Of a stretch of 64,000 bases of DNA, positions 1 to 64,000 are shown piece by piece (positions within the stretch are counted from its first letter, which is position 1; each line of letters starts with the position of its first letter). The stretch is from Dehalococcoidia bacterium (lineage in GTDB: Bacteria > Chloroflexota > Dehalococcoidia > Bin125): assembly GCA_963662615.2 (NCBI GenBank), contig CAXXSR010000001.1, forward strand, positions 1,024,001-1,088,000, given 5' to 3'. Made by a program: the position numbers and the translations under genes. A model generated the notes under the pieces. The model saw nothing but the letters and a program-made list of their open reading frames with translations, did no database searches and was not told the DNA's origin.

Positions 1-204
1 CACCGGCGCCACGATCATGGAGGCGGCGAAGAAGAGGATGTAGAGGATGGGACCCCAGGCGCCGAGATCCTTCATCCAACGCTCAGCGTCGTCGTAGTCC
101 CAGGGCGACACTCGCTCAATGAGCTGATCGGCGACCACCAGCAGCCCCAGCGCGATCAGCACGGCCGCGATGATGAAAAGCGCTTGACGGCGCGTGAGAT
201 CCAT
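1..204 (-). CDS. TVP38/TMEM64 (DedA/VTT-like) membrane protein, N-terminal part; runs off the window edge
   Basis: Manual translation from ATG at 204: MDLTRRQALFIIAAVLIALGLLVV...WMKDLGAWGPILYILFFAASMIVAPV. The 'LGAWGP-LYI' segment is typical of the TVP38 family. Confidence 0.65.
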   Translation of the reverse strand, partial: MDLTRRQALFIIAAVLIALGLLVVADQLIERVSPWDYDDAERWMKDLGAWGPILYILFFAASMIVAPV

Positions 205-358
205 TCGCTCTGATCATACCGTCTCCTCCCCTACCGGCCGGGATCGGCGGCAACATTGCGGCGGCAAACCGGGCTCCTGCCTGCATCCGTATGTTAAGCA
301 AAGGCTGAAAGACTCGACCGAGAGCACTACGGACGCGCGTGCGGATTGGAGCCTTGCG

Positions 359-532
359 ATGATCCGGGAAGTTGTCGAGATCACCTGCCTGGCCTGCGGC
401 CGAAACCTGGGCAAGCTGGAGCGGAGCGACGCCGCGCTCGTGCGCAAGGAGGGCACCGGCCTCGCCTGTGGACGTTGCGGCGGGCGCGCCCTCTTCGGCC
501 CGGCGGAGCGGCAGGTGAGCTACGCCGCTTGA
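359..532 (+). CDS. Small zinc-ribbon protein (57 aa)
   Basis: MIREVVEITCLACGR...LACGRCGG has two CxxC pairs; GGAG SD at 348-351; hairpin follows the stop. Confidence 0.6.
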   Translation: MIREVVEITCLACGRNLGKLERSDAALVRKEGTGLACGRCGGRALFGPAERQVSYAA

Positions 533-569
533 GTCGCGCCGTCTGGCGCAACATCGTGAAAGGTGCGCC

Positions 570-591
570 GGCCCCGCCGCAAAGCGGGGCT
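570..591 (+). terminator. GC-rich hairpin after the zinc-ribbon gene
   Basis: gccccgc-cgcaaa-gcggggc followed by a weak T-containing tail. Confidence 0.35.
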
Positions 592-708
592 GGTCTCTCC
601 GCGGCGGTCGCGCTCGCCTGAGCCGCCGACCGCCAACCCTGTTCGCAGGATTTCGGAGCGACTACTGTAGAGCAGTCTCGCTTCAGGTCGGCGGGGCAGA
701 GGTCCGTC

Positions 709-2100
709 TTGAGCAGCACCATCGACGATCGCTTCACGGCGGCGCACGCCGGATCCGCGGCGCTGCACGAAGAGGCCGTCACCCGTCTCCCCAGCGGCGT
801 CACCCACGACACGCGTTACTTTCAGCCCTTCCCCATCTACGTGGAGAGGGCAGCCGGGGCGCGCAAGTGGGACGTGGACGGCAACGAGATCGTTGACTTC
901 GTCATGGGCCACGGCGCGCTCCTCTTCGGCCACGCGCATCCGCTCCTGGTCAAGGCGGTGCAACCGCTGCTGGAGCACGGCACCCACTACGGCGCCTCGC
1001 ATCGCCTGGAGATCGCCTGGGCCCGCGCGGTGCAGGCGCTGATTCCCAGCGCGGAGAAAGTTCGCTTCACTTCGTCCGGCACGGAGGCGACCATGCTCGC
1101 GGTGCGCCTGGCGCGCGCCGCCACCGGCCGATCGCGCCTGCTCGAGCTCCGCAACCACTTCCACGGCTGGAACGACAGCGTCATGACGGGGGCGCGCAAT
1201 AGCGCCGGCTACGTCTCCAGCGCCGGCCTGCCTGCCGCCATGACGGAAGCGGTGACCGTCGTGGACCAGCACGACACGAAGAGCATCGCCGCCGAACTGG
1301 AGAGCGAGTCGTATGCCGCCGCGATCTGCGAGCCGGGGGGCTACAGTTGGGGCACCTGCCCCCTGGCAACTTCGGTGCTAGAACTCCTGCGGGATCGCAC
1401 GGCGGCGACGGGCGCCCTCCTCATCTTCGATGAAGTGGTCACCGGCTTCCGCGCCTCGCCGGGCGGGGTCCAGAGCCTGGTGGGCGTACGACCGGACCTG
1501 ACCGCGCTGGCCAAGGTGCTGGCCGGAGGGATGCCCGGCGGCGCCGTCGCGGGCCGGGCCGACCTGCTCGACCAGATGGCCTTTCCCAGCCCCGGCGCCG
1601 GCACGCCCAACGGCGATCGCAGCCCCGACGGCGCCCGCGATCGCGTCGCCCACCCCGGCACCTTCAACGCCAATCCACTCAGCGCCGCTGCCGGTATCGC
1701 CGCGCTCACGGAGGTGAGGACGGGCGAGCCGATCCGCATCGCCAACGAGCGCTCTCGCCGGCTCTGTGCCGGCTTCAACCGGGCCATTCGGGAGCGCGAG
1801 GTGCCCGGAGCGGCCTACGGCGAAGCCTCCATGGTGCACGTCCTGCTGGGCCAACACGTGCCGCCCCCCACCGACGGGTTCACCTGGTCCTGGGGCGACG
1901 CCGGCCCGCAGAGCCTGGTCCCCGAGACGCCGGACGCGGTCCGCTGGCCGTTCCGCCGCAGCCTCCTCAACCACGGCGTCGACCTCATGGGGGGGATGGG
2001 GGCGCTGGTCTCCTGCGTCCACAGCGAGGCCGACATCGACGAGGCCATCGAGGCCTTCCAAGCGGCGCTGTCGGACCTCCGCCGCGAGGACCTCCTCTAA
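709..2100 (+). CDS. Class III PLP aminotransferase (glutamate-1-semialdehyde aminomutase-like)
   Basis: Motifs WDVDGNEIVDF, RFTSSGTEA, LLIFDEVVTGFR, PDLTALAK-LAGG-P, GTFNANP. Confidence 0.85.
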   Translation: MSSTIDDRFTAAHAGSAALHEEAVTRLPSGVTHDTRYFQPFPIYVERAAGARKWDVDGNEIVDFVMGHGALLFGHAHPLLVKAVQPLLEHGTHYGASHRLEIAWARAVQALIPSAEKVRFTSSGTEATMLAVRLARAATGRSRLLELRNHFHGWNDSVMTGARNSAGYVSSAGLPAAMTEAVTVVDQHDTKSIAAELESESYAAAICEPGGYSWGTCPLATSVLELLRDRTAATGALLIFDEVVTGFRASPGGVQSLVGVRPDLTALAKVLAGGMPGGAVAGRADLLDQMAFPSPGAGTPNGDRSPDGARDRVAHPGTFNANPLSAAAGIAALTEVRTGEPIRIANERSRRLCAGFNRAIREREVPGAAYGEASMVHVLLGQHVPPPTDGFTWSWGDAGPQSLVPETPDAVRWPFRRSLLNHGVDLMGGMGALVSCVHSEADIDEAIEAFQAALSDLRREDLL

Positions 2101-2188
2101 CAGAACGCCCCAAGCAGCCCACCTGGAAGCGGCCCGGCGCCGGGCATCACAATCTGTTCCTTCTCTCGGGTGTCCTCTTGTTTCTATT

Positions 2189-2211
2189 CTATCGATTGAA
2201 ATACTCGATAG
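2189..2211. promoter_or_regulatory. Perfect inverted repeat CTATCGA-N9-TCGATAG upstream of gltB, candidate operator
   Basis: Seen directly in an AT-rich patch of the 350-bp gltB upstream region. Confidence 0.4.
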
Positions 2212-2450
2212 CATTCTCGACATCCTGGTGAGCGCATGGGAAAATCTTCACACCTTTGTGCGAGCGGTGAGCCAGCGTCCGCTATGCTCACCACCCCGCT
2301 GCGGGCAAGGCAGCGGGTTTTCGTATTCCATCGCGGTCGGCCTCGAGCGAGACGGGACTGAGAGGGCGTCACTGGTTCCCCGATCCGCCGCTCTTCGCCG
2401 CGCTGCGGATAGGCAGAGACCGGTCGCACTTTCACGGGAGAGGGAGCGCT

Positions 2451-5400
2451 ATGGCGTGGCAGCCCCCGGCTCAGGCGGGGCTCTATGACCCCCAGGTTGC
2501 GCACGACGCCTGCGGCGTCGGCTTCATCGCCAACGTCAACGGCACGCGCTCGCACGAGATCGTGGCGCTGGCGGTCCGGGCGATCGGCAATCTCACCCAT
2601 CGCGGCGCCGTCAACGCCGACCCCATGACGGGCGACGGCGTGGGACTCACGATCCAGATCCCCTTCGAGCTGCTGGAAGAGTACGCAGCGCGATTCGATC
2701 GCTCGCTCGAGCACAGCGACGATCTGGTCGTCGCCATGACCTTCCTGCCGTCCCCAGAGGCGGACCGCCCCGCCGCTCGGGCCATTCTGGAGGAGGCCGC
2801 TGACAGCTGCGGCCTGGAGGTGATCGGCTGGCGCGTGGTTCCGACGGATCCCTCCGTCTTGGGCGCCTCGGCGCTCGAGTCGCTGCCCGGGATCGAACAG
2901 CTTCTCATGGTGCGTCCGCCCGGCCTGGAGCGCGATGACTTCCAGCGGGCCATCTACCTGGCCCGCCGCCGCGCCGAGCGCGCCTACCGCGAGCGCGCGC
3001 TTGACTGCTACATCGTTTCCATGTCCGCCCGCACCGTGGTCTACAAGGGCCTGATGGTCGCGCACCAGCTCGACCGCTTCTACGCCGACCTCAAGGATGC
3101 ACGCGCGGTCTCGGCCCTGGCCCTGTTCCATCAGCGCTTCGCCACCAACACGCTGCCCAACTGGAAGCTGGCGCAGCCGTTCCGCTACCTCGCCCACAAC
3201 GGCGAGATCAACACCCTCGTCGGCAACCGCAATTGGATGAAGGCGCGCGATCGGGAGTTGACCGCTCCCGGGTGGGACGACCAACTCGCCGAGCTCGCGC
3301 CCAGCATCACCGACAGCGGCTCCGACAGCGCCTCTCTGGACGAGGCGCTCGACCTCCTCGTCAACTCGGGACGTGATCCACTCCACGCCATGATGATGCT
3401 GATCCCAGAAGCCTGGGAGAACATGCCCGACATTGACCCGGAGCTGCGCGGGTTCTACGAGTATCACGCCTGCCTCACCGAGCCCTGGGACGGCCCCGCC
3501 GCCGTCGCCTTCACGGACGGCGTTGTCGCCGCCGCCGCGCTTGACCGCAACGGTCTCCGGCCCGCCCGCTATCAGGTCACCCGCCAGGGCATGGTCGTGA
3601 TGGCCTCCGAAGTTGGCCTGCTCGGCCTGCCCATTGAAGACATCGTCGAATCGGGCCGCCTGGGGCCGGGCGAGATGATCGCCGTCGACACCGACCGCGG
3701 TCTCATTCTTCGCAACGATGCCATCAAGCGCCGCTTCGCCGCCCGCCGCCCCTACGCGGACTGGGTGCAGCGAGGCCTGGTCCATCTGGAGCCGGGGCTC
3801 GGCCACGTCGACGGGCGCCTGCGCTCGGAGCCCGCGGCCGACGTGGAGACCCGCCAAGTGCTTCACGGCTACACCAAAGAGGAGATGCAGTACGTCATCA
3901 AGCCCATGGTGCGCGCCGGCAAGGAGCCGGTGGGCTCCATGGGAGACGACACCCCCCCCTCGGCGCTGCAGGACGCGCCGCGCCTGCTCTACACGTACTT
4001 CCGGCAGCAGTTCGCCCAGGTCACCAACCCGCCCATCGACTCGCTGCGCGAGAAGATCGTTATGTCGCTGGACACGTACTTGGGCCGGCAACACTCGCTC
4101 CTGGAAGAGGGTCCGGAGGCGGCGCGCCTGATCCACCTGGCCAGCCCCCTCCTCCTGGATGAGGAGCTGGCCCGACTCCGAGAACTCCGTGTGGACGCCT
4201 TGAAGCTCACCACGCTCCATGCCCGCTTCCCCGCCGCCGCCGGCCCCCGAGGACTCCGCGCCGGCCTTGACGAACTGGCCGCCGCCGCGGACCGCGCCGT
4301 GGACCAGGGCCGCACCGTCCTGGTAATCAGCGACCGCTCCACAGACGCGGAGTGGGCCCCCATCCCCATGCTGCTCGCCATTGCCACGGTGCATCATCAC
4401 CTCATTCGCAGCGGCCGCCGCATGCGCGCCAGCCTGATCGCCGAGACCGGCGACGCTCGCGACGTCCACCACTTCGGCTGCCTGATCGGCTTCGGCGCCA
4501 GCGCCGTCAATCCCTATCTGGCCTTCGAGACGCTCCGCGCCCTCCACGCCGGCGGCGAGTTCGACGAAGACGGCTTCGACGACGTCTTGGGCCGCTACCA
4601 GCAGGCGATCGATGCCGGCATTCTCAAGATCATGTCCAAGATGGGCATCTCCGCCGTCTCCTCCTATCACGGCGCCCAGATCTTCGAGGCGCTCGGCGTC
4701 CGCGATGAGCTGATCGAGTACGCCTTCCCCGGCACGACCTCGCGCATTGGCGGCGTCGGCTTCGAGGATGTGGGGCGCGATGTGCTGGCGCGGCACGCCG
4801 AAGCCTATCCCGTCGCCCAGCTCGACCCCGGGGGCTGGTACAAGTACCGCCGCGACGGTGACTACCATGCCAACGAGCCCCCCGTCTGGCGCGCCCTCCA
4901 CAAGGTCGCCCAGGGCGGCGGCGAGGAGGAGTACCGCCAGTACGTGGAGACTGTGCAGCAGCGCCCGCCGGCGGCGCTCCGCGACCTCCTGGAGTTCCAC
5001 TCCGACCGCGACCCGATTCCGGTTGAGCAAGTAGAGGACATCGACGCCATCGTCCAGCGCTTTCAGACCGGCGCCATGTCCCTGGGCGCTCTGGGCCCGG
5101 AGGCGCACGAGGACATCGCCCGCGCCATGAACCTGCTGGGGGGGCGCTCCAACACCGGCGAGGGAGGCGAAGACCCCCGCCGCTTCCTGCCCGACGGCGA
5201 CAAGCGCGACGCCAATTCACAGGTGAAGCAGGTCGCCTCCGGCCGCTTCGGTGTGACCCCGGCCTACCTGGCCGGCGCCGCGGAGGTGGAGATCAAGATC
5301 GCTCAAGGGTCGAAGCCCGGCGAAGGCGGACAGCTCCCCGGCCACAAGGTTTCGCCCTACATCGCCTCCTTGCGCCATTCCACGCCGGGGGTCGAGCTGA

Positions 5401-6956
5401 TCTCGCCGCCTCCGCACCACGACATCTACTCCATTGAGGATCTCGCCCAGCTCATCTACGACCTCAAGATGACCAATCCGCGACTCAAGGTCTGCGTGAA
5501 GCTGGTGGCCTGCGAGGGCGTCGGCACGATCGCCGCCGGCGTCGCCAAGGCCTACGCCGACATCATCCAGATCAGTGGCGCCGACGGCGGCACCGGCGCC
5601 TCCCCCCTCTCCTCCATCAAGTACGCCGGCGCGCCCTGGGAGCTGGGCGTCAAGGAGGCCCATGAGGCGCTGATCTGGAACGGCCTGCGCGGTCGCGTCC
5701 TCCTGCGCACCGACGGCGGCTTCCACACCGGCCACGACGTCGTGATGGCCGCCCTCCTGGGCGCGGAGCAGTACGGATTCGGCACCACCTCCATGATCGC
5801 CGTGGGCTGCAAAATGGCCCGACAGTGCCATCTCAACACCTGCCCCGTCGGTGTCGCCACCCAGCGCGAGGATCTGCGCAAGAAGTACTTCGGCAAACCA
5901 GAGTGGCTCGTCAACTTCCTGCTCCACGTGGGCCAGGAAGTACGCCTCATCCTCGCCGGCTTGGGCTACGAGTCACTCGACGACGTCGTGGGCCGCTCCG
6001 ACCTCCTCCGCCAGCTCCCTCCGATCGAAGGCAGCCGCAGCGCCGCCATTGACCTCTCACGGATGATCGCCCGCGTCGATCCGGAGGGCCGCCACCCCCG
6101 CCATCGCATGCAAGACCGCAACGACCGCGACGACGATCCGCTGGAGGACCGCATCCTCCACGATCTCGCCCCCGCCCTGGCGCAGGGCGCTTCCATCCAA
6201 CGCGAGTATCAGATCCATAATCAAGATCGCAGCATTGGCGCGCGCATCTCCGGCCACCTGGCGCAGCGCTACGGCGACCACGGCCTGCCGCACGGGACCA
6301 TCGAGCTGCGCTTTCGTGGCTCGGCCGGCCAATCCTTCGGCGCCTTCCTCCTCCGCGGCGTCCGCCTCCACCTGCTCGGCGAGGCCAACGACTACGTGGG
6401 CAAGGGCATGGGCGGCGGCCTCATCTCCATCCGTGCTCCCGACGAGGCCGGCTTCCTCCACGATGGCGGCGTCCTAGTCGGCAATACGGTCCTCTACGGA
6501 GCCACCGGCGGCAGCCTCTTTGTGGCCGGCCGTGCCGGGGAGCGGTTCGGCGTCCGCAACTCCGGCGCGCGGGCGGTGGTGGAGGCCGTGGGCGATCATG
6601 GCTGCGAGTACATGACCGGTGGCCGTGTCGCCATCATCGGCCCCACCGGCCGCAACTTCGCCGCCGGCATGAGCGGCGGCATCGCCTATGTGCTCGACGA
6701 AGCCGGCGACTTCGAGCGCCGCTGCAACCCCGACATGGTTGACCTTGAGCCGCTCGTCGACCACCACGACCGCGCCACCGTCTACGAGCTGCTCAAGTCG
6801 CACGCGCATTTCACGGCCAGTCCGCGCGCCCGCAAGATCCTCAACAATTGGGAGACGTACGTGTCCCAGTTCGTGAAGGTGATGCCGCGCGACTACCGCC
6901 GCGCCCTCGAGGAAGAGGCAGCGCAGAAGCTGGCGACCGTCGCGGAGTTGGAGTAG
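2451..6956 (+). CDS. gltB: Glutamate synthase large subunit
   Basis: HDACGVGF N-terminus, HNGEINT, EPWDGPA, SNTGEGGED, KIAQGSKPGEGGQLPG, CHLNTCPVGVATQ, C-terminal GXGXG domain. Confidence 0.97.
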   Translation: MAWQPPAQAGLYDPQVAHDACGVGFIANVNGTRSHEIVALAVRAIGNLTHRGAVNADPMTGDGVGLTIQIPFELLEEYAARFDRSLEHSDDLVVAMTFLPSPEADRPAARAILEEAADSCGLEVIGWRVVPTDPSVLGASALESLPGIEQLLMVRPPGLERDDFQRAIYLARRRAERAYRERALDCYIVSMSARTVVYKGLMVAHQLDRFYADLKDARAVSALALFHQRFATNTLPNWKLAQPFRYLAHNGEINTLVGNRNWMKARDRELTAPGWDDQLAELAPSITDSGSDSASLDEALDLLVNSGRDPLHAMMMLIPEAWENMPDIDPELRGFYEYHACLTEPWDGPAAVAFTDGVVAAAALDRNGLRPARYQVTRQGMVVMASEVGLLGLPIEDIVESGRLGPGEMIAVDTDRGLILRNDAIKRRFAARRPYADWVQRGLVHLEPGLGHVDGRLRSEPAADVETRQVLHGYTKEEMQYVIKPMVRAGKEPVGSMGDDTPPSALQDAPRLLYTYFRQQFAQVTNPPIDSLREKIVMSLDTYLGRQHSLLEEGPEAARLIHLASPLLLDEELARLRELRVDALKLTTLHARFPAAAGPRGLRAGLDELAAAADRAVDQGRTVLVISDRSTDAEWAPIPMLLAIATVHHHLIRSGRRMRASLIAETGDARDVHHFGCLIGFGASAVNPYLAFETLRALHAGGEFDEDGFDDVLGRYQQAIDAGILKIMSKMGISAVSSYHGAQIFEALGVRDELIEYAFPGTTSRIGGVGFEDVGRDVLARHAEAYPVAQLDPGGWYKYRRDGDYHANEPPVWRALHKVAQGGGEEEYRQYVETVQQRPPAALRDLLEFHSDRDPIPVEQVEDIDAIVQRFQTGAMSLGALGPEAHEDIARAMNLLGGRSNTGEGGEDPRRFLPDGDKRDANSQVKQVASGRFGVTPAYLAGAAEVEIKIAQGSKPGEGGQLPGHKVSPYIASLRHSTPGVELISPPPHHDIYSIEDLAQLIYDLKMTNPRLKVCVKLVACEGVGTIAAGVAKAYADIIQISGADGGTGASPLSSIKYAGAPWELGVKEAHEALIWNGLRGRVLLRTDGGFHTGHDVVMAALLGAEQYGFGTTSMIAVGCKMARQCHLNTCPVGVATQREDLRKKYFGKPEWLVNFLLHVGQEVRLILAGLGYESLDDVVGRSDLLRQLPPIEGSRSAAIDLSRMIARVDPEGRHPRHRMQDRNDRDDDPLEDRILHDLAPALAQGASIQREYQIHNQDRSIGARISGHLAQRYGDHGLPHGTIELRFRGSAGQSFGAFLLRGVRLHLLGEANDYVGKGMGGGLISIRAPDEAGFLHDGGVLVGNTVLYGATGGSLFVAGRAGERFGVRNSGARAVVEAVGDHGCEYMTGGRVAIIGPTGRNFAAGMSGGIAYVLDEAGDFERRCNPDMVDLEPLVDHHDRATVYELLKSHAHFTASPRARKILNNWETYVSQFVKVMPRDYRRALEEEAAQKLATVAELE

Positions 6957-6993
6957 GCGCGGCCCGCCCCCGCCGAATGCCGGCGCCGCTCGC

Positions 6994-8082
6994 TTAGATG
7001 AGGGGCCGGGGGACCGCGACCCCCACCTCCTTCGCCAGTTCGGTCAACTGCTCGATCGTCTTGGCCTCTAGCGGGATCCCGCTGGCCTCGCGCTCACTCC
7101 GCCGCGCCGCTTCGACGTCTCCGGGGATCAGGACCGCCTCCACGCCCGACGCCGGCTTCGTCGCGCGGACGTGATCCACCATCGCTTTCATCTCCGCTTT
7201 GAACTCGGCCGGCGCGCGGAAGAGGTCAATGCGCCAGGCCGCGAACCACTGCCCCATCCCCCAGCTCTCCCGCTCCATGAACAGCCCCGATCCCAGACCC
7301 GAGAGCACGCCGCAGAGGATGTCGACCATCAGCCCCAGGCCGTAGCCCTTGTACGACCCCGTCTCGAGCCGCGACCCCAAGGGCAACAGCGCGCCCCCCT
7401 GCTGCAGGATCGACGGATCGTCGGTGTCGGCGCCGGTCGCGTCAATCGCCCAGCCGAGAGGGATGCGCTTGCCCTGCCGCTCGGCGATCTCCAACTTGCC
7501 GCCCGCCACCGCCGTGGTCGCCATGTCCAGCAGGAAGGCGTGATCGTCTTGCACCGGCGCGCTCATCGCCAGCGGGTTGGTGCCAAACACCCGCTCCACG
7601 CCGCCCGCGGCCGCGCCCAGCGGCCAGAAGTTGCACATGGCCATGCCAATCAGGTCGCGCTGGCCGGCCATGTGGGCGTAGTAGCCGGCGGCGCCGAAAT
7701 GCCGGCCGTTGCGCACCGTGACCATGCCAATGCCGCTCTGCTCGGCCTTTTGGATGCATGCCTGCATCGCCCGGCTCGCCACCAGCGGCCCGAAGCCACG
7801 GTCGCCGTCCCAGGCCGCGCTCGACGCCGTCTCCCGCAACACCTCCACCTTGGGGTGCGGGTTCACGAACCCGCCCTTGAAACCGGGCACGTAGCCCATG
7901 TGCCAGGGCAGATGTGCGATGCCGTGCGACTCGATCCCTTGGAGGTCGGCGTCAATCAGGACCGTCGCGCCCAAGGCCGCATCCTCGGCCGGCATGCCGA
8001 AGTGCTCCAGCACGGCCGCTGTGAATTGGCGCAGGTCCTGGGCGCGGAAGCGGAGGCGCGTGTCGGCCTCCGCCGCTGCCAT
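6994..8082 (-). CDS. Ldh_2 family (malate/L-lactate/sulfolactate-type) oxidoreductase
   Basis: ADLQGIESHG, HFGAAGYY, FGTNPLA, LDMATT, YKGYGL; ATG at 8082 overlaps the upstream TGA. Confidence 0.9.
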   Translation of the reverse strand: MAAAEADTRLRFRAQDLRQFTAAVLEHFGMPAEDAALGATVLIDADLQGIESHGIAHLPWHMGYVPGFKGGFVNPHPKVEVLRETASSAAWDGDRGFGPLVASRAMQACIQKAEQSGIGMVTVRNGRHFGAAGYYAHMAGQRDLIGMAMCNFWPLGAAAGGVERVFGTNPLAMSAPVQDDHAFLLDMATTAVAGGKLEIAERQGKRIPLGWAIDATGADTDDPSILQQGGALLPLGSRLETGSYKGYGLGLMVDILCGVLSGLGSGLFMERESWGMGQWFAAWRIDLFRAPAEFKAEMKAMVDHVRATKPASGVEAVLIPGDVEAARRSEREASGIPLEAKTIEQLTELAKEVGVAVPRPLI

Positions 8083-8846
8083 CAGCCGTCCCCGCGAACG
8101 GTACGCAGCCCTCGCACCGCGCCCTGCATCATGAATTGGATGTCGGAGCCCATCGCCACGAAGCGCCAGCCCTCTTGTCCGCGCCGGGCGGCCTCCTCGG
8201 GGCCGCTGGTGAAGATCCCCGCCGCCACGCCGTGCTTCTGGCACGACTCCAGCACCGCTGTGCAGGCGGCGATGTGGTCGGGATGCGGGTGATCCGCACG
8301 CGGCGGCAGGCCCATCGACATGGCCAGGTCCGACGGGCCGATCAGCGTCGCGTCGATGCCGGGCACCGAGAGGATTTCGTCGATCCGCTCCACCGCCCCC
8401 GCCGTCTCGATCTGCACGATGCAGGCGATCTCCTCGTTGGCGTGTTCGGCGTAGTCGCGGCCGCCGTACAGCAGGCCCCGGTACGGGCCCCAGCCTCTGG
8501 TTCCAATCGGCGGGTAGCGGCAGGCCGCGACCGCCTGCTCTGCCTCGGCCTTGCTATTGATCCAAGGGATCACGACCCCGTAGGCGCCGCCGTCCAGGAT
8601 GCGCTTGATCTCCACCATGTCGTTCCAGTGCACGCGCGCGAACGGCATGGTCTCGCTGCCGGAGATGACCTGGAACATCTGCACCATGGTCAGCAGGTCG
8701 GCGGGGCTGTGCTCGCCGTCGACGACGACCCAGTCGAAGCCGGCCGACGCCATCTGTTCGGCGGCCAGTGTGCTGCACGAGGAGAGCCAGGCCCCATAGG
8801 CCGTCTTGCCCTCGCGCCAGAGCCGTTTCACCGTGTTTGGACGCAC
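8082..8846 (-). CDS. HpcH/HpaI aldolase family protein
   Basis: GFDWVVVDGEH, ILDGGAYGV, RYPPIGTRG, VQIET, IGPSDL. Confidence 0.92.
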   Translation of the reverse strand: MRPNTVKRLWREGKTAYGAWLSSCSTLAAEQMASAGFDWVVVDGEHSPADLLTMVQMFQVISGSETMPFARVHWNDMVEIKRILDGGAYGVVIPWINSKAEAEQAVAACRYPPIGTRGWGPYRGLLYGGRDYAEHANEEIACIVQIETAGAVERIDEILSVPGIDATLIGPSDLAMSMGLPPRADHPHPDHIAACTAVLESCQKHGVAAGIFTSGPEEAARRGQEGWRFVAMGSDIQFMMQGAVRGLRTVRGDG

Positions 8847-8970
8847 GTTTCCTCCCTCAATCGCCCCTCCCAGTCACCGCAGCCGGCGCCGGGCCGCGCC
8901 GCAGTCTAGCAGATCGCGCATGCGACGACGGCTGCCCACACGGATCAAGAGAATGAGGCTCGCGCGAGCG

Positions 8971-9960
8971 CTAGCGCCCCGGGTGCGGCCCCAGCTTCAC
9001 CCGCTCCAGCACCGCCGGGTTGACCACGCTGCGCGGCAGATAGCCCCGCAGCACGTCCGCCGCCGCCTCGCCGCTGAGCCGGTAGAGCAGCTCAAAGGAG
9101 ACATCCGAGTAGTACGCCGAGTGCGGCGTCGCGATGACGTTGTCGAACTGCAGCAGCGGCCTCTCGGCGGTCAACGGCTCCGGGTCCCACACATCGACGC
9201 CGGCCCCCGCGATCGCGCCCGCCTTGATCGCGTCCTGCAGCGCCGTCTCGACGACGACGCCCCCGCGGCAGGTCGTGACCAGGTAGGCCGTCGGCTTCAT
9301 GCGGGCCAGTTCGTCGGCGCCGATCAGGCCGCGCGTCTCCTCGTTCAAGGGCGAGTGCACGGAGACGTAGTCGGAGCGGGCCAGCAGCTCCTCCAGCGAC
9401 GTCAGCTCCACGCCCAACGCCGCGGCCGGCTTCGCATCCACGTACGGGTCGTAGGCGATCACCTGGAGCCCGAACGCCTGCGCCCGCTTCGCCACGGCTC
9501 GCGCCACGTTCCCGAACGCCACCAGCCCCAGCGTCTCCCCCCGCAAGTTGCCCACTTGCGCCAGCGGCGCTTTCTCCCCTGCCCGCTCCGCCAGCGTGTG
9601 CACCGTCAGTTGGCGGTTCAGCGCCAGGATCATCGCGAAGGCGTGATTGGCTACTTCGTCAATGCAGTAATCGGTGACGTTGCAGACCACGACGCCGTGG
9701 TCGGTCGCGGCCTGCAGGTCCACGTTGTCGAAGCCGATGCCCGTTCGCACGATCACCTTGAGGCTGGGACAAGCCTCAATCACCGATCGCCCCAGCGCGA
9801 AGTACGTGCAGATGATGCCGTCAACGTGGCTCGCGAAGGCGCGCGCTTCGGCCTCACTCGTACATTCCGCGGCGATCAGCTCCGCCTCCGCGACTGCCTC
9901 CCGCATCGCCGGGCCGCTGTAGCGGAGCGAGTCGATCTGGGCCACGGTGAATTTCGCCAT
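8971..9960 (-). CDS. D-2-hydroxyacid dehydrogenase (CtBP-like)
   Basis: RTGIGFDNVD, NVTDYCIDEVANHA, GLVAFGNVA, RGGVV, TPHSAYYS. Confidence 0.9.
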   Translation of the reverse strand: MAKFTVAQIDSLRYSGPAMREAVAEAELIAAECTSEAEARAFASHVDGIICTYFALGRSVIEACPSLKVIVRTGIGFDNVDLQAATDHGVVVCNVTDYCIDEVANHAFAMILALNRQLTVHTLAERAGEKAPLAQVGNLRGETLGLVAFGNVARAVAKRAQAFGLQVIAYDPYVDAKPAAALGVELTSLEELLARSDYVSVHSPLNEETRGLIGADELARMKPTAYLVTTCRGGVVVETALQDAIKAGAIAGAGVDVWDPEPLTAERPLLQFDNVIATPHSAYYSDVSFELLYRLSGEAAADVLRGYLPRSVVNPAVLERVKLGPHPGR

Positions 9961-10037
9961 CGTGTCGTCTCCAGCGATTCCGCCCGCCGCCTCTCTCACG
10001 TCAGCGGCGGTGCAGGCCGGCCCCAGTCAGGCACCAG

Positions 10038-11291
10038 TCAGGCCTGGAGGTATGCCTCAATGTCGGGGCCGCCCTCCGTGAGGATGACGCCGGCCTCCTC
10101 CAGCGCTTGCACCTCGCCCTCGCTCAGGTCCAGCAGCTCCCGCAGCACCGCCTCCGTGTCTTCCCCGAAGGCCGGCGCCGGGCCGCGGACCCGCCCCGGC
10201 GTCCGCGACAGGCGCAGCGGCGAGTTCGACAGCTTCACGGCGCCCGCTCGCGGATGCTCCACCTCCGCGATCATGCCGCGATGCTGAATCTGCTCTTGCC
10301 GCACCGCCTCGCCCACGGTGTTCAACGGGCCAACCGGCATCCCGTACGGCTCCAGGATCGCAAGCCACTCCGCCGTGCGCTTCTTGCGCGTCGCCTCGAA
10401 CAGGATCGGCTCCAGGACCGCGTGATTCTGGGTCCGCTTGTAGGACGTCGAGAAGCGCTCGTCGTTGATCAACTCCACCCGTTCCAGGGCGCCGCAGAGC
10501 AACTCCCATTGGTTGTCCACGCCCCAGGCCAGCGCCAGCACCATCCAGCCGTCCTGCGTGGGGAACGCCTGGAACGGTGTCGCTGAAGGGTGCCGCGTGC
10601 CCAGCCGCTGCGGCTCCTCGCCGGTGGCGAAATAGCGCGCCACGGCGTTCTCCAGGATCGCGATCTGACAGTCCAGCAGGGAGATATCGATCATCTGCCC
10701 GCGTCCACTGGAGCCGCGCTCGTGCAGCGCGGCCAAGATGCCGAGCGCGGTGTACAACCCCCCTGCGATGTCCCCAATTGGCATTCCCGGCCGTGCCGGC
10801 GGCCCGTCGGGGTAGCCGGTGATGCTCATCGCGCCGCCCATCCCCTGCACCACGACGTCCAGCGCCGGGCGCTGTCGCAGCGGACCGCTGTGCCCAAAGC
10901 CGGAGGTGGCCGCGTAGATGATGCGCGGATTCCGCACCGCCAGCGCCTCATAGCCCAGGCCCAGGCGCTCCATGGTCCCGGGAGTGAAGTTCTCCATCAC
11001 CACATCCGCCCGCTCCACGAGCTCCAGGAAGAGCGCCCTCCCACGCTCATGCTTTAGATCGACGGCCATGCTCCGCTTGCCCCGATTGATGCTTTGGAAG
11101 TAGATGCTCTCGTTGTTGACGAACGGGCCCGTGGTCCGCGCCACGTCGCCGTGGGGCGGACGCTCCACCTTGATCACGTCCGCCCCCAGATCGGTGAGGA
11201 TCATGGAGGCGTAAGGGCCGGCCAAGACCCAGGTCAGGTCCAGCACCGTCACCCCCACCAGGGGTCCCGCCCCATTGGCTGCTTCAGGCAC
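10038..11291 (-). CDS. Family III CoA-transferase (CaiB/BaiF)
   Basis: VLDLTWVLAGP, LGADVIKVE, NRGKRS, ADVVMENF-PG. Confidence 0.95.
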   Translation of the reverse strand: MPEAANGAGPLVGVTVLDLTWVLAGPYASMILTDLGADVIKVERPPHGDVARTTGPFVNNESIYFQSINRGKRSMAVDLKHERGRALFLELVERADVVMENFTPGTMERLGLGYEALAVRNPRIIYAATSGFGHSGPLRQRPALDVVVQGMGGAMSITGYPDGPPARPGMPIGDIAGGLYTALGILAALHERGSSGRGQMIDISLLDCQIAILENAVARYFATGEEPQRLGTRHPSATPFQAFPTQDGWMVLALAWGVDNQWELLCGALERVELINDERFSTSYKRTQNHAVLEPILFEATRKKRTAEWLAILEPYGMPVGPLNTVGEAVRQEQIQHRGMIAEVEHPRAGAVKLSNSPLRLSRTPGRVRGPAPAFGEDTEAVLRELLDLSEGEVQALEEAGVILTEGGPDIEAYLQA

Positions 11292-11401
11292 CGCCGGCTC
11301 CCTTCAGGCGCGGGCGCTCCTTCGCCACCGCCCCGCCCCGATTGTGTGGCGGCATGATCGCGACGGCGTTAATGGTGGCGGCGTTCGCGTAGACTGAACG
11401 C

Positions 11402-11734
11402 ATGCGGAGGCCCAGCGCGGTCACGGGCGCATCGTGGCAACGTCAGGCGGGACCGTCAAACGCGGCTGCGCGGAGCGCCCGCCGGCCACAGATTCGCGTC
11501 GCCCCCACCGACGACGGCTTCGACGTGATCGTCGCCGACACCGTCGTCCGCCACTGCGACCAAGAAGGCGACGCTCACCACTGGGCCATGCACGTCTTTG
11601 AGGCGGTCAACCGCAACGTTTACCGGCCCCACGCCATTCGGGAATCGCTGCGCCATCTCTGCCTGCTGCGACAGCGCTGCGGCACGCATCGCCCCATTGC
11701 GCTCGATTCGCCCTCGTTGCGACGGGGCCGTTAG
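11402..11734 (+). CDS. Hypothetical protein
   Basis: ATG-started ORF filling the intergenic gap; the central part looks protein-like; no family recognised. Confidence 0.4.
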   Translation: MRRPSAVTGASWQRQAGPSNAAARSARRPQIRVAPTDDGFDVIVADTVVRHCDQEGDAHHWAMHVFEAVNRNVYRPHAIRESLRHLCLLRQRCGTHRPIALDSPSLRRGR

Positions 11735-11972
11735 CCCTTGCCCCGCGTGGCCGCCGCGTGGCGCCGCCGCGTCCGCGCGGCGCCTTCCGGGCTTCGCTGG
11801 GAACGGCGATCATCCTGTTGAGGCCACGGCCGAGGGAGCGCTGAGACGCGCCGCAGCTGCGGCGCGCGCCCAACTCCGCCGGTCGCGCGGGCCGCAGCTG
11901 CAGGCGCCAACAGCCCGCGCGCGATTGCGCGCGAGCTGCTGAGTCGCGGCTCAGGAGCCGCGGCCCGCGCTT

Positions 11973-12013
11973 CCCCTTGCCGACCTACCCCTTGCCGAGC
12001 TAGCCCTTGCCGA
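11973..12013. repeat. 15-bp tandem triplication of the 3' end of the adjacent gene (xTC GGC AAG GGN TAG on the - strand)
   Basis: ccccttgccgaccta / ccccttgccgagcta / gcccttgccga. Confidence 0.7.
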
Positions 12014-12629
12014 TAGTCGTCTTGGCCACCACCTTGACGCCCTTGATGGTGCCTTCCACGGAGCGGCGCACGCGAATCGCGGCGGTGTCGCCGATATCGC
12101 CGGCCGCCTCAATAGCGCCCGTTGCCGCCGCCGAAGCCGCCTCCTCTACGTTTTCCCCTGTCTGCCGCGCCGCCTCAATGGCACCCTCCACAGCGCCAAC
12201 CGCGGCGGTGGTGATGTCGGCGCCCAGGGAGGCCGTCTCACTGACGGCCATGCGGCTCGTCTTGCCGATCGCCTCCAGCGACTCCGTGCCCACTTCGCTG
12301 GTGCCGCGCACCGCTCCGATCACCGCGCCCTTGGCCGCTTGGCCCAGCGACGCGCCGACCCGGCCGGCGGAGTCAATGCTCTTCTCCACGCTGTCCGCCG
12401 CGGTCTCCGTCGCCGCCCCGGCCACGCCGCCGACTGCGTCGATCGTGCCCGTCATCGCCCCCACGGCCAGATCCGCGGCGGCGGAGCCGGTCTCACCCGC
12501 CTCGCGCACGGTCGTCTGCACCGTCGTGGCCACGGTCTCCACGGCGGCCTGCGTGATCTCCCCGCCGCCGCGGATCACGCCAATGATGCTGTTCTTGACC
12601 CGCGTCCCAATCTCTCGTTCATCCACCAT
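12000..12629 (-). CDS. Ala/Gly/Thr-rich protein with about eight 22-residue amphipathic repeats
   Basis: GAIEAARQTGENVEEAASAAAT / GAIEAAGDIGDTAAIRVRRSVE and similar units at an exact 22-aa period; AAGG(T) SD upstream. Confidence 0.75.
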   Translation of the reverse strand: MVDEREIGTRVKNSIIGVIRGGGEITQAAVETVATTVQTTVREAGETGSAAADLAVGAMTGTIDAVGGVAGAATETAADSVEKSIDSAGRVGASLGQAAKGAVIGAVRGTSEVGTESLEAIGKTSRMAVSETASLGADITTAAVGAVEGAIEAARQTGENVEEAASAAATGAIEAAGDIGDTAAIRVRRSVEGTIKGVKVVAKTTIGKG

Positions 12630-12790
12630 CGGATTTACCTTTCCCTTTGCGTCCTCTCAAATAGCGCGCTGCTCTGTGCCGCATGTTCACGCACACCACC
12701 CCCAACGTCAACACGGCTGCCCGTTGCCCCGCGCCATCGGCTGAACCGTCGGGCATGCGCCCAAATGGCCACGCCCCTCCCGCAAAGCCC

Positions 12791-13765
12791 TTATTTCTGC
12801 CACGCGATGCCCGTGCTGACCGCCACGTTCAGGAGCGGCTCTCCGCGCATGTAGCGGGCCAGGTTCTTGAGAAAGTGCTCGCCGGTGCGGCTGAACGCCT
12901 GCGGCGTGATGGATGAGTCGTGGGGCGTGATCACGCAGTTGGGCAGCTCCCACAGCGGCGAGTCGGACGGGAGCGGCTCCGTCTCGAAAACGTCCAGGAC
13001 CGCTCCGCCGATGGCGCCCGTCCGCAGCGCCTCAATGAGCGCCGCTTCATCCACCACCCCGCCCCGCGCCGTGTTGATCAGCACCGCCCCGCGCCCCATG
13101 GCCTGGAACTCCGCGGCGCCGATCATCCCGCGCGTCTCATCGGTCAGGGGAACGGCCAGCAGCACGTAGTCGCTCGCGGCCAGGAGGTCGTGCAGTCGCG
13201 CCGACGGCAGCACCTCGTCGACGTTCTCCGCCGCGACGGGCGTGCGCTTCGTCGCCAGCACGCGCATCTCGAACGCCTGGGCCAGGCGCGCCACCTCCAG
13301 GCCGATGCCCCCCAGCCCGACGATGCCGAGCGTCTTTCCGGTCAGCTCCAGGCCCGGGATCTGCGCCCATTCGCGCCGGGCCTGCGCCGCCGCGTGCGCG
13401 GGCATCGCCTTGACGTGGTGCAGCATGTAGCCCATCACGTACTCGCCTATGGGCCGCGCGTGCAGCCCGGGCGAATGCGTCAGCGTCACGCCCCGATCCA
13501 GCATCCCTTGCAGCCTGGGGTGGTCGATCCCCGCCGACGAACTGTGGAACCACCGCAATGTGGGCTGGTCCACGAGCGCCATCGCCGCGCGCAGCGCCCG
13601 CGATTGCTCCCACAGGTCCACGGAAAGAAAGAACGCTTCTATTCCGTTGGCGGACGGCGTGAACGTCCCGTCCTGGCGGAGCTGCACGGTCTCGATCCGC
13701 GGCGACAGCGACGCGATCCGCGTCGCGTAGCTCTTCGCCACCAGCTCCGACACGCACAGCCGCAC
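12791..13765 (-). CDS. D-2-hydroxyacid dehydrogenase
   Basis: WFHSSSAGID, GIVGLGGIG, LINTARG, LDVFETEPLP, ITPH. Confidence 0.92.
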   Translation of the reverse strand: MRLCVSELVAKSYATRIASLSPRIETVQLRQDGTFTPSANGIEAFFLSVDLWEQSRALRAAMALVDQPTLRWFHSSSAGIDHPRLQGMLDRGVTLTHSPGLHARPIGEYVMGYMLHHVKAMPAHAAAQARREWAQIPGLELTGKTLGIVGLGGIGLEVARLAQAFEMRVLATKRTPVAAENVDEVLPSARLHDLLAASDYVLLAVPLTDETRGMIGAAEFQAMGRGAVLINTARGGVVDEAALIEALRTGAIGGAVLDVFETEPLPSDSPLWELPNCVITPHDSSITPQAFSRTGEHFLKNLARYMRGEPLLNVAVSTGIAWQK

Positions 13766-13838
13766 GGCATCCCCTCCCCGGCTCGGTCCGGGCGCCTTGC
13801 GGCGGGAACCGCGCCTCAGTATGCGGCGGCGGCCTTGC

Positions 13839-14002
13839 GCCGCACAAGCAGATGCCGCACAAGCCGCTGCCCCACAAGCTAACCCGCCGCTGCAACGCGC
13901 ACGCTTGAGCGATGCGTCCGGCGCCGTCCGGCGCCTGCAATGCGTCCGACGCGGTCCGGCGCCTGAGCGGGGGGCAATGCGTCCGACGCGGTCCGGCGCC
14001 TG
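13839..14002. repeat. Two degenerate repeat clusters in a divergent intergenic region: 15-bp x3 (gccgcacaagc) and about 28-bp x3 (caatgcgtccgacgcggtccggcgcctg)
   Basis: 15-mers start at 13839, 13854 and 13869; 28-mers start at about 13910, 13938 and 13975. Confidence 0.7.
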
Positions 14003-14066
14003 GGCCGACGAACACCGTCCCGCGGCTGGGCTGCTACCGTAAAACGACCCCCCACCGCGAGGACGT

Positions 14067-15389
14067 ATGCAACACCGCCCCCTTGCTCAACGACGCGCTG
14101 GGATCCCCCGGTTCGTCTGGGCTCGCGGGATCTACCTGGGTTGGTGGATCGCGGGCGCCATCACCCTGGTCTCCTTTGCCCGCGTGCCCTTCTTCAACCC
14201 CGTCCTGGGCATCTTCATTGGACCGCTGGAGGATGAGTTCGGCTGGAGCCGCGCGACCATCGGCGGGGCGCTCTCCGCGGGGACGCTGGCGGGCGCCGCC
14301 GCCGCGCCCTTCCTGGGCCGATACGTCGACCGCTACGGCGGCCGCTACTTCATGGTCGGCGGGATCATCCTCGTGGGCCTCCTGCTCATTCTCCTCTCGG
14401 TTGTCCAAGAGGTCTGGCAGTTCTACATCCTCTACGGCCTGGGCCGGGCTCTCGCGATCGTCGTCATTGACATGGCAATCCTGGTGACCATTGCCAATTG
14501 GTTCATCCGTCACCGTGGGCGCGCCCTTGGCCTGTCCATGGTCGGCATGCGCGGGGGCATGGCCGTGATCCCTCTCATCGTGCTGCTCTTCATCTCGCTG
14601 TTCGACTGGCGCGCGGCCTTCGCGGCCCTCGGTGTGCTGGCGATCGTGATCGCCGTCCTGCCCGCCTGGCTCGTCGTACGCCGGCGCCCGGAGGACGTCG
14701 GCCTCCGCCCCGACGGTGACCGCGCCACCACGCTCCGGGCGACGGAGGGTCGTGAGCCGTTCCCCGCCGCCGCCGATGACCCCCGCTGGACCGTCCGCGA
14801 GGCGATCCGCACCAGGCCGTTCTGGCTTCTGCTGTTCGGGACCGCGCAGCTCTTCATGGTCAGCGGCGCGGTCAACCTGAGCCTGGTGCCCCACCTGGAG
14901 GACAACGGCCTCTCGCGCACCACGGCCATCATCGTGATCAGCGTCTGGGCCGTCATGGGCGTCGTTGGCGGCATGCTCGGCGGCGAGGTCCGTCAGCGCG
15001 TCGCCATCCGCTACGCCCTGCCCGTCGTGCTCTGCTTCACCGCCAGCGCGGTCGTCTGGCTGATCTTCGTGGACCGGGCCTGGATGGCCTACCTCTTCGC
15101 CGTCTGGCACGGCCTCGCCTTCGGCGTGCAGCTACCGCTGCACCAGATCTCGTTTCCCGACTACTTCGGCCGCTGGTCGGTCGGCGCTATCCGCGGCGTC
15201 ACCGCGCCCGTGCAGTTTGGGTTCAACGCCGCCGGTCCCCTTCTCGTGGGCATCGTCTTCGACGCGCGCGGCTCCTATGACCTCATCTTCGCCATCTTCG
15301 TTGGCCTCCTCATGCTGGCCGCGGTGCTCATCTTCCTGGCCAAGCCGCCACGGCTGCCCGCGACCGACGAGCTCCAGGCCCCGGCCTGA
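14067..15389 (+). CDS. MFS transporter
   Basis: About 12 hydrophobic segments; GRYVDRYGGR motif A; NWF-RHRGRALG. Confidence 0.92.
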   Translation: MQHRPLAQRRAGIPRFVWARGIYLGWWIAGAITLVSFARVPFFNPVLGIFIGPLEDEFGWSRATIGGALSAGTLAGAAAAPFLGRYVDRYGGRYFMVGGIILVGLLLILLSVVQEVWQFYILYGLGRALAIVVIDMAILVTIANWFIRHRGRALGLSMVGMRGGMAVIPLIVLLFISLFDWRAAFAALGVLAIVIAVLPAWLVVRRRPEDVGLRPDGDRATTLRATEGREPFPAAADDPRWTVREAIRTRPFWLLLFGTAQLFMVSGAVNLSLVPHLEDNGLSRTTAIIVISVWAVMGVVGGMLGGEVRQRVAIRYALPVVLCFTASAVVWLIFVDRAWMAYLFAVWHGLAFGVQLPLHQISFPDYFGRWSVGAIRGVTAPVQFGFNAAGPLLVGIVFDARGSYDLIFAIFVGLLMLAAVLIFLAKPPRLPATDELQAPA

Positions 15390-15545
15390 GCCCGATCCGG
15401 CGACAAGCCCGCCCCGCCGTCGCCGAAGCATCCGCGGCTGTCTCACCGGTTGGCTGAATGGTGCAATTGACCCACCCGGAATGGGACGTTCGAACCTGGG
15501 CCACCTCGCTCTGCCCGCGCAAGCTGCGGTGCTGGAGGTGCCCTA

Positions 15546-15815
15546 ATGCTCGAATCCGGCTCGTTGATTTTCCTGACTGCGACAGGGCTCTTGCTCTTCG
15601 TGGGCTACGCCGCCATGTTTGCCGCTCCATCACGGACGCAGCACTCACCGCTCCGCCTCCGACTCGATCCTGTTTGCGGGCGGAAGATCGGCCTCTGGCA
15701 GGTTGCGGACACCGCGGATCACAACGGAGAGACCCTGTTTTTTTGCTCTGCGGTGTGCTCCGCCGAGTTCGCTGCCGACCAAGTCCACGAAGCTCCCGCC
15801 CGGGTCGGGGCGTGA
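15546..15815 (+). CDS. Membrane-anchored YHS/TRASH domain protein
   Basis: N-terminal TM segment then DPVCG...GETLFFCSAVC; GGAGG SD. Confidence 0.7.
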   Translation: MLESGSLIFLTATGLLLFVGYAAMFAAPSRTQHSPLRLRLDPVCGRKIGLWQVADTADHNGETLFFCSAVCSAEFAADQVHEAPARVGA

Positions 15816-15854
15816 CGCTCCACGAGGTGCGCTGGAGCGGAAGGGAGATGACCC

Positions 15855-16562
15855 ATGCGCTTTTGTCCACAGTGTGAAACGACGAACCACGACACGGCGA
15901 CCGGCTGCCGCCGCTGCGGTCGAGCGCTGACCTCGGGCGACTACGTCTCTGAGCTGCTGCCGGCAGCGGAGCGTGAACGGGAACGGCGACGGGGGCATGC
16001 CGCGACGACGACGGCGGTGCGGGAAGGGGAGCCTGGAACAGGCGCACCTCTCGGCTCCGTGGAACCGAGAATGGAGCAAGCACACGCGGCGCCCGGCATT
16101 GCCCGACGCTCACGGGGACCCGGCTCCGCCCATCGCCGGGCGGCCATGCCGAAGGCTGTCCCCCTGCTCCTCCTTCTTGGTGGTGCCGCCGCGCTCCTGG
16201 TCGTCGTCGGGTCACTGGGACCGTGGGCGCAAGTCTTTGGCTTCGCGGTCAACGGCACATCGGCCGACGGCGTCCTCACCCTGATCGGCGCCATTGCAGC
16301 GGGCGTTCTGCTGCTGGTCGCCGTGCGCCGGCCGAGCCGCCGCATGCCCTTCCTCGTGGTCGCTGCGCTCTTTCTTGCCGGGTCCGGCCTTGTGGGACTC
16401 ATCGACTGGGTCCACGTCGAGACGCGGCCGGAGATCCACAACGAACTTGGCGATTTCGACCCGACCGTCGCTTGGGGGCTGGTGATGACGACCTTGGCGG
16501 GCTGGGCGGGAGCCGCTTTCCTGGCGCTGCAGTTGGCAGCCGACGCGAGTCGCGGCCGCTGA
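15855..16562 (+). CDS. Zinc-ribbon plus 4-TM membrane protein
   Basis: FCPQC...CRRCG N-terminus; four hydrophobic helices in the C-terminal part. Confidence 0.7.
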   Translation: MRFCPQCETTNHDTATGCRRCGRALTSGDYVSELLPAAERERERRRGHAATTTAVREGEPGTGAPLGSVEPRMEQAHAAPGIARRSRGPGSAHRRAAMPKAVPLLLLLGGAAALLVVVGSLGPWAQVFGFAVNGTSADGVLTLIGAIAAGVLLLVAVRRPSRRMPFLVVAALFLAGSGLVGLIDWVHVETRPEIHNELGDFDPTVAWGLVMTTLAGWAGAAFLALQLAADASRGR

Positions 16563-16697
16563 GCGCGCCCGCGCAGCCGCTGCGCTGGTACGGCCGGCCC
16601 GGGAGCGAGCGGATCCTGCCCTAGCGACGGCAGGCAGGCCGCCCGCCCCGTCACGGATCCTGGCGGGCGGAGTCTATGGTCGGGGACGAGGCTAACT

Positions 16698-17594
16698 ATG
16701 GCCGAGCAAGGAAGCTCCGCAGCGCCCGGCGGTCGCCTGCCCGCGGGGAACCGCGACGCTGCCGATCCAGAGCTCGATCAAGCCATCGAAACCCTTACCG
16801 GGCGCCTCCAGGCTCTCATGGTGGAGGTCGCCGCCCTCTGGGATCAGCTCCAGGGCCACATCAAGAGCCGGCGGGACCCCTCCGCGACACGAGCTGGATC
16901 CCCAGCCGCGCAAGCGCGAGTCGCGGAGGGCTACGGCTGGCCGCAGCTTCGTCATCACCGCTCCCAGGCCGCAGCGAGCGTGGGCACGGCCCCCACCGCC
17001 AGGACCAAGGAAATTGCAGCGGTCCTGCGCGATCGCGAGCGCTTGGCCGGTCGCCGCTGGTGGGACTGGCCATATCCGCGATGGGCGCCCATATCCGTCC
17101 TGGCGATCGCCGCGATCTTGTTTGGCATTGTCTTCTCCCTCTCTGGTGATGGCGCGACCCCCTCCTCTGGCCTCAGCGAGCCGCTCGTGGGAGTGCCGGG
17201 GCTCAGTGCGATTGACTCTCCCGCCGACGAAATCACGCTCCTGCCGGCAGCGCCCGCGAGCGCCGCGCCGGTGCTTAGCGCTGGAGCGTTCGCGATCGGC
17301 GCGGCACCTCTATCTCCTGACACGACATCTCCTGACACGACGTCTCCTGACACGAAGGAGACCGCCGTCACCTACCTGCCAACCGCCGCTCTGACCTCTC
17401 AGCCCAGCGTCACCACCTGGCGCGTACAGCAAGGGGACAAGTTGTCGGTGATCGCGCTGCAGTTCGGCACGTCCGTCGAGACGTTGGTCGCCCTGAACGG
17501 CTTGGCCAATCCCGACTTCATCCGCTTGGGGCAGGAGCTGCTGATTCCTGTCGCAACCGTCACGCAATCGGCCGGGAGCGAAGACAGCCCCTAG
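16698..17594 (+). CDS. LysM peptidoglycan-binding membrane protein
   Basis: C-terminal WRVQQGDKLSVIALQFGTSVETLVALNGLANPDFIRLGQELLIP; one TM; SPDTT x3 linker. Confidence 0.85.
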   Translation: MAEQGSSAAPGGRLPAGNRDAADPELDQAIETLTGRLQALMVEVAALWDQLQGHIKSRRDPSATRAGSPAAQARVAEGYGWPQLRHHRSQAAASVGTAPTARTKEIAAVLRDRERLAGRRWWDWPYPRWAPISVLAIAAILFGIVFSLSGDGATPSSGLSEPLVGVPGLSAIDSPADEITLLPAAPASAAPVLSAGAFAIGAAPLSPDTTSPDTTSPDTKETAVTYLPTAALTSQPSVTTWRVQQGDKLSVIALQFGTSVETLVALNGLANPDFIRLGQELLIPVATVTQSAGSEDSP

Positions 17595-17711
17595 TTCCGT
17601 GGGCGCTCCTGGGACGACCACCTAGACGTTGTGGGCACCGGCCGATTTGCGCCGCCGGCCGCTCTCCCGCCCCCTTCGATGAAGGCCCGACCATGTGATA
17701 GCGTGGTGGCC

Positions 17712-18032
17712 ATGCCGGGCCCCTTCTTTGCTGGTGTTGCGCGTCGGCACTTCCTTATCACAGGCCTCATCATGGCGCTCATCGCCGTCATCGCTGCCGG
17801 GACTCTCGCGCTCTGGTCCCCCTCGCCGGCGAGTGCGGCCGGCGACGCGCAGACTCCCGCCGACGAACAGCTCCTTCCCATGGCCGCCCCAGACGAGGGC
17901 GGCGCCGGTACCGACCAAGCCGGCGCCTCCGAGTGGATCCCGTTCGCCGTCATGCTCGGTCCCTTCCTGGTCCTCATTGTCCCCTTGCTCTGGCTCATCT
18001 TCCGCATTGACCGCTCGGAGGGCCGCGAGTAG
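17712..18032 (+). CDS. Small two-TM hypothetical protein
   Basis: Two hydrophobic segments; stop lies 7 bp before the cinA-like start. Confidence 0.55.
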   Translation: MPGPFFAGVARRHFLITGLIMALIAVIAAGTLALWSPSPASAAGDAQTPADEQLLPMAAPDEGGAGTDQAGASEWIPFAVMLGPFLVLIVPLLWLIFRIDRSEGRE

Positions 18033-18039
18033 CGGCGCC

Positions 18040-18540
18040 ATGGCGGATGTGGGGGCCGACGAGCGGGCGCAGGCCCTCGTCGCCTTGCTCACGGAGCGGG
18101 GCCTCACCCTGGCGGTGGCCGAGACCGACACGGGCGGGCTCATTGGCAGTCTGATCACGGACGTGCCCGGCTGCAGCGCCGTCTTCTTGGGCGGCGTCAC
18201 GCCCTACCCCAATGAGGCCAAGGCCCGCCTGCTTGCTATTCCCCGCGACCTGATCGCGGAGCACGGATCGGTCAGCAGGGAGGTCGCCATCGCCATGGCG
18301 GCGGGCATCCGCCGCGCCCTCCACGCGGACATCGCCGTGGCCGAGACCGGCGTCGCCGGCCCTACCGGCGGCAGCGACGACCGCCCCGTGGGCACGGTCT
18401 GGCTGGCCTGTGTTGGTCCGGACGACCACGTGATCGCCGAACGGCACGTTTGGGACCGCGACCGGGAGGGCAACAAACGGTTGACCGCGGAGCGGGCGCT
18501 GGAACTGATCGGCGAGGCCGCTGAACGAGGCGGCGCCTAG
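18040..18540 (+). CDS. CinA C-terminal / PncC nicotinamide-nucleotide amidohydrolase family
   Basis: LAVAETDTGGLIG, VPGCSAVFLGG, HGSVSREVA, TGVAGPTGG, PVGTV. Confidence 0.88.
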   Translation: MADVGADERAQALVALLTERGLTLAVAETDTGGLIGSLITDVPGCSAVFLGGVTPYPNEAKARLLAIPRDLIAEHGSVSREVAIAMAAGIRRALHADIAVAETGVAGPTGGSDDRPVGTVWLACVGPDDHVIAERHVWDRDREGNKRLTAERALELIGEAAERGGA

Positions 18541-19241
18541 GGTCCGGTCTCGTCGCGGGCGCGGCGCCGCTCGCGCAGCCGGTCCGCCGCTCGCCAGCCC
18601 AGCGGCACCACCGCCGCCGCCGCCAGCAGCTTCAGCATGTCGCCGGGAATGAAGGGCCACAGCCCCGTATCCCAAACGTCCAGCGCAAAGGGGCTGTTGC
18701 CGATCCAGAGGTCGTAGACGGGCAGCCCCACCACGTAGATCAGGACGTTGCCCAAGAGCATCGCCCAGATCAGCCCCTGACCACGGCCACAGCCCCGCTC
18801 GGCGAACCATCCCACCGCGTAGGCAGCCACCACGAACCCCCAGAGGTAGCCTGCCGTGGCGCCCGTGTACAGTGCGGTGAACCCGGAGCCGCCACCGGCG
18901 AAGAACGGCGCCCCAGCCCACCCCCACATGAGGTAGAGGAAGAGGCCGCCCAGTGCCCGCCGGCTTCCCAGCGTCGCCCCGATCAGCAGCACGCCGAAGG
19001 TCTGACCGGTGATGGGAACGGGGTTGCCGTCGCGCGCGTTGGAAAAGGGGACGTCGAACGACGCCTGGGCACAGGCGGCCAGCAGCAGGCTCGCCGCCAC
19101 CATCAGGAAGACGTCCCGAGCCAGCACGTTGCGGAACGGCCCCAGGGCCGGGAAGCGGTCGGCCAGCACCGCTTGCCTGGGGGGAATGGCGTCGGCCAGG
19201 CGCGGCAGAGCGCGCGCCGGTGTGATCACTGACACGAACAA
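18537..19241 (-). CDS. bioY: Biotin transporter BioY
   Basis: PVPITGQTFGVLLIG, GAPFFAGG, TAGYLWGF, PFIPGDMLK. Confidence 0.92.
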   Translation of the reverse strand: MFVSVITPARALPRLADAIPPRQAVLADRFPALGPFRNVLARDVFLMVAASLLLAACAQASFDVPFSNARDGNPVPITGQTFGVLLIGATLGSRRALGGLFLYLMWGWAGAPFFAGGGSGFTALYTGATAGYLWGFVVAAYAVGWFAERGCGRGQGLIWAMLLGNVLIYVVGLPVYDLWIGNSPFALDVWDTGLWPFIPGDMLKLLAAAAVVPLGWRAADRLRERRRARDETGP

Positions 19242-19501
19242 TCTCCTCCCGCGTCCGCCGTCCAGTGTGGGGACGCCTCGGCGCAGTATATGCAGGTGCG
19301 GCGTCCGCGCAATCGCCCCCGCCGCCGGAGCCTGGGCCCGCGTAGGGCGGCGCGCCCATGGAAAGCGCCCTCCGCGACCGCCGGCACGATATGATGCACC
19401 CGCGGAGGTTTCACCATGGCCGGCTCGGATCCCCTCGTTCGCGACGGCCTCACTGGCGCCGCTCGCGCCCGTGGCGGCCCGCCCGACGCGAGGGCTGGGC
19501 C

Positions 19502-20956
19502 ATGACCGCCAAGACCGACGTCGTTCGCGATCTCGAAAAAGCGATCGGCGCCCAGGCGGTCGTCTGGGTGCCGGAGGACCTCCTGGTCTACGAATACGAC
19601 GCCACCATCGACCGGGGCAGCCCGCAGGCCATCGCCTTCCCCACGACCACGGAGGAAGTGGTGGAGATCCTTCACATCGCCCGCCGCCACGGCCTGCCCG
19701 TGACTCCTCGTGGCGCCGGCACAGGGCTCAGTGGCGGGGCGCTTGCGGTCAAGGGAGGCGTCGTCATCGGCTTGAACCGGATGCGCCACATTCTCGAGAT
19801 GGACGCGGACAATCGCACCGCGCTGGTCCAGCCGGGCGTCGTCAACCTGGATCTCGGCGTCGCCGCCGCGCCCTACGGCCTCGCCTACGCGCCCGACCCC
19901 AGCAGCCAGCGCGCCTGCACCATTGGCGGCAACGTGGCCGAAAACTCCGGCGGGCCCCACACCCTCGCCCACGGCACCACCAGCAACCACGTCCTGGGAC
20001 TGGAGCTGGTCACCGCCGACGGCTCGATCCACTGGCTGGGCGGCCCCACCCGCGAGGCTCCCGGGTACGACCTGGTCGGCTGCGTCGTCGGCAGCGAGGG
20101 CACCGTCGGCATCGTCACCAAGGTCCTCGTCCGGCTCATCCCGCAGCCGGCGTCCGTCAGGACCTTCCTTGGCATCTACGACTCCGTCCGCCAGGCCAGC
20201 AGGGCGGTCGGCGCCGTCGTCAAGGCGGGCATCGTTCCGGCCGCGCTGGAGATGATCGACAAGATGACCATCGCCGCCGTGGAGCCGGTCCTCCACAGCG
20301 GCTTTCCCCTCGATGCGGAGGCGGTGCTCATTGTCGAGGTCGACGGTTCGGAGCCACAGGTCGAGGCGGAGAGCGCCATCGTCGAGCGCATCCTCCAGGA
20401 GTTCGAGCCGCGCGAGATCCGCACCGCCACCGAGCTTGGCGCCCGGGAGAAGCTCTGGGCCGGCCGCAAGGGCGCCATCGGTGCGCTGGGCCAGATTCTG
20501 CCCAACTACTACCTCCTCGACGGCGTCGTCCCGCGCACGCGCCTGCCCGATGTGTTGGACGAGGTCTACCGCATCGCCGAGCGCTACGACATGCCGGTCG
20601 CCAACATGTTCCACGCCGGCGACGGCAACCTGCACCCCTGCCTGCTCTTCGACGAGCGCATCCCCGGCACCACGGAGCGTGTCCTGGACGCGGGCGGAGA
20701 GATCATGCGCGTCTGCGTGGACGCCGGCGGCGCCATCACCGGCGAACACGGGATCGGCTATGAGAAGCGATCCTACTTGCGCTGGATCTTCAACGACGAC
20801 GACATCGCCGCCATGCGCGACATGCGCGACGCCTTCGGCGCCGACGATGACTTCAATCCTTGCAAGATCTTCCCTACCGGCCACGGCTGCGGCGAGGCGC
20901 ACGGCAGCAACGCGCAGAAGCAGATCGCCAAGTTTGGCAAGGATGCCTATGTCTAG
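19502..20956 (+). CDS. glcD: Glycolate oxidase FAD-linked subunit GlcD
   Basis: PRGAGTGLSGGA, PDPSSQ, TIGGNVAENSGG, FHAGDGNLHP, ITGEHGIG. Confidence 0.9.
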   Translation: MTAKTDVVRDLEKAIGAQAVVWVPEDLLVYEYDATIDRGSPQAIAFPTTTEEVVEILHIARRHGLPVTPRGAGTGLSGGALAVKGGVVIGLNRMRHILEMDADNRTALVQPGVVNLDLGVAAAPYGLAYAPDPSSQRACTIGGNVAENSGGPHTLAHGTTSNHVLGLELVTADGSIHWLGGPTREAPGYDLVGCVVGSEGTVGIVTKVLVRLIPQPASVRTFLGIYDSVRQASRAVGAVVKAGIVPAALEMIDKMTIAAVEPVLHSGFPLDAEAVLIVEVDGSEPQVEAESAIVERILQEFEPREIRTATELGAREKLWAGRKGAIGALGQILPNYYLLDGVVPRTRLPDVLDEVYRIAERYDMPVANMFHAGDGNLHPCLLFDERIPGTTERVLDAGGEIMRVCVDAGGAITGEHGIGYEKRSYLRWIFNDDDIAAMRDMRDAFGADDDFNPCKIFPTGHGCGEAHGSNAQKQIAKFGKDAYV

Positions 20957-20985
20957 CCGCGGCGCCCCAGTGATGGGGACGCTCG

Positions 20986-22368
20986 GTGCCTGACTCGGCC
21001 CCGAGCCCCTCCACCGCGTCCCCCGGCGCCCTGCCGCGTCCCCCGCGCCCCATCGACGCCGCGCCGTTTATCGCCGCCGCCGGGGCCGCCGCCGTCGACG
21101 CGCCCGGCACCGCGGCCGACACCGCGGCCTTCGCCATCGACGGCGTCGCGCCCGCCCTGGCCGTCCGCCCCCCCGATGTCGATACGCTCGCCGCCACCCT
21201 CCGCACGGCGACGGAGCAACGCCTTGCGGTCGTCATCCAAGGTGGACGCACCGCCGTCGGCATCGGCAATCCCCCCACGCGCTACGACGTTGCACTCGAC
21301 ACGCGCTCCCTCGACGCCGTCGTCGCCTACGAGCCCGACGACTTCACCGTGACCGTGCAAGCGGGCATGGTCTTCGCCGACCTTCAGCGCACTCTGGCGG
21401 AGCGGGGACAGTTCCTCCCCCTGGACCCGCCGCACCCCGCCGGGGCGACCGTGGGCGGCGTGATCGCGCTGGGCCGCGGCGGCGTCCGCCAGGGCGCCTT
21501 TGGCACCGTCCGCGACTGGCTCATCGGCTGCGCCCTGGTCCGCGCCGACGGCGTTCGTCTCAAGGGCGGCGGGCGCGTGGTCAAGAACGTGAGCGGCTAC
21601 GACTTCCCCAAGCTCTTCGCGGGCTCCTTCGGCACCCTCGGCTGCATCGTTGAAGCGACGTTCAAGCTGCGCCCCCAGCCGCCCGTCGACGAGACGCTCG
21701 TGCTCGCCGCTGCCGACTGGGACACCGCCCTGGCCGCGGCCCGGCGCCTCGCCCACGAGGTCAACGGCCTCCAGGGCGCCGTCGCCCTCGACGCGGCCAC
21801 GGCGCGCCTCGTGGGCCTGCCCGGCCCTTCCACGATCGTGCGCACGGCGGGCATGGAGCCGGCGGTCGCGGCGACGCTCGACGCGGTCCGCGGCAACACG
21901 GCTGACAACGCTGCCGGCGACACGGCTGACAAAGCGGCCGGCCATGTGACGGTCGAGGCGACCGCGGACGCTCCCGCGCTCTGGCAACGGATCGCCGACC
22001 TGGAGGGAGGGCCGCAGGCGGACGGCGGCGTGCTGCTGCGCTGTGGCGTCCCGTCGCGACCGCTGCCGGAGGCGGCCGCCACCATCGCCGCCGCTGCCCC
22101 GGGCGCTCGGCTCTGGAGCTACGCCGATGGCGCGCTGCTGTTCGCCGAGCTGCCACCCGCCGCCGCCGACGCGCCGCGCATCGTCCGCCTTCGTGAGCAG
22201 ATCGAGGCGCTGGGCGGCGCCCTCACCGTCGACGTCGCAGCGCCCGCTCTGAAAGCGTCCCTGGACGTCTGGGGCGCGCCGGGCGGGGTTGTGATCATGC
22301 GCGGCCTCAAAGAGCGCTTCGACCCGGAGGCGACCCTGAGCCCGGGGCGCTTCGTGGCGGAGATCTGA
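20986..22368 (+). CDS. glcE: Glycolate oxidase FAD-binding subunit GlcE
   Basis: YEPDDFTVTVQAG, LPLDPP, GGRVVKNVSGYD, LKERFDP...PGRF. Confidence 0.88.
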   Translation: MPDSAPSPSTASPGALPRPPRPIDAAPFIAAAGAAAVDAPGTAADTAAFAIDGVAPALAVRPPDVDTLAATLRTATEQRLAVVIQGGRTAVGIGNPPTRYDVALDTRSLDAVVAYEPDDFTVTVQAGMVFADLQRTLAERGQFLPLDPPHPAGATVGGVIALGRGGVRQGAFGTVRDWLIGCALVRADGVRLKGGGRVVKNVSGYDFPKLFAGSFGTLGCIVEATFKLRPQPPVDETLVLAAADWDTALAAARRLAHEVNGLQGAVALDAATARLVGLPGPSTIVRTAGMEPAVAATLDAVRGNTADNAAGDTADKAAGHVTVEATADAPALWQRIADLEGGPQADGGVLLRCGVPSRPLPEAAATIAAAAPGARLWSYADGALLFAELPPAAADAPRIVRLREQIEALGGALTVDVAAPALKASLDVWGAPGGVVIMRGLKERFDPEATLSPGRFVAEI

Positions 22369-22371
22369 CGC

Positions 22372-23736
22372 ATGAGTGTGCAGAGCCCTGAGGCCATCAG
22401 CCGTTTTCTCGGCGCCGACAAGCCCGACAGTGCCGAGCTGGGCCTCTGCGTCCACTGCGGCATGTGCCTAAACGCCTGCCCCACCTACCTCGTCCTGGGC
22501 GTGGAGACCGACTCGCCCCGGGGACGGCTCCAGCTCATGCGCGCCGCCGACGAGGGCCGCGTCGATCTGACGCCGCGGGTCCTCGCCCACTTCGACCAGT
22601 GCCTGCAGTGCCGCGCCTGCGAGACTGCCTGCCCCTCCGGCGTTCCCTACGGCCGGATCATGGAGGGCGCCCGCGCCGACATCTTCCAGCAGAAAGGGCA
22701 AGGCCGGCGGGCGCGCCTGCTCTGGAACGTCATCATGCGCGGCATCTTCCCCCACCCCCGCCGCCTGCGACTGCTGGGGCTCTCCTTGCGCGCCTACCAG
22801 CGCTTGGGCCTGCAGTGGCTGGTCCGTCGTAGCGGCCTGCTCCGCCTTCTCCCCTCCCGTCTCGCCGAGATTGAAGCGCTCACGCCAGACGCCACCAACC
22901 CCTTCTTTCTGCCCCGCGACGTGGAGCGCTACGCCCCGGCGGCAGAGCCCACGGCCCGCGCGGCCATGCTAACGGGCTGCGTCATGCCGCTGATCTTCGG
23001 CGCCACGCATCACGCCACCGCGCGGGTGCTCAGCCGCAACGGTGTGCGCGCGCTGGCCACGCCCGATCAGATCTGCTGCGGCGCCCTGCACGCCCACAGC
23101 GGCGACCTCCGCACCGCCCGCGAGCTGGCACGGAAGAACGTCGATGTCTTCCTCGCCGACGATCCCGACGCCATCGTCGTCAATTCGGCGGGCTGCGGCT
23201 CCCACATGAAGGAGTACGCGCACCTGCTCCGGGACGACGACGCCTACGCGGACAAGGGCAAGCGCTTCGCCGCGCTGGTGCGCGACGTCCATGAGTACCT
23301 CGTGGAGATCGGCATCGACGCGCCCGCCGGCGTGCTGGATCGCGCCGTGACCTACCAGGACTCCTGTCACCTCGTCCACGCGCAGAAGGTCACGGACGCG
23401 CCCCGCACGGTGCTGCGCGCCATCCCCGGCCTGGAACTGCGCGAGATGCTCCACCCGGATCGCTGCTGCGGCAGCGCCGGCATCTACTCCGTCGTCCAGT
23501 CCAAGCTGTCGCGCGCGATCCTCAAGGAGAAGATGGACGAGATCAACGCCACCGGCGCCGAACAGGTCTGCACCGCCAACCCTGGCTGCATGGTCCAGCT
23601 CGACAACGGCCTGCGCCTCTTCGGCAAGGGTGGCCGCTCCGTCCACGTCGTCGACCTGCTCGACGAGAGCTACCGCCTCGCCGAGGGCGACGCCTACGCG
23701 GACCGTCCTGTGAGTCACGTTCCGTTCGCGGAATGA
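22372..23736 (+). CDS. glcF: Glycolate oxidase Fe-S subunit GlcF
   Basis: CVHCGMCLNACPTY, CLQCRACETACPSGV, two CCG domains. Confidence 0.9.
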   Translation: MSVQSPEAISRFLGADKPDSAELGLCVHCGMCLNACPTYLVLGVETDSPRGRLQLMRAADEGRVDLTPRVLAHFDQCLQCRACETACPSGVPYGRIMEGARADIFQQKGQGRRARLLWNVIMRGIFPHPRRLRLLGLSLRAYQRLGLQWLVRRSGLLRLLPSRLAEIEALTPDATNPFFLPRDVERYAPAAEPTARAAMLTGCVMPLIFGATHHATARVLSRNGVRALATPDQICCGALHAHSGDLRTARELARKNVDVFLADDPDAIVVNSAGCGSHMKEYAHLLRDDDAYADKGKRFAALVRDVHEYLVEIGIDAPAGVLDRAVTYQDSCHLVHAQKVTDAPRTVLRAIPGLELREMLHPDRCCGSAGIYSVVQSKLSRAILKEKMDEINATGAEQVCTANPGCMVQLDNGLRLFGKGGRSVHVVDLLDESYRLAEGDAYADRPVSHVPFAE

Positions 23737-23804
23737 CCAGCCGGTCTGAAATGTCGAATAGGCGCTTGACGAGCGCGATCGAATTCACAATCCCTTCGTG
23801 ACAG

Positions 23805-25031
23805 GTGGCGGTGTTGGAGATTCCCGTCGAGCTAACCGCAGAAAAGGGCTCAGAATTCCTCGAATACCTTCGGGCCTCACTTGAAGCTGCTGGCCGCATC
23901 ACCGGTTCAGAGGGCGGCTATGAAGAAGACGGTCGTTTCATAACCAGCTTAAAAATAGTGACGGAGCCGGAGCCTCAACGTGAGATTCCAGTCCGATGGA
24001 CCGTGACCCAAAACACTGACGGATCATTGGATCCGATCGTTGTCGATGGACCTAGTGAATTGGATGCCCGCCTCTGGGAATCTGTTGCCACAGATATCGT
24101 CAGGCGAGCACTCAACGCCGCCCGCAACGAGCAGCGCGGACTCTTTTTCCGACGGCACCCTTTCGCTTACTTTGGCCTCCCTCTCGACGGCGAATATTGG
24201 ATCTCTGACTGGCGATTCGCGCCTGTCTTCCCGAACGAGGAAACCGGTGGCTTGCTGCACCAGCCCGAGCGGGTCGTGTATTTGGACCACAACGTAGCGG
24301 CCATTGACGATCAACACGCCTCTTCGATAGCGGCAGCGCGTGCGAGTCGCTTCGCCTCTGTGCTCTCGGTCATTTTGGACATCGGCCTTGAGTCGCCTCA
24401 GCTCGAGACGCGCTGGGTTATGCTCGACCGCGATCACTCCGAGAAAAAGTCCCTGGGATTTCTTGATCCGCGACGACACGGCACTAGGATGCCCGAGCAG
24501 GGCGAGGCGTGCAGCCTCGGAGTCTATGAGACGGTTGATCGCGACAATCTCCAGACCCTGGATTGGGATATAACCACCACGACGCTGAAGATGCCGTCGG
24601 ATGCTTCCGAGCTGATCCACGGCCTGAACTCGTTGCCCCCAGATGACCAGGAGGCCTTCTATGGTGCGTCTGGCTTGTACCGGATCAGCTTGACTGCAGG
24701 TCGGAAATATCTGAGCGTTCGTATGGCGTATCAGGTGGCCGCAGTCGATGCCCTCGTTAGCGGCTACAGCACCACAGAGAAGTTCATCGATCTTGTTGGA
24801 GCTTACTGCTCCGAAGCTCCGCACGAATTGTCACGACGACTATACGGCTACGTTCGCTCACGCCACCTCCATGATGGAATATTTCCAGGCGGCGAGTACG
24901 ATCCCCAGACCATCAGATCCGTCTTCGATCACGCTCACATCGAACGATTCGACCTGCGGAGACAGGCTTACGTCGTTGCCCGTACGGTGCTTATCCGCTG
25001 GCTACGGCACAAGAGCGGGCTCACCTCATGA
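23805..25031 (+). CDS. Foreign-composition protein with a C-terminal HEPN-like (Rx4H) domain
   Basis: Visibly more AT-rich codons than its neighbours; YQVAAVDAL...LYGYVRSRHLHDG resembles the HEPN helical core. Confidence 0.6.
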   Translation: MAVLEIPVELTAEKGSEFLEYLRASLEAAGRITGSEGGYEEDGRFITSLKIVTEPEPQREIPVRWTVTQNTDGSLDPIVVDGPSELDARLWESVATDIVRRALNAARNEQRGLFFRRHPFAYFGLPLDGEYWISDWRFAPVFPNEETGGLLHQPERVVYLDHNVAAIDDQHASSIAAARASRFASVLSVILDIGLESPQLETRWVMLDRDHSEKKSLGFLDPRRHGTRMPEQGEACSLGVYETVDRDNLQTLDWDITTTTLKMPSDASELIHGLNSLPPDDQEAFYGASGLYRISLTAGRKYLSVRMAYQVAAVDALVSGYSTTEKFIDLVGAYCSEAPHELSRRLYGYVRSRHLHDGIFPGGEYDPQTIRSVFDHAHIERFDLRRQAYVVARTVLIRWLRHKSGLTS

Positions 25032-25100
25032 GGTGAGCAATTTCCGTTATTCTCACCCGGCACCGATCCGTCCGACCAACAGAACCGAAAGGACCCCACT

Positions 25101-25427
25101 GTGATCTACGAACTCCGCGTCTACTATGCCGAAACCGAGAAGCTGCCCGCCCTCTTGGACCGCTTCCGCAACCACACCTGCAAGCTGTTCGAGAAGCACG
25201 GCATCAAGAACGTGGGCTATTGGACCAACGCCATGGGCGGTGGCAGCAACGAACTCCGCTACCTGCTGGCCTACGAGGACATGAACCAGCGCGAGGCCGC
25301 TTGGGCCGCCTTCGCGGCCGACCCCGAATGGCAGAAGGCCCGCGCCGAATCCCACAAGGACGGGCCGCTGGTCCACCATTTCGAGAACCGCTTCCTGCGG
25401 CCCACGGACTTCTCCCCGCTCCAATAA
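25101..25427 (+). CDS. NIPSNAP family protein
   Basis: MIYELRVY...LLDRF...FEKHGI...LRPTDFSP. Confidence 0.92.
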   Translation: MIYELRVYYAETEKLPALLDRFRNHTCKLFEKHGIKNVGYWTNAMGGGSNELRYLLAYEDMNQREAAWAAFAADPEWQKARAESHKDGPLVHHFENRFLRPTDFSPLQ

Positions 25428-25445
25428 CGGTCCGCGGAGCACACG

Positions 25446-26438
25446 ATGGCAGGTCCGCTCCCCGTCCTGGTCCAGGGGCTTGGACCCATGGGCCTCAAGA
25501 TCCTGCACGCCGCCCAGGCCGACCCCGACTTCGACGTGGTCGCTGCGGTGGACGTCGCCGAACCCCTCGCCGGCCGCGATCTCGTGGACGTTGCGCCCGG
25601 CGCCCCGCCCGGCATCACGATCCAGCCCACGCTCCAGCAAGCCCGCAACGCCGCCGCTGCCACGGCGGACCTCCGCGACGCCATCGTCCTGCACGCCACC
25701 GGCTCCTATCTCAAGGCCGTCGCCCCGCAGCTGGAGGACGCCCTGCAACTCGGCCTCCACGTGGTCTCCACCTGCGAGGAGCTTTCGTACCCCTTTGTGC
25801 GCCACCCCAATCGCAGCCGCGAGCTTGAGGGCCTGGCCCGCGCGGCGGGGCGCACGATCGTCGGGACCGGTGTCAACCCCGGCTTCGTCATGGACCAGCT
25901 TGTGGTGACCTTGCGGGCCGCCAGCCACGCCATCCGCGCCGTCACGGTGCGGCGCGTGCAGGACCCGCGGCCGCGTCGTCTCCCCTTCCAGCGGAAGGTG
26001 GGCCTGGGCCTGTCCCGTCACGACTACGACACGCTCGCCGCCTCGGGAAAGTTCGGCCACGTCGGCCTGGAGGAGAGCGGGTGGCTGGTCGCGGCGGGCC
26101 TCGGCTGGGACATCGACGGCTGGACGACCACGCTGGAGCCCGTCCAGCCCGATCCGCAGGGCCCGGTGCTGGGCACCCTCCAGCGGTTGCAAGGCGCGAC
26201 AGCCGACGGCCGCACCGTTCTCCTCCACTTTGAGGCCCACTCCGGCGTGGAGGCGAGCTTCGACGAAATCGAGATCGACGGCACTCCACCCCTGAAGCTG
26301 CGCTTCGTGGGCGGCGTCTTCGGTGACGACGCCACCGCCGCCGCCGTGCTTCGCGCCGCCCGCGTCATCCCCAGCGCCGCCCGCGGCCTCCTCACCGTCC
26401 TCGACCTGCCCCTGCGGGCGCGGCCGCACAGCGAATAG
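25446..26438 (+). CDS. Dihydrodipicolinate reductase-like / 2,4-diaminopentanoate dehydrogenase-like oxidoreductase
   Basis: GLGPMG, VVSTCEEL, GTGVNPGFVMD, GGVFGDDAT. Confidence 0.8.
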   Translation: MAGPLPVLVQGLGPMGLKILHAAQADPDFDVVAAVDVAEPLAGRDLVDVAPGAPPGITIQPTLQQARNAAAATADLRDAIVLHATGSYLKAVAPQLEDALQLGLHVVSTCEELSYPFVRHPNRSRELEGLARAAGRTIVGTGVNPGFVMDQLVVTLRAASHAIRAVTVRRVQDPRPRRLPFQRKVGLGLSRHDYDTLAASGKFGHVGLEESGWLVAAGLGWDIDGWTTTLEPVQPDPQGPVLGTLQRLQGATADGRTVLLHFEAHSGVEASFDEIEIDGTPPLKLRFVGGVFGDDATAAAVLRAARVIPSAARGLLTVLDLPLRARPHSE

Positions 26439-26578
26439 TGCCCCGTGGTCGCGCACGGCCGCTGCGTCGATCTTGTCTTGTGGGCCCGGCCGGGCGTCGC
26501 ACCGCAGCCTGACGCCGGCGAGCCGTCGTTCTGAGGACGCACTGACGTAGATCGAGGGCGAGGGCGGGGGCGGGTGGA

Positions 26579-27286
26579 TTACGGGGTGCAGCGCGGTCCG
26601 TCTGCGACGGTCCACGTCGCGCAGGACGGTATCGCGGGGGCTCGCTCCGCGGCCGGTCCGACCACGGCAGCAGCGGGCGGCGACCCCGCGGGAGTCTCAG
26701 CGCCCTTCTCGAAGTACACCGTGAACGTGTTCTGGGTGAACTGCCCGGTCCTGTCCGTAGCCGTCACCGTGATCCGGTTCGCGCCCTCTTGCAGGGCCAG
26801 ACCCAGCGTCCAGCGACCGTCCACCGCGACGTCCGCCTCCTGCGCGCCCACGGCCACGAACGTGCCCGGCTCCGTGGCGCCCACCAGCACCACCCAGGGC
26901 TGCGTCACGAGGCTACCGGGACGGGGGATGTTGACCTCGAGGGTGGGCGCCGGCGACACCGTCCTCGCGACCACGATGGCCTCGGAGGCCACTTCCGCGG
27001 GCGGCTGTGCGGCCGGCTGTACGGCCGGCGCCTCGTCGACGGCGGCTGCAACCGCCACGCCCCCATCCGCCTCCCCGGCGTCGCTGCCACCCAGAAGCGC
27101 AAGCGCAACGGCGACGACACCCACCGCGAACGCCACAAGCGCCGCAACGGCGAGAACACGCCGGCTCGGGCGCTTATTCCAGATGCGGCGGTCGGTTTCG
27201 CTCTCGGCAGCACCAGACTCGGCGACGTGAACGCCCGTCATCGGATCCCAGCCAAGCTCTTCTTGCACCTGCTCCAGGTTGCTCAT
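26579..27286 (-). CDS. Membrane-anchored protein with a bacterial Ig-like domain
   Basis: One TM then GATEPG...VDGRW...LQEGANRITVTATD. Confidence 0.65.
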   Translation of the reverse strand: MSNLEQVQEELGWDPMTGVHVAESGAAESETDRRIWNKRPSRRVLAVAALVAFAVGVVAVALALLGGSDAGEADGGVAVAAAVDEAPAVQPAAQPPAEVASEAIVVARTVSPAPTLEVNIPRPGSLVTQPWVVLVGATEPGTFVAVGAQEADVAVDGRWTLGLALQEGANRITVTATDRTGQFTQNTFTVYFEKGAETPAGSPPAAAVVGPAAERAPAIPSCATWTVADGPRCTP

Positions 27287-27358
27287 CGCATCTCATAGAC
27301 GCAGATGGCGTGCAACCGTTACGGGCCTTGGGCCCCTGTCCCGGCGCGCGAGAGCGCA

Positions 27359-28153
27359 TCACGCGTCAAATCGCGGCGCCCGCTTCTCCAGGAACGCCGC
27401 CACCCCCTCGCGATGCTCGGGGTGCGCCATCTGCTCCGACTGTCGCTCCGCCTCGAAGTCCAGCAGCTCTTGCAGCCCCATCCCCAACCCCCGGTACACG
27501 GTCTCCTTGATCAGCGCCTGCGCCCTCGGCGGCCCCTGCGCCAGCCGCGTCGCCAGCGCGTAGGTCTCGTCGTGCAGGTTCGCGGCAGGCACCACCCGAT
27601 TCACCATGCCGATTCGCAGCGCCTCCTCCGCGTCGATCAAGTCGCCGCTCAGGAACAGCTCCAGCGCTCTGCCCACCCCCACCAGCCGTGGCAGCAGCCA
27701 GGCTCCGCCCATGTCGTCGCCCAGGCCCACCCGCACGAAGGCCAGCCCGAACCGCGCCCCCACCGCCGCAATGCGCATATCGCAGGCCAGGGCCAGGTTG
27801 CAGCCGGCCCCGGCGGCAACGCCGTTCACCATCGCGATGGTCGGCTTCGGCATCGTCTGCAAGCGCATCGCCACTTGATGCAACGCCTGGAAACGGGCCC
27901 GCCGCTCCGCCTCCGGCAGATCCCACCCACCCCCCGGCCCCATGCCGGAGACGTCGCCGCCCGCGGAAAAGGCGCGGCCGGCGCCGGTCAGCACCAGCAC
28001 CCGCACGGCGCCGTCAGTCGCCACCTGCGCGGTCGCCTCCCGCAGCTCGTCCTCCAGTTGGCGGCTTAAGGCGTTCAGCTTCTCCGGCCGCTTGAGTGTG
28101 ATCGTGCCGACGCCATCCGCCGTCGTCGTCAGGGACAGGCATTCGAACGTCAT
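27359..28153 (-). CDS. Enoyl-CoA hydratase/isomerase
   Basis: RPEKLNAL, LTGAGRAFSAGGD, KPTIAMVNGVAAGAG, AFLEKRAPRF. Confidence 0.92.
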   Translation of the reverse strand: MTFECLSLTTTADGVGTITLKRPEKLNALSRQLEDELREATAQVATDGAVRVLVLTGAGRAFSAGGDVSGMGPGGGWDLPEAERRARFQALHQVAMRLQTMPKPTIAMVNGVAAGAGCNLALACDMRIAAVGARFGLAFVRVGLGDDMGGAWLLPRLVGVGRALELFLSGDLIDAEEALRIGMVNRVVPAANLHDETYALATRLAQGPPRAQALIKETVYRGLGMGLQELLDFEAERQSEQMAHPEHREGVAAFLEKRAPRFDA

Positions 28154-28359
28154 CCGGGTGCTCCTTTCGCATCGACGATCCGCTTCACAGATCGCTGCGG
28201 CGGAGCCTAGCAAAGGCCTGCCCCCACGACGGCCCCCGGCAGCGGACCGCCCTTCCCGCCTGATAGAGCCCCGTCCCACCGCCCTGTATGATGGGCCCGC
28301 GTCGACGGCGCACCGCAGCAAAGGCCGCAGCGCGCGCGTGGACCTTCAGGAGCGGAGCG

Positions 28360-28893
28360 ATGGCGGACAACACGGCGGACAACAAGGCCGACAACACGTT
28401 CGAAAGTCGCGAGTTTCGAGATGCCTGCGGCCTCTTCGCGACGGGGGTCACAGTGCTCACGTCCGGCAAGGCGCCCAGCTTTCACGGCATGAGCGCCAAC
28501 GCCTTCTCCTCCCTGTCGCTGGACCCGCCCCTGGTGCTCGTCTGCATTGACAAGAAGACGCACATGTTGGAAGTGCTGCAAGAGACCGGCGCTTTCACCG
28601 TCAATGTTCTCAGCCGGGAGCAGGAAAAGCTCTGCCGCTACTTCGCCAGCAGCGACCGCACCTACGGTCCCGAGGAGTTCGCCGATGTCCGCTACAGCAT
28701 CGGCGCCACCGGCACGCCCCGCCTCGACGGCGCCATCTGCGTGCTGGACTGCACCGTGCACGACGTCGCCCGCGGCGGTGACCACGACATCTATATCGGC
28801 GAGGTGCAGGCGCTTGAGTGCCTCAATGAGGGCGAGCCGCTGCTCTTCTATAGCGGCCACTACCGCTCCGTCGCCCCGGCCAAGGAGTCGTAG
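28360..28893 (+). CDS. Flavin reductase family protein
   Basis: FRDACGLFATGVTV, SLSLDPPLVL, GGDHDIYIGEV, PLLFY. Confidence 0.92.
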   Translation: MADNTADNKADNTFESREFRDACGLFATGVTVLTSGKAPSFHGMSANAFSSLSLDPPLVLVCIDKKTHMLEVLQETGAFTVNVLSREQEKLCRYFASSDRTYGPEEFADVRYSIGATGTPRLDGAICVLDCTVHDVARGGDHDIYIGEVQALECLNEGEPLLFYSGHYRSVAPAKES

Positions 28894-28960
28894 CGCTCCC
28901 AGCCCGGCCCCCAACGATCCGCTACCGCGCCCAGAGCCACCGCGCCTAGCCCAACCGCCT

Positions 28961-29764
28961 CTAGCGGTAGGGGACGCCCAGCGATCGCAGGTACGCCTCC
29001 TCCAGCGCGGCTGTCTGCACCGCCTCAACCAGCGCGCCCGCCGCCCGGCCCAGCACGAGCTGTGCCAGCGAGCGTCGAGGGCGAAGCGTCACCGTCTTCG
29101 CCGGGATTCCGGCCCGTTCCGCCGCCCAATCCACCGCGTCGTCCAGCGTCCCCACGTCGTCAATGAGGCCCACCTCCTTGGCCTGGCTGCCCAAGTAGAT
29201 CTCCCCCGTCGCCAGCTCGCGGATCCGTTCCTGGCTGAGACCGGGCCGCCCCGCCGCGACGATCTCCAGAAAGCGGGTGTAGATCGCATCTAGGAGCGCC
29301 TGCTCCTTGGCCCGCTCCTCCGGCGTGGCTTCCCGAAACGGCGAGCCCATGTCCTTGTAGAGGCCCGTCTTCGCCACCAGCATCTCCACGCCTATCTTGT
29401 GGAGCAGCGCCTCGACCATCGGCCGCGCCGACACCACCCCGATCGATCCCACCACCGCGCTGGGGAGCGCCACGATCCGCTCCGCCGCGCAGGCGACCAT
29501 GTAGCTCCCGGAAGCGCCGACCCCGCGGATCGCCGCGATGACGGGGCGACGCTCCGCCAGTCGACGGGCCGCCAGGTAGATGTCCTCCGATGCGAAGACG
29601 CTCCCGCCCGGCGAGTCGATGTCCAGCACCACCGCTCGGTAGCGCGAATTCTGCCCCACGCTCCGCAGCAGCTGGGTGGCATCGCGAGCCCGCAAGCGGG
29701 GGCCAATGATCCCGCTCAACTCCACGACCGCCACTCGGGGCGGTAGAAACTCGTTGACGTCCAT
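28961..29764 (-). CDS. sppA: Signal peptide peptidase SppA (S49)
   Basis: IDSPGGS, ASGSY, VGSIGV, YKDMGSPFR, GLIDDVG. Confidence 0.85.
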   Translation of the reverse strand: MDVNEFLPPRVAVVELSGIIGPRLRARDATQLLRSVGQNSRYRAVVLDIDSPGGSVFASEDIYLAARRLAERRPVIAAIRGVGASGSYMVACAAERIVALPSAVVGSIGVVSARPMVEALLHKIGVEMLVAKTGLYKDMGSPFREATPEERAKEQALLDAIYTRFLEIVAAGRPGLSQERIRELATGEIYLGSQAKEVGLIDDVGTLDDAVDWAAERAGIPAKTVTLRPRRSLAQLVLGRAAGALVEAVQTAALEEAYLRSLGVPYR

Positions 29765-29982
29765 GTTCGTCTCCTCCTTGCGACCGGCCCAATTCTCGCC
29801 CCTGCCGATCTCGCGGCGCAATCATGGAGGGTTCTGCTCGCCGGCGCTATGCCCTTCTATGCGCTCACATTTGACCGCGCCCGCCCACCCCGGCATGCTG
29901 ATGCTCGGGTCCCGCGTGGGCCTCGGCACAGGTTCGGACGAAGCGCGCCGCAGCGCCCGCACGGCAGTAGGGGAGGACCGGC

Positions 29983-30360
29983 TTGGCTGAGGTGGACGTC
30001 TGCCCCCTGAGTGAGCTACCGCCCGGCTCCGTCACCGCCGCCGACATCGACGGCGCCCGCGCCTGCGTGGCCAACGTCAACGGCGAGGTCTTCGCCGTGC
30101 AGGATCGCTGCCCCCACCTCTTCGCCAACCTCTCTGTGGGCGAGCTCAACGGTGGCAACATCGTCTGCCCCTGGCACGACTCCGAATTCGACATGCGCAC
30201 CGGCGAGACCAAGAAATGGGTTCCCACGGGCATCTGGCACTTCCTGGATCAGAAAGCTCCGCCCCTGCCCGCCTTCCTGGAGGCGAAGCTCAAGCCCGCG
30301 CAGATCCGCACCTTCCGCACTCGCATCGTCGACAGCGTCATCCGCGTCTCCGACGAGTGA
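29983..30360 (+). CDS. Rieske 2Fe-2S ferredoxin
   Basis: CPH...CPWH ligands; GGAGG SD before a TTG start. Confidence 0.9.
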   Translation: MAEVDVCPLSELPPGSVTAADIDGARACVANVNGEVFAVQDRCPHLFANLSVGELNGGNIVCPWHDSEFDMRTGETKKWVPTGIWHFLDQKAPPLPAFLEAKLKPAQIRTFRTRIVDSVIRVSDE

Positions 30361-30370
30361 CCCAAAGCGC

Positions 30371-30403
30371 TCAGCCCCGCGGCAGCCCTAACCCCCGCGT
30401 GGC
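30371..30403 (-). repeat. Displaced copy of the last 10 codons plus stop of the acyl-CoA dehydrogenase gene
   Basis: Encodes ATRGLGLPRG*; differs from 31012-31044 only by synonymous TTA/TTG and GCC/GCG. Confidence 0.85.
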
Positions 30404-30414
30404 GCTGTCCCCCC

Positions 30415-30547
30415 TTCGCCCTGACCTGTCCTTCGCGCAGCAGAAGGAGCTTGTCGAAGGGTGAACGGAGGCCACGCGTCTCAGCCCCGCGGCAGCCCCA
30501 ACCCCCGCGTCGCGATGATGTTGCGCTGAATCTCCGACGTCCCCGCC
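30415..30547. repeat. 133-bp direct repeat, copy A (long REP plus acyl-CoA dehydrogenase 3' end)
   Basis: Matches 30946-31078 with 2 mismatches. Confidence 0.95.
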
Positions 30548-30568
30548 CTATTCCTGTAACGTGAACGG

Positions 30569-30955
30569 GTGGGCACATTCCGCGTCCAGATCGAGATCGG
30601 CGACCCCCAGGGCCAGCGCTGGGAGACCGCGGACGTCCTCGTGGACACCGGCGCGACGTACTCCTGGCTCTCCGCGGAGCTCCTGCGGCGCCTGGACGTT
30701 CGGCCCGAGTTCAGCATTGAGTTCGAGACGGCTGACGGCCGCGTTATTCGTCGCGACGCGGCTCACACGCGGGCTCGCCTTGACGGGCAGGAGCGCATCA
30801 CCATCGTCGTCTTCGGCGATGAAGGGTCGCAATCGTTGCTGGGGGCGTACACCCTGGAGGGGTTCCTGTTGGCTCCGGACCCCGTGAATGAGCGCCTCAT
30901 TCATGTCCGTGGCCTGGCGATGGCTACGTCCTTCGCCTCTCACCGTTCGCCCTGA
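30569..30955 (+). CDS. Clan AA (retropepsin-like) aspartyl protease family protein
   Basis: LVDTGATYS, ETADGR, LLGAYTLEG; lies between the two direct repeats. Confidence 0.85.
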   Translation: MGTFRVQIEIGDPQGQRWETADVLVDTGATYSWLSAELLRRLDVRPEFSIEFETADGRVIRRDAAHTRARLDGQERITIVVFGDEGSQSLLGAYTLEGFLLAPDPVNERLIHVRGLAMATSFASHRSP

Positions 30956-31078
30956 CCTGTCCTTCGCGCAGCAGAAGGAGCTTGTCGAAGGGTGAACGGA
31001 GACCACGCGTCTCAGCCCCGCGGCAGCCCCAACCCCCGCGTCGCGATGATGTTGCGCTGTATCTCCGACGTCCCCGCC
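30946..31078. repeat. 133-bp direct repeat, copy B
   Basis: Long REP at 30943-30999 plus the functional 3' end of the acyl-CoA dehydrogenase gene. Confidence 0.95.
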
Positions 31079-32187
31079 GCAATCGTGTATGACGTCGTCG
31101 CCATGTAGCCCTCCGGCATCGCTCCCAGCAACGGCGGCGACGCCGGGGAGCCGCGCCGCAGCGCCCCCCACGCGCCCAGCAGGTTGACGCCCGCCCGCAA
31201 GATCGCCGTCTGCACCTCCGACCCCAACAGCTTCGACATCGACGCCTCCGCGTTCGGCACCTCGCCCCGCGACTGCATCCACGTCACCCGATACGCCAGC
31301 AGCCGCGCCGTCTCATTCGCGATCCAGAGGTCGGCCAACTGGTTGCGCAGGCTCGACGGTCGCGGCCCGCCGCGCTCCCGCACGTAGGCGATCAGCTCCT
31401 CCAGGATCCGACGCGCCCACATGACCCGGCCAATGCCGCTGCGCTCGTAGTCCAACGTCGTCGTCGCCACGTACCAGCCCCGGTTCTCCTCGCTCACCAG
31501 ATTCCGGCGCGGGACGCGGACGTCCGCCATGAAGATCTCGTTGAACGCGGGCGACCCCAGCATGTTCACAAGCGGCCGCACCTCCACTCCGGGCGACCGC
31601 ATCTCCATCATCAGGAAGGAGATCCCCCGATGCTTGGGGGCGTCGGGGTCGGTCCGCGCCAGCAGCATGCACCAGTCGGCGCCCTGGGCGTGGCTGGTCC
31701 AGATCTTCTGGCCGTTGACCACGAAGTCGTCGCCGTCGCGCACGGCCCGCGTCTGCAGCGACGCCAGGTCCGACCCCGACCCCGGCTCCGAGAAGCCCTG
31801 GCACCAGACCTCATCCCCGGCCGCGATCGCCGACAGGTGCTCGGCCTTTTGCTCCTCCGTGCCGTGATGCATGAGCGTGGGGCCCATCATGCTGGCGCCA
31901 AAGGTGTCGGTCGGCGCCATGTGGTAGCCCATCTCCTCATTGAAGACCAGCTGCTGCATGAGGCCGGCGCCCAGGCCGCCGTACTCCTGGGGCCAGTGCA
32001 GCGTCAGCCAGCCCCGCGCCGCCAGCTTCTTCAGGAACCGACGCTTGAACTCCAGCGCACCGACCGGCTCCTCCTCACGCTCGTTCTGCAAGCGCCAGTG
32101 ATCCGGCGGCAGCTCCTCCTGCAGGAACCGTCGCAGCTCCCCCCGGAACGCCTCTTCCGCCGCCGTGAACTGATAGTCGATTGGCAC
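31012..32187 (-). CDS. Acyl-CoA dehydrogenase
   Basis: WCQGFSEPGSGSDLASL, VNGQKIWTS, PKHRGIS, AGTSEIQRNII. Confidence 0.95.
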   Translation of the reverse strand: MPIDYQFTAAEEAFRGELRRFLQEELPPDHWRLQNEREEEPVGALEFKRRFLKKLAARGWLTLHWPQEYGGLGAGLMQQLVFNEEMGYHMAPTDTFGASMMGPTLMHHGTEEQKAEHLSAIAAGDEVWCQGFSEPGSGSDLASLQTRAVRDGDDFVVNGQKIWTSHAQGADWCMLLARTDPDAPKHRGISFLMMEMRSPGVEVRPLVNMLGSPAFNEIFMADVRVPRRNLVSEENRGWYVATTTLDYERSGIGRVMWARRILEELIAYVRERGGPRPSSLRNQLADLWIANETARLLAYRVTWMQSRGEVPNAEASMSKLLGSEVQTAILRAGVNLLGAWGALRRGSPASPPLLGAMPEGYMATTSYTIAAGTSEIQRNIIATRGLGLPRG

Positions 32188-32192
32188 GAGCT

Positions 32193-33107
32193 CTACTCTT
32201 CCTCGGACGTCTCGTCCCGCTCGATTCTTAGCTCGCCCGGTCCATGACTCGTATATGCAGCGACGAACACGTCACGCAATAACTGACGATTCTCAGCGAA
32301 CTCGCTCGTGTTGACGCGGAATCGCGAAGCCTTACTACCAGCACCGCGGCCGAACAGCGGCAGGCCAGCCTCCTCGAGCTTAGTATTCCACTTCAGTTTT
32401 TCGTCCGTTTGCGCGTCTACAAGTAGCCACTGTTTTTTCGGCCGCAGCGCCACAAACGCAGTGGATACGCCGTTCGCTGCAAATCCGATGTAATGCTTGT
32501 TGTACTTCAGGGTCACCCCTGCAGCGAACTCCCGAATGATCCCGAGGCATCCGTCAGCCAGCGCCACCGTGGATGGACTGCCTTTCTGTTCCCAGTACTT
32601 GCGATCCGCCGCGCTCGGAGGCTCCTCTTCAATACCGCCAATCTCGAATTCGTCGAGCACCGTAGCGAAGTGAAGCAGTATTTGGTCCCCCACGCGCAGC
32701 GCCTGCATCTGGATTGCGATCAGTGGAACCGTTCGATTGAACAACTGGACGACGTTGATGAAGCGGCTTGTGATCTGCTCGGCAACAATCACTGCACAAT
32801 GGTCGTACTGCGGGAATCGCCGCCTCTCAATGTCCCAGTACTCCAGCGTGCGGATAATGTGACTCTCGTCGAGCGCGCCGAGCATCAACTCGACCTCGTA
32901 GCGGCGGTCGTTCTCCTCATCACTGAGTAGCAGGTCAAGGCGTCCGGCCTTCGGCTGTACCTTCTCTGAGTCTCTGTACTCTAGGTCTCCGAGGCCAAGG
33001 ACCGCCGGCTCCTTTGCGATGATCTTTTGAACCCACTTCTCGTTGAACTGCGGATGATCTTTTAGCGATATGACTTCGTGCTTCGTGTACGTGAGTTTCT
33101 CAACCAT
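32193..33107 (-). CDS. NucS-like PD-(D/E)xK-fold protein of foreign composition
   Basis: NEKWVQ...GRLDLL...YEVEL...HIIRTLEYW; AT-richer codon usage; sits inside the ECH-ACAD operon. Confidence 0.6.
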   Translation of the reverse strand: MVEKLTYTKHEVISLKDHPQFNEKWVQKIIAKEPAVLGLGDLEYRDSEKVQPKAGRLDLLLSDEENDRRYEVELMLGALDESHIIRTLEYWDIERRRFPQYDHCAVIVAEQITSRFINVVQLFNRTVPLIAIQMQALRVGDQILLHFATVLDEFEIGGIEEEPPSAADRKYWEQKGSPSTVALADGCLGIIREFAAGVTLKYNKHYIGFAANGVSTAFVALRPKKQWLLVDAQTDEKLKWNTKLEEAGLPLFGRGAGSKASRFRVNTSEFAENRQLLRDVFVAAYTSHGPGELRIERDETSEEE

Positions 33108-33115
33108 CCGTGCCC

Positions 33116-33931
33116 CTACCTTCCCACGAACCGCGGCGCCCGCTTCTCCCGAAACGCTCGCGGCCCTTCCCGAGAATCCTCCGTAGTCCGCACGATCACC
33201 ATCGCCTGCTCTGCCATCTCCAGCGCCTCGTGCAGCCCCACCTCCTGCGACCGATACGCCAGCCGCTTCAACAGCTGCACCGCCACCGCCGGCCCGTTCG
33301 CGATCGCCTCGGCAAACGCCATCGTCTCTTGCATCAGCTCGTCGTGCGGCACGACGCGGGTCACGTAGCCCATCGCCAGCGCCTCCTCCGCGTCGAAGAT
33401 GCGGGCCGTCCAGAACAGCTCCAGCGCCCGCGCCATCCCCACGATGCGCGGCAGGAAGTAGGCGCCGCCGTTGCCCGGGACGAGGCCCATGCGCGCGTAG
33501 GCGGTGCCGAAGCGCGCTCGATCCGAGGCGATGCGCAGGTCCGCCATGGACGCCATGTCCATCCCCGCCCCCACAGCCCCCCCGTTCACCGCCGCGATGT
33601 ACGGCTTCTCCAGGCTCTGCAGCGCCCGCGGGATCCGCTGCACGCTGTCGCGTAGCCGATTTCGGTTCGCGGCCGGCTCCTTGCTGACCGCCCCGATCGA
33701 CGCCGCGCCGGCGCCGCCGCCCTCCGAGACGTCCGCGCCGGCGCAGAAGCCGCGCCCCGCCCCGGTCACGATCACTGCGCGCACGCCGTCGTCACCATGG
33801 GCCCGCAGGATCGCCTCGTGCCAGAGGTCGATCATCTCCGTCGAGAACGCGTTCATCCGCGCCGGACGGTTCAGGGTGATGGTCGCCACGTACCTTTGCA
33901 CGTCGTACAGCAGTGCCCGCTCACTCGTCAT
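33116..33931 (-). CDS. Enoyl-CoA hydratase/isomerase
   Basis: ITLNRPARMNA, TGAGRGFCAGAD, KPYIAAVNG. Confidence 0.92.
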   Translation of the reverse strand: MTSERALLYDVQRYVATITLNRPARMNAFSTEMIDLWHEAILRAHGDDGVRAVIVTGAGRGFCAGADVSEGGGAGAASIGAVSKEPAANRNRLRDSVQRIPRALQSLEKPYIAAVNGGAVGAGMDMASMADLRIASDRARFGTAYARMGLVPGNGGAYFLPRIVGMARALELFWTARIFDAEEALAMGYVTRVVPHDELMQETMAFAEAIANGPAVAVQLLKRLAYRSQEVGLHEALEMAEQAMVIVRTTEDSREGPRAFREKRAPRFVGR

Positions 33932-33990
33932 CGCGCCCTCGCCCCTTCGTCTCGATTGTCGCCCTGCCTGCCCACGCTCCCAGCGGCGGC

Positions 33991-34785
33991 TCAGTTCATC
34001 TCAATGCCGCCGTCCACGTTCAGCGACTGGCCGGTGATGTTGTGCGCATCCTCCGACGCCAGGAAGACCACGGCTTTGCCGACATCCTCCGGCGTCTGCT
34101 CCCGGCCCAGCGGACACTGCTCCTTGACGTAGCGCTCGAAGATCTCGCGCCGCTCCACCACCGACGGCGTCGCGTCCCGCCCCGCCATCGCCTCGATCTG
34201 CCGCCACAGGTTCGTCCACAGCAGCCCCGGACAGACCGCATTGACGTTGACGTTGCTCCGCGCGAGGTCGTGCGCCAGCGTTTGCGTGAGGTTGATCGCC
34301 CCCGCCTTTGAGGCGTTGTAGGGCGCCATCCCCTGCTGTCCCCGCCGTCCCGCGATGGAGGCGATGTTCACAATCTTGCCGCCCCCCGCCGACTTGAAAT
34401 GCGGCACCACGGCGCTGCTCATGATCCACATGCCCCTGAGGTTGACCTCATAGCACATGTCCCAGTCCTCCGGCGTGATGCGCCCGCCGCCGATGTGCTG
34501 GGCCACCACGCCGGCGTTGTTGACCAGGACGTCCACCTGCCCTCGTTCTGCGATCGCCCGCTCAACTCCGGCCGCCGCCGACGCCGGGTCGGTGACGTCC
34601 ACCTCCACCACCGTGCACTGGCGCCCCTCCTCGCGCACCTCGCCCGCCGTCCGCTCCGCGTTCCCCAGGTCGATATCGGCGATGACGATGTCGGCGCCCT
34701 CCTTGGCCAGCTCCAGCACGATGCCGCGGCCAACCCCCCGACCGCCCCCGGTCACGATCGCCGTCTTGCCCTCAAGCCGCCCCAT
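33991..34785 (-). CDS. SDR family oxidoreductase
   Basis: TGGGRGVG, VNNAG, YNASK, ITGQSLNVDGG. Confidence 0.93.
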   Translation of the reverse strand: MGRLEGKTAIVTGGGRGVGRGIVLELAKEGADIVIADIDLGNAERTAGEVREEGRQCTVVEVDVTDPASAAAGVERAIAERGQVDVLVNNAGVVAQHIGGGRITPEDWDMCYEVNLRGMWIMSSAVVPHFKSAGGGKIVNIASIAGRRGQQGMAPYNASKAGAINLTQTLAHDLARSNVNVNAVCPGLLWTNLWRQIEAMAGRDATPSVVERREIFERYVKEQCPLGREQTPEDVGKAVVFLASEDAHNITGQSLNVDGGIEMN

Positions 34786-34800
34786 CTTGTCCTCCTCGCC

Positions 34801-34959
34801 GAACCGCACCGCTCAAAGCGAACCTGTACCGCTTGTGGCAGACTCGTCCCGCCCGTGTCGAACTCGCACCGCTCGCGCTGAACTCGTCCCGACCGTGGCG
34901 AGTTCCTCCCGCTCGTGGTGAGCCCCTCCCGCTCGTGGTGAGCCTGTCGAACCACGAGC
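34801..34959. repeat. Degenerate 20-bp tandem array (7 units) ending in a REP palindrome (34931-34959)
   Basis: 20-nt rows from 34801 share CCG at positions 9-11; the last two rows end cccgctcgtggtg and lead into gagcctgtcgaaccacgagc. Confidence 0.8.
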
Positions 34960-35022
34960 CTGCCCGCCGTCGGCCGCCGGGAGGATAACCGGCCCCGTGC
35001 GCCGCAGGAAGGACCGACCGCG

Positions 35023-35742
35023 CTACTCCCCCGTGAGCCGCACCAACGCCCCCACCCCTACGCCGTTTTCCTCGAACCATCCCTGGCACACTTCCAGCGC
35101 CCACCGATACGCCGCCGCGGGAACGTGCAGCGTCGTCGTCAGCGGCTCCATGTCCTGGATCTCACGGATCACGCCCTCCGCGTCAATGAAGGCGATGCTC
35201 AAGGGCGCCACGGTGTCCATCATCCAGAAGCCACCCCGCGTATCCGCCGGGAAGAGGAACAGCATTCCCGCGCCGTCCGACAGTGACGGCCGGAACATGA
35301 GCCCGCGCGACCGTCTCGCGGGCGTGTCAGCCAGCTCCGCGCGCAGCACACGCTTTGCTCCGCCAACCGCCGTCACCTCCACCAGCGCCGTCGCGAAGAT
35401 GATCTCGTTGGGCTGCTCCCACACGACGGCCTCCACCGCGCGCAGCCAGTACGCCTCACCCCGTTCCAGCACTGCCAGCGTCGCGATCGACGGCACGGCG
35501 GGGAAGTAGCTCGACCATGAAGCGCTTTCCGCCTCCCAGTGCCAGACCGCGGTGACCGCCTCGGCCACGCCGGCCAGGGCCCGATCCACCGGCAGGGTCT
35601 CGCCTTGATAGGCCACGTTGTTCAGGCCCGATCGCAGCGGCACGCTCAGGCCGGCGCCCGCCTCGACTCGCGGGCCCGCCTGCGGCAGCCACATAGCTGC
35701 CGCGAGCACGACCGGCACGGCGATGCGGAGAAGCCACGTCAT
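35023..35742 (-). CDS. DUF192 domain protein with signal peptide
   Basis: ELADTPARRSRGLMFR, GMLFLF, FWMMDT...LSIAFID, ALEV. Confidence 0.88.
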   Translation of the reverse strand: MTWLLRIAVPVVLAAAMWLPQAGPRVEAGAGLSVPLRSGLNNVAYQGETLPVDRALAGVAEAVTAVWHWEAESASWSSYFPAVPSIATLAVLERGEAYWLRAVEAVVWEQPNEIIFATALVEVTAVGGAKRVLRAELADTPARRSRGLMFRPSLSDGAGMLFLFPADTRGGFWMMDTVAPLSIAFIDAEGVIREIQDMEPLTTTLHVPAAAYRWALEVCQGWFEENGVGVGALVRLTGE

Positions 35743-35940
35743 CGGGCCAGTTTACGCTGAGGTTGTCCGCCACTGCGCTAGCCAAGCCAGGCATTCGGGA
35801 CACCGAGGCGACGGGCAATCCCACCATTCAGAACCTGCTCGTTGAGGTGCAGCGCTGGGTGGACCGCAACGCCTGGTTCCTGCGCGCCCACCTGCGCTGA
35901 CCGACTCAGCGCCGCGGGTCGCTACTCGACGGGCGCGTCC

Positions 35941-36645
35941 CTATTCGAGAACCGAGTCCAGCTTGCTTTGGTAGTAGACGCCCATGGCGGCGTTGGCATC
36001 GACAATCTCCTTCAGCGACGCCGCCACATCGCCCCACTTCGCGCCCGGCACGCTGACGTACAGATCGCTGTCGGGCAGGCCGGTGTACGTGCGACTGCCC
36101 TTGCAGCCCAGCGACATGGCCGCAACGCCCCCGTTCACCGTCAGCGGCACCAGGGCGCACCCAGGGCGGCCCAGCATGCTCGCCACGGCATCGCCGGCGC
36201 CCGCCCGTATCGCCGCTTCGTTGAGCAGCATCGCCTGCGCTGGCTCCGCCGCCACCACCACGACGTCCGGGTCGAACGCCCCCTCGTCTGCCCGTCCGTA
36301 CGCCACGAACGCGTGCGACGCCGGCATCGTCGGGATCGACGGCACGTCCTCCGGTTGGAGGTATTTCTGCGTCACCATGAAGCCGATCGTCTCGTCCAAC
36401 TCCGCCGCTCGGCCTTGGGGCAGCGGGATGTTGTGCGTGTACGCCCCTACGGCGCAGTTGGCGTGGTCGCCCTGCTCCGTGTAGAAGGCGTCACCCTCCT
36501 GCGCCGTCTGCCAGAAGGCACAGCCCGCCGGGACGGCGCCCCCATCGTATTTCCGCACTCCCGCCGGCGCCTCGTCGAAGAATCCGATCGCGACTGGCGG
36601 CCGGCTCAGCCCCAGCAGCTCTTGCACACGCGCGCGCTGCACCAT
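35941..36645 (-). CDS. DUF169 family protein
   Basis: LGLSRPPVAI, GCAFW, NCAVG, SLGCKGSR; in the arsM operon. Confidence 0.75.
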   Translation of the reverse strand: MVQRARVQELLGLSRPPVAIGFFDEAPAGVRKYDGGAVPAGCAFWQTAQEGDAFYTEQGDHANCAVGAYTHNIPLPQGRAAELDETIGFMVTQKYLQPEDVPSIPTMPASHAFVAYGRADEGAFDPDVVVVAAEPAQAMLLNEAAIRAGAGDAVASMLGRPGCALVPLTVNGGVAAMSLGCKGSRTYTGLPDSDLYVSVPGAKWGDVAASLKEIVDANAAMGVYYQSKLDSVLE

Positions 36646-36721
36646 ATCGCTCCCTCTCGTCACACGGACTGGCCGCCTCATTCGCACCCAGCCTCTGCGA
36701 GGGTAGCGTATCCGCCGGCCC

Positions 36722-37564
36722 CTAGGCGGGCTTGCGAGCGGAGATGTCGGCCGAGCGCACGTTGTCGTGCTCCCCCTCGCCGATCGCGACGCGCACATCC
36801 ACGAAGCCGGCCGCCCCCAACTGCCGCGCGAATTCGTCCGGCCGCAGCGCGCCGGCGATGCAGCCCGCCCACTCCGACAGATACTCGCTCTTCGCGACGT
36901 CCAGCTCCTTCGTCAGGACCACATCGCTGACGCGAAAGCGTCCGCCCGGCTTCAGCGCCCGATACGCCTCCCGCAACACGCGCGGCTTATCGGGCGAAAG
37001 ATTGATCACGCAGTTGGAGATGAGCACGTCCACCGACTCGTCCTGGACCGGCAGCGCCTCGATCTGACCCCGGCGGAACTCCACGTTCGTCGCGCCCACT
37101 TTGGCCGCGTTGCCCCGCGCCAGCGCGATCATCTCCTCCGTCATATCGACGCCGATCACGCGGCCCCCGGGCCCCACTCGCTGCGCCGCCAGAAAACAGT
37201 CGATCCCCCCGCCCGATCCCAGGTCGAGCACGGTTTCGCCCGGCGCCAGCTCGGCGATCGCGGTCGGGTTGCCGCAGCCCAGCGCCGCCCCCGTGACGCT
37301 CGCTGGCAGCGCCGACGTCTCGCTGGCCTGGTAGAACGCCTTCACCGCCTCGATCTGCGCCTCGGAGGTCCCGTCCGGCGCGCAGCAGCCGGCCTCTGCG
37401 TCGTCGATCACTGCGACGACTTCGCCGGCCTGCGCGGGTCCGCACCCACCCGCGGGCCGCGTGCTCCCTGCCAGTTCGCGCCTGGCGATGCCGCCGTAGC
37501 GTTCGCGTACGGCCTCCCTGACCGTGTCCTCGTCCTGCCGCTGGTTGGCCAACGGATTGCTCAT
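36722..37564 (-). CDS. arsM: Arsenite methyltransferase
   Basis: [45 protein letters not shown]. Confidence 0.88.
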
Positions 37565-37992
37565 CAGTCGTCTCCTTTCGTCGTGGCGCACGTTGGACAG
37601 CACGCCGGCTCCAGCGTCATCTCGTGCAGTGGCACGTCGCCTTGCGCCGCCGCCACCACCCGACCAATGGCGGGGAGATGCCGCGCCCAGGCCTCGGCGC
37701 CTAGGCGCAACGCCTCTCGGCCCTCCGTCGTCAGACGGCACACGTTGCGCGTCCGCCCGCTCTTGGTCTCAGCGCGACAGGCGATCAGCCCGGCCGCCTC
37801 CAGGTCGCGCAACCCCGGATAGATCATCGCGTCCGACGGATCGCAGCAGCCGTCGCAGAACTCGCGAATCGCGCGCGCGATGTCGTAACCGTGACGCGGC
37901 TGGTCGGTCAGCGCCGCCAGCATAAAGAGCCGGCCGGCGCTGTGCATAATGCCGGTCTCCCAGTAGTCGGGGCTGGTCAGGTCGGCGGCCAT
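37564..37992 (-). CDS. PadR family transcriptional regulator, Cys-rich
   Basis: [30 protein letters not shown]; CDGCC and CCPTC clusters; stop overlaps the arsM start. Confidence 0.85.
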
Positions 37993-38049
37993 GGGACCTC
38001 CACGTTCCGTTGCGCACGTTTCTTCGCGCCTCTGGTCATGTCGGGGCGC

Positions 38050-38068
38050 TATATCGCATACAGATATA
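38050..38068. promoter_or_regulatory. AT-rich palindrome TATATC-N7-GATATA, candidate PadR operator
   Basis: In the divergent padR / queD-like intergenic region. Confidence 0.5.
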
Positions 38069-38162
38069 TAGGATAACGATGTATGAACGCAAGTCGGGAT
38101 CTGTTCACTCCGTTACGCTCGCCCCGCCAGCGCCGCGCGCCCGCGGCGGGGAGGATGTCGCC

Positions 38163-38660
38163 ATGCCCTATCGCGTCACCGTCGAGCGGAACCGGCTGCG
38201 CTTCGCCGCCGGCCATTTCGCCACCTTCGCCGACGAGCTCGAGCCCATCCACGGCCACAACTACGACCTCTTCGTCGAGGTCGAAGGCCCCCTCACCGAA
38301 GAGTCGTGGCTGATCGACTTTTCGCTCCTCAAGCGGCTCGCCCGCGACGTCTGCCAGACGCTGGACCACAAGTTCCTCCTGCAGATGGACTCGCGCACCC
38401 TCGCCATCCGCGACCTCGACAGCCACTTCGAGGTCCAGTACCGCGACCAACCGCCGTACCGCCTGCCCAAGCGCGACGTCGCTGCCCTCCCCATCGACAA
38501 CACCACCGCCGAGCGCCTCGCCGAGTACATCGCTGGGCAGCTCAAGCCGGCCCTCGCCGCCGATGCCCCGCCCGGCCTCGTCCGCCTGCGTGTGGGCGTG
38601 GAAGAGATGCCGGGCCAGGCCGGCTGGTACGAGACGGACCTAAGCGCATCGCCCCGCTGA
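38163..38660 (+). CDS. 6-pyruvoyl-tetrahydropterin synthase / QueD family protein
   Basis: FAAGHF, IHGHNY, IDF, LDHKFL, NTTAERLA. Confidence 0.85.
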   Translation: MPYRVTVERNRLRFAAGHFATFADELEPIHGHNYDLFVEVEGPLTEESWLIDFSLLKRLARDVCQTLDHKFLLQMDSRTLAIRDLDSHFEVQYRDQPPYRLPKRDVAALPIDNTTAERLAEYIAGQLKPALAADAPPGLVRLRVGVEEMPGQAGWYETDLSASPR

Positions 38661-38744
38661 ATTAAGGGCCGATCATCAAGTCCCAGCGCGAGCGCCCGCC
38701 AGGGCCGCGCTGGCCCGGACAAACCGCGAGCGCGTGCGAAAAAG

Positions 38745-38883
38745 CCGTTCGCCCTGACCTGTCCTTCCGTCTGAGGAAGGAGCCTGTCGAAGGGTCGTCC
38801 TGACCTGTTCTTCCTTCTGAGGAAGGAGCTTGCCTGTCCTGATCCTTCCCTGCGGGAAGGACGAAGGGTCGAAGGGCGAACGG
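38745..38883. repeat. Compound, nested REP cluster (two long REPs plus an extra nested hairpin)
   Basis: ccgttcgccctga-cctgtccttc-cgtctgag-gaagga-gcctgtcgaaggg then tcgtcctga-cctgttcttc-cttctgag-gaagga-gcttg...tcgaagggcgaacgg. Confidence 0.9.
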
Positions 38884-38887
38884 CAAA

Positions 38888-38931
38888 CCCCCTCTCCATC
38901 CTTCCGAGGAAGGACGGAGAGGGGGCCGGGG
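38888..38931. repeat. Second palindromic repeat family (CCCCCTCTCC...GGAGAGGGGGCCRGGG), copy 1
   Basis: Same arms as 59921-59966; loop holds tccttcc-ga-ggaagga. Confidence 0.8.
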
Positions 38932-38950
38932 CTACGGTCCGTTCCTTGAC

Positions 38951-40764
38951 CTACGACGCCGCGATCGCGCACACCGCGAACACCTGCAGCTGCCAGAGCG
39001 GCGGCGGCGGGTCGTTTGGCTTCGTCTCAGGGAAGGTGCGCACCGCGACCACCTCCCACCCCGTTAGCTCAATGTCGAAGGGGGCGCTCCGCTGGAGGGC
39101 CACCTCGGACACGTTGAGTGCGATGCCGCCGTCCAGCAACACCTCGTATCCGCCCCCGATCGCCTTCTTGCCCGCCGGACAGAAGGCGACCACGCTGTGC
39201 ACCTCGCTCAAGTCAGCCGGACTCCCCGCAATGACCAACTCCAGCCCTGCCAGCCCTCCACTCGGACCCCCACCGCCAGAGGGGGCGGGACAGCCCTTCG
39301 GGCCGCTATTGGCGGGGCTCACCAGGTCGAGAGCAACCTCCGTGAAGGCGCCGGCAAGGACGTCGAACGAATCACTCGGGCAGGAGTCCCCGATGGTGAA
39401 GGTGACGGACGCAGCATCGGCGGAAAACACCAGGATCTCCCAGGTGAGCCCACCTAGGGACAGGGGCAAATTCGCGATGGTCGCCTCGCCCACGAGTTCG
39501 CCGCTTTCGTTGTCGGCTCGAACTACGGACCCGGCGGCGGCCAACTCGCCGTCTAGCAACGCCCCCGATCCAGTGCTCTCGCTTCCGAAGAACCCTTGAG
39601 GTGGCACCACTGGCGGCGGCTCCTGACCGCCACAGCCATTCGGCCCGCTATTGGCGAGGCTCACCAGGTCCAGCGCGACCTCGCTAAGCGTGCCGGACAC
39701 GACCGCAAAAGCGTCGCTTGGGCAGGAGTCGCCAATGCGGAATACCACCGTAGTAGCAACAGTTGGCTCCACCTGAATGACCCAGGTGCCATCCGTGATC
39801 GTCGTAGCATCCACCAGGACGCCCGCCTCGTTCGCAGCGCTTACTCCGGATCCGTCCGGCGCCTGGACCCCGTCCAGGAGCGCCGCCGAACCCGTGTTCA
39901 CGCTGCCGAAGAACTGGGCCGGCCCCGGCGGCACCGGCTCGATTTGCCCCCGCACTTGACCGGCCGGATTGGCCGCGGTGTGGACGTCGGCGTAGGTCTG
40001 GCCATTGCTGAGGGACGCGACGAAGGCCTCAAAATCCCCCGCCAGGACGTCCAGGAGGTCCGCGACGGTGATCGTGCCGCTCGTGAGCACGCCATCGACA
40101 GCGGGGTCGGCCGGCCCGAAGAGGAACGCCACCACCGTCCCGTTCACGTCCGGCTCGCCCAGGTGGATGTGCGCCTGCGTGATCTCCAACGCGTCCGAGG
40201 TCAGGGTGTAGTCCAGCGCCCCGTCCGTGACCATGGCATTGAAGCCGCCCGTCGCGATCGTGGTAATCGGCGGCACCACGGCGTCACCGCTCAGCGTCGC
40301 GCTGAACGACGTCGGCGGCGGCAGCGGCGGCGGCGCCTGACCGCCACAGCCACTCGTGCCGCTATTGGCGAGGCTCAAGAGGTCCAGCGCGACCTGGGTC
40401 AGCGTGCCGGACGCGACCGCAAAAGCGGCGCTTGGGCAGGAGTCTTCAATGCGGAATACGACCGTAGTGGCAGCAGTTGGCTCCACCTGAATGGCCCAGG
40501 TTCCATCCGTGATCGTCGTAGCATCCACCAGGACGCCCGCCTCGTTCGCAGCGCTCACTCCGGATCCGTCCGGCGCCTGGACCCCGTCCAGGAGCGCCGC
40601 CGATCCGGTGTTCACGCTGCCGAAGAACTGGGCCGGGGCCGGCGGGGCGCCTCCTGCGCCAGCGCTGCCGTCACTCCGTAAGCCATCGCCCCCATGATCG
40701 CCAGCGCGACCAGCGCCAGCGTCCCGCGCCTGCCCAGTGAACGCACAATCGTCAAAGTACTCAT
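38951..40764 (-). pseudogene. Secreted protein with a CHRD domain and three ~100-aa repeat domains; frameshifted just after the signal peptide
   Basis: The signal-peptide ORF from ATG 40764 joins the 38951..40615 frame if one C is added at the run 40644-40647; CHRD motifs FSATLSG...ITQAHIH...YADVHT...GQVRGQI. Confidence 0.7.
39622..40636. repeat. Intragenic near-identical ~300-bp duplication (39622-39922 and 40336-40636)
   Basis: Both encode AQFFGSVNTGSAALLDGVQAPDGSGVSAANEAG...SLANSG..GCGGQ. Confidence 0.9.
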
Positions 40765-40859
40765 TGCTACTTCCTCGCTTTCACGCCGGAACCCGATCCG
40801 GCTCCGCTGATGAATGGACCGGGGCCGCATAGGTTACGGTCCACCGGCGGGACTTCTTG

Positions 40860-41351
40860 CTAAGGTGTGACTTCGCCCGGTGGAGGCCCCATGGGGTCGC
40901 TGCTGCAGTTAAGGCCGTCCGTCGGCGGACCATCCTTCGCCTGGCCCACCGAAGCCAGATCAAGGTCGACCTCTTCTATCTCGCCGGAAACCCACGGGAA
41001 CGACACACTTTCTTCGGAATAGGACCCGCGCGCCGAAATGATGAACCTGACGCTGGTAGCGCTCCCCGGGTCAACCTGAATAAACCAGACCCCCTGACAG
41101 ATGGGCGAGGCGCCAACAATATCTCCGCCCACGTTGAGGGCACTGACCACGCCGCCGCTCCGGATGTCCTTGCCGTCAAGCGTTGCCGGCGAGCCGTTTT
41201 CGAGGTCGCCATAAAATGCATGTGGCGGGGGCGGCGGCGGCTGTGCGCTGGCCGTCGATAAGCCGAAGGCCATCGCGCCCATGACCGCCAGCGCGACCAG
41301 CGCTAGCGTCCCGCGTCTGCCCAGTGACCGCATACTCGTCACATTTCTCAT
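40860..41351 (-). CDS. Secreted single-domain paralog of the adjacent repeat protein
   Basis: Signal RSLGRRGTLALVALAVMGAMAFG is nearly identical to the neighbour's; PPHAFYG...LDG...WFIQV domain. Confidence 0.75.
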   Translation of the reverse strand: MRNVTSMRSLGRRGTLALVALAVMGAMAFGLSTASAQPPPPPPHAFYGDLENGSPATLDGKDIRSGGVVSALNVGGDIVGASPICQGVWFIQVDPGSATSVRFIISARGSYSEESVSFPWVSGEIEEVDLDLASVGQAKDGPPTDGLNCSSDPMGPPPGEVTP

Positions 41352-41817
41352 CGTTGCTTCCTCACGTTCGCGCCGGAACCTGTTTCGGCTGCGCTGCTAG
41401 ATGCACGGGGATGCCCTCCGGTGCGGTCCACTCCCGCGATTGGCAACGCCGCCAAGAACGGCAGTCCAAACAGGGACTGGCCCATGGTTGCCGGCAGCGC
41501 CGGCTCGCCGAACCTCGCGTCAATCGATGTCATCTCTGCATCGCCCTCCCATTCCCCAGAGCCCATCGTCGCGCCGCCCATGCCATCCCAAACGACGGCG
41601 CGCCTCCATAGGTTCCGGATCCTCCCGAATGGTCGAAGTGCGCGGGAACTTACTAGAGCGCGATGTCGTTTGGCATCGTATGAACGACGACCACCGCAAC
41701 ATCCCCTGCCGCGACCCGCCCCCTCTGAGGCCCTAGCGCCGCGCCCCTCGATGGCGCGCGCGCACCTTGATCCCTCACCTTCACGTGAAGGATCCGACGG
41801 AAAGGAATTTTCTAATC

Positions 41818-42435
41818 ATGTATTTACTGAGACGCAGACACCAAACGACAGCCCTGGTCCTCGTCCTGGCCGCCATGCTCGTTGCCCTCGCCCTCGCGGT
41901 GGTGCTCCCAGGGCGAGCCGAAGCGGGCCATGTTCAGAAGACGACGAACCAGTCGGTGAGCGTCAGCGCGAGCGGCGAAGTGGGCGGTACGTTTTTGAGT
42001 GTGAATACCTTCTTCTTCGTCAACGATTTCGGTGAAGGAGGGCAGGCCAGCGTCTTCTGGAATGACGGCGTGACAGGAGTCTGCCAAGGCTCTGCGCCCA
42101 TCGATAGCACAGATCTGGTCACGAACTTCGACACAGCGGTTGATCTCGACGTGACCCTAACGCTCAAGGGGATCGAGGGAGAGGTCGATTGCGCTCTCCT
42201 CGGAACGGAAGTGACCCTTAACCTCGACTGGGATTCCACCGCAGTGACATCGACCACCCGCTCCAACACGCGTGGCCCAACCTTCCACTGTCGCAGCACG
42301 GGAACCACTCACGACGCTCGCCTGAGCGGTACGACCGACGAGATCGGTATAGCTGGCTCGGCCTTGGATTTCGCGTTCATGAGCTTCAACACGAGCGTGT
42401 GTCAGAACCAGTTGCACGGAGAGGGACGCCCCTAA
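41818..42435 (+). CDS. Secreted hypothetical protein
   Basis: AAGGA SD; hydrophobic signal ending AEA; beta-rich mature part with 4 Cys. Confidence 0.7.
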   Translation: MYLLRRRHQTTALVLVLAAMLVALALAVVLPGRAEAGHVQKTTNQSVSVSASGEVGGTFLSVNTFFFVNDFGEGGQASVFWNDGVTGVCQGSAPIDSTDLVTNFDTAVDLDVTLTLKGIEGEVDCALLGTEVTLNLDWDSTAVTSTTRSNTRGPTFHCRSTGTTHDARLSGTTDEIGIAGSALDFAFMSFNTSVCQNQLHGEGRP

Positions 42436-42461
42436 CGGCGGTTCAGAGCCCGCATGGACTG

Positions 42462-42497
42462 AAGGCTCCGGTCCTTCCCAGGAAGGACCGGAGCCTT
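42462..42497. terminator. Perfect 17-bp-stem hairpin between convergent genes
   Basis: aaggctccggtccttcc-ca-ggaaggaccggagcctt. Confidence 0.65.
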
Positions 42498-42602
42498 GCG
42501 CTTCCCAGACGTGATTGACGGCGGGGGTCGATCAGCGCGAGCCGGAGTCGGTGCTGGGCGACCCCATCCTGCGCGACGGCACAGGGGAGCCCGCTGCGGC
42601 GG

Positions 42603-43829
42603 CTAGCTGACCCGCGCCCTCGCGGCTCCGGGCTGCGGCTGCGGCGTCTTGGCGCTGACCAGCTCCACGTCGTTGGACAGCGCCGAAACTACGCGCACCT
42701 TCAACGCATCCAGGCCCCATCCCGTCGCGGCCGAGATCAGGACGGTGTCCGGCCGGGCGGCGGTCAGCTCCTCGCTAAGCCCGTCCACCCCAACCGCTTC
42801 CGCCTCCGGCGCTTCCCTACCAAGGCCCAAGAGGTCCGCCTTGTTCAGCGCCGTCACCCGCGGGCGATCGGCCAGCCCCAACTCCGCCAGCGAGTCCTCT
42901 ACGGTCTGTCTCTGCTCGGCGGCGTCCGCGTGCGTGATGTCCACCACGTGCAGGAGGACATCGGCGTCTTCCAGCTCTTCCAGCGTGGCCCGGAACGCCG
43001 CCACCAGCTCGGCGGGCAGCTTCTGGATGAAGCCCACCGTATCGGTCAGCAGCACTTCCAGGTCATCGCGCAGCCGCCAGCGTCGTGTCACCGGGTCCAG
43101 CGTCTCGAAGAGCCGCTCGTCGGCGCGCACGTCGGCGCGGGTGAGGGCGTTCAGTAGCGTGCTCTTGCCGGCGTTCGTGTAGCCCACCAGCGCGACTACC
43201 AGCGCGCCCGCCCGCTGCCGGCTCCGACGATAGCGGCGCCGGTGCCGTCGCACCTGCTCCAGCCGCTGCTTGAGCCGCCGGATATGGTTGCGAATGAGGC
43301 GACGGTCCGTCTCCAACTGCGTTTCGCCCGGCCCCCGCGCGCCTATGGCGCCTTCCATCCGCTCCAAGTGCGACCACTGCCCCGCCAGTCGCGGCAGCAG
43401 GTATTCGTGCTGCGCCAGCGCCACCTGCAGCGCCCCCTCCGACGACCGCGCCCGCTGCGCGAAGATGTCCAGGATCAGCGCCGTGCGGTCAATCACCTTC
43501 ACCGCCAGCGCCTCCTCCAGCGTCCGCTGTTGGGCGGGCGTTAATTGATCGTCGAAGATCGCCAGCGTGTAGTCCAGCGCGCCGCGCAGGTCGTGCAGCT
43601 CACGCAGCTTCCCCTTGCCCACGTACGAGTGTGGGTCCGGGTGCTTCAGCCTCTGAATCACCCGCTCCACCGGCACCGCGCCCGCGCTCCAGGCGAGCTG
43701 CGCCAGCTCCTCCACGGAAGCCTCAACATTCCAGTGCTGGGAAGCAGGCGAATCCACCGCCACCAGGATCGCCCGCTCAGGGGCGGGAGCGGTGGGGTTG
43801 CGATGCGACGGCCGACGTCGTTTCGCGAT
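42603..43829 (-). CDS. hflX: GTPase HflX (probable non-canonical ATC start)
   Basis: ERAILV, YVGKGK, DRTALILDIFAQRA, GPGETQLE, VGYTNAGKS, DTVGFI. Confidence 0.95.
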   Translation of the reverse strand: MAKRRRPSHRNPTAPAPERAILVAVDSPASQHWNVEASVEELAQLAWSAGAVPVERVIQRLKHPDPHSYVGKGKLRELHDLRGALDYTLAIFDDQLTPAQQRTLEEALAVKVIDRTALILDIFAQRARSSEGALQVALAQHEYLLPRLAGQWSHLERMEGAIGARGPGETQLETDRRLIRNHIRRLKQRLEQVRRHRRRYRRSRQRAGALVVALVGYTNAGKSTLLNALTRADVRADERLFETLDPVTRRWRLRDDLEVLLTDTVGFIQKLPAELVAAFRATLEELEDADVLLHVVDITHADAAEQRQTVEDSLAELGLADRPRVTALNKADLLGLGREAPEAEAVGVDGLSEELTAARPDTVLISAATGWGLDALKVRVVSALSNDVELVSAKTPQPQPGAARARVS

Positions 43830-43901
43830 TGCGATCTCCTCAGCGACGGGGCCGCGCGCAGGGGCAACCGAGCGCCGCTCCTTCAGAATAGAGGATCAGC
43901 C

Positions 43902-45065
43902 TTATCCCGCCGTCCAATCGGCCATGCGGCGGATCCCTTCCTCCAGCTGATCGTCCGCGATCGTCAAGGAGAGGCGCACGTAGCCCTCTCCGTACTCGCC
44001 GTACCCCCGACCCGGCGTCACCACCACCGCCTTCTCCTCCAGCAGCCGCGCCGCGAAATCGCCGCTCGTGATGCCGTCGGGCGCCTTGGCCCAGACGTAG
44101 AGGCTGGCCTGCGGCGTCCGCACTCGCAGTCCCATCTGCCGCAGCGCCGGTACCAGACGGTCTCGACGCCGCTCCAGGATCGCGTTGTTGCGCGCAATGC
44201 AGGCTTGGTCGCCCTGCAGCGCTTCGATCGCCATCAGCTGGATCGCCTGCGGGATGCCGCTGTCGATGTTCGACTTCACCCGCATCAGCGCGTTGATCAG
44301 CTCTTTGTCGCCGGCCGCCCAGCCGATCCGCCAGCCCGTCATGTTGTACGTCTTGCTGAAGGAGAAGAACTCGATCCCCAGCTCCCGCGCCCCCTCCACC
44401 TGCAGCAGCGACGGCGCTCGGTAGCCGTCGTAGCCCACCTCGCTGTAGGCGTTGTCGTGGCACAGGACCAGCTCGTACCGCCGCGCGAAGGCCACCGCTT
44501 CCGCGAAGAAGTCGGGCGGCGCCACCGCCGCCGTGGGGTTATTGGGGTAGTTCAGCCAGAGCAGCTTCGCCCTGCGCGCGATCGCCTCGGGCACCGCCGA
44601 CAGATCGGGCAGCCAGTCGTTCTCTTCCCGCAGCGGCAGCAGGTGCGACTCCCCGCCCGCGAACATGGTGCCAATGCTGTAGACCGGGTAGCCGGGATCG
44701 GGCACCAGCGCGACGTCGCCGGGGTCGATGAAGCACAACGGCACGTGCGCGATCCCCTCCTTGGCCCCAATCAGCGGCAGGATCTCGCTCTCCGGGTCGA
44801 ACGGGAGCCCGAAGCGATGCTCCATCCAGGCGGCGATCGCCTCCCGCAGCTGCGGCAGCCCTTCCGACTCCGGGTAGCGATGGTTGGGCGGGTCGTCCGA
44901 CGCCGTGTGCAGCGCCTGCAAGATGTGATCCGGCGTGGGCAGGTCCGGATCGCCGATCCCGAACGTGACCACGTCGATCCCCTGCGATCGCTTCGCGGCG
45001 ATGGCGCGGCTGATCTCCACGAACAGGTAGGCCGGCAGCGACTCGACCCGCTTGGCCACGCGCAT
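43902..45065 (-). CDS. dapL: LL-diaminopimelate aminotransferase
   Basis: LPAYLF, GIGDPDLPTP, LIGAKEG, LNYPNNPT, SFSKTYNMTGWRIG; close to dapF. Confidence 0.85.
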   Translation of the reverse strand: MRVAKRVESLPAYLFVEISRAIAAKRSQGIDVVTFGIGDPDLPTPDHILQALHTASDDPPNHRYPESEGLPQLREAIAAWMEHRFGLPFDPESEILPLIGAKEGIAHVPLCFIDPGDVALVPDPGYPVYSIGTMFAGGESHLLPLREENDWLPDLSAVPEAIARRAKLLWLNYPNNPTAAVAPPDFFAEAVAFARRYELVLCHDNAYSEVGYDGYRAPSLLQVEGARELGIEFFSFSKTYNMTGWRIGWAAGDKELINALMRVKSNIDSGIPQAIQLMAIEALQGDQACIARNNAILERRRDRLVPALRQMGLRVRTPQASLYVWAKAPDGITSGDFAARLLEEKAVVVTPGRGYGEYGEGYVRLSLTIADDQLEEGIRRMADWTAG

Positions 45066-45154
45066 CTGTGGCTCCTCCAGCATCAGCCAGGAGCGTGACG
45101 CCCGGCCGCAACGGTCAGGAGATCATCGGCGCTCGTGCTCGCGCCGACGCTACT

Positions 45155-46075
45155 CTAGAACCTGCCAAAGATCTTGCCGACTTTAACGTAGCCCGTCACC
45201 TTCTCGGCCTGACGGCGGCGCACCTCCGCTGGGTCCACGGGGCGGCTGAAGATCAGCCCTCGTCCCTGGTGCCCAAACCCATGCGCTTTCCAGAACGGCT
45301 CGCCCACCGCGTCGCTCGCCACGCGCACGCTCAGCGCACGCCGGTCGTGTCGTCGCCCGTACTCGCAGGCCGCCTGCACCAGCGCCGCGGCTGGAGCGTC
45401 CCCGTCGCAGCGAAACTCCTCCGCCACCATGCCGCGCCCCTCTCCATCCACGATGCGCATGTAACCGGCCGGCCGCCCGGCGACCTCCGCCACCCCCACC
45501 CAGAGGGCGTCCGCAAAGAACTGGGACGGGAGCGGCGGCGCCATGGCGTCCTCGCCTGCCAGGCGCTCCTCCAGGGCCACAACGATGCCGGCATCGCCCT
45601 CCCTCGCTTCGCGTACGCGTACTGCCGGCGACGGCCCCGGCGCCGCTACAGCGCCCACGTCAGTGCAGCGCATCAGCGCGAACTCCGCAGGCTCGTCGAA
45701 CCCCGCGGCCCGCAGGATCGGCTCAACCAGATGCCGGTGCGGAAAGTCGGAGAAGTCCAGCGTCATCACACTGGCGGCGCTGTCCTCGCAGGCGAATTGC
45801 CCCACTTCGTCCAGCATCGCCGCCAGCTCCTGCCGCATGACCTCAACGCCGTCAAACTCGTAGAAGATCTTGAATCGACGCCCGCAGCGAACGCCCAACA
45901 CGGTGCCCCCCTCGCGCAGGACCACGACAACGTTCGCCCCTGAGGCGAGCGTTTCGATAGCCAAGTCCGGGAGATTGCGGTAGACCTGCCGCCGCGACGC
46001 GATGCTCTTGTGACGCCGGCGCACCAAGCCGGGCCGGCGGTCCTGGGCGAAGCGCGTCCAGTCAGGCAGGACCAT
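45155..46075 (-). CDS. Hypothetical protein with a tandem GNAT-like fold
   Basis: VRVREAREGD..., FWKAHGF; coupled to dapF. Confidence 0.6.
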   Translation of the reverse strand: MVLPDWTRFAQDRRPGLVRRRHKSIASRRQVYRNLPDLAIETLASGANVVVVLREGGTVLGVRCGRRFKIFYEFDGVEVMRQELAAMLDEVGQFACEDSAASVMTLDFSDFPHRHLVEPILRAAGFDEPAEFALMRCTDVGAVAAPGPSPAVRVREAREGDAGIVVALEERLAGEDAMAPPLPSQFFADALWVGVAEVAGRPAGYMRIVDGEGRGMVAEEFRCDGDAPAAALVQAACEYGRRHDRRALSVRVASDAVGEPFWKAHGFGHQGRGLIFSRPVDPAEVRRRQAEKVTGYVKVGKIFGRF

Positions 46076-46919
46076 CCGCCCCCCACTCCCCTTCAAAAAC
46101 GTAGGCGGCCGGCCCTTCCAGGTACACAGGGCCGGCGCCGTCCCATTCCACATCCAAATCGCCGCCGGGAAGGCTCACCGTTACCCGCTCCGACGCCAGC
46201 CCGTGCAGACGCGCCGCCACCAGCGACGCGCAGGCGCCGGTGCCGCACGCCAACGTCAGGCCCGCGCCGCGCTCCCACACCCGCACCCGCAGCCGGTCGG
46301 CCGCGGGCACGTTCACGATCTCGAAGTTCGTCCGCTCTGGAAATCGCTCGTGGCGCTCCACCAGCGGCCCCACGCGCTCCAGCGCGATCTCCTCCAGGGG
46401 CGTTTCGGTGAGGTGCACGGCGTGCGGATTGCCCATCGACACGCAGGTCAAGGACCACTCACGCTCTTCGACGTCGATCCGCAGGTCCAGGACGGGCCCA
46501 TCGCCCTCGACCAACACCGGGATCTCGCTGGGCGCCAGCGCGGGCACGCCCATGGCGACGCGCACCCGATCAATGACGCCGTCCCGCCGGCTGAACGACG
46601 CCGCCAGAATCCCCGCCACGGTCTCCACCTCCAGGGCGCCGTCCCTGGCCGCCACGCCGCCGCGCTCCACGGCGTACTTCACGAAGCAGCGCAGCCCGTT
46701 GCCGCACATCTCGGCCTCGGAGCCGTCCGGGTTGTACATCCGCATCCCCACCGCCGCCCGTGCCGACTCCTCCACCACCAGCAGGCCGTCGGCGCCGACG
46801 CCGAAGTGGCGGTCGCAGAGGGGCGCCGCCAGCGCCTGCCAGTCCGCCTCCTGCCGGCGGCCGTCCACAAGCACGAAATCGTTGCCCGTGCCCTGCACTT
46901 TGATGAACGGGATCCCCAT
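46062..46919 (-). CDS. dapF: Diaminopimelate epimerase
   Basis: GTGNDF, DRHFGVGADG, AEMCGNG, MGNPH, WERGAGLTLACGTG. Confidence 0.97.
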   Translation of the reverse strand: MGIPFIKVQGTGNDFVLVDGRRQEADWQALAAPLCDRHFGVGADGLLVVEESARAAVGMRMYNPDGSEAEMCGNGLRCFVKYAVERGGVAARDGALEVETVAGILAASFSRRDGVIDRVRVAMGVPALAPSEIPVLVEGDGPVLDLRIDVEEREWSLTCVSMGNPHAVHLTETPLEEIALERVGPLVERHERFPERTNFEIVNVPAADRLRVRVWERGAGLTLACGTGACASLVAARLHGLASERVTVSLPGGDLDVEWDGAGPVYLEGPAAYVFEGEWGADGPA

Positions 46920-47038
46920 GACCCCCCGATTGTACGCGCCGCCCCGCGCCTGTCGATGCCGGTCGCGACATCAAACCCCGGCGCGAGCGGTCACTAGCGC
47001 CGCGCTGCTCCCGACGAGCCGCGAGCGCGGGCGAAAAA

Positions 47039-47096
47039 CCCGTTCGTCCCGAGCGTGTCGAAGAGCCTGTCCTGAGCTTGCCGAAGGAGCGAACGG
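47039..47096. repeat. REP copy with a second REP core nested inside
   Basis: cccgttcgtccc-gagcgtgtcga-agagcctgtcct-gagcttgccga-aggagcgaacgg; its 5' flank ccgcgagcgcgggcgaaaaa also precedes the 38745 copy. Confidence 0.85.
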
Positions 47097-47102
47097 AACA
47101 GC

Positions 47103-48062
47103 TCAGCCCCCGGCTGCGACCAGCGCCTCCGCCACATCCGTGCACCAGCGAATGCGCGCGTCACTGCGACGGAACCAAGCGCGCTGGCGGCGGGCGAAGC
47201 GACGCGTGCCCCGCTTGGCCTCCTCCACGGCTTCTTCGAGCGAAAACTCGCCTCGCAGGTACCGCACCACTTCCGCATAGCCAATGCTGGCCAGACCGGG
47301 CGCGTCGTCGGGCAGCCCCGCGCCCGCCCAGCCGGACAACAGCGCCTCCGTCTCCTCGACTAAGCCTCGCGCGAACATCTCCTCCACCCGCGCGTCGATG
47401 CGGCGATAGAGTTCGTCGGCCTCGACCACCGGCGCCACCACCACCGCGGGCATCGGATCGCGCGCCTCGTGCCACGACGAGATCGGCCGCCCCGTCGCCC
47501 GCTGCACCTCCAGCGCCCGCACCACGCGACGCACGTTGCCGGGAAGCATGCCGGCCGCCGCCTTGGGGTCAACCGACGCCAACGCCGCGTGGAGGCTCGC
47601 CAGCCCCTCTCGCTTCGCCCGCGCCTCCATCTCCGCGCGAAAATCCGCGTCCGGCGGCACGTTGGGCACGTCCCAACCCTCCAACAGCGCCCACACGTAT
47701 TGCCCTGTCCCGCCCACGAGCAGCGGCCTCCGGCCGCGCCCACGGATCTCGGCGACGGCCGCGCGTGCCTCGCGCAGGTATCGCGCCAGGTGGTAGCGCT
47801 CGCGCGGGTCCACGTGGTCCAGGCAGTGGTGCCGGACCCGCGCCAGCTCCTCCCTGCTGGGCTTGGCCGTGCCGATGTCCAGCCCGCGGTAGACCTGCCG
47901 GCTGTCCGCCCCCACGATCTCGCCGCCACCGTCGCCGGCCTCGGCCAGCGCCAGCCCCCACGACGTCTTCCCTGTCGCCGTGGGGCCCACTACAGCAATC
48001 AGGCGCGACCCTCCCACCCCACCCGCCTCGACGGCCGCCTGCCCCGGTTGCGCGACGGTCAT
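47103..48062 (-). CDS. miaA: tRNA dimethylallyltransferase
   Basis: GPTATGKT, DSRQVYRGLDIGTAKP, VGGTGQY, RRVVRALEV, ARRQRAWF. Confidence 0.96.
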   Translation of the reverse strand: MTVAQPGQAAVEAGGVGGSRLIAVVGPTATGKTSWGLALAEAGDGGGEIVGADSRQVYRGLDIGTAKPSREELARVRHHCLDHVDPRERYHLARYLREARAAVAEIRGRGRRPLLVGGTGQYVWALLEGWDVPNVPPDADFRAEMEARAKREGLASLHAALASVDPKAAAGMLPGNVRRVVRALEVQRATGRPISSWHEARDPMPAVVVAPVVEADELYRRIDARVEEMFARGLVEETEALLSGWAGAGLPDDAPGLASIGYAEVVRYLRGEFSLEEAVEEAKRGTRRFARRQRAWFRRSDARIRWCTDVAEALVAAGG

Positions 48063-48069
48063 ACGCGCG

Positions 48070-48852
48070 TCAAACGCGCTTCGCCGCCGCGATCGCGCGC
48101 GTGATCGCCAGGAACGCCTCAGCGTCCAGTGAGGCGCCGCCCACGAGGGCGCCGTCGACGTCGGGCTGCGCCGCGAACTCGGCAACGTTGTCGGGCTTCA
48201 CCGATCCGCCGTAGAGGATCCGCGCCGACTGCGCCCGCTCCTCGCCGGCCAGTCGCGCCAGCAGGCCCCGGATCAGCCCGGCGGCCGCCTGCGCCTGCTC
48301 GCCGCTGGCCGCCTGACCCGTGCCGATCGCCCACACCGGCTCGTAGGCAATGACGATGCCCTCGGGGATCGCTACACCTTGCAGCGCCCCCGTCACCTGC
48401 CGCTCCAGCACCACCTCCGTCCGCTCCGACCGACGCTCCTCCTCTCGCTCTCCCACCGCCAGGATCGGTCGCAGGCCGTGTCGCAGCGCCGCCACGATCT
48501 TACGGTTCAGCGATGCATCATCCTCGCAGAAGTGTTGCCGCCGTTCCGAGTGCCCCAGGATCACCCAGTCCGCCACCTCGGCCAGCTGGCCGGGACTGAC
48601 CTCGCCGGTGTAGGCCCCTTCCTCGGCGAAGTGCATGTTCTGTCCGGCGACGCCCACCTCCGTGCCCGCCAAACGCTCTCGCACTCGAGCGAGTTGCAGG
48701 AATCCCGGCGCTAGCACCACCTCCACTCCGTCGATGTCGTGCAGCCCGGTTTCATTCCCGCCGCCGCGCAGCCCCTCGCAGAGGCGGTCGGCCTCGGCGG
48801 CCGTCAGGTGCATCTTCCAGTTGCCCACACTCACGGGCGTTCGCTCTGCCAT
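48070..48852 (-). CDS. tpiA: Triosephosphate isomerase
   Basis: GNWKM, GAYTGEVS, ILGHSERR, AYEPVWAIGTG, LVGGASL. Confidence 0.97.
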   Translation of the reverse strand: MAERTPVSVGNWKMHLTAAEADRLCEGLRGGGNETGLHDIDGVEVVLAPGFLQLARVRERLAGTEVGVAGQNMHFAEEGAYTGEVSPGQLAEVADWVILGHSERRQHFCEDDASLNRKIVAALRHGLRPILAVGEREEERRSERTEVVLERQVTGALQGVAIPEGIVIAYEPVWAIGTGQAASGEQAQAAAGLIRGLLARLAGEERAQSARILYGGSVKPDNVAEFAAQPDVDGALVGGASLDAEAFLAITRAIAAAKRV

Positions 48853-48964
48853 TGTCAATCCCGTCGTCGGCTCACGGCCCTCGCGCCGGCCCCACTGCGC
48901 CGGCCCCGTAGCGCCGGCCCCGTCGCGCCAGCCCGTAGCCGTCGCCGGCATCGCGCCGCAACGG

Positions 48965-50179
48965 CTACGCCCCGTACTTCGCCAGTCGACCGGCGTGCGC
49001 CATAGCCAGCGGCAGCGCCTCCGTGGCGGGAAACGTCCCCAACGCCCCCTGCGCGCAGTGCCCCTCATCGAAGCGCGCGTCCGGCTGGTGCCGAACCCAC
49101 CGCGCTGAGAGCAGGAACGGCACCGGGTGCCAGGAGTGCGCCCCCATGGCGGCCGGCGTCGAATGGTCGCCGCTCACCATGAGCACGTCCGGGTCCAGGT
49201 CCAGCAAGGCCGGAATCTGCGCGTCCAGCTCTTCGATTCGCGAGACCTTCGCCGGGAAATCGCCGTCCTCGCCGGCGGCGTCCGTGTCCTTGTAGTGCAT
49301 GAAGAAGAAGTCGAAGCGGTCCCAGTGCTCTCGCACCGACGCGATCTGATCCTGAAATGTGGCTCCCGCCGCCAGCGCCGTCATCCCGGCCAACGTCGCC
49401 AGGCCGCGGTACATGGGATATAACGCGCAGCTCGCCGGCCGCAGGCCCCAGACGTCGGCCATCGCCGGCAGCGACGGCCTCCTCGCGAAACCGCGCAGCA
49501 GGATCCCGTTCGCCTGCTCCTCGGATGCAAGCACCTCCGCGGCAGCGCCGACGAAGCGGTTGACGACGTCCGCCGTGCGCTCTCCCCCCGGCGCCATCGG
49601 CTCGCAGCGCAGCGGCGGCACATCCGTGCGCTGCGGATCCGTCTCCGTGACCACGTCCGAGAGGCCCTCGCCGCGAAGCACCAGCACGAAGCGATGCTCA
49701 CGCACCGGCTCCACGAACAGCTCCACGCCTTGACCCGCAATCCCGGCCTCGACCGCTCGCAGCCGCTCCACGATCCTCCGCGACCGCTCCGTGGCGATGC
49801 GCCCGGCCCGACGGTCGCTGATCCGGCCCGTGGCATCCAGCGTGCAGAAATTGCCCCGCGCGGCCACATCGTCCGGTCCCAGGGCAAAGTCGATCCCCAG
49901 CGCCTCCAGCGCCCCCCGTCCCACCTGGAAGCGGAACGGATCGTAGCCGAAAAGGGCCAGATGCCCCGGGCCGGAGCCGGGCGTGATCCCGGACCCCACT
50001 GGGACAGTCAAGCCCAGCGCGCTCCGCGCCGCCAGCCCGTCCAGGTGGGGCGTCTGCGCCGTCTCCAGCTCGCTCCGGCCGCTGTCGGGATGGGGCAGCC
50101 CGCCCAGGCCGTCCGCCACCAGGAGAAGGATCTTGGACTCGGCCGGTCGCTGGAGCTGGCGCGCCAGTTCCAGGTCCAT
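48965..50179 (-). CDS. apgM: 2,3-bisphosphoglycerate-independent phosphoglycerate mutase (ApgM type)
   Basis: DGLGGLP, TPGSGPGHLALFGYDP, RGNF, KDTDAAGEDG, GDHSTP. Confidence 0.93.
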   Translation of the reverse strand: MDLELARQLQRPAESKILLLVADGLGGLPHPDSGRSELETAQTPHLDGLAARSALGLTVPVGSGITPGSGPGHLALFGYDPFRFQVGRGALEALGIDFALGPDDVAARGNFCTLDATGRISDRRAGRIATERSRRIVERLRAVEAGIAGQGVELFVEPVREHRFVLVLRGEGLSDVVTETDPQRTDVPPLRCEPMAPGGERTADVVNRFVGAAAEVLASEEQANGILLRGFARRPSLPAMADVWGLRPASCALYPMYRGLATLAGMTALAAGATFQDQIASVREHWDRFDFFFMHYKDTDAAGEDGDFPAKVSRIEELDAQIPALLDLDPDVLMVSGDHSTPAAMGAHSWHPVPFLLSARWVRHQPDARFDEGHCAQGALGTFPATEALPLAMAHAGRLAKYGA

Positions 50180-50213
50180 GGCCGCTCCTCCGTCGCTCTC
50201 GCTGCGCCGGCGC

Positions 50214-51431
50214 CTATCTCGCTTTGGCTGGCTGTGCGTCCGGGAGGACGGCGAGGCCGGGCAGCTCCCGCCCCTCCAGCAGCTCCAGCGCGGCGCCGCC
50301 GCCGGTGCTAACGTGCGTCAGGCGATCGGCCACACCCGCCTCCGCGACCGCCTGCAGCGTCTCACCGCCGCAGACGATGGTCTTGCCCTCGAGCCCCGCC
50401 AGCGCCCGCGCCAGCCAGCGCGTCCCCCCCGCGAACGCCTCCCGCTCGAACAGCCCCAGCGGCCCGTTCCACACCACCACGTCGGCCGACTCCAGCGCTC
50501 CCCGGAACCGCTCGATCGTCCGCGGCCCCACGTCAAAAATCTGCCAGCCCTCTGGTACCGATTCCTCGGCGAAGACCAGCGGGCGCGCGCACGGCGGCTG
50601 CTCCGGCCCGCGGGCGATCACACCATCGACCGGCAGCAGGACCTCGCAGCCCGCCCGCTCCGCGGCGCTCAGCAACGCCCGCGCCTCATCCACCAAGCTC
50701 GGCTCCGCCAGCGACGCGCCCACCGCCATCCCCTGCGCCAGCAGGAACGTGTTCGCCATCGCGCCGCCAATGCAGAGCGAGTTCGCCTTCTGTACCAGCG
50801 CGCGCAGCAGGCCCAGCTTGTCGCTCACCTTCGCGCCGCCGCTGACCACCGTGACCGTCTGGCCCCGCCGACGGCCGTTGGCGGGAAACACGTTGGCTAA
50901 GTTCTCGATCTCCCGCTCCATCAGCAGCCCCGACGCCGCCGGCAGCAGATGCGCGATCGCCTCGGTGGAGGCGTGCGCGCGATGCGCCGCCCCAAAGGCG
51001 TCGTTCACGTACAGCTCGACCGGTTGCGCCAGCAGGCGGGCGAAGCGGCGCTCATTGCCCTCTTCGCCGGAATGGAAGCGCAGGTTCTCCAGCAGCAGGA
51101 CCTCCCCGGGCTCCAGCGCCTTCACCGCCGCCTTCACGTCTGGGCCAACGCTGTCTGACGCCATGCGCACAGGCCGTCGCAGCAACTCTTGCAGCCGCTC
51201 GGCGACGGGCCTCAGGCGCAACTCCGCTCGCACTCGTCCCTGCGGCCGGCCCAAATGGGAGCAGGCGACCACCGTGGCCTCGTTCTCCAGCAGAAATTGC
51301 AAGGTGGGCAGCGTGGCGCGAATGCGGCTATCGTCGGCGACGGCCCCGGCGCGCAGCGGCACGTTCAAGTCCGCCCGCACCAGCACCCGCCGTCCGCGCA
51401 CATCGAGATCGCGAACCGTCTTCTTCTTCAC
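50214..51431 (-). CDS. pgk: Phosphoglycerate kinase
   Basis: RADLNVP, SHLGRP, LLENLRF, NDAFGAAHRAHAS, GGAKVSDK, HVSTGGGA. Confidence 0.97.
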   Translation of the reverse strand: MKKKTVRDLDVRGRRVLVRADLNVPLRAGAVADDSRIRATLPTLQFLLENEATVVACSHLGRPQGRVRAELRLRPVAERLQELLRRPVRMASDSVGPDVKAAVKALEPGEVLLLENLRFHSGEEGNERRFARLLAQPVELYVNDAFGAAHRAHASTEAIAHLLPAASGLLMEREIENLANVFPANGRRRGQTVTVVSGGAKVSDKLGLLRALVQKANSLCIGGAMANTFLLAQGMAVGASLAEPSLVDEARALLSAAERAGCEVLLPVDGVIARGPEQPPCARPLVFAEESVPEGWQIFDVGPRTIERFRGALESADVVVWNGPLGLFEREAFAGGTRWLARALAGLEGKTIVCGGETLQAVAEAGVADRLTHVSTGGGAALELLEGRELPGLAVLPDAQPAKAR

Positions 51432-51907
51432 CGAGGAGTGCTCCGCTCGCTCAGCGCCGGAGGCGCGCGACGGGCGTCGAGCGCGTCAATCTTCGCCACG
51501 CGCTGGGCGTGACGACCACCCTGCGGTTGCGCCTCCAGGAACGCGCGCAGCACCTCCAGCGCCACCTGCGTGCCCACGGCGTACGAACCCAACGCCAGGA
51601 CGTTGCAGTCGGTGTGCTCGCGCGCCCGCCGAGCGGACCAGCCGTCGCTGCACAGCGCCGCGCGCACGCCCGGCACCTTATTCGCCACGACGCTCATCCC
51701 CACGCCGTTGCTGCAGATGAGCACGCCGAGGTCGGCTTCATGGGCGGCCACGGCCTCCGCCAGCGGCTGCGCGATGTCGGGATAATCCACGGGTGCGTCG
51801 CTGTTCGCGCCAAAATCGGCGATCTCGTAGCCTGCCGTCACCAGCTCGTCTGTGAGGAAGCGCTTCAAGTTGAAGCCGGCGTGGTCGCTGCCGATCGCAA
51901 TCCGCAC
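51428..51907 (-). CDS. rpiB: Ribose-5-phosphate isomerase B
   Basis: IAIGSDHAG, DYPD, ICSNGVG, ANKVPGVRAA, GGRHAQR. Confidence 0.95.
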   Translation of the reverse strand: MRIAIGSDHAGFNLKRFLTDELVTAGYEIADFGANSDAPVDYPDIAQPLAEAVAAHEADLGVLICSNGVGMSVVANKVPGVRAALCSDGWSARRAREHTDCNVLALGSYAVGTQVALEVLRAFLEAQPQGGRHAQRVAKIDALDARRAPPALSERSTPR

Positions 51908-51954
51908 AATCTCGCTCCGCATCCCCGCCGGCGCTGTAGCGCGGCGCTCCTGAT

Positions 51955-52608
51955 TCAGCGGCGGCCGGCCGCCAGGTGCTCGGAGAGCAGCTTGCCCACC
52001 TGCGCCTCATCCAGGGCGCCCGCCCGCACGATGCGCGGCGTCGCCGCGGTGCAGTCGAGAATAGTCGACGCCGTGCCCTCTGGCGCCACACCCATGGGCG
52101 GGAGAATGGTGACCGCGTCGCCGAATGTCTCGTGCACGGCAATGGCGCTCACGGGCGCGGGCTCCCCGTGCCGGTTGGCGCTGCTTCCCGTGATCGGCTC
52201 CCCCACGGCGGCCAGCAGCGCCAGCGCCAGCGGATTCTGGGGAATGCGCACCGCCACGGTCTTGCCCGGCACGGCCAGGGATCGCCAGCTGGGATGGCGC
52301 GGCAGCACCAGCGTCAGGGGCCCCGGCCAGGCCGCGGCCGCCAGCGACCGCAGGGCAGCCGGTGTTTCTGCCGCCACGATGTCCAGCCAGGTCAGGTCGG
52401 GGAGGAAGATCGGCATGGGATCGCAGTCCGGGCGCCGCTTGAGGGCGAAGCAGTGCATCACCGCCGCCCCGTCGCTGGCCAGGACGCTGAGGGCGTACTG
52501 CGTCTCCGTGGGCACCGCCACCACGCCGCCGCTCATCAGCGCCTCGCGGCCCCGCTCAACGAACGTCGCGAACTCGCCGCGCTGCTCCACCGCACCTCTC
52601 CGCACCAT
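51955..52608 (-). CDS. tsaC: Threonylcarbamoyl-AMP synthase (Sua5/YrdC)
   Basis: VPTETQYAL, LKRRP, WPGPLTLVL, VAVRIP, SSANRHG. Confidence 0.9.
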   Translation of the reverse strand: MVRRGAVEQRGEFATFVERGREALMSGGVVAVPTETQYALSVLASDGAAVMHCFALKRRPDCDPMPIFLPDLTWLDIVAAETPAALRSLAAAAWPGPLTLVLPRHPSWRSLAVPGKTVAVRIPQNPLALALLAAVGEPITGSSANRHGEPAPVSAIAVHETFGDAVTILPPMGVAPEGTASTILDCTAATPRIVRAGALDEAQVGKLLSEHLAAGRR

Positions 52609-52713
52609 TGCCGACCTAGGCTAGGACAAGGCTAGGACAACTGTTCTTGACCTCGAGTATACACCTGCGCTACACCTGCGAGAGGGAGCACCTAACCCAC
52701 CGAAGGAGCGACG

Positions 52714-54408
52714 TTGCCGGAGCGTAGCCCATCCCCGTCTCCGCCTCGCATCCGCACCTCCGACGACCTTGAAGTCTCCTCCTACCTGGCCTCGGCCGGC
52801 GGAGGGCCGGGGGAGCCTGCCGCCGATCGTCCGGCGCTGCCGGACCGCCCCCCCGCCCAGCGCCCGCGCGAGACCATCGTCATCCTGGACTTCGGCTCAC
52901 AGACCAGCATGCTCATCGCGCGGCGTGTGCGCGACCTCCACGTCTACTGCGAACTGCTCCCGCACACCGCCACCTGGGAGCAGGTCCAGGCGCTCAACCC
53001 CAAGGGCTTCATCCTTTCGGGCGGCCCCGCCTCCGCAATCGATGAGGGCGCCCCGCAGGCGCCGGCGTTCATCTATCAGAGCGGCCTCCCGGTCCTGGGC
53101 ATCTGCTACGGCATGCAACTCATTGCCGCGCAACTGGGGGGCCGCGTCGCCGCGGCGCAGGAGCGGGAGTTCGGCCACGCCCTCCTCCACAACAGCCCGT
53201 CCGATGGCAACGGTTCCGCGCTCCTGGCGGGACTCCCGGAACCCATGGCCGTCTGGATGAGTCACGGCGACCGCATCGCGGAGCTTCCCCCCGGCTTCCG
53301 CACCCTGGGCTCCAGCGAGTCCATCCCCATTGCCGCAATGGGCAACGACGCCGGCATCTACGGCATCCAGTTTCATCCGGAAGTGGTCCACACCCCCCAC
53401 GGCGACCGCCTCCTGGCGAACTTCGTCCGCGACATCTGCGGCTGCGCCGCCGACTGGACGCCGGACAGCTTCATTGACATGGCCGTGGCGCAGATTCGCG
53501 CCACCGTGGGCGACAAGCGCGTCATCTGCGCTCTGAGCGGCGGCGTGGACTCCGCCGTCGCCGCCGCTCTGGTGCATCGCGCCGTGGGCGACCAGCTCAG
53601 CTGCATCTTTGTCGACAACGGCCTCCTCCGGCGCGAGGAGCCGGAGCGTGTGCTCCGCACCTTCCGCAAGCACCTCCGCATCGACCTCCGCCACGTCGAT
53701 GCCGGCGACCGCTTTCAACAGGGGCTCGCCGGCGTCACGGACCCCGAGAGCAAGCGCAAACGCGTCGGCGAAACGTTCATCGCCGTCTTCGAGCAGGTGG
53801 CTTCAGACCTGGGCGCGGTGGAGTTCATGGTCCAGGGCACCACCTACCCCGACGTCGTCGAGAGCGCCGGTGTGGGCGGCGTCACCGCGGCGATCAAATC
53901 CCACCACAACGTCGGCGGCCTCCCCGAGCACATGCAGTTCGCCCTCGTTGAGCCGCTGCGCTACCTGTTCAAGGACGAGGTGCGGCAAGTAGGTCTCCAG
54001 TTGGGCCTGCCGGACGAGATGATCTTTCGCCAGCCCTTCCCGGGACCCGGCCTGGCCATCCGCATCATCGGCGAGGTGACGCCGGCCAAGCTGGAGATTC
54101 TGCGTGCGGCCGACTGGGTGGTGATGGACGAGGTCAAGGCGGCCGGCCTCTACCGCGACCTCTGGCAGGCCTTCGCCATCCTCACCGACACCCGCTCCGT
54201 GGGCGTCCAGGGCGACGCCCGCACCTACGGCTACGTCGTCGCCGTGCGCGCGGTCAACGCCGCCGACGCCATGACGGCGGACTGGGCCCGCCTCCCCTAC
54301 GACGTCATGGCCCGCATCTCCAACCGCATCGTCAATGAGGTGCCGGAGGTGAACCGGGTGGTGCTGGACATCACCTCCAAGCCGCCCGGCACCATTGAAT
54401 GGGAATGA
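52714..54408 (+). CDS. guaA: GMP synthase (glutamine-hydrolysing)
   Basis: [47 protein letters not shown]. Confidence 0.98.
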
Positions 54409-54437
54409 CGCTGGTCAGCCTCGCGCGGGAACGAGCC

Positions 54438-54470
54438 CCGTTCACCCTGAGCCTGTCGAAGGGCGAACGG
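54438..54470. repeat. REP, short form
   Basis: ccgttcaccct-gagcctgtcga-agggcgaacgg. Confidence 0.9.
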
Positions 54471-54495
54471 CGAGATCAGCGGAGGTGAGACCCCC

Positions 54496-55047
54496 ATGAT
54501 CATCACCATCTGCGCCAGCATGACCCTGGCGGAGCGGATCCGCGCGGTCCAAGAGCAACTCCGCGCGCTCGGCCACACCGTCTACGTCCCTGTCGAGGTT
54601 GAGGAGTTCGACTACCAGGACGCCACCACGGAGGAGCGCGCCGACCTCAAGCGCACGCACGACCTGATCCGCGAGCACTGGCGCAAGATCCAGCGATCGG
54701 ACGCCATCCTCGTCCTCAACGAGGACGCCAAGGGCTTTCGCCACTACATCGGCGGCAACTCCTTCTTGGAGATGGGCTTCGCCCACATCCTCCATCTGCC
54801 CATCTACCTCATGCACGACGTCCCCGACATGCCCTATGCCAGCGAGATGGAGGCCATGGACGTCGCCATCATTCGCGGCGACCTCACGCGCATGCCCCTG
54901 ACCCCTCCCGCTCGCCCTGACCTGTCCTTCCCTCCTGGGAAGGAGCCTCTGGAAGGGCGGGAGCCTGCCCCTCCCGTTCGTCCTGAGCCTGTCGAAGGGG
55001 GAACGGACAGCGGAACCCGCAATGAGGCCGTGGAGCGCGCCCCGTGA
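54496..55047 (+). CDS. Nucleoside 2-deoxyribosyltransferase-fold protein; C-terminus runs through REP copies
   Basis: ITICASM, SDAILVLN, YIGGNSFLEMGFA, PIYL; GGAGG SD. Confidence 0.7.
   Translation: MIITICASMTLAERIRAVQEQLRALGHTVYVPVEVEEFDYQDATTEERADLKRTHDLIREHWRKIQRSDAILVLNEDAKGFRHYIGGNSFLEMGFAHILHLPIYLMHDVPDMPYASEMEAMDVAIIRGDLTRMPLTPPARPDLSFPPGKEPLEGREPAPPVRPEPVEGGTDSGTRNEAVERAP
54908..55006. repeat. Two REP copies (long form 54908-54964, short form 54973-55006)
   Basis: cgctcgccctga-cctgtccttc-cctcctgg-gaagga-gcctctggaaggg; cccgttcgtcct-gagcctgtcga-agggggaacgg. Confidence 0.88.
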
Positions 55048-56306
55048 AAGTCCTCCTGGTCGGCAGCGGCGGCCGCGAGCACGCCCTCGCCTGGGCGCTG
55101 GCCCGCAGCCCCCGCCTCACCGACCTGCTCTGCGCCCCCGGCAATGCCGGCACCGCCGCCCTCGGCGCCAACCTGCCTATCGACGCCGCCGACATCGACG
55201 CCCTCGTCCATGTCGCAATCACACACCGCGTGGACCTGGTCGTCGTCGGGCCCGAGGGTCCGCTCGCCGCCGGCCTCGTCGATGCCCTCGCCGCCCGCGA
55301 CATCCCCGCCTTCGGGCCCACTCGCGCCGCCGCCGAGATCGAATCGTCGAAGCAGTTCGCCAAGCAGCTCATGCGGCAGGCCGGCCTGCCCCACGCCGCC
55401 GGCCGCGCCTACCGGGACGCCGCCTGCGCCCACGCCTACATTGACCACGCCTTCCGCGAGCCGCCCGTGATCAAGGCCGACGGGCTCGCGGCCGGCAAGG
55501 GCGTGATCGTCCCCGCCACCATGGCCGAGGCGCACGCCGCCGTCGACGACCTCCTCGCCGGCCGCTTCGGCGACGCCTCCCGCACCGTCGTGGTGGAGGA
55601 GCGGCTCGCGGGGCTTGAGGCCAGCGCCATGGCCTTCTGCGACGGCGAGACCGTCGCGCCCATGCCCCTCTCCTGCGACTACAAGCGCGCCCTCGACGAC
55701 GACCAAGGCTCCAACACCGGCGGCATGGGCGTCTACAGCCCGCCCGGCTTCATCTCCGCCCACAGATCCCAACGCCTCTTCGACAGGGTCCATGAGCCGG
55801 TGCTGCGCGCCTTGCGGGACGCGGGTCGCCCCTTCCGTGGCGTCCTCTACGCCGGGCTCATGGTCAACGAGGGCGAGCCTGCGGTGTTGGAATTCAACTG
55901 CCGCTTTGGTGACCCGGAGACGCAGGCTGTCCTGCCCTTGCTCCGCAGCGACCTCCTGGAGGTGCTCCGCGCCTGCGCCACCGGGACACTGGCGGACGTG
56001 CCCTTGGAATGGAGCGACGACGCCACCGTCGGCGTCGTGCTCGCCAGCGGCGGCTACCCCGGCGCCTACGAGACCGGCAAGCCCATCCACGGCCTCGACG
56101 CGATCGACGACGATGCGCTGCTCTTCCACGCCGGTACCCGCCTCGCCGACGACGGCGCGGTCCTCACCGCCGGCGGCCGCGTTCTCACGGTCGTTGCCCG
56201 CGCCCCGACCTTGGCCCAGGCGCGCGACCGCGCCTACGACAACGCCGCGCGTATCGAGTTCGAGGGGCGGACATATCGCAGCGACATCGCGCGGCGCGAG
56301 CTATGA
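55044..56306 (+). CDS. purD: Phosphoribosylamine-glycine ligase
   Basis: GSGGREHAL, VVGPE, KADGLAAGKGV, NTGGMG, EFNCRFGDPETQ. Confidence 0.98.
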   Translation: MKVLLVGSGGREHALAWALARSPRLTDLLCAPGNAGTAALGANLPIDAADIDALVHVAITHRVDLVVVGPEGPLAAGLVDALAARDIPAFGPTRAAAEIESSKQFAKQLMRQAGLPHAAGRAYRDAACAHAYIDHAFREPPVIKADGLAAGKGVIVPATMAEAHAAVDDLLAGRFGDASRTVVVEERLAGLEASAMAFCDGETVAPMPLSCDYKRALDDDQGSNTGGMGVYSPPGFISAHRSQRLFDRVHEPVLRALRDAGRPFRGVLYAGLMVNEGEPAVLEFNCRFGDPETQAVLPLLRSDLLEVLRACATGTLADVPLEWSDDATVGVVLASGGYPGAYETGKPIHGLDAIDDDALLFHAGTRLADDGAVLTAGGRVLTVVARAPTLAQARDRAYDNAARIEFEGRTYRSDIARREL

Positions 56307-56345
56307 CGGGCCCGTGCAGGGCCTGGGCGCCGCTTGCCGCCCACC

Positions 56346-56432
56346 CATGAGTCGTCGCCACTTCATGAGTCGCCACTTCATGAGTCGCCACTTCATGAGT
56401 CGCCACTTCATGAGTCGCCACTTCACAAGTCG
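56346..56432. repeat. 15-bp VNTR (catgagtcgccactt), about 5.5 copies
   Basis: Four perfect units 56364-56423, one 18-bp variant before them and a partial unit after. Confidence 0.95.
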
Positions 56433-56497
56433 ATAGATCCACGCAAATGGAATACCTTTGTGCGGTTCACAGAGTCCGCAAGAAAGCGATGCGAAAA

Positions 56498-56833
56498 ATG
56501 GCCGAGCCAAGCCTTACCACCCGCGCCGACACCCGCGAGGTAGAGATGTGGTCGGGCGTCTCCCGGCGCACCCTCAACTACGGCGAGCACACCTCCATTC
56601 ACGAGATTCGCATGGCCCGGGGGAGCGTTGTGCCGCCGCACACGCATCCCCATGAACAGACCGGCTACCTCGTGTCGGGGCGGATGCTGATTGAGATGCC
56701 GGGGCTGCGCAAGGAGCTCGCGGCGGGCGACTCCTGGCTCATTCCCGGCGGCGTGGAGCATTCCGCGACGGCCCGGGAAGACGCGCTCTTCGTTGACGTC
56801 TTCTCGCCCGCGCGGGAGGAATACCGCGACTGA
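56498..56833 (+). CDS. Cupin domain protein
   Basis: PPHTHPHEQTGY, GDSWLIPGGVEH, DVFSPAREEY. Confidence 0.9.
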   Translation: MAEPSLTTRADTREVEMWSGVSRRTLNYGEHTSIHEIRMARGSVVPPHTHPHEQTGYLVSGRMLIEMPGLRKELAAGDSWLIPGGVEHSATAREDALFVDVFSPAREEYRD

Positions 56834-56957
56834 TGCCCGGACGGCCAAACCGCCCACGACATCACCAACCCAGCGCCGCCCCGCGGTGGAACACCCGGCC
56901 CACTGGCCACCAGACCCAGGAGTGCATCTCAACACCATCAGCGGGCGCGCGAAGAAC

Positions 56958-58250
56958 ATGATCCCCCGATACTCCCGCCCCCAGATGGCCGCCCTCTGGT
57001 CCGACCAGGCCAAGTACGAACGCTGGCTCCAGGTGGAACTCGCCGTCATCCAAGCCTGGGCGGCCGAGGGCCGCATCCCCCCCGACGACGCCGACGCCAT
57101 CGTCGCGGGCGCCGCCTTCGACTTGGACGACATCGACCGCTACCAGGCCGAGACCCACCACGACGTCACGGCCTTCCTCCGCTCCCTCACCGATCGCCTT
57201 GGCCCCGAGGGCCGCTGGCTCCATTTGGGCCTAACCTCCTCCGACGTCTGGGACACCGCCACCGCCCTCCAGCTCCGCGACGCCGCCGCCCTCTTGGAAA
57301 CGGAGCTGCAGCGCCTGCACGATGTCCTCGTCGTCCAGGCCCGCGCGCACAAGGACACCTTGATGGCCGGGCGCACCCACGGGGTCCACGCCGAGCCCAC
57401 GACCTTCGGGCTCGTCCTCGCCGTTTGGGTCGACGAGGTCCGCCGCCACCAAACCCGCCTCGCCGCCGCGAAGGAGACCGTTGCCTACGGCAAGATCAGC
57501 GGCGCGGTTGGTACCCATGCCACGGTGCCCCCGTCGCTGGAGGAGCGCGTCTGCGATCGGCTGGGCCTCCAGGTCGCGCCTGTCTCCAACCAGATCCTCC
57601 AGCGCGACCGCCACGCCCACTTCGTCAACACACTCGCCCTGATCGGGGCATCGCTGGAGAAGTTCGCCGTCGAGATCCGCCACCTCCAGCTCACCGAAGT
57701 GCGTGAGGCGGAAGAGCCGTTCCTGCCCGGCCAGACCGGCTCCTCCGCCATGCCTCACAAGCGCAACCCGGAGAAGTGCGAACGGATCTGCGGCCTCGCC
57801 CGCCTGCTCCGCGGCTACGCCGCCACCGCCATGGAGAACGTCGCGCTTTGGCATGAGCGCGACATCAGCCACTCCAGCGCCGAGCGCATCGTCCTGCCCG
57901 ACTCCTGCATCCTCCTTGACTACATGCTGGACCTCTTCCGCTGGATCATGGAGAACCTGCGCGTCTACCCCAAACAGATGCGTGAGAATCTGGAGCGCTC
58001 CTGCGGGCTCGTCTACTCCCAGCGCGTGCTGCTGGCGATGGTGGAGCGCGGTGTGGAGCGAGAGCAGGCCTACCAGATCGTGCAGCGACACGCGCAGACG
58101 GCCTGGGACGAGCGCCGCTCCTTCCTGGACATCTTGCAGCACGACGAGCACGTCCTCGCGCTCATCCCTGACCAGGAGCTGCGGGAATGCTTCGACCCCG
58201 CCTTCTATCTCCGCCATGTGGACGCGACGTTTCAGCGATTGGGCATCTAG
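56958..58250 (+). CDS. purB: Adenylosuccinate lyase
   Basis: MIPRYSRP, HDVTAF, GRTHGVHAEP, GSSAMPHKRNP, WHERDISHS. Confidence 0.98.
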   Translation: MIPRYSRPQMAALWSDQAKYERWLQVELAVIQAWAAEGRIPPDDADAIVAGAAFDLDDIDRYQAETHHDVTAFLRSLTDRLGPEGRWLHLGLTSSDVWDTATALQLRDAAALLETELQRLHDVLVVQARAHKDTLMAGRTHGVHAEPTTFGLVLAVWVDEVRRHQTRLAAAKETVAYGKISGAVGTHATVPPSLEERVCDRLGLQVAPVSNQILQRDRHAHFVNTLALIGASLEKFAVEIRHLQLTEVREAEEPFLPGQTGSSAMPHKRNPEKCERICGLARLLRGYAATAMENVALWHERDISHSSAERIVLPDSCILLDYMLDLFRWIMENLRVYPKQMRENLERSCGLVYSQRVLLAMVERGVEREQAYQIVQRHAQTAWDERRSFLDILQHDEHVLALIPDQELRECFDPAFYLRHVDATFQRLGI

Positions 58251-58254
58251 CACA

Positions 58255-59199
58255 ATGAGCGCCACCGAAACCCGCGACGTGATGCTGACATCCGACCTCC
58301 CCCTGCCCAAGAAACAGGGCAAGGTCCGCGACATCTATGACCTTGGCTCCTCGGAATGGGGCGACCGCCTCCTCATCGTCGCCAGCGATCGTGTCTCCGC
58401 CTTCGACGTCGTCCTGCCCAACGGCATCCCCGACAAGGGCCGCGTCCTCACGCAAATGTCGGCCTTCTGGTTCGAGCGCACTCGCGAGGTGGTCCCGAAC
58501 CACATGATCCGTGTCATCGATTCCACCTCCAACCCCGATCTTCCCCTCTCCCTCCCGCCCCAATACATCGGCCGCTCCATGCTCGTGCGCAAAGCCGAGC
58601 CGGTCATGTTGGAGGCGATCGTGCGCGGCTACCTCTCAGGCAGCGGCTGGAAGGATTACCAGGCCGGCGGCCGCATCTGCGGCATCGCCTTGCCCCCCGG
58701 CTTGCGCGAGTCCGACGCCCTCCCCCAAGCCATCTTCACCCCCTCCACGAAGGCGGAGACCGGCCACGACGAGAACATCACCTACGAGGAGGCCGCCGCG
58801 CTCGTCGGGGAAGATCTCGCCAACGCCATCAAGGTCCGCGCCCTCGCCCTCTACACCTACGGCCTCGAGCGGGCCCTGCAGCGCGGCTTCCTCATCGCCG
58901 ATACCAAGTTCGAGTTCGGCCTGGTCGAAAACGACGAGGGCGAACGCGAGCCGATCCTGATCGACGAAGCGCTCACCCCGGATTCGTCGCGCTTTTGGGA
59001 CGTCGCCATCTACCAGCCTGACCGGCCTCAGCCCTCCTACGACAAGCAGCCCCTGCGCGACTGGCTGGAGGCGCGCGACTGGAACAAACAGCCCCCGGCC
59101 CCCGCGCTCCCCCCGGAGGTCGTGGCCGACCTCCGCGATCGCTACCTCCAGGCCTTCACCCGCATCACCGACCGCGACCTGCTCCGCCCGCCCGCCTAA
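58255..59199 (+). CDS. purC: SAICAR synthase
   Basis: GKVRDIY, SDRVSAFD, RGYLSGSGW, ADTKFEFG, DEALTPDSSRFW. Confidence 0.97.
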   Translation: MSATETRDVMLTSDLPLPKKQGKVRDIYDLGSSEWGDRLLIVASDRVSAFDVVLPNGIPDKGRVLTQMSAFWFERTREVVPNHMIRVIDSTSNPDLPLSLPPQYIGRSMLVRKAEPVMLEAIVRGYLSGSGWKDYQAGGRICGIALPPGLRESDALPQAIFTPSTKAETGHDENITYEEAAALVGEDLANAIKVRALALYTYGLERALQRGFLIADTKFEFGLVENDEGEREPILIDEALTPDSSRFWDVAIYQPDRPQPSYDKQPLRDWLEARDWNKQPPAPALPPEVVADLRDRYLQAFTRITDRDLLRPPA

Positions 59200-59202
59200 C
59201 CC

Positions 59203-59311
59203 CCGCTCACCCTGACCTGTCCTTGCCGGCTGGGAAGGAGCTTGTCGAAGAGCCGAACCACGCCGCAGCGGTGCTATTCCGTTCGTCCTGAGCCTGTCGA
59301 AGGGCGAACGG
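59203..59311. repeat. Two REP copies upstream of the GIY-YIG gene (long 59203-59259, short 59279-59311)
   Basis: ccgctcaccctga-cctgtccttg-ccggctgg-gaagga-gcttgtcgaag; ccgttcgtcct-gagcctgtcga-agggcgaacgg. Confidence 0.9.
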
Positions 59312-59324
59312 CCAAAGGCGAAAG

Positions 59325-59633
59325 ATGAGCTTCTTCGTTTACATCATCCGTTGCGCTGACGGGTCGTATTACACGGGCCACACCGACGACCTTGAGGCCC
59401 GCATCGCAGCACACCACGAGGGCGCCATCCCCGGATATACTCGCAGCCGTCGACCGGTCGCGTTTCAGTTTTCACAGGAGTTCGCGGCCAGGGAGGAAGC
59501 CCTCGCACGCGAGTCTCAAATCAAGCGCTGGACCCGTCGAAAGAAGGAGGCGCTCATTCGGGGCGACTGGGAGGGCCTCCAAGCGTTTTCGCCCGTTCGT
59601 GGTTCGACAAGCTCACCACGAACGGGAGGCTAA
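59325..59633 (+). CDS. GIY-YIG nuclease family protein (UPF0213-like)
   Basis: VYIIRCADGSYYTGHTDDL..R...H, EALARE-QIKRWTRRKKEALI. Confidence 0.93.
   Translation: MSFFVYIIRCADGSYYTGHTDDLEARIAAHHEGAIPGYTRSRRPVAFQFSQEFAAREEALARESQIKRWTRRKKEALIRGDWEGLQAFSPVRGSTSSPRTGG
59592..59626 (-). repeat. REP copy in inverted orientation inside the 3' end of the GIY-YIG gene
   Basis: cccgttcgtggt-tcgacaagctc-accacgaacggg; the loop is the reverse complement of gagcttgtcga. Confidence 0.9.
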
Positions 59634-59643
59634 AGGCTGCCAG

Positions 59644-59916
59644 ATGCACTTCAAAGCCGACATTTACGTCACCCTCAAGCGCACCGTCAACGACCCCGAG
59701 GGCCTGACCATCAAGGGCGCCCTCCACCAGCTCGACTTCGTCGATGTAGACGACGTCCGCGCCGGCAAATACATCGAACTCTGGCTCGACGCGCCCGACA
59801 AAGCGAGCGCCGAAGCGCGTATTGACGCCATGTGCGACAAGCTCCTCGCCAACCCCGTCATCGAGAGCTACCGCTACACCGTCACCGCCGCCGATCCAGC
59901 CGGGACCAAGAAGTGA
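59644..59916 (+). CDS. purS: Phosphoribosylformylglycinamidine synthase subunit PurS
   Basis: VTLKRTVNDPEG, VRAGKYIEL, MCDKLLANPVIESY. Confidence 0.95.
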   Translation: MHFKADIYVTLKRTVNDPEGLTIKGALHQLDFVDVDDVRAGKYIELWLDAPDKASAEARIDAMCDKLLANPVIESYRYTVTAADPAGTKK

Positions 59917-59920
59917 GTCT

Positions 59921-59966
59921 CCCCCTCTCCATCGCTCTGTGATGGAGAGGGGGCCAGGGGGTGAGG
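59921..59966. repeat. Second palindromic repeat family, copy 2, between convergent purS and hisB
   Basis: ccccctctccatc-gctctgt-gatggagagggggccagggggtgagg. Confidence 0.8.
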
Positions 59967-60596
59967 TCACGCCCTCAGCGTCCCCTTCGTGCTCGGCACC
60001 GCGTCCGCCTCCCCCTCGATGATCCGCACGGCGTCCCGCAGCGACCGCGCCAGCGCCTTGAACGCCGCCTCCAGGATGTGGTGGTCGTTCTCCCCGGCCA
60101 GTTGCCGCACGTGCAGCGCCAGGCGCGCCTCCTGCGCGAACGAATGAAGAAAATGCTTCGCCAGCGACGCCGGCAGCTCCCCGATCTTGTCGCCGTGGAA
60201 CTTCAGCCCGATCGCGGCGTAGGGGCGGCCGCTCAGATCCAGCGCCACCTGCACCAGCGACTCGTCCAGCGGCACCGTGCGGTCCCCCATCCGCGCGATG
60301 CCCGCCCGCTCGCCCAGCGCCTGGTCCAGCGCCTGGCCTAGCGCCAGCCCAATGTCCTCCACCGTGTGGTGCTGGTCGACGTGCAGATCGCCCGTCGCGC
60401 GCACCCGCAGGTCGAAGCCGCCGTGTCGGGCTAGCTGCTCCAGCATGTGGTCCAGCATGCCGATGCCCGTCTCGACCTGCGCCTGCCCGCTGCCCTCCAG
60501 CCGCAGCGCCACCTCGATCTCGGTCTCGCGCGTCTTCCGCTGAACCGTGCTCTCGCGCACTTCCCGCTCCGTTCCCGCGTTCGCGTCGGGTTCCAT
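59967..60596 (-). CDS. hisB: Imidazoleglycerol-phosphate dehydratase
   Basis: RKTRETEI, DHML, HHTVED, DLSGRP, NDHHILEAAFK, PSTKG. Confidence 0.97.
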   Translation of the reverse strand: MEPDANAGTEREVRESTVQRKTRETEIEVALRLEGSGQAQVETGIGMLDHMLEQLARHGGFDLRVRATGDLHVDQHHTVEDIGLALGQALDQALGERAGIARMGDRTVPLDESLVQVALDLSGRPYAAIGLKFHGDKIGELPASLAKHFLHSFAQEARLALHVRQLAGENDHHILEAAFKALARSLRDAVRIIEGEADAVPSTKGTLRA

Positions 60597-60664
60597 CGTC
60601 GCAACCAATACCGCGTCGCGCCACCGCGCCATCCGCTAACCGCAGAGCCGCGGGACGGGTTAAT

Positions 60665-61273
60665 TCACTCCGAACCTGTGTCAGTTCTCTCCAGACCAAA
60701 CACGTCATTAAATGCATCAACCACTTCAAACGTGTAAGGAACCCTCGCTCGCCCGACAAAGGCTGTCACCCGGCCGCGCGGTCGCGTGACGAACACCCTC
60801 ACAAGTGCCCGCCCGGAAAGGTTTGTCATCGCGCTCGTGCCGATCCCTCCGTCATCGAAGAACCCACCGTCCACCGCGAAATGGACCTCTACATCCGCGG
60901 CTTTTTCCCCTCTCAACTCCACAATAAACGTCACCCACTCTCCCAAAGTGCTAACGCCGGGTAGGCGAGACAACGTGATGGTGGAAATCCCATCACCCGC
61001 CTCGCCGGTCAGACCACTAACCATCAGACACGGAGCATTGATGACTTGATCCAAAGAGAGCGGCTCGCCCTCTGGCCTTCTCGTAGATGCATCAGGAGGC
61101 TGTTCACCCTTCTCGTTCGCGCCAACGATTGAAATGTTGATAGTGCTGTCCTTGACGTTTCCGAATCCCAGTGTTTGGCTCTGCTTGCCGGACCTGAACG
61201 ACTGCTCGGCGATCGGGTGCTTCTGCAGCCGATCCCGAAGCCATCCAAACGCTTTCCAGGCGGGGCCGAGCAT
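60665..61273 (-). CDS. Foreign-composition hypothetical protein inserted in the his operon; possible C-terminal Ig-like (Big_1) fold
   Basis: AT-richer ORF filling the hisC-hisB gap; VEVHFAVDGG...TNLSGRALV. Confidence 0.55.
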   Translation of the reverse strand: MLGPAWKAFGWLRDRLQKHPIAEQSFRSGKQSQTLGFGNVKDSTINISIVGANEKGEQPPDASTRRPEGEPLSLDQVINAPCLMVSGLTGEAGDGISTITLSRLPGVSTLGEWVTFIVELRGEKAADVEVHFAVDGGFFDDGGIGTSAMTNLSGRALVRVFVTRPRGRVTAFVGRARVPYTFEVVDAFNDVFGLERTDTGSE

Positions 61274-61324
61274 CAAAATTTCCACCCTGCAACCCTTGTC
61301 TTCTCGCGATGCGTAGCAATTCGG

Positions 61325-62449
61325 CTAATCGAGCCCCAACTCTTCCCCCACCGCCCGCAGCCGCTCCATAAGCACCGGCGTCTGCTCCGGTCGCGGCACG
61401 CTGATCCGCACGCAGTTCCGCAGTCGCGGCGTGGAGAAGTAGCGCACGAAGACTCCTCGCTGGGCCAGCGCCTCCCGGAGCGCCAAGCCGTCCGGCGCGC
61501 CCGGCTGAGAAGAGCGCACCTCGCAGAGGAGAAAATTCGCCGCCGACGGATACGGCCGCAGCCAGCCCAGCGCCGACAGCTCCCGGAACAGCGTCTCCCG
61601 TTCCGCCACGATGGTGCGCACGCGCTCCTCAAGCTCGTCGCGCGCCTCCAGCGCCGCCAGCACGGCCGCCTCCGCCGCTCGATTCACGCTGTACGGCGGC
61701 TTGGCCCGCAGCAGCACCTCCGCCACGCCCTCGGGAAAGACGCCGTAGCCAATCCGCAATCCCGCCAGCCCCGCCCACTTGCTGAACGTCCGCAGCACGA
61801 TCAACCGTGGCTCCTCCTCCACCCAAGGGATGAAGGAGCTCCCGGCGAACTCCCCGTACGCCTCGTCCACCAGCACCGTCGCGCCGGTCGCCAGCAGCGC
61901 CCGCAGCTCCTCGGGCGACAGGGCGTTGCCGGTCGGATTGTTCGGCGACGCCAACATGATCAGCGACGTCGCCTCCGTCACCGTCGCCTCGACCCGCTCG
62001 ATGTCGATGCTGAAGTCGTCGCGCCGCTCCACCGCGTCCACCGCCAACCCCTGCACCTCCGCCACGAAGCGGTACATGTCGAACGCGGGCGGGCAGACCA
62101 GCACCCGCTCGCCCGGTCCCACCAGCACCCGCACCGCTAGGTCCAGCAGCTCGTCGGAGCCGGCCCCCGCCACCACGCGATCCATCGGTGCCCCCGCGTA
62201 CCCCGCAATGGCGCCACGAACCTCCGATTGCAGCGGATCGGGGTAGACGGCGTAGCGATCGCAGCGCGCGATCGCCTCCTGCACCCACGCCACGGTGCCG
62301 AACGGGTTCTCGTTCGCGTCCAGCTTCAGCACCTCGGCGGGGTCCAGCCCGGCTCGACGCGCCAGCTCCTCCACCGGCTCCACAGCCTCGTACGGTGGCA
62401 GCGCCAGCAGACTGGCACGGATGCGCGGTGGCTCACTTGGATCGGGCAT
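61325..62449 (-). CDS. hisC: Histidinol-phosphate aminotransferase
   Basis: KLDANENP, GSDE, SPNNPTG, VDEAYGEF, RTFSKWAGLAGLRIGY. Confidence 0.96.
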   Translation of the reverse strand: MPDPSEPPRIRASLLALPPYEAVEPVEELARRAGLDPAEVLKLDANENPFGTVAWVQEAIARCDRYAVYPDPLQSEVRGAIAGYAGAPMDRVVAGAGSDELLDLAVRVLVGPGERVLVCPPAFDMYRFVAEVQGLAVDAVERRDDFSIDIERVEATVTEATSLIMLASPNNPTGNALSPEELRALLATGATVLVDEAYGEFAGSSFIPWVEEEPRLIVLRTFSKWAGLAGLRIGYGVFPEGVAEVLLRAKPPYSVNRAAEAAVLAALEARDELEERVRTIVAERETLFRELSALGWLRPYPSAANFLLCEVRSSQPGAPDGLALREALAQRGVFVRYFSTPRLRNCVRISVPRPEQTPVLMERLRAVGEELGLD

Positions 62450-62525
62450 CGATCAACCGCTCACTGATCCATCGCCCGCCCGCTCGACGCCGGCGGGCTG
62501 GCGCTGCTGGCACGCCGACAGCTCC

Positions 62526-63881
62526 TCATCGATCGCTCCGGCGCAGCTCAAGCGAGCGGGCGTGGCCGGTCAGCCCCTCCGCCTTGGCGATGGTGACCGC
62601 CGCCGGTCCGATCTTCTGCAGCAGCGCCTCCGTGACCTGCACCACCGTGGTGATCTTGAGAAACTCGCCTACGTGCAGCGGCGAGGCGTAACGCGCGCTC
62701 CCTCCCGTGGGCATGACGTGGCTCGGCCCCGCCACGTAGTCGGCCAGCGCCTCCGGTGACGACTCTCCCACGAACAGTCCGCCGACGTTGCGCACGGATT
62801 CGGCCTGCTTGGCCGCGTCGCGGGTCATCAGCGCCAGGTGTTCGGGCGCGTACTCGTTCGCCAGCGACAGCGACTCCGCCAGCGACGCCGTCAGCACGAT
62901 ACCGCCGCGATTGTGAAACGCCGCCAGCGCGATCTTGCCCCGCTCCAGCGTCGCCGCCTGTTGCGGCACAATCCGAGCCACCGCCTCCGCCAGCGCTTCG
63001 TTGTCCGTGATCAGGATTGGCGCCGCCAGAGCGTCGTGCTCCGCCTGCGCCAGCAAGTCGGCGGCGCAGAGGTCGGGATCGGCGCTGTCGTCCGCTACCA
63101 CCACCGTCTCCGTGGGACCGTAGATCGCGTCGATGCCGACGTCGCCGAAGACCAGCCGCTTCGCCAGCGTCACGAAGCGGTTGCCCGGTCCAAAGATCTT
63201 GTCCACCGCCGGGATGCTCTCGGTGCCGTAGGCCAAGGCCGCAATCGCCTGCGCCCCACCCACTTTGTAGATCGTGCCGACCCCGGCGATCTCCGCCGCC
63301 ACCAGCTTCAGCGGCGACACGCGCCCGGCCGAGCCGCCCTCACCGGCGCTGATCGGGCTGGCGATGCAGATCTCCTCCACGCCCGCTACCACGGCCGGGA
63401 TCGCCGTGTGCAGCACCGTCGACGGATACACCACCGTCGTCCCCGGCACGTACAGCCCCGCTCGTCGCAGCGGCCGCACCACCTGCCCCAACCCGTCCAC
63501 GTCGAACGAGGTCGCCGCATGCGCCAGCTGGCGCTCGTGGAAGGCGCGCACCCGCTGCGCCGCGATCTGTATCGCCTGCAACGTGGCCCCATCCACGGCC
63601 GCGCGGGCGGCGACGAACTCTTCCTCGCTCACCGTCCAGGCGTCCGGCGCTTGCCCGTCCAGGGCCAGCGAGAAGCGTCGCAGCGCGGCGTCCCCCTCGC
63701 TGCGCACCGCCGCCACGATCCGCCGCACCGCCTCCTCCGCCGTCAGCGTCTCGCCGAACAGCGCCCGGATAACGCGCTCTTCGTCGGGACTGAGCGCGGC
63801 CTCCTCCGGCCGCCGACGCTGGAAGATGGACCGGCGCGCCGCCTCGACCCCCCGTACGATCGGCAGCGACGCTAGCGACAC
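62526..63881 (-). CDS. hisD: Histidinol dehydrogenase
   Basis: GLYVPG, GGAQAIAALAYGT, GPGN, DLLAQAEHD, APEHL, GPSHVMPT, EGLTGH. Confidence 0.97.
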   Translation of the reverse strand: MSLASLPIVRGVEAARRSIFQRRRPEEAALSPDEERVIRALFGETLTAEEAVRRIVAAVRSEGDAALRRFSLALDGQAPDAWTVSEEEFVAARAAVDGATLQAIQIAAQRVRAFHERQLAHAATSFDVDGLGQVVRPLRRAGLYVPGTTVVYPSTVLHTAIPAVVAGVEEICIASPISAGEGGSAGRVSPLKLVAAEIAGVGTIYKVGGAQAIAALAYGTESIPAVDKIFGPGNRFVTLAKRLVFGDVGIDAIYGPTETVVVADDSADPDLCAADLLAQAEHDALAAPILITDNEALAEAVARIVPQQAATLERGKIALAAFHNRGGIVLTASLAESLSLANEYAPEHLALMTRDAAKQAESVRNVGGLFVGESSPEALADYVAGPSHVMPTGGSARYASPLHVGEFLKITTVVQVTEALLQKIGPAAVTIAKAEGLTGHARSLELRRSDR

Positions 63882-64000
63882 GCCAGGTACTCCCGCAGCG
63901 CCTGCGCGGCCTGCTCGCTCACCCGCTCAAAGAAGCCGTCCACTTCGGCCATCTCCACGCTCCGCACCGTCTCCTCCAGCAGCGTCGGGATCTGCTCCAG
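63872..64000 (-). CDS. C-terminal fragment of an unknown protein upstream of hisD
   Basis: Open frame LEQIPTLLEETVRSVEMAEVDGFFERVSEQAAQALREYLACR*, overlapping the hisD start. Confidence 0.5.
   Translation of the reverse strand: MEQIPTLLEETVRSVEMAEVDGFFERVSEQAAQALREYLACR

What the first reader, a model, noticed from the sequence alone, without database searches (positions are those of the whole stretch)
59203..59633. GIY-YIG nuclease bracketed by inverted REP palindromes: candidate RAYT-analogous REP-mobilising system
Seen: a 102-aa GIY-YIG gene sits between purC and purS. Two REP copies lie upstream (59203, 59279) and one inverted copy lies in its 3' end (59592). The same REP (11-12-bp stem, fixed asymmetric loop GAGCYTGTCGA) recurs about 13 times: 30415, 30943, 34931, 38745, 38797, 47039, 47068, 54438, 54908, 54973, 59203, 59279, 59592. 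The stems covary (CCCT/AGGG versus TGGT/ACCA) while the loop is conserved, so both structure and loop sequence appear selected. Established: HUH-type RAYT transposases are flanked by inverted copies of the REPs they act on. Inference: a GIY-YIG nuclease may play that role here. No HUH transposase or integrase is present in the window.
Basis: partly seen in the sequence, partly recalled or inferred. Interest (0 to 1): 0.8.

Follow-up and report, generated by a model that had tools for sequence, protein, structure and literature searches.

The report
Small nuclease gene framed by hairpin repeats
A tiny nuclease gene sits between two inverted copies of a hairpin repeat that is also scattered through the genome, and the same gene-plus-repeat unit recurs in many bacterial phyla, which suggests a previously undescribed partnership between a nuclease and a family of genomic repeats.

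Summary
Window 59325-59633 encodes a 102-aa GIY-YIG protein of the UPF0213 type between purC and purS. A forward hairpin repeat lies 14 nt upstream and an inverted copy lies inside its last 40 nt. A covariance model finds 10 copies in the 64 kb.

The pairing is conserved across genomes. In 79 related loci from at least 8 phyla, 71 carry a repeat of this design at one or both gene ends in the expected orientation. The exact 11-nt core is there in 34 of 75 (upstream) and 42 of 79 (3' end), where about 0.2 loci are expected by chance.

- The 4-5 bp inner stem covaries.
- GAG...TCGA in the loop is invariant.
- Loop variants track the protein clade and the dispersed copies of the same locus.
- The gene is under purifying selection.
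- Gene-less inverted doublets and nested copies exist.

No HUH transposase is in the window, and seven literature searches found no report of the association. Binding, cleavage and mobilisation are untested. GIY-YIG chemistry cannot copy the HUH mechanism. A RAYT elsewhere in the genome could not be excluded.

Verdict: the association is real, widespread and apparently undescribed. The mechanism is inferred only.

The parts
59203..59259 (+). Degenerate long-form repeat just after the purC stop. It has the head CCGCTCA, an inner hairpin, and the core GAGCTTGTCGA.
   Evidence: covariance model 23.5 bits, E 6e-4; member of direct-repeat families D3/D5.
59279..59311 (+). Left terminal repeat of the cassette: CCGTTCGTCCT GAGCCTGTCGA AGGGCGAACGG. 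It ends 14 nt before the ATG.
   Evidence: Model 43.1 bits, E 3e-9. DNA hairpin -10.3 kcal/mol, z -2.8. A forward exact core lies in the -150..-15 window in 34 of 75 related loci.
59325..59633 (+). 102-aa GIY-YIG nuclease gene of the UPF0213 type. The last ~14 residues are encoded by the right repeat.
   Evidence: Pfam PF01541, E 7e-19. PDB relatives 1zg2 and 1ywl. AlphaFold pLDDT 87.9, with the tail below 55. Invariant Y6, Y16, G18, R26, H30 and E63 in 51 sequences.
59593..59625 (-). Right terminal repeat, inverted, lying inside the 3' end of the ORF. On the minus strand it reads CCGTTCGTGGT GAGCTTGTCGA ACCACGAACGG.
   Evidence: Best model hit in the window, 46.1 bits. DNA hairpin -14.6 kcal/mol, z -5.7. 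An inverted exact core lies at +260..+380 in 42 of 79 loci. In-frame ST(S/G)S tail in 79 of 120 homologues.
54438..54470 (+). Dispersed simple repeat between guaA and the next ORF.
   Evidence: 44.0 bits.
54908..54962 (+). Degenerate long-form repeat inside the 3' end of ORF 54496-55047.
   Evidence: Seen by eye; reference copy of family D3; below the model threshold.
54974..55006 (+). Dispersed simple repeat just upstream of purD, inside the 3' end of ORF 54496-55047.
   Evidence: 41.3 bits.
47040..47097 (+). Composite repeat with two degenerate cores between the outer arms CCGTTCGTCC / GGAGCGAACGG. It lies between dapF and miaA, both on the minus strand.
   Evidence: 19.7 bits; gene calls.
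38745..38884 (+). Nested composite of about 140 nt: the outer arms CCGTTCGCCCT / AGGGCGAACGG enclose at least two long-form units.
   Evidence: DNA fold -38.2 kcal/mol, z -5.8. 18.0 bits for the first core.
34929..34961 (+). Dispersed simple repeat (CCGCTCG head, TGGT/ACCA stem) between two minus-strand genes.
   Evidence: 43.0 bits; DNA hairpin -9.7 kcal/mol.
30415..30470 (+). Long-form repeat, the first of two copies that begin a 147-nt direct repeat.
   Evidence: 18.2 bits; family D8.
30946..31001 (+). Long-form repeat, the second copy (147-nt direct repeat, 95% identical).
   Evidence: 18.2 bits.
58282..59199 (+). purC, the upstream neighbour. This is context, not part of the element.
   Evidence: SAICAR_synt, E 1e-67.
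59644..59916 (+). purS, the downstream neighbour. It starts 10 nt after the GIY-YIG stop.
   Evidence: PurS, E 7e-31.

Best explanation
Window 59279-59633 is one conserved cassette of about 0.36 kb. It consists of a left terminal repeat, a ~95-aa GIY-YIG nuclease gene, and a right terminal repeat that is the inverted copy and overlaps the last codons.

Each repeat has three parts: a head CCGTTCG, a covarying 4-5 bp stem, and a cap whose GAG...TCGA is invariant. The middle of the cap may vary, or may hold a whole nested hairpin.

I propose that the protein is the cognate structure- and sequence-specific nuclease of this repeat family. It would recognise the hairpin, either extruded from duplex DNA or formed in single-stranded DNA, at its own ends and at dispersed singlets, doublets and nested copies. 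It would nick there. Host repair or replication would then copy or delete repeats. This gives a RAYT/REP-like partnership built on a different, hydrolytic nuclease.

Shown: the conserved architecture, the covariation, the co-inheritance of loop type with the protein, purifying selection, and duplication of the cassette as a unit.

Inferred: binding, the nick and its position, action in trans, and any role in spreading the repeats.
For: (1) Position. The exact forward core lies at -150..-15 in 34 of 75 loci, and the inverted core at +260..+380 in 42 of 79, with both in 29. The background is 41 cores in 1,029,457 bp, giving about 0.2 loci expected for each end. Under a generic definition (head + 4-bp stem + GAG..CGA), 47 loci have the element upstream, 58 have it at the 3' end, and 71 of 79 have it at one or both ends. 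The background is 34 in 1.03 Mb.

(2) Frame. 79 of 120 top homologues end in the frame-1 translation ST(S/G)S of the inverted core, 61 of them at the same offset.

(3) Structure. Inner stem pairs show heavy compensatory change: pair 11-27 is CG 71 / GC 58, and pair 10-28 is UA 68 / CG 43 / GC 18. The covariation score is 0.412 against 0.191 in shuffles (0 of 500 reach it) and at most 0.18 when partners are slid.

(4) Specificity.
- All 4 loop-class-B loci form one protein clade (SH-aLRT 85) that includes a Syntrophobacter among Betaproteobacteria.
- 6 of 7 class-C loci lie in one clade (support 85) that also holds 3 non-C loci.
- Dispersed copies match the class flanking the gene (Fisher p 0.018 and 0.0045).

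(5) The gene is functional. dN/dS is 0.03-0.18 in the 8 of 13 close pairs where dS was estimable. Y6, Y16, G18, R26, H30 and E63 are invariant.

(6) Fold. Beyond the UPF0213 structures, the nearest solved folds are Slx1 and At-HIGLE, which are nucleases for branched or structured DNA.

(7) Unit of duplication. L016 holds two cassettes 4.7 kb apart. Their similarity starts and stops near the repeats (weaker similarity runs ~35 nt past the right one), and their repeat blocks are more alike than their ORFs.

(8) Mobility over time. There are 48 different upstream and 48 different downstream contexts among 80 sources.

(9) Possible derivatives. There are 17 gene-less forward-reverse core pairs within 200 nt.

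(10) The window has no HUH transposase.
Against: - No biochemical or genetic evidence exists.
- GIY-YIG enzymes hydrolyse DNA and cannot rejoin it, so spreading needs unproven host steps.
- No target-site duplication or common target was seen at 30 cassette ends.
- Replicons of Comamonas and Sphingobium carry up to 17 repeat places but no copy of the gene. This fits action in trans, but equally fits independence from the gene.
- 8 of 79 loci fail the generic test, and about a third of homologues lack the canonical tail.
- Some loci have only one end, or the reversed arrangement (L075, M. bullatum).
- In the loci, repeat orientation shows no link to GC skew.
- The tree is a quick one with weak support.
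- The loci were anchored on the gene, so nothing was sampled starting from the repeat side.
- A RAYT elsewhere in the genome was not excluded.
Confidence: 0.5

Rival explanations
1. The cassette is a selfish, free-standing endonuclease gene that merely uses pre-existing inverted repeat doublets as its landing or homing site. The repeats themselves would be spread by another agent, such as a RAYT elsewhere or a host process.
For: Gene-less forward-reverse doublets have the same polarity as the cassette ends, so they could be empty sites. The cassette occurs in 48 contexts and is duplicated in L016. Replicons rich in repeats lack the gene.
Against: Only 1 of 84 sources shows a second gene copy in the stretch held. 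The gene stays at one syntenic site in 21 sphingomonad loci, which is unlike an invasive homing gene. The 102-aa protein has no separate DNA-binding domain. The repeats lack the GTAG/CGTC tags described for RAYT-linked repeats. The loop class of dispersed copies follows the resident gene's own flanks.
Confidence: 0.18
2. The gene is a host-kept, Slx1-like structure-specific nuclease that removes or processes hairpins and cruciforms formed by these repeats. Alternatively, the flanking repeats are simply its operator and 3' stabiliser. In this reading the repeats spread on their own and the nuclease limits their damage.
For: Strong purifying selection. Long vertical retention at the nrdR-SpoU site. 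Slx1 and HIGLE are the nearest folds outside the family. The left repeat sits 14 nt before the ATG, where binding could autoregulate.
Against: It does not explain why both ends carry the repeat in inverted order in distant phyla, nor why the repeat travels with the gene across phyla. UPF0213 genes of Klebsiella and B. subtilis have no such repeats.
Confidence: 0.17
3. The hairpins act as RNA. They would be a structured motif with tandem G.A pairs, bound or cut by the protein acting as an RNA-binding protein or RNase. Dispersed copies would tune mRNA stability.
For: - The invariant GAG/TCGA can be drawn as tandem G.A pairs, a common RNA-protein platform (my reading; the chemistry is recalled).
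- The cassette is usually co-oriented with its neighbours. Among loci with at least 900 nt of flank, 28 of 71 upstream and 28 of 76 downstream neighbours were called co-oriented, 7 and 12 opposed, and 36 each undetermined, on a crude measure.
- Predicted ORFs often read through into downstream genes.
- RNA methyltransferase genes recur as neighbours.
Against: In the window, 2 of 8 dispersed elements lie antisense within minus-strand gene pairs and 2 lie between convergent genes. In the loci both orientations are equally common. Rfam gives no match at gathering or at E <= 1. No T-run follows the hairpins. GIY-YIG enzymes are known as DNases (recalled).
Confidence: 0.1
4. The association is chance or passive: repeats pile up next to this gene because intergenic space or other repeats attract them.
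For: Repeats do cluster, in arrays and nests.
Against: Fixed position, orientation and reading frame hold across at least 8 phyla, against 0.2 loci expected by chance.
Confidence: 0.03

Closest known systems
RAYT / REP-REPIN systems (HUH Y1 transposase TnpA-REP)
   Same: A small nuclease gene is flanked by inverted copies of the hairpin repeat that is also dispersed in the genome. The gene is mostly single per locus and is vertically kept in one order. Inverted doublets occur. A conserved single-stranded-type head lies next to a covarying stem.
   Different: The protein is a GIY-YIG hydrolase, not an HUH/Y1 enzyme. The repeat has no GTAG or CGTC tag. The right repeat lies inside the coding region in a fixed frame. 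The chemistry cannot be strand transfer through a covalent tyrosine link (recalled).
IS200/IS605 TnpA with subterminal hairpins
   Same: Hairpin ends would be recognised as structure plus sequence.
   Different: IS200/IS605 ends are not inverted repeats and both are cut on one strand (recalled). Here the ends are true inverted repeats, and no orientation bias to GC skew is seen across the loci.
UPF0213 / COG2827 proteins (BH0048 1zg2, EF2693 1ywl, B. subtilis YazA, enterobacterial YhbQ)
   Same: Same family by sequence (E 4e-24 and 2e-18) and by fold. They are of similar size (96 and 107 aa) and, as far as I recall, of unknown function.
   Different: The Klebsiella yhbQ and B. subtilis yazA loci have no such repeats by the covariance model. 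The repeat link therefore marks one clade, of 242 clusters at E <= 1e-30 out of 24,316.
Slx1 and At-HIGLE, structure-specific GIY-YIG nucleases
   Same: These are the nearest solved folds outside the family (Foldseek probability 0.99-1.00, TM 0.48-0.59). They cut branched DNA (from the PDB entry titles and from recall).
   Different: No RING or zinc finger, no Slx4 partner, one third of the size, and E-values of only 6e-3 to 9e-2.
Free-standing GIY-YIG homing endonucleases (I-TevI, Seg proteins)
   Same: A GIY-YIG gene forms the only cargo of a small, possibly mobile unit.
   Different: Those enzymes carry a long DNA-binding domain and live in phage genomes or introns (recalled). Here the protein is 102 aa, there is no PHROG match, and the setting is chromosomal housekeeping operons.
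MITEs, and Rickettsia palindromic elements
   Same: Gene-less doublets bounded by terminal inverted repeats. Repeats are read in frame as protein tails.
   Different: No DDE transposase and no target-site duplication were seen. The comparison with Rickettsia elements is recalled, not tested.

Membership tests
GIY-YIG nuclease superfamily | Match to the GIY-YIG catalytic domain profile | tested here: met
   PF01541, E 7.3e-19, 68.3 bits against a cutoff of 22.6, residues 3-74.
GIY-YIG nuclease superfamily | Catalytic Tyr, Tyr, Arg, His and Glu residues present | tested here: met
   Y6, Y16, G18, H19, R26, H30 and E63 are invariant in 51 sequences. Assigning these to catalytic roles is recalled from I-TevI and UvrC, not tested.
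UPF0213 (COG2827; YazA/YhbQ type) | Single-domain protein of about 100 aa that is alignable end to end with solved members | tested here: met
   1zg2 at E 3.7e-24 over 3-92; 1ywl at E 1.8e-18. Foldseek ranks 1 and 2.
REP (repetitive extragenic palindrome) | Short, imperfect palindrome, many copies, mostly between genes | tested here: met
   10 model hits in 64 kb. DNA hairpins of -8 to -14.6 kcal/mol. Most copies are intergenic, but 3 overlap ORF 3' ends.
RAYT/REPIN system | Associated gene is an HUH Y1 transposase (Y1_Tnp) | tested here: not met
   The gene is GIY-YIG. No Y1_Tnp appears among 57 window ORFs.
RAYT/REPIN system | Gene flanked by inverted copies of the dispersed repeat | tested here: met
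   True in the window. 29 of 79 loci have exact cores at both ends, and 71 of 79 have the generic element at one or both ends.
RAYT/REPIN system | GTAG or CGTC tag at one end of the repeat | tested here: not met
   The head is CCGTTCG or CCGCTCA. Tags are as described in PMC3733652 (passages read).
RAYT/REPIN system | One gene copy per genome, vertically inherited | tested here: inconclusive
   1 of 84 sources has two copies in the stretch held. 21 sphingomonad loci share one site. Each of 18 plasmid-collection records has one place. Whole genomes were not examined.
RAYT/REPIN system | Repeat number depends on the gene | not testable with these tools
   This needs whole genomes.
TIR transposon / MITE | Terminal inverted repeats bounding the unit | tested here: met
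   30 cassettes end in CCGTTCG...GAGCYTGTCGA and its inverse. 17 gene-less forward-reverse pairs exist.
TIR transposon / MITE | Target-site duplication and a transposase | tested here: not met
   No consistent direct repeat at 30 cassette ends. No transposase domain in the window.
Homing endonuclease (I-TevI / Seg type) | Nuclease domain joined to a DNA-binding domain | tested here: not met
   The 102-aa protein has one domain, and its tail is disordered and repeat-encoded. Longer predicted forms run into unrelated downstream genes.
Slx1 | GIY-YIG domain plus a C-terminal RING/zinc finger | tested here: not met
   There is no second domain. Fold similarity covers the nuclease core only.
Known RNA families (Rfam 15) | Match to a curated covariance model | tested here: not met
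   0 matches at gathering score over the window, and 0 at E <= 1 over 59150-59700.

The most novel reading that the evidence does not exclude
This would be a new class of prokaryotic mobile or semi-domesticated element. It is a cassette of about 0.4 kb, bounded by inverted repeats, whose only product is a ~95-aa GIY-YIG nuclease. The nuclease would recognise a hairpin with an invariant GAG/TCGA platform and drive the spread of its own miniature derivatives (singlets, doublets, nested copies) across at least 8 phyla. That would make it a second, mechanistically independent REP system beside RAYT. It would also give a first function to a clade of the UPF0213 family.
Probability: 0.3. Interest if true: 0.9.

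Novelty: new variant of a known kind. Interest (0 to 1): 0.78.

Why it matters
REP-type repeats are among the commonest non-coding features of bacterial genomes. The only established driver is the HUH-type RAYT, and many REP-like families without the RAYT tags have no known partner (PMC3733652, passages read).

This repeat family can be followed from Chloroflexota to Sphingomonadales, Burkholderiales, Nitrospirota and others. It is tied by position, orientation, reading frame and loop type to a tiny nuclease of a family that, as far as I recall, has had solved structures but no known function for about twenty years.

If the protein acts on the hairpin, four things follow:
- the origin of a pan-bacterial repeat is explained;
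- UPF0213 proteins gain a testable substrate;
- a very small enzyme specific for both structure and sequence is added to the known set;
- many odd C-terminal tails and apparent gene fusions in annotations are explained as repeat-encoded.

Tried and rejected
1. Literature. Seven full-text searches found no paper linking GIY-YIG, UPF0213, COG2827 or YhbQ to REP, REPIN or MITE repeats, and none holding the core sequence or its peptide translations. The terms included GIY-YIG with 'repetitive extragenic palindromic', REPIN/RAYT, palindromic repeat/MITE/COG2827/UPF0213, REP/transposase/stem-loop, four 14-nt core strings and two peptide strings, and terminal inverted repeat/non-autonomous/insertion sequence. 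I saw only listings and abstracts, plus passages of PMC3733652. Subscription journals are not covered.

2. Family and motif libraries. There were no matches in Rfam, NCBIfam, PADLOC or PHROGs.

3. Replication-strand bias. In the window all 8 dispersed exact cores are on the + strand (binomial p 0.008) and GC skew is -0.11 throughout. In the 79 loci, however, orientation is unrelated to skew: 10 forward and 14 reverse in positive-skew loci, 19 and 15 in negative-skew loci. I therefore did not build on it.

4. Target-site duplication. None was consistent at 30 cassette ends.

5. True fusion proteins. Long ORFs join the GIY-YIG domain to SpoU, MeaB, a deaminase, AIRS, FGase or JAB domains. The partners are unrelated to each other, and PGAP annotates two overlapping genes in S. 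parapaucimobilis. I read these as read-through of repeat-encoded linkers, not as fusions.

6. Plasmid collection as a co-occurrence test. The gene is in 18 records and the repeat in 45, with no overlap. This is uninformative because chromosomes are absent from that collection.

7. Careful maximum-likelihood tree. It did not finish in 300 s, so the quick tree was used.

8. Co-orientation with neighbours. I had only a crude longest-ORF measure, and 36 of 71 upstream and 36 of 76 downstream calls were undecided.

9. Not run.
- No protein-DNA model was available.
- No complex prediction was sent, because no protein-protein claim is made.
- The window's own genome was not recovered; the best related locus is 63% identical.
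Full report
**What is in the window**

Positions 59325-59633 (+) encode a 102-aa protein that matches the GIY-YIG catalytic domain (PF01541, E 7.3e-19). The gene lies between purC (58282-59199, SAICAR_synt E 1.2e-67) and purS (59644-59916, PurS E 7.2e-31).

Three repeat copies sit at the gene:
- 14 nt before the ATG is the hairpin CCGTTCGTCCT-GAGCCTGTCGA-AGGGCGAACGG (59279-59311).
- A degenerate long form lies further upstream (59203-59259).
- The inverted copy (59593-59625) lies inside the last codons, so the protein ends in the repeat-encoded tail VRGSTSSPRTGG.

The core GAGCYTGTCGA occurs 9 times exactly. With up to one mismatch it occurs 15 times against 3.2 expected, and 0 of 100 shuffles reach 15.

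A covariance model built from 150 copies finds 10 sites in the window at E <= 0.02, nine on the + strand. One composite element was counted twice. Two degenerate long forms (38797, 54908) are visible by eye and in the repeat families but fall below the model's threshold.

The simple copies fold as DNA hairpins of -8.1 to -14.6 kcal/mol. A Pfam scan of 57 ORFs, taken from a crude GC3-based gene call, shows housekeeping genes and no HUH transposase, integrase or other transposase.

**The association is conserved far beyond this genome**

A word-indexed protein search gave 1678 relatives of 56-179 aa. Of the 120 listed, 79 end in ST(S/G)S, which is the frame-1 translation of the inverted core. 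In 61 of these the motif sits at the same offset after the last helix. Several of the remainder carry degenerate versions.

A genome scan with a 51-sequence alignment confirmed 585 relatives and returned 79 loci with up to 10 kb on each side. They come from Chloroflexota, Sphingomonadales, Burkholderiales and other Pseudomonadota, Nitrospirota, Thermodesulfobacteriota, Binatia, Planctomycetota (Kuenenia), Campylobacterota, and one contig binned as Nitrososphaera. The window's own genome was not among them; the best locus is 63% identical.

Counts for the exact core:
- Forward, 15-150 nt upstream of the start: 34 of 75 loci that have that much sequence.
- Inverted, at +260..+380: 42 of 79 loci.
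- Both: 29 loci.
- Background more than 1 kb away: 41 cores in 1,029,457 bp, so about 0.2 loci are expected for each end.

With one mismatch allowed the counts are 41 of 75, 50 of 79 and 37.

Many other loci carry loop variants or nested forms at the same places. I therefore used a generic definition: head CCGYT(C/A)R, a 4-bp stem, and a loop from GAG to CGA. By that definition 47 loci have the element upstream, 58 have it at the 3' end, and 71 of 79 have at least one. The background is 34 in 1.03 Mb. Of the 8 misses, at least L005, L020, L033, L055 and L073 hold an exact core at one gene end that lacks the head required by the rule, and L075 has the reversed arrangement.

**Anatomy of the repeat**

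The alignment is asymmetric. It shows a conserved 5' head CCGTTCG (or CCGCTCA), 4-5 covarying base pairs, and the 11-nt cap. After that the sequence is variable in most copies. The full 11-bp palindromes seen in the window are a subset.

The five inner pairs form a standard pair in 79-91% of copies, and four of them change heavily on both sides (10-64 cells each):
- Pair 11-27: CG 71, GC 58.
- Pair 10-28: UA 68, CG 43, GC 18.

The covariation score is 0.412 against 0.191 in shuffles, with 0 of 500 reaching it. When partners are slid by 1-3 columns the score is at most 0.18. The outer six pairs form in only 38-63% of copies.

At 30 cassettes the outermost bases are CCGTTCG on the left and CGAACGG on the right. 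The gene is therefore bounded by true terminal inverted repeats of about 26 nt.

Across 83 distinct long forms, the invariant parts of the 'loop' are GAG and TCGA. The middle is CYTG, GTA, CGAAG or GYTC, or it is a whole second hairpin. The regular sphingomonad form is CCGYTCR-TCCT-GAG-TA-[stem-GAGCYTGKCGA-stem]-GTA-TCGA-AGGA.

My reading, which rests on recalled nucleic-acid chemistry and was not tested, is that T-GAG and TCGA-A pair as T:A, G.A, A.G and G:C. That would be tandem sheared G.A pairs in the stable YGAR context. They would continue the stem and leave only a small, freely variable apical loop. This would explain why the middle can vary or hold an insert.

**Evidence that protein and repeat belong together**

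*Loop class follows the protein.* In a quick maximum-likelihood tree of the first 92 residues of all 80 proteins, the four loci whose flanks carry the GAGGTATCGA loop form one clade (SH-aLRT 85). That clade includes a Syntrophobacter among Betaproteobacteria. Six of seven loci with GAGCG(A/C)AGTCGA fall in one sphingomonad clade (support 85) that also holds three loci of other classes. Phyla are otherwise mixed. The careful tree search did not finish and most forks are weak, so this is suggestive only.

*Dispersed copies match the class next to the resident gene* (Fisher tests):
- Class-A loci have 32 A, 3 B, 2 C and 3 D motifs in 662 kb of far sequence.
- Class-B loci have 3 B and 2 A in 50 kb.
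- Class-C loci have 4 C and 3 A in 182 kb.
- Fisher p is 0.018 for A versus B and 0.0045 for A versus C.

*The gene is kept by selection.* dN/dS is 0.03-0.18 in 8 of 13 close pairs; the other 5 were saturated at synonymous sites. The GIY-YIG signature residues are invariant.

*The cassette behaves as a unit.* L016 holds two copies 4.7 kb apart, and it is the only one of 84 sources with a second copy in the stretch held. Similarity begins in the left repeat block; past the right repeat only weaker similarity continues for ~35 nt. The left repeat block is identical over about 65 nt while the ORFs are about 83% identical. Whole repeat units are present in one copy and absent in the other.

*Genomic contexts differ.* There are 48 upstream and 48 downstream contexts among 80 sources, but 21 sphingomonad loci share one site. 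In an annotated isolate that site reads rpiB-glyA-nrdR-GIY-YIG-RNA methyltransferase. This pattern of long vertical retention plus occasional relocation and transfer resembles what is described for RAYTs (abstracts seen).

*Gene-less pairs exist.* There are 17 forward-reverse exact-core pairs within 200 nt, with the same polarity as the cassette ends. There are also 19 reverse-forward, 9 reverse-reverse and 2 forward-forward pairs, and tandem arrays. In L050 the sequence just inside the left repeat of two doublets resembles the gene's 5' leader.

**The protein**

By sequence its solved relatives are the UPF0213 proteins BH0048 (1zg2, E 3.7e-24) and EF2693 (1ywl, E 1.8e-18), whose deposited names are only 'hypothetical UPF0213 protein'.

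The AlphaFold model is confident (pLDDT 87.9) except for the repeat-encoded tail. After the two UPF0213 structures, the nearest folds are Slx1 and At-HIGLE, both nucleases for branched DNA, with probability 0.99-1.00 but weak E-values of 6e-3 to 9e-2.

A full scan of 1.84 billion representatives gives 24,316 clusters at E <= 1e-3, and 242 at E <= 1e-30.

The repeat link is clade-specific. The Klebsiella yhbQ and B. subtilis yazA loci have no hit with the repeat model. A Comamonas replicon has 9 hits in 40 kb, and the S. parapaucimobilis gene has class-C repeats at both ends.

**How it most likely works**

*Shown:* a conserved cassette with inverted hairpin ends, selection for pairing, an invariant GAG/TCGA platform, co-inheritance of loop type, and an intact, constrained nuclease.

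*Inferred:* the protein binds this hairpin as extruded or single-stranded DNA and nicks at or near it, both at its own ends and at dispersed copies. Host repair, replication restart or template switching then copies or removes repeats.

Because GIY-YIG enzymes hydrolyse DNA and do not rejoin it (recalled), this cannot be a copy of the HUH mechanism. It works like RAYT/REP only at the level of the partnership. Nested forms in which a complete hairpin sits between GAG and TCGA hint that the cap itself is where new copies land, but I could not test this.

**Evidence against, and what remains open**

- No common target or target-site duplication was found.
- Some loci have one end only, or the reverse order.
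- About a third of homologues lack the canonical tail.
- Replicons of Comamonas and Sphingobium carry 8-17 repeat places but not the gene. Action in trans from the chromosome would explain this, but so would independence from the gene.
- The loci were all anchored on the gene, so the repeat side was sampled only in the window and in one Comamonas stretch.
- The strand bias of the window's copies (8 of 8 on +, with GC skew -0.11) is not seen elsewhere.
- A RAYT elsewhere in this genome was not excluded.
- An RNA-level role is disfavoured. Copies lie antisense to transcription in the window and Rfam gives no match. It is not excluded, and RNA methyltransferase genes recur as neighbours.

**Novelty**

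Seven full-text searches found no report of this association, of the core sequence, or of its peptide translations. A survey of palindromic repeats states that REP-like families without GTAG/CGTC tags exist and that their protein partners are unknown (PMC3733652, passages read). Subscription literature was not searchable.

I rate this a new variant of a known kind: a REP-nuclease partnership with a different nuclease. There is a fair chance that it is a new class of element.

Noticed in passing
window 54496-55047: A 183-aa ORF with a weak Nuc_deoxyrib_tr match (E 1.4e-3, residues 13-109). Its last ~45 residues are encoded by two repeats (54908-54962 and 54974-55006), giving ...PARPDLSFPPGKEPLEGREPAPPVRPEPVEGG.... 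The repeats appear to have extended or replaced the gene's 3' end.
   Followed up: partly
window 30412-31089: A 147-nt direct repeat (95% identical, 531 nt apart), each copy beginning with a long-form REP. The two copies bracket a 128-aa ORF with retropepsin-like aspartyl protease matches (gag-asp_proteas and Asp_protease_2, E 1e-8). A third copy of its 38-nt tail lies at 30370.
   Followed up: no
window 56339-56432: About six head-to-tail copies of a 15-nt unit (GTCGCCACTTCATGA) lie in the purD-purB spacer.
   Followed up: no
window 1-64000: GC skew is strongly negative throughout (-0.07 to -0.16 per 8 kb). All 8 dispersed exact repeat cores are on the + strand. In the 79 related loci no such bias to skew exists.
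   Followed up: yes
L004, L005, L007, L059; P0125, P0146, P0147, P0205, P0226, P0240, P0249: Predicted ORFs run from the GIY-YIG domain through the repeat-encoded tail into unrelated downstream genes: SpoU methylase, MeaB, a TadA-like deaminase, AIR-synthase-like, FGase and JAB. This explains names such as 'tRNA/rRNA methyltransferase' given to some homologues. PGAP annotates two overlapping genes in S. parapaucimobilis.
   Followed up: partly
L083 (B. subtilis) and L080 (S. parapaucimobilis): UPF0213 genes sit next to RNA methyltransferase genes in distant lineages. yazA overlaps trmNF and rsmI, and the sphingomonad gene overlaps a SpoU-type RNA methyltransferase. This is unexplained and may hint at the family's ancestral role.
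   Followed up: no
L059 4065-4353: Five inverted repeats (exact core) at a 42-nt period directly after the GIY-YIG gene, a degenerate unit, then a sixth exact copy 84 nt on. The predicted ORF reads through them into meaB.
   Followed up: no
L052: A complete cassette lies on a 1.7-kb contig binned as Nitrososphaera, an archaeon. Its protein groups with Thermodesulfobacteriota in the tree. This is either a binning error or transfer to an archaeon.
   Followed up: no
L081 (Methylobacterium bullatum) 2930-3430: A 49%-identical homologue is flanked by a different nested repeat (CCTCATCCT-GAG-...-TCGA-AGGAGG) in the opposite order: inverted copy upstream, forward copy downstream. The GAG/TCGA frame is kept.
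   Followed up: partly
window 39290-41431: Long internal direct repeats (300 nt at 91%, 208 nt at 75%) lie within and after the CHRD-domain ORF on the minus strand.
   Followed up: no
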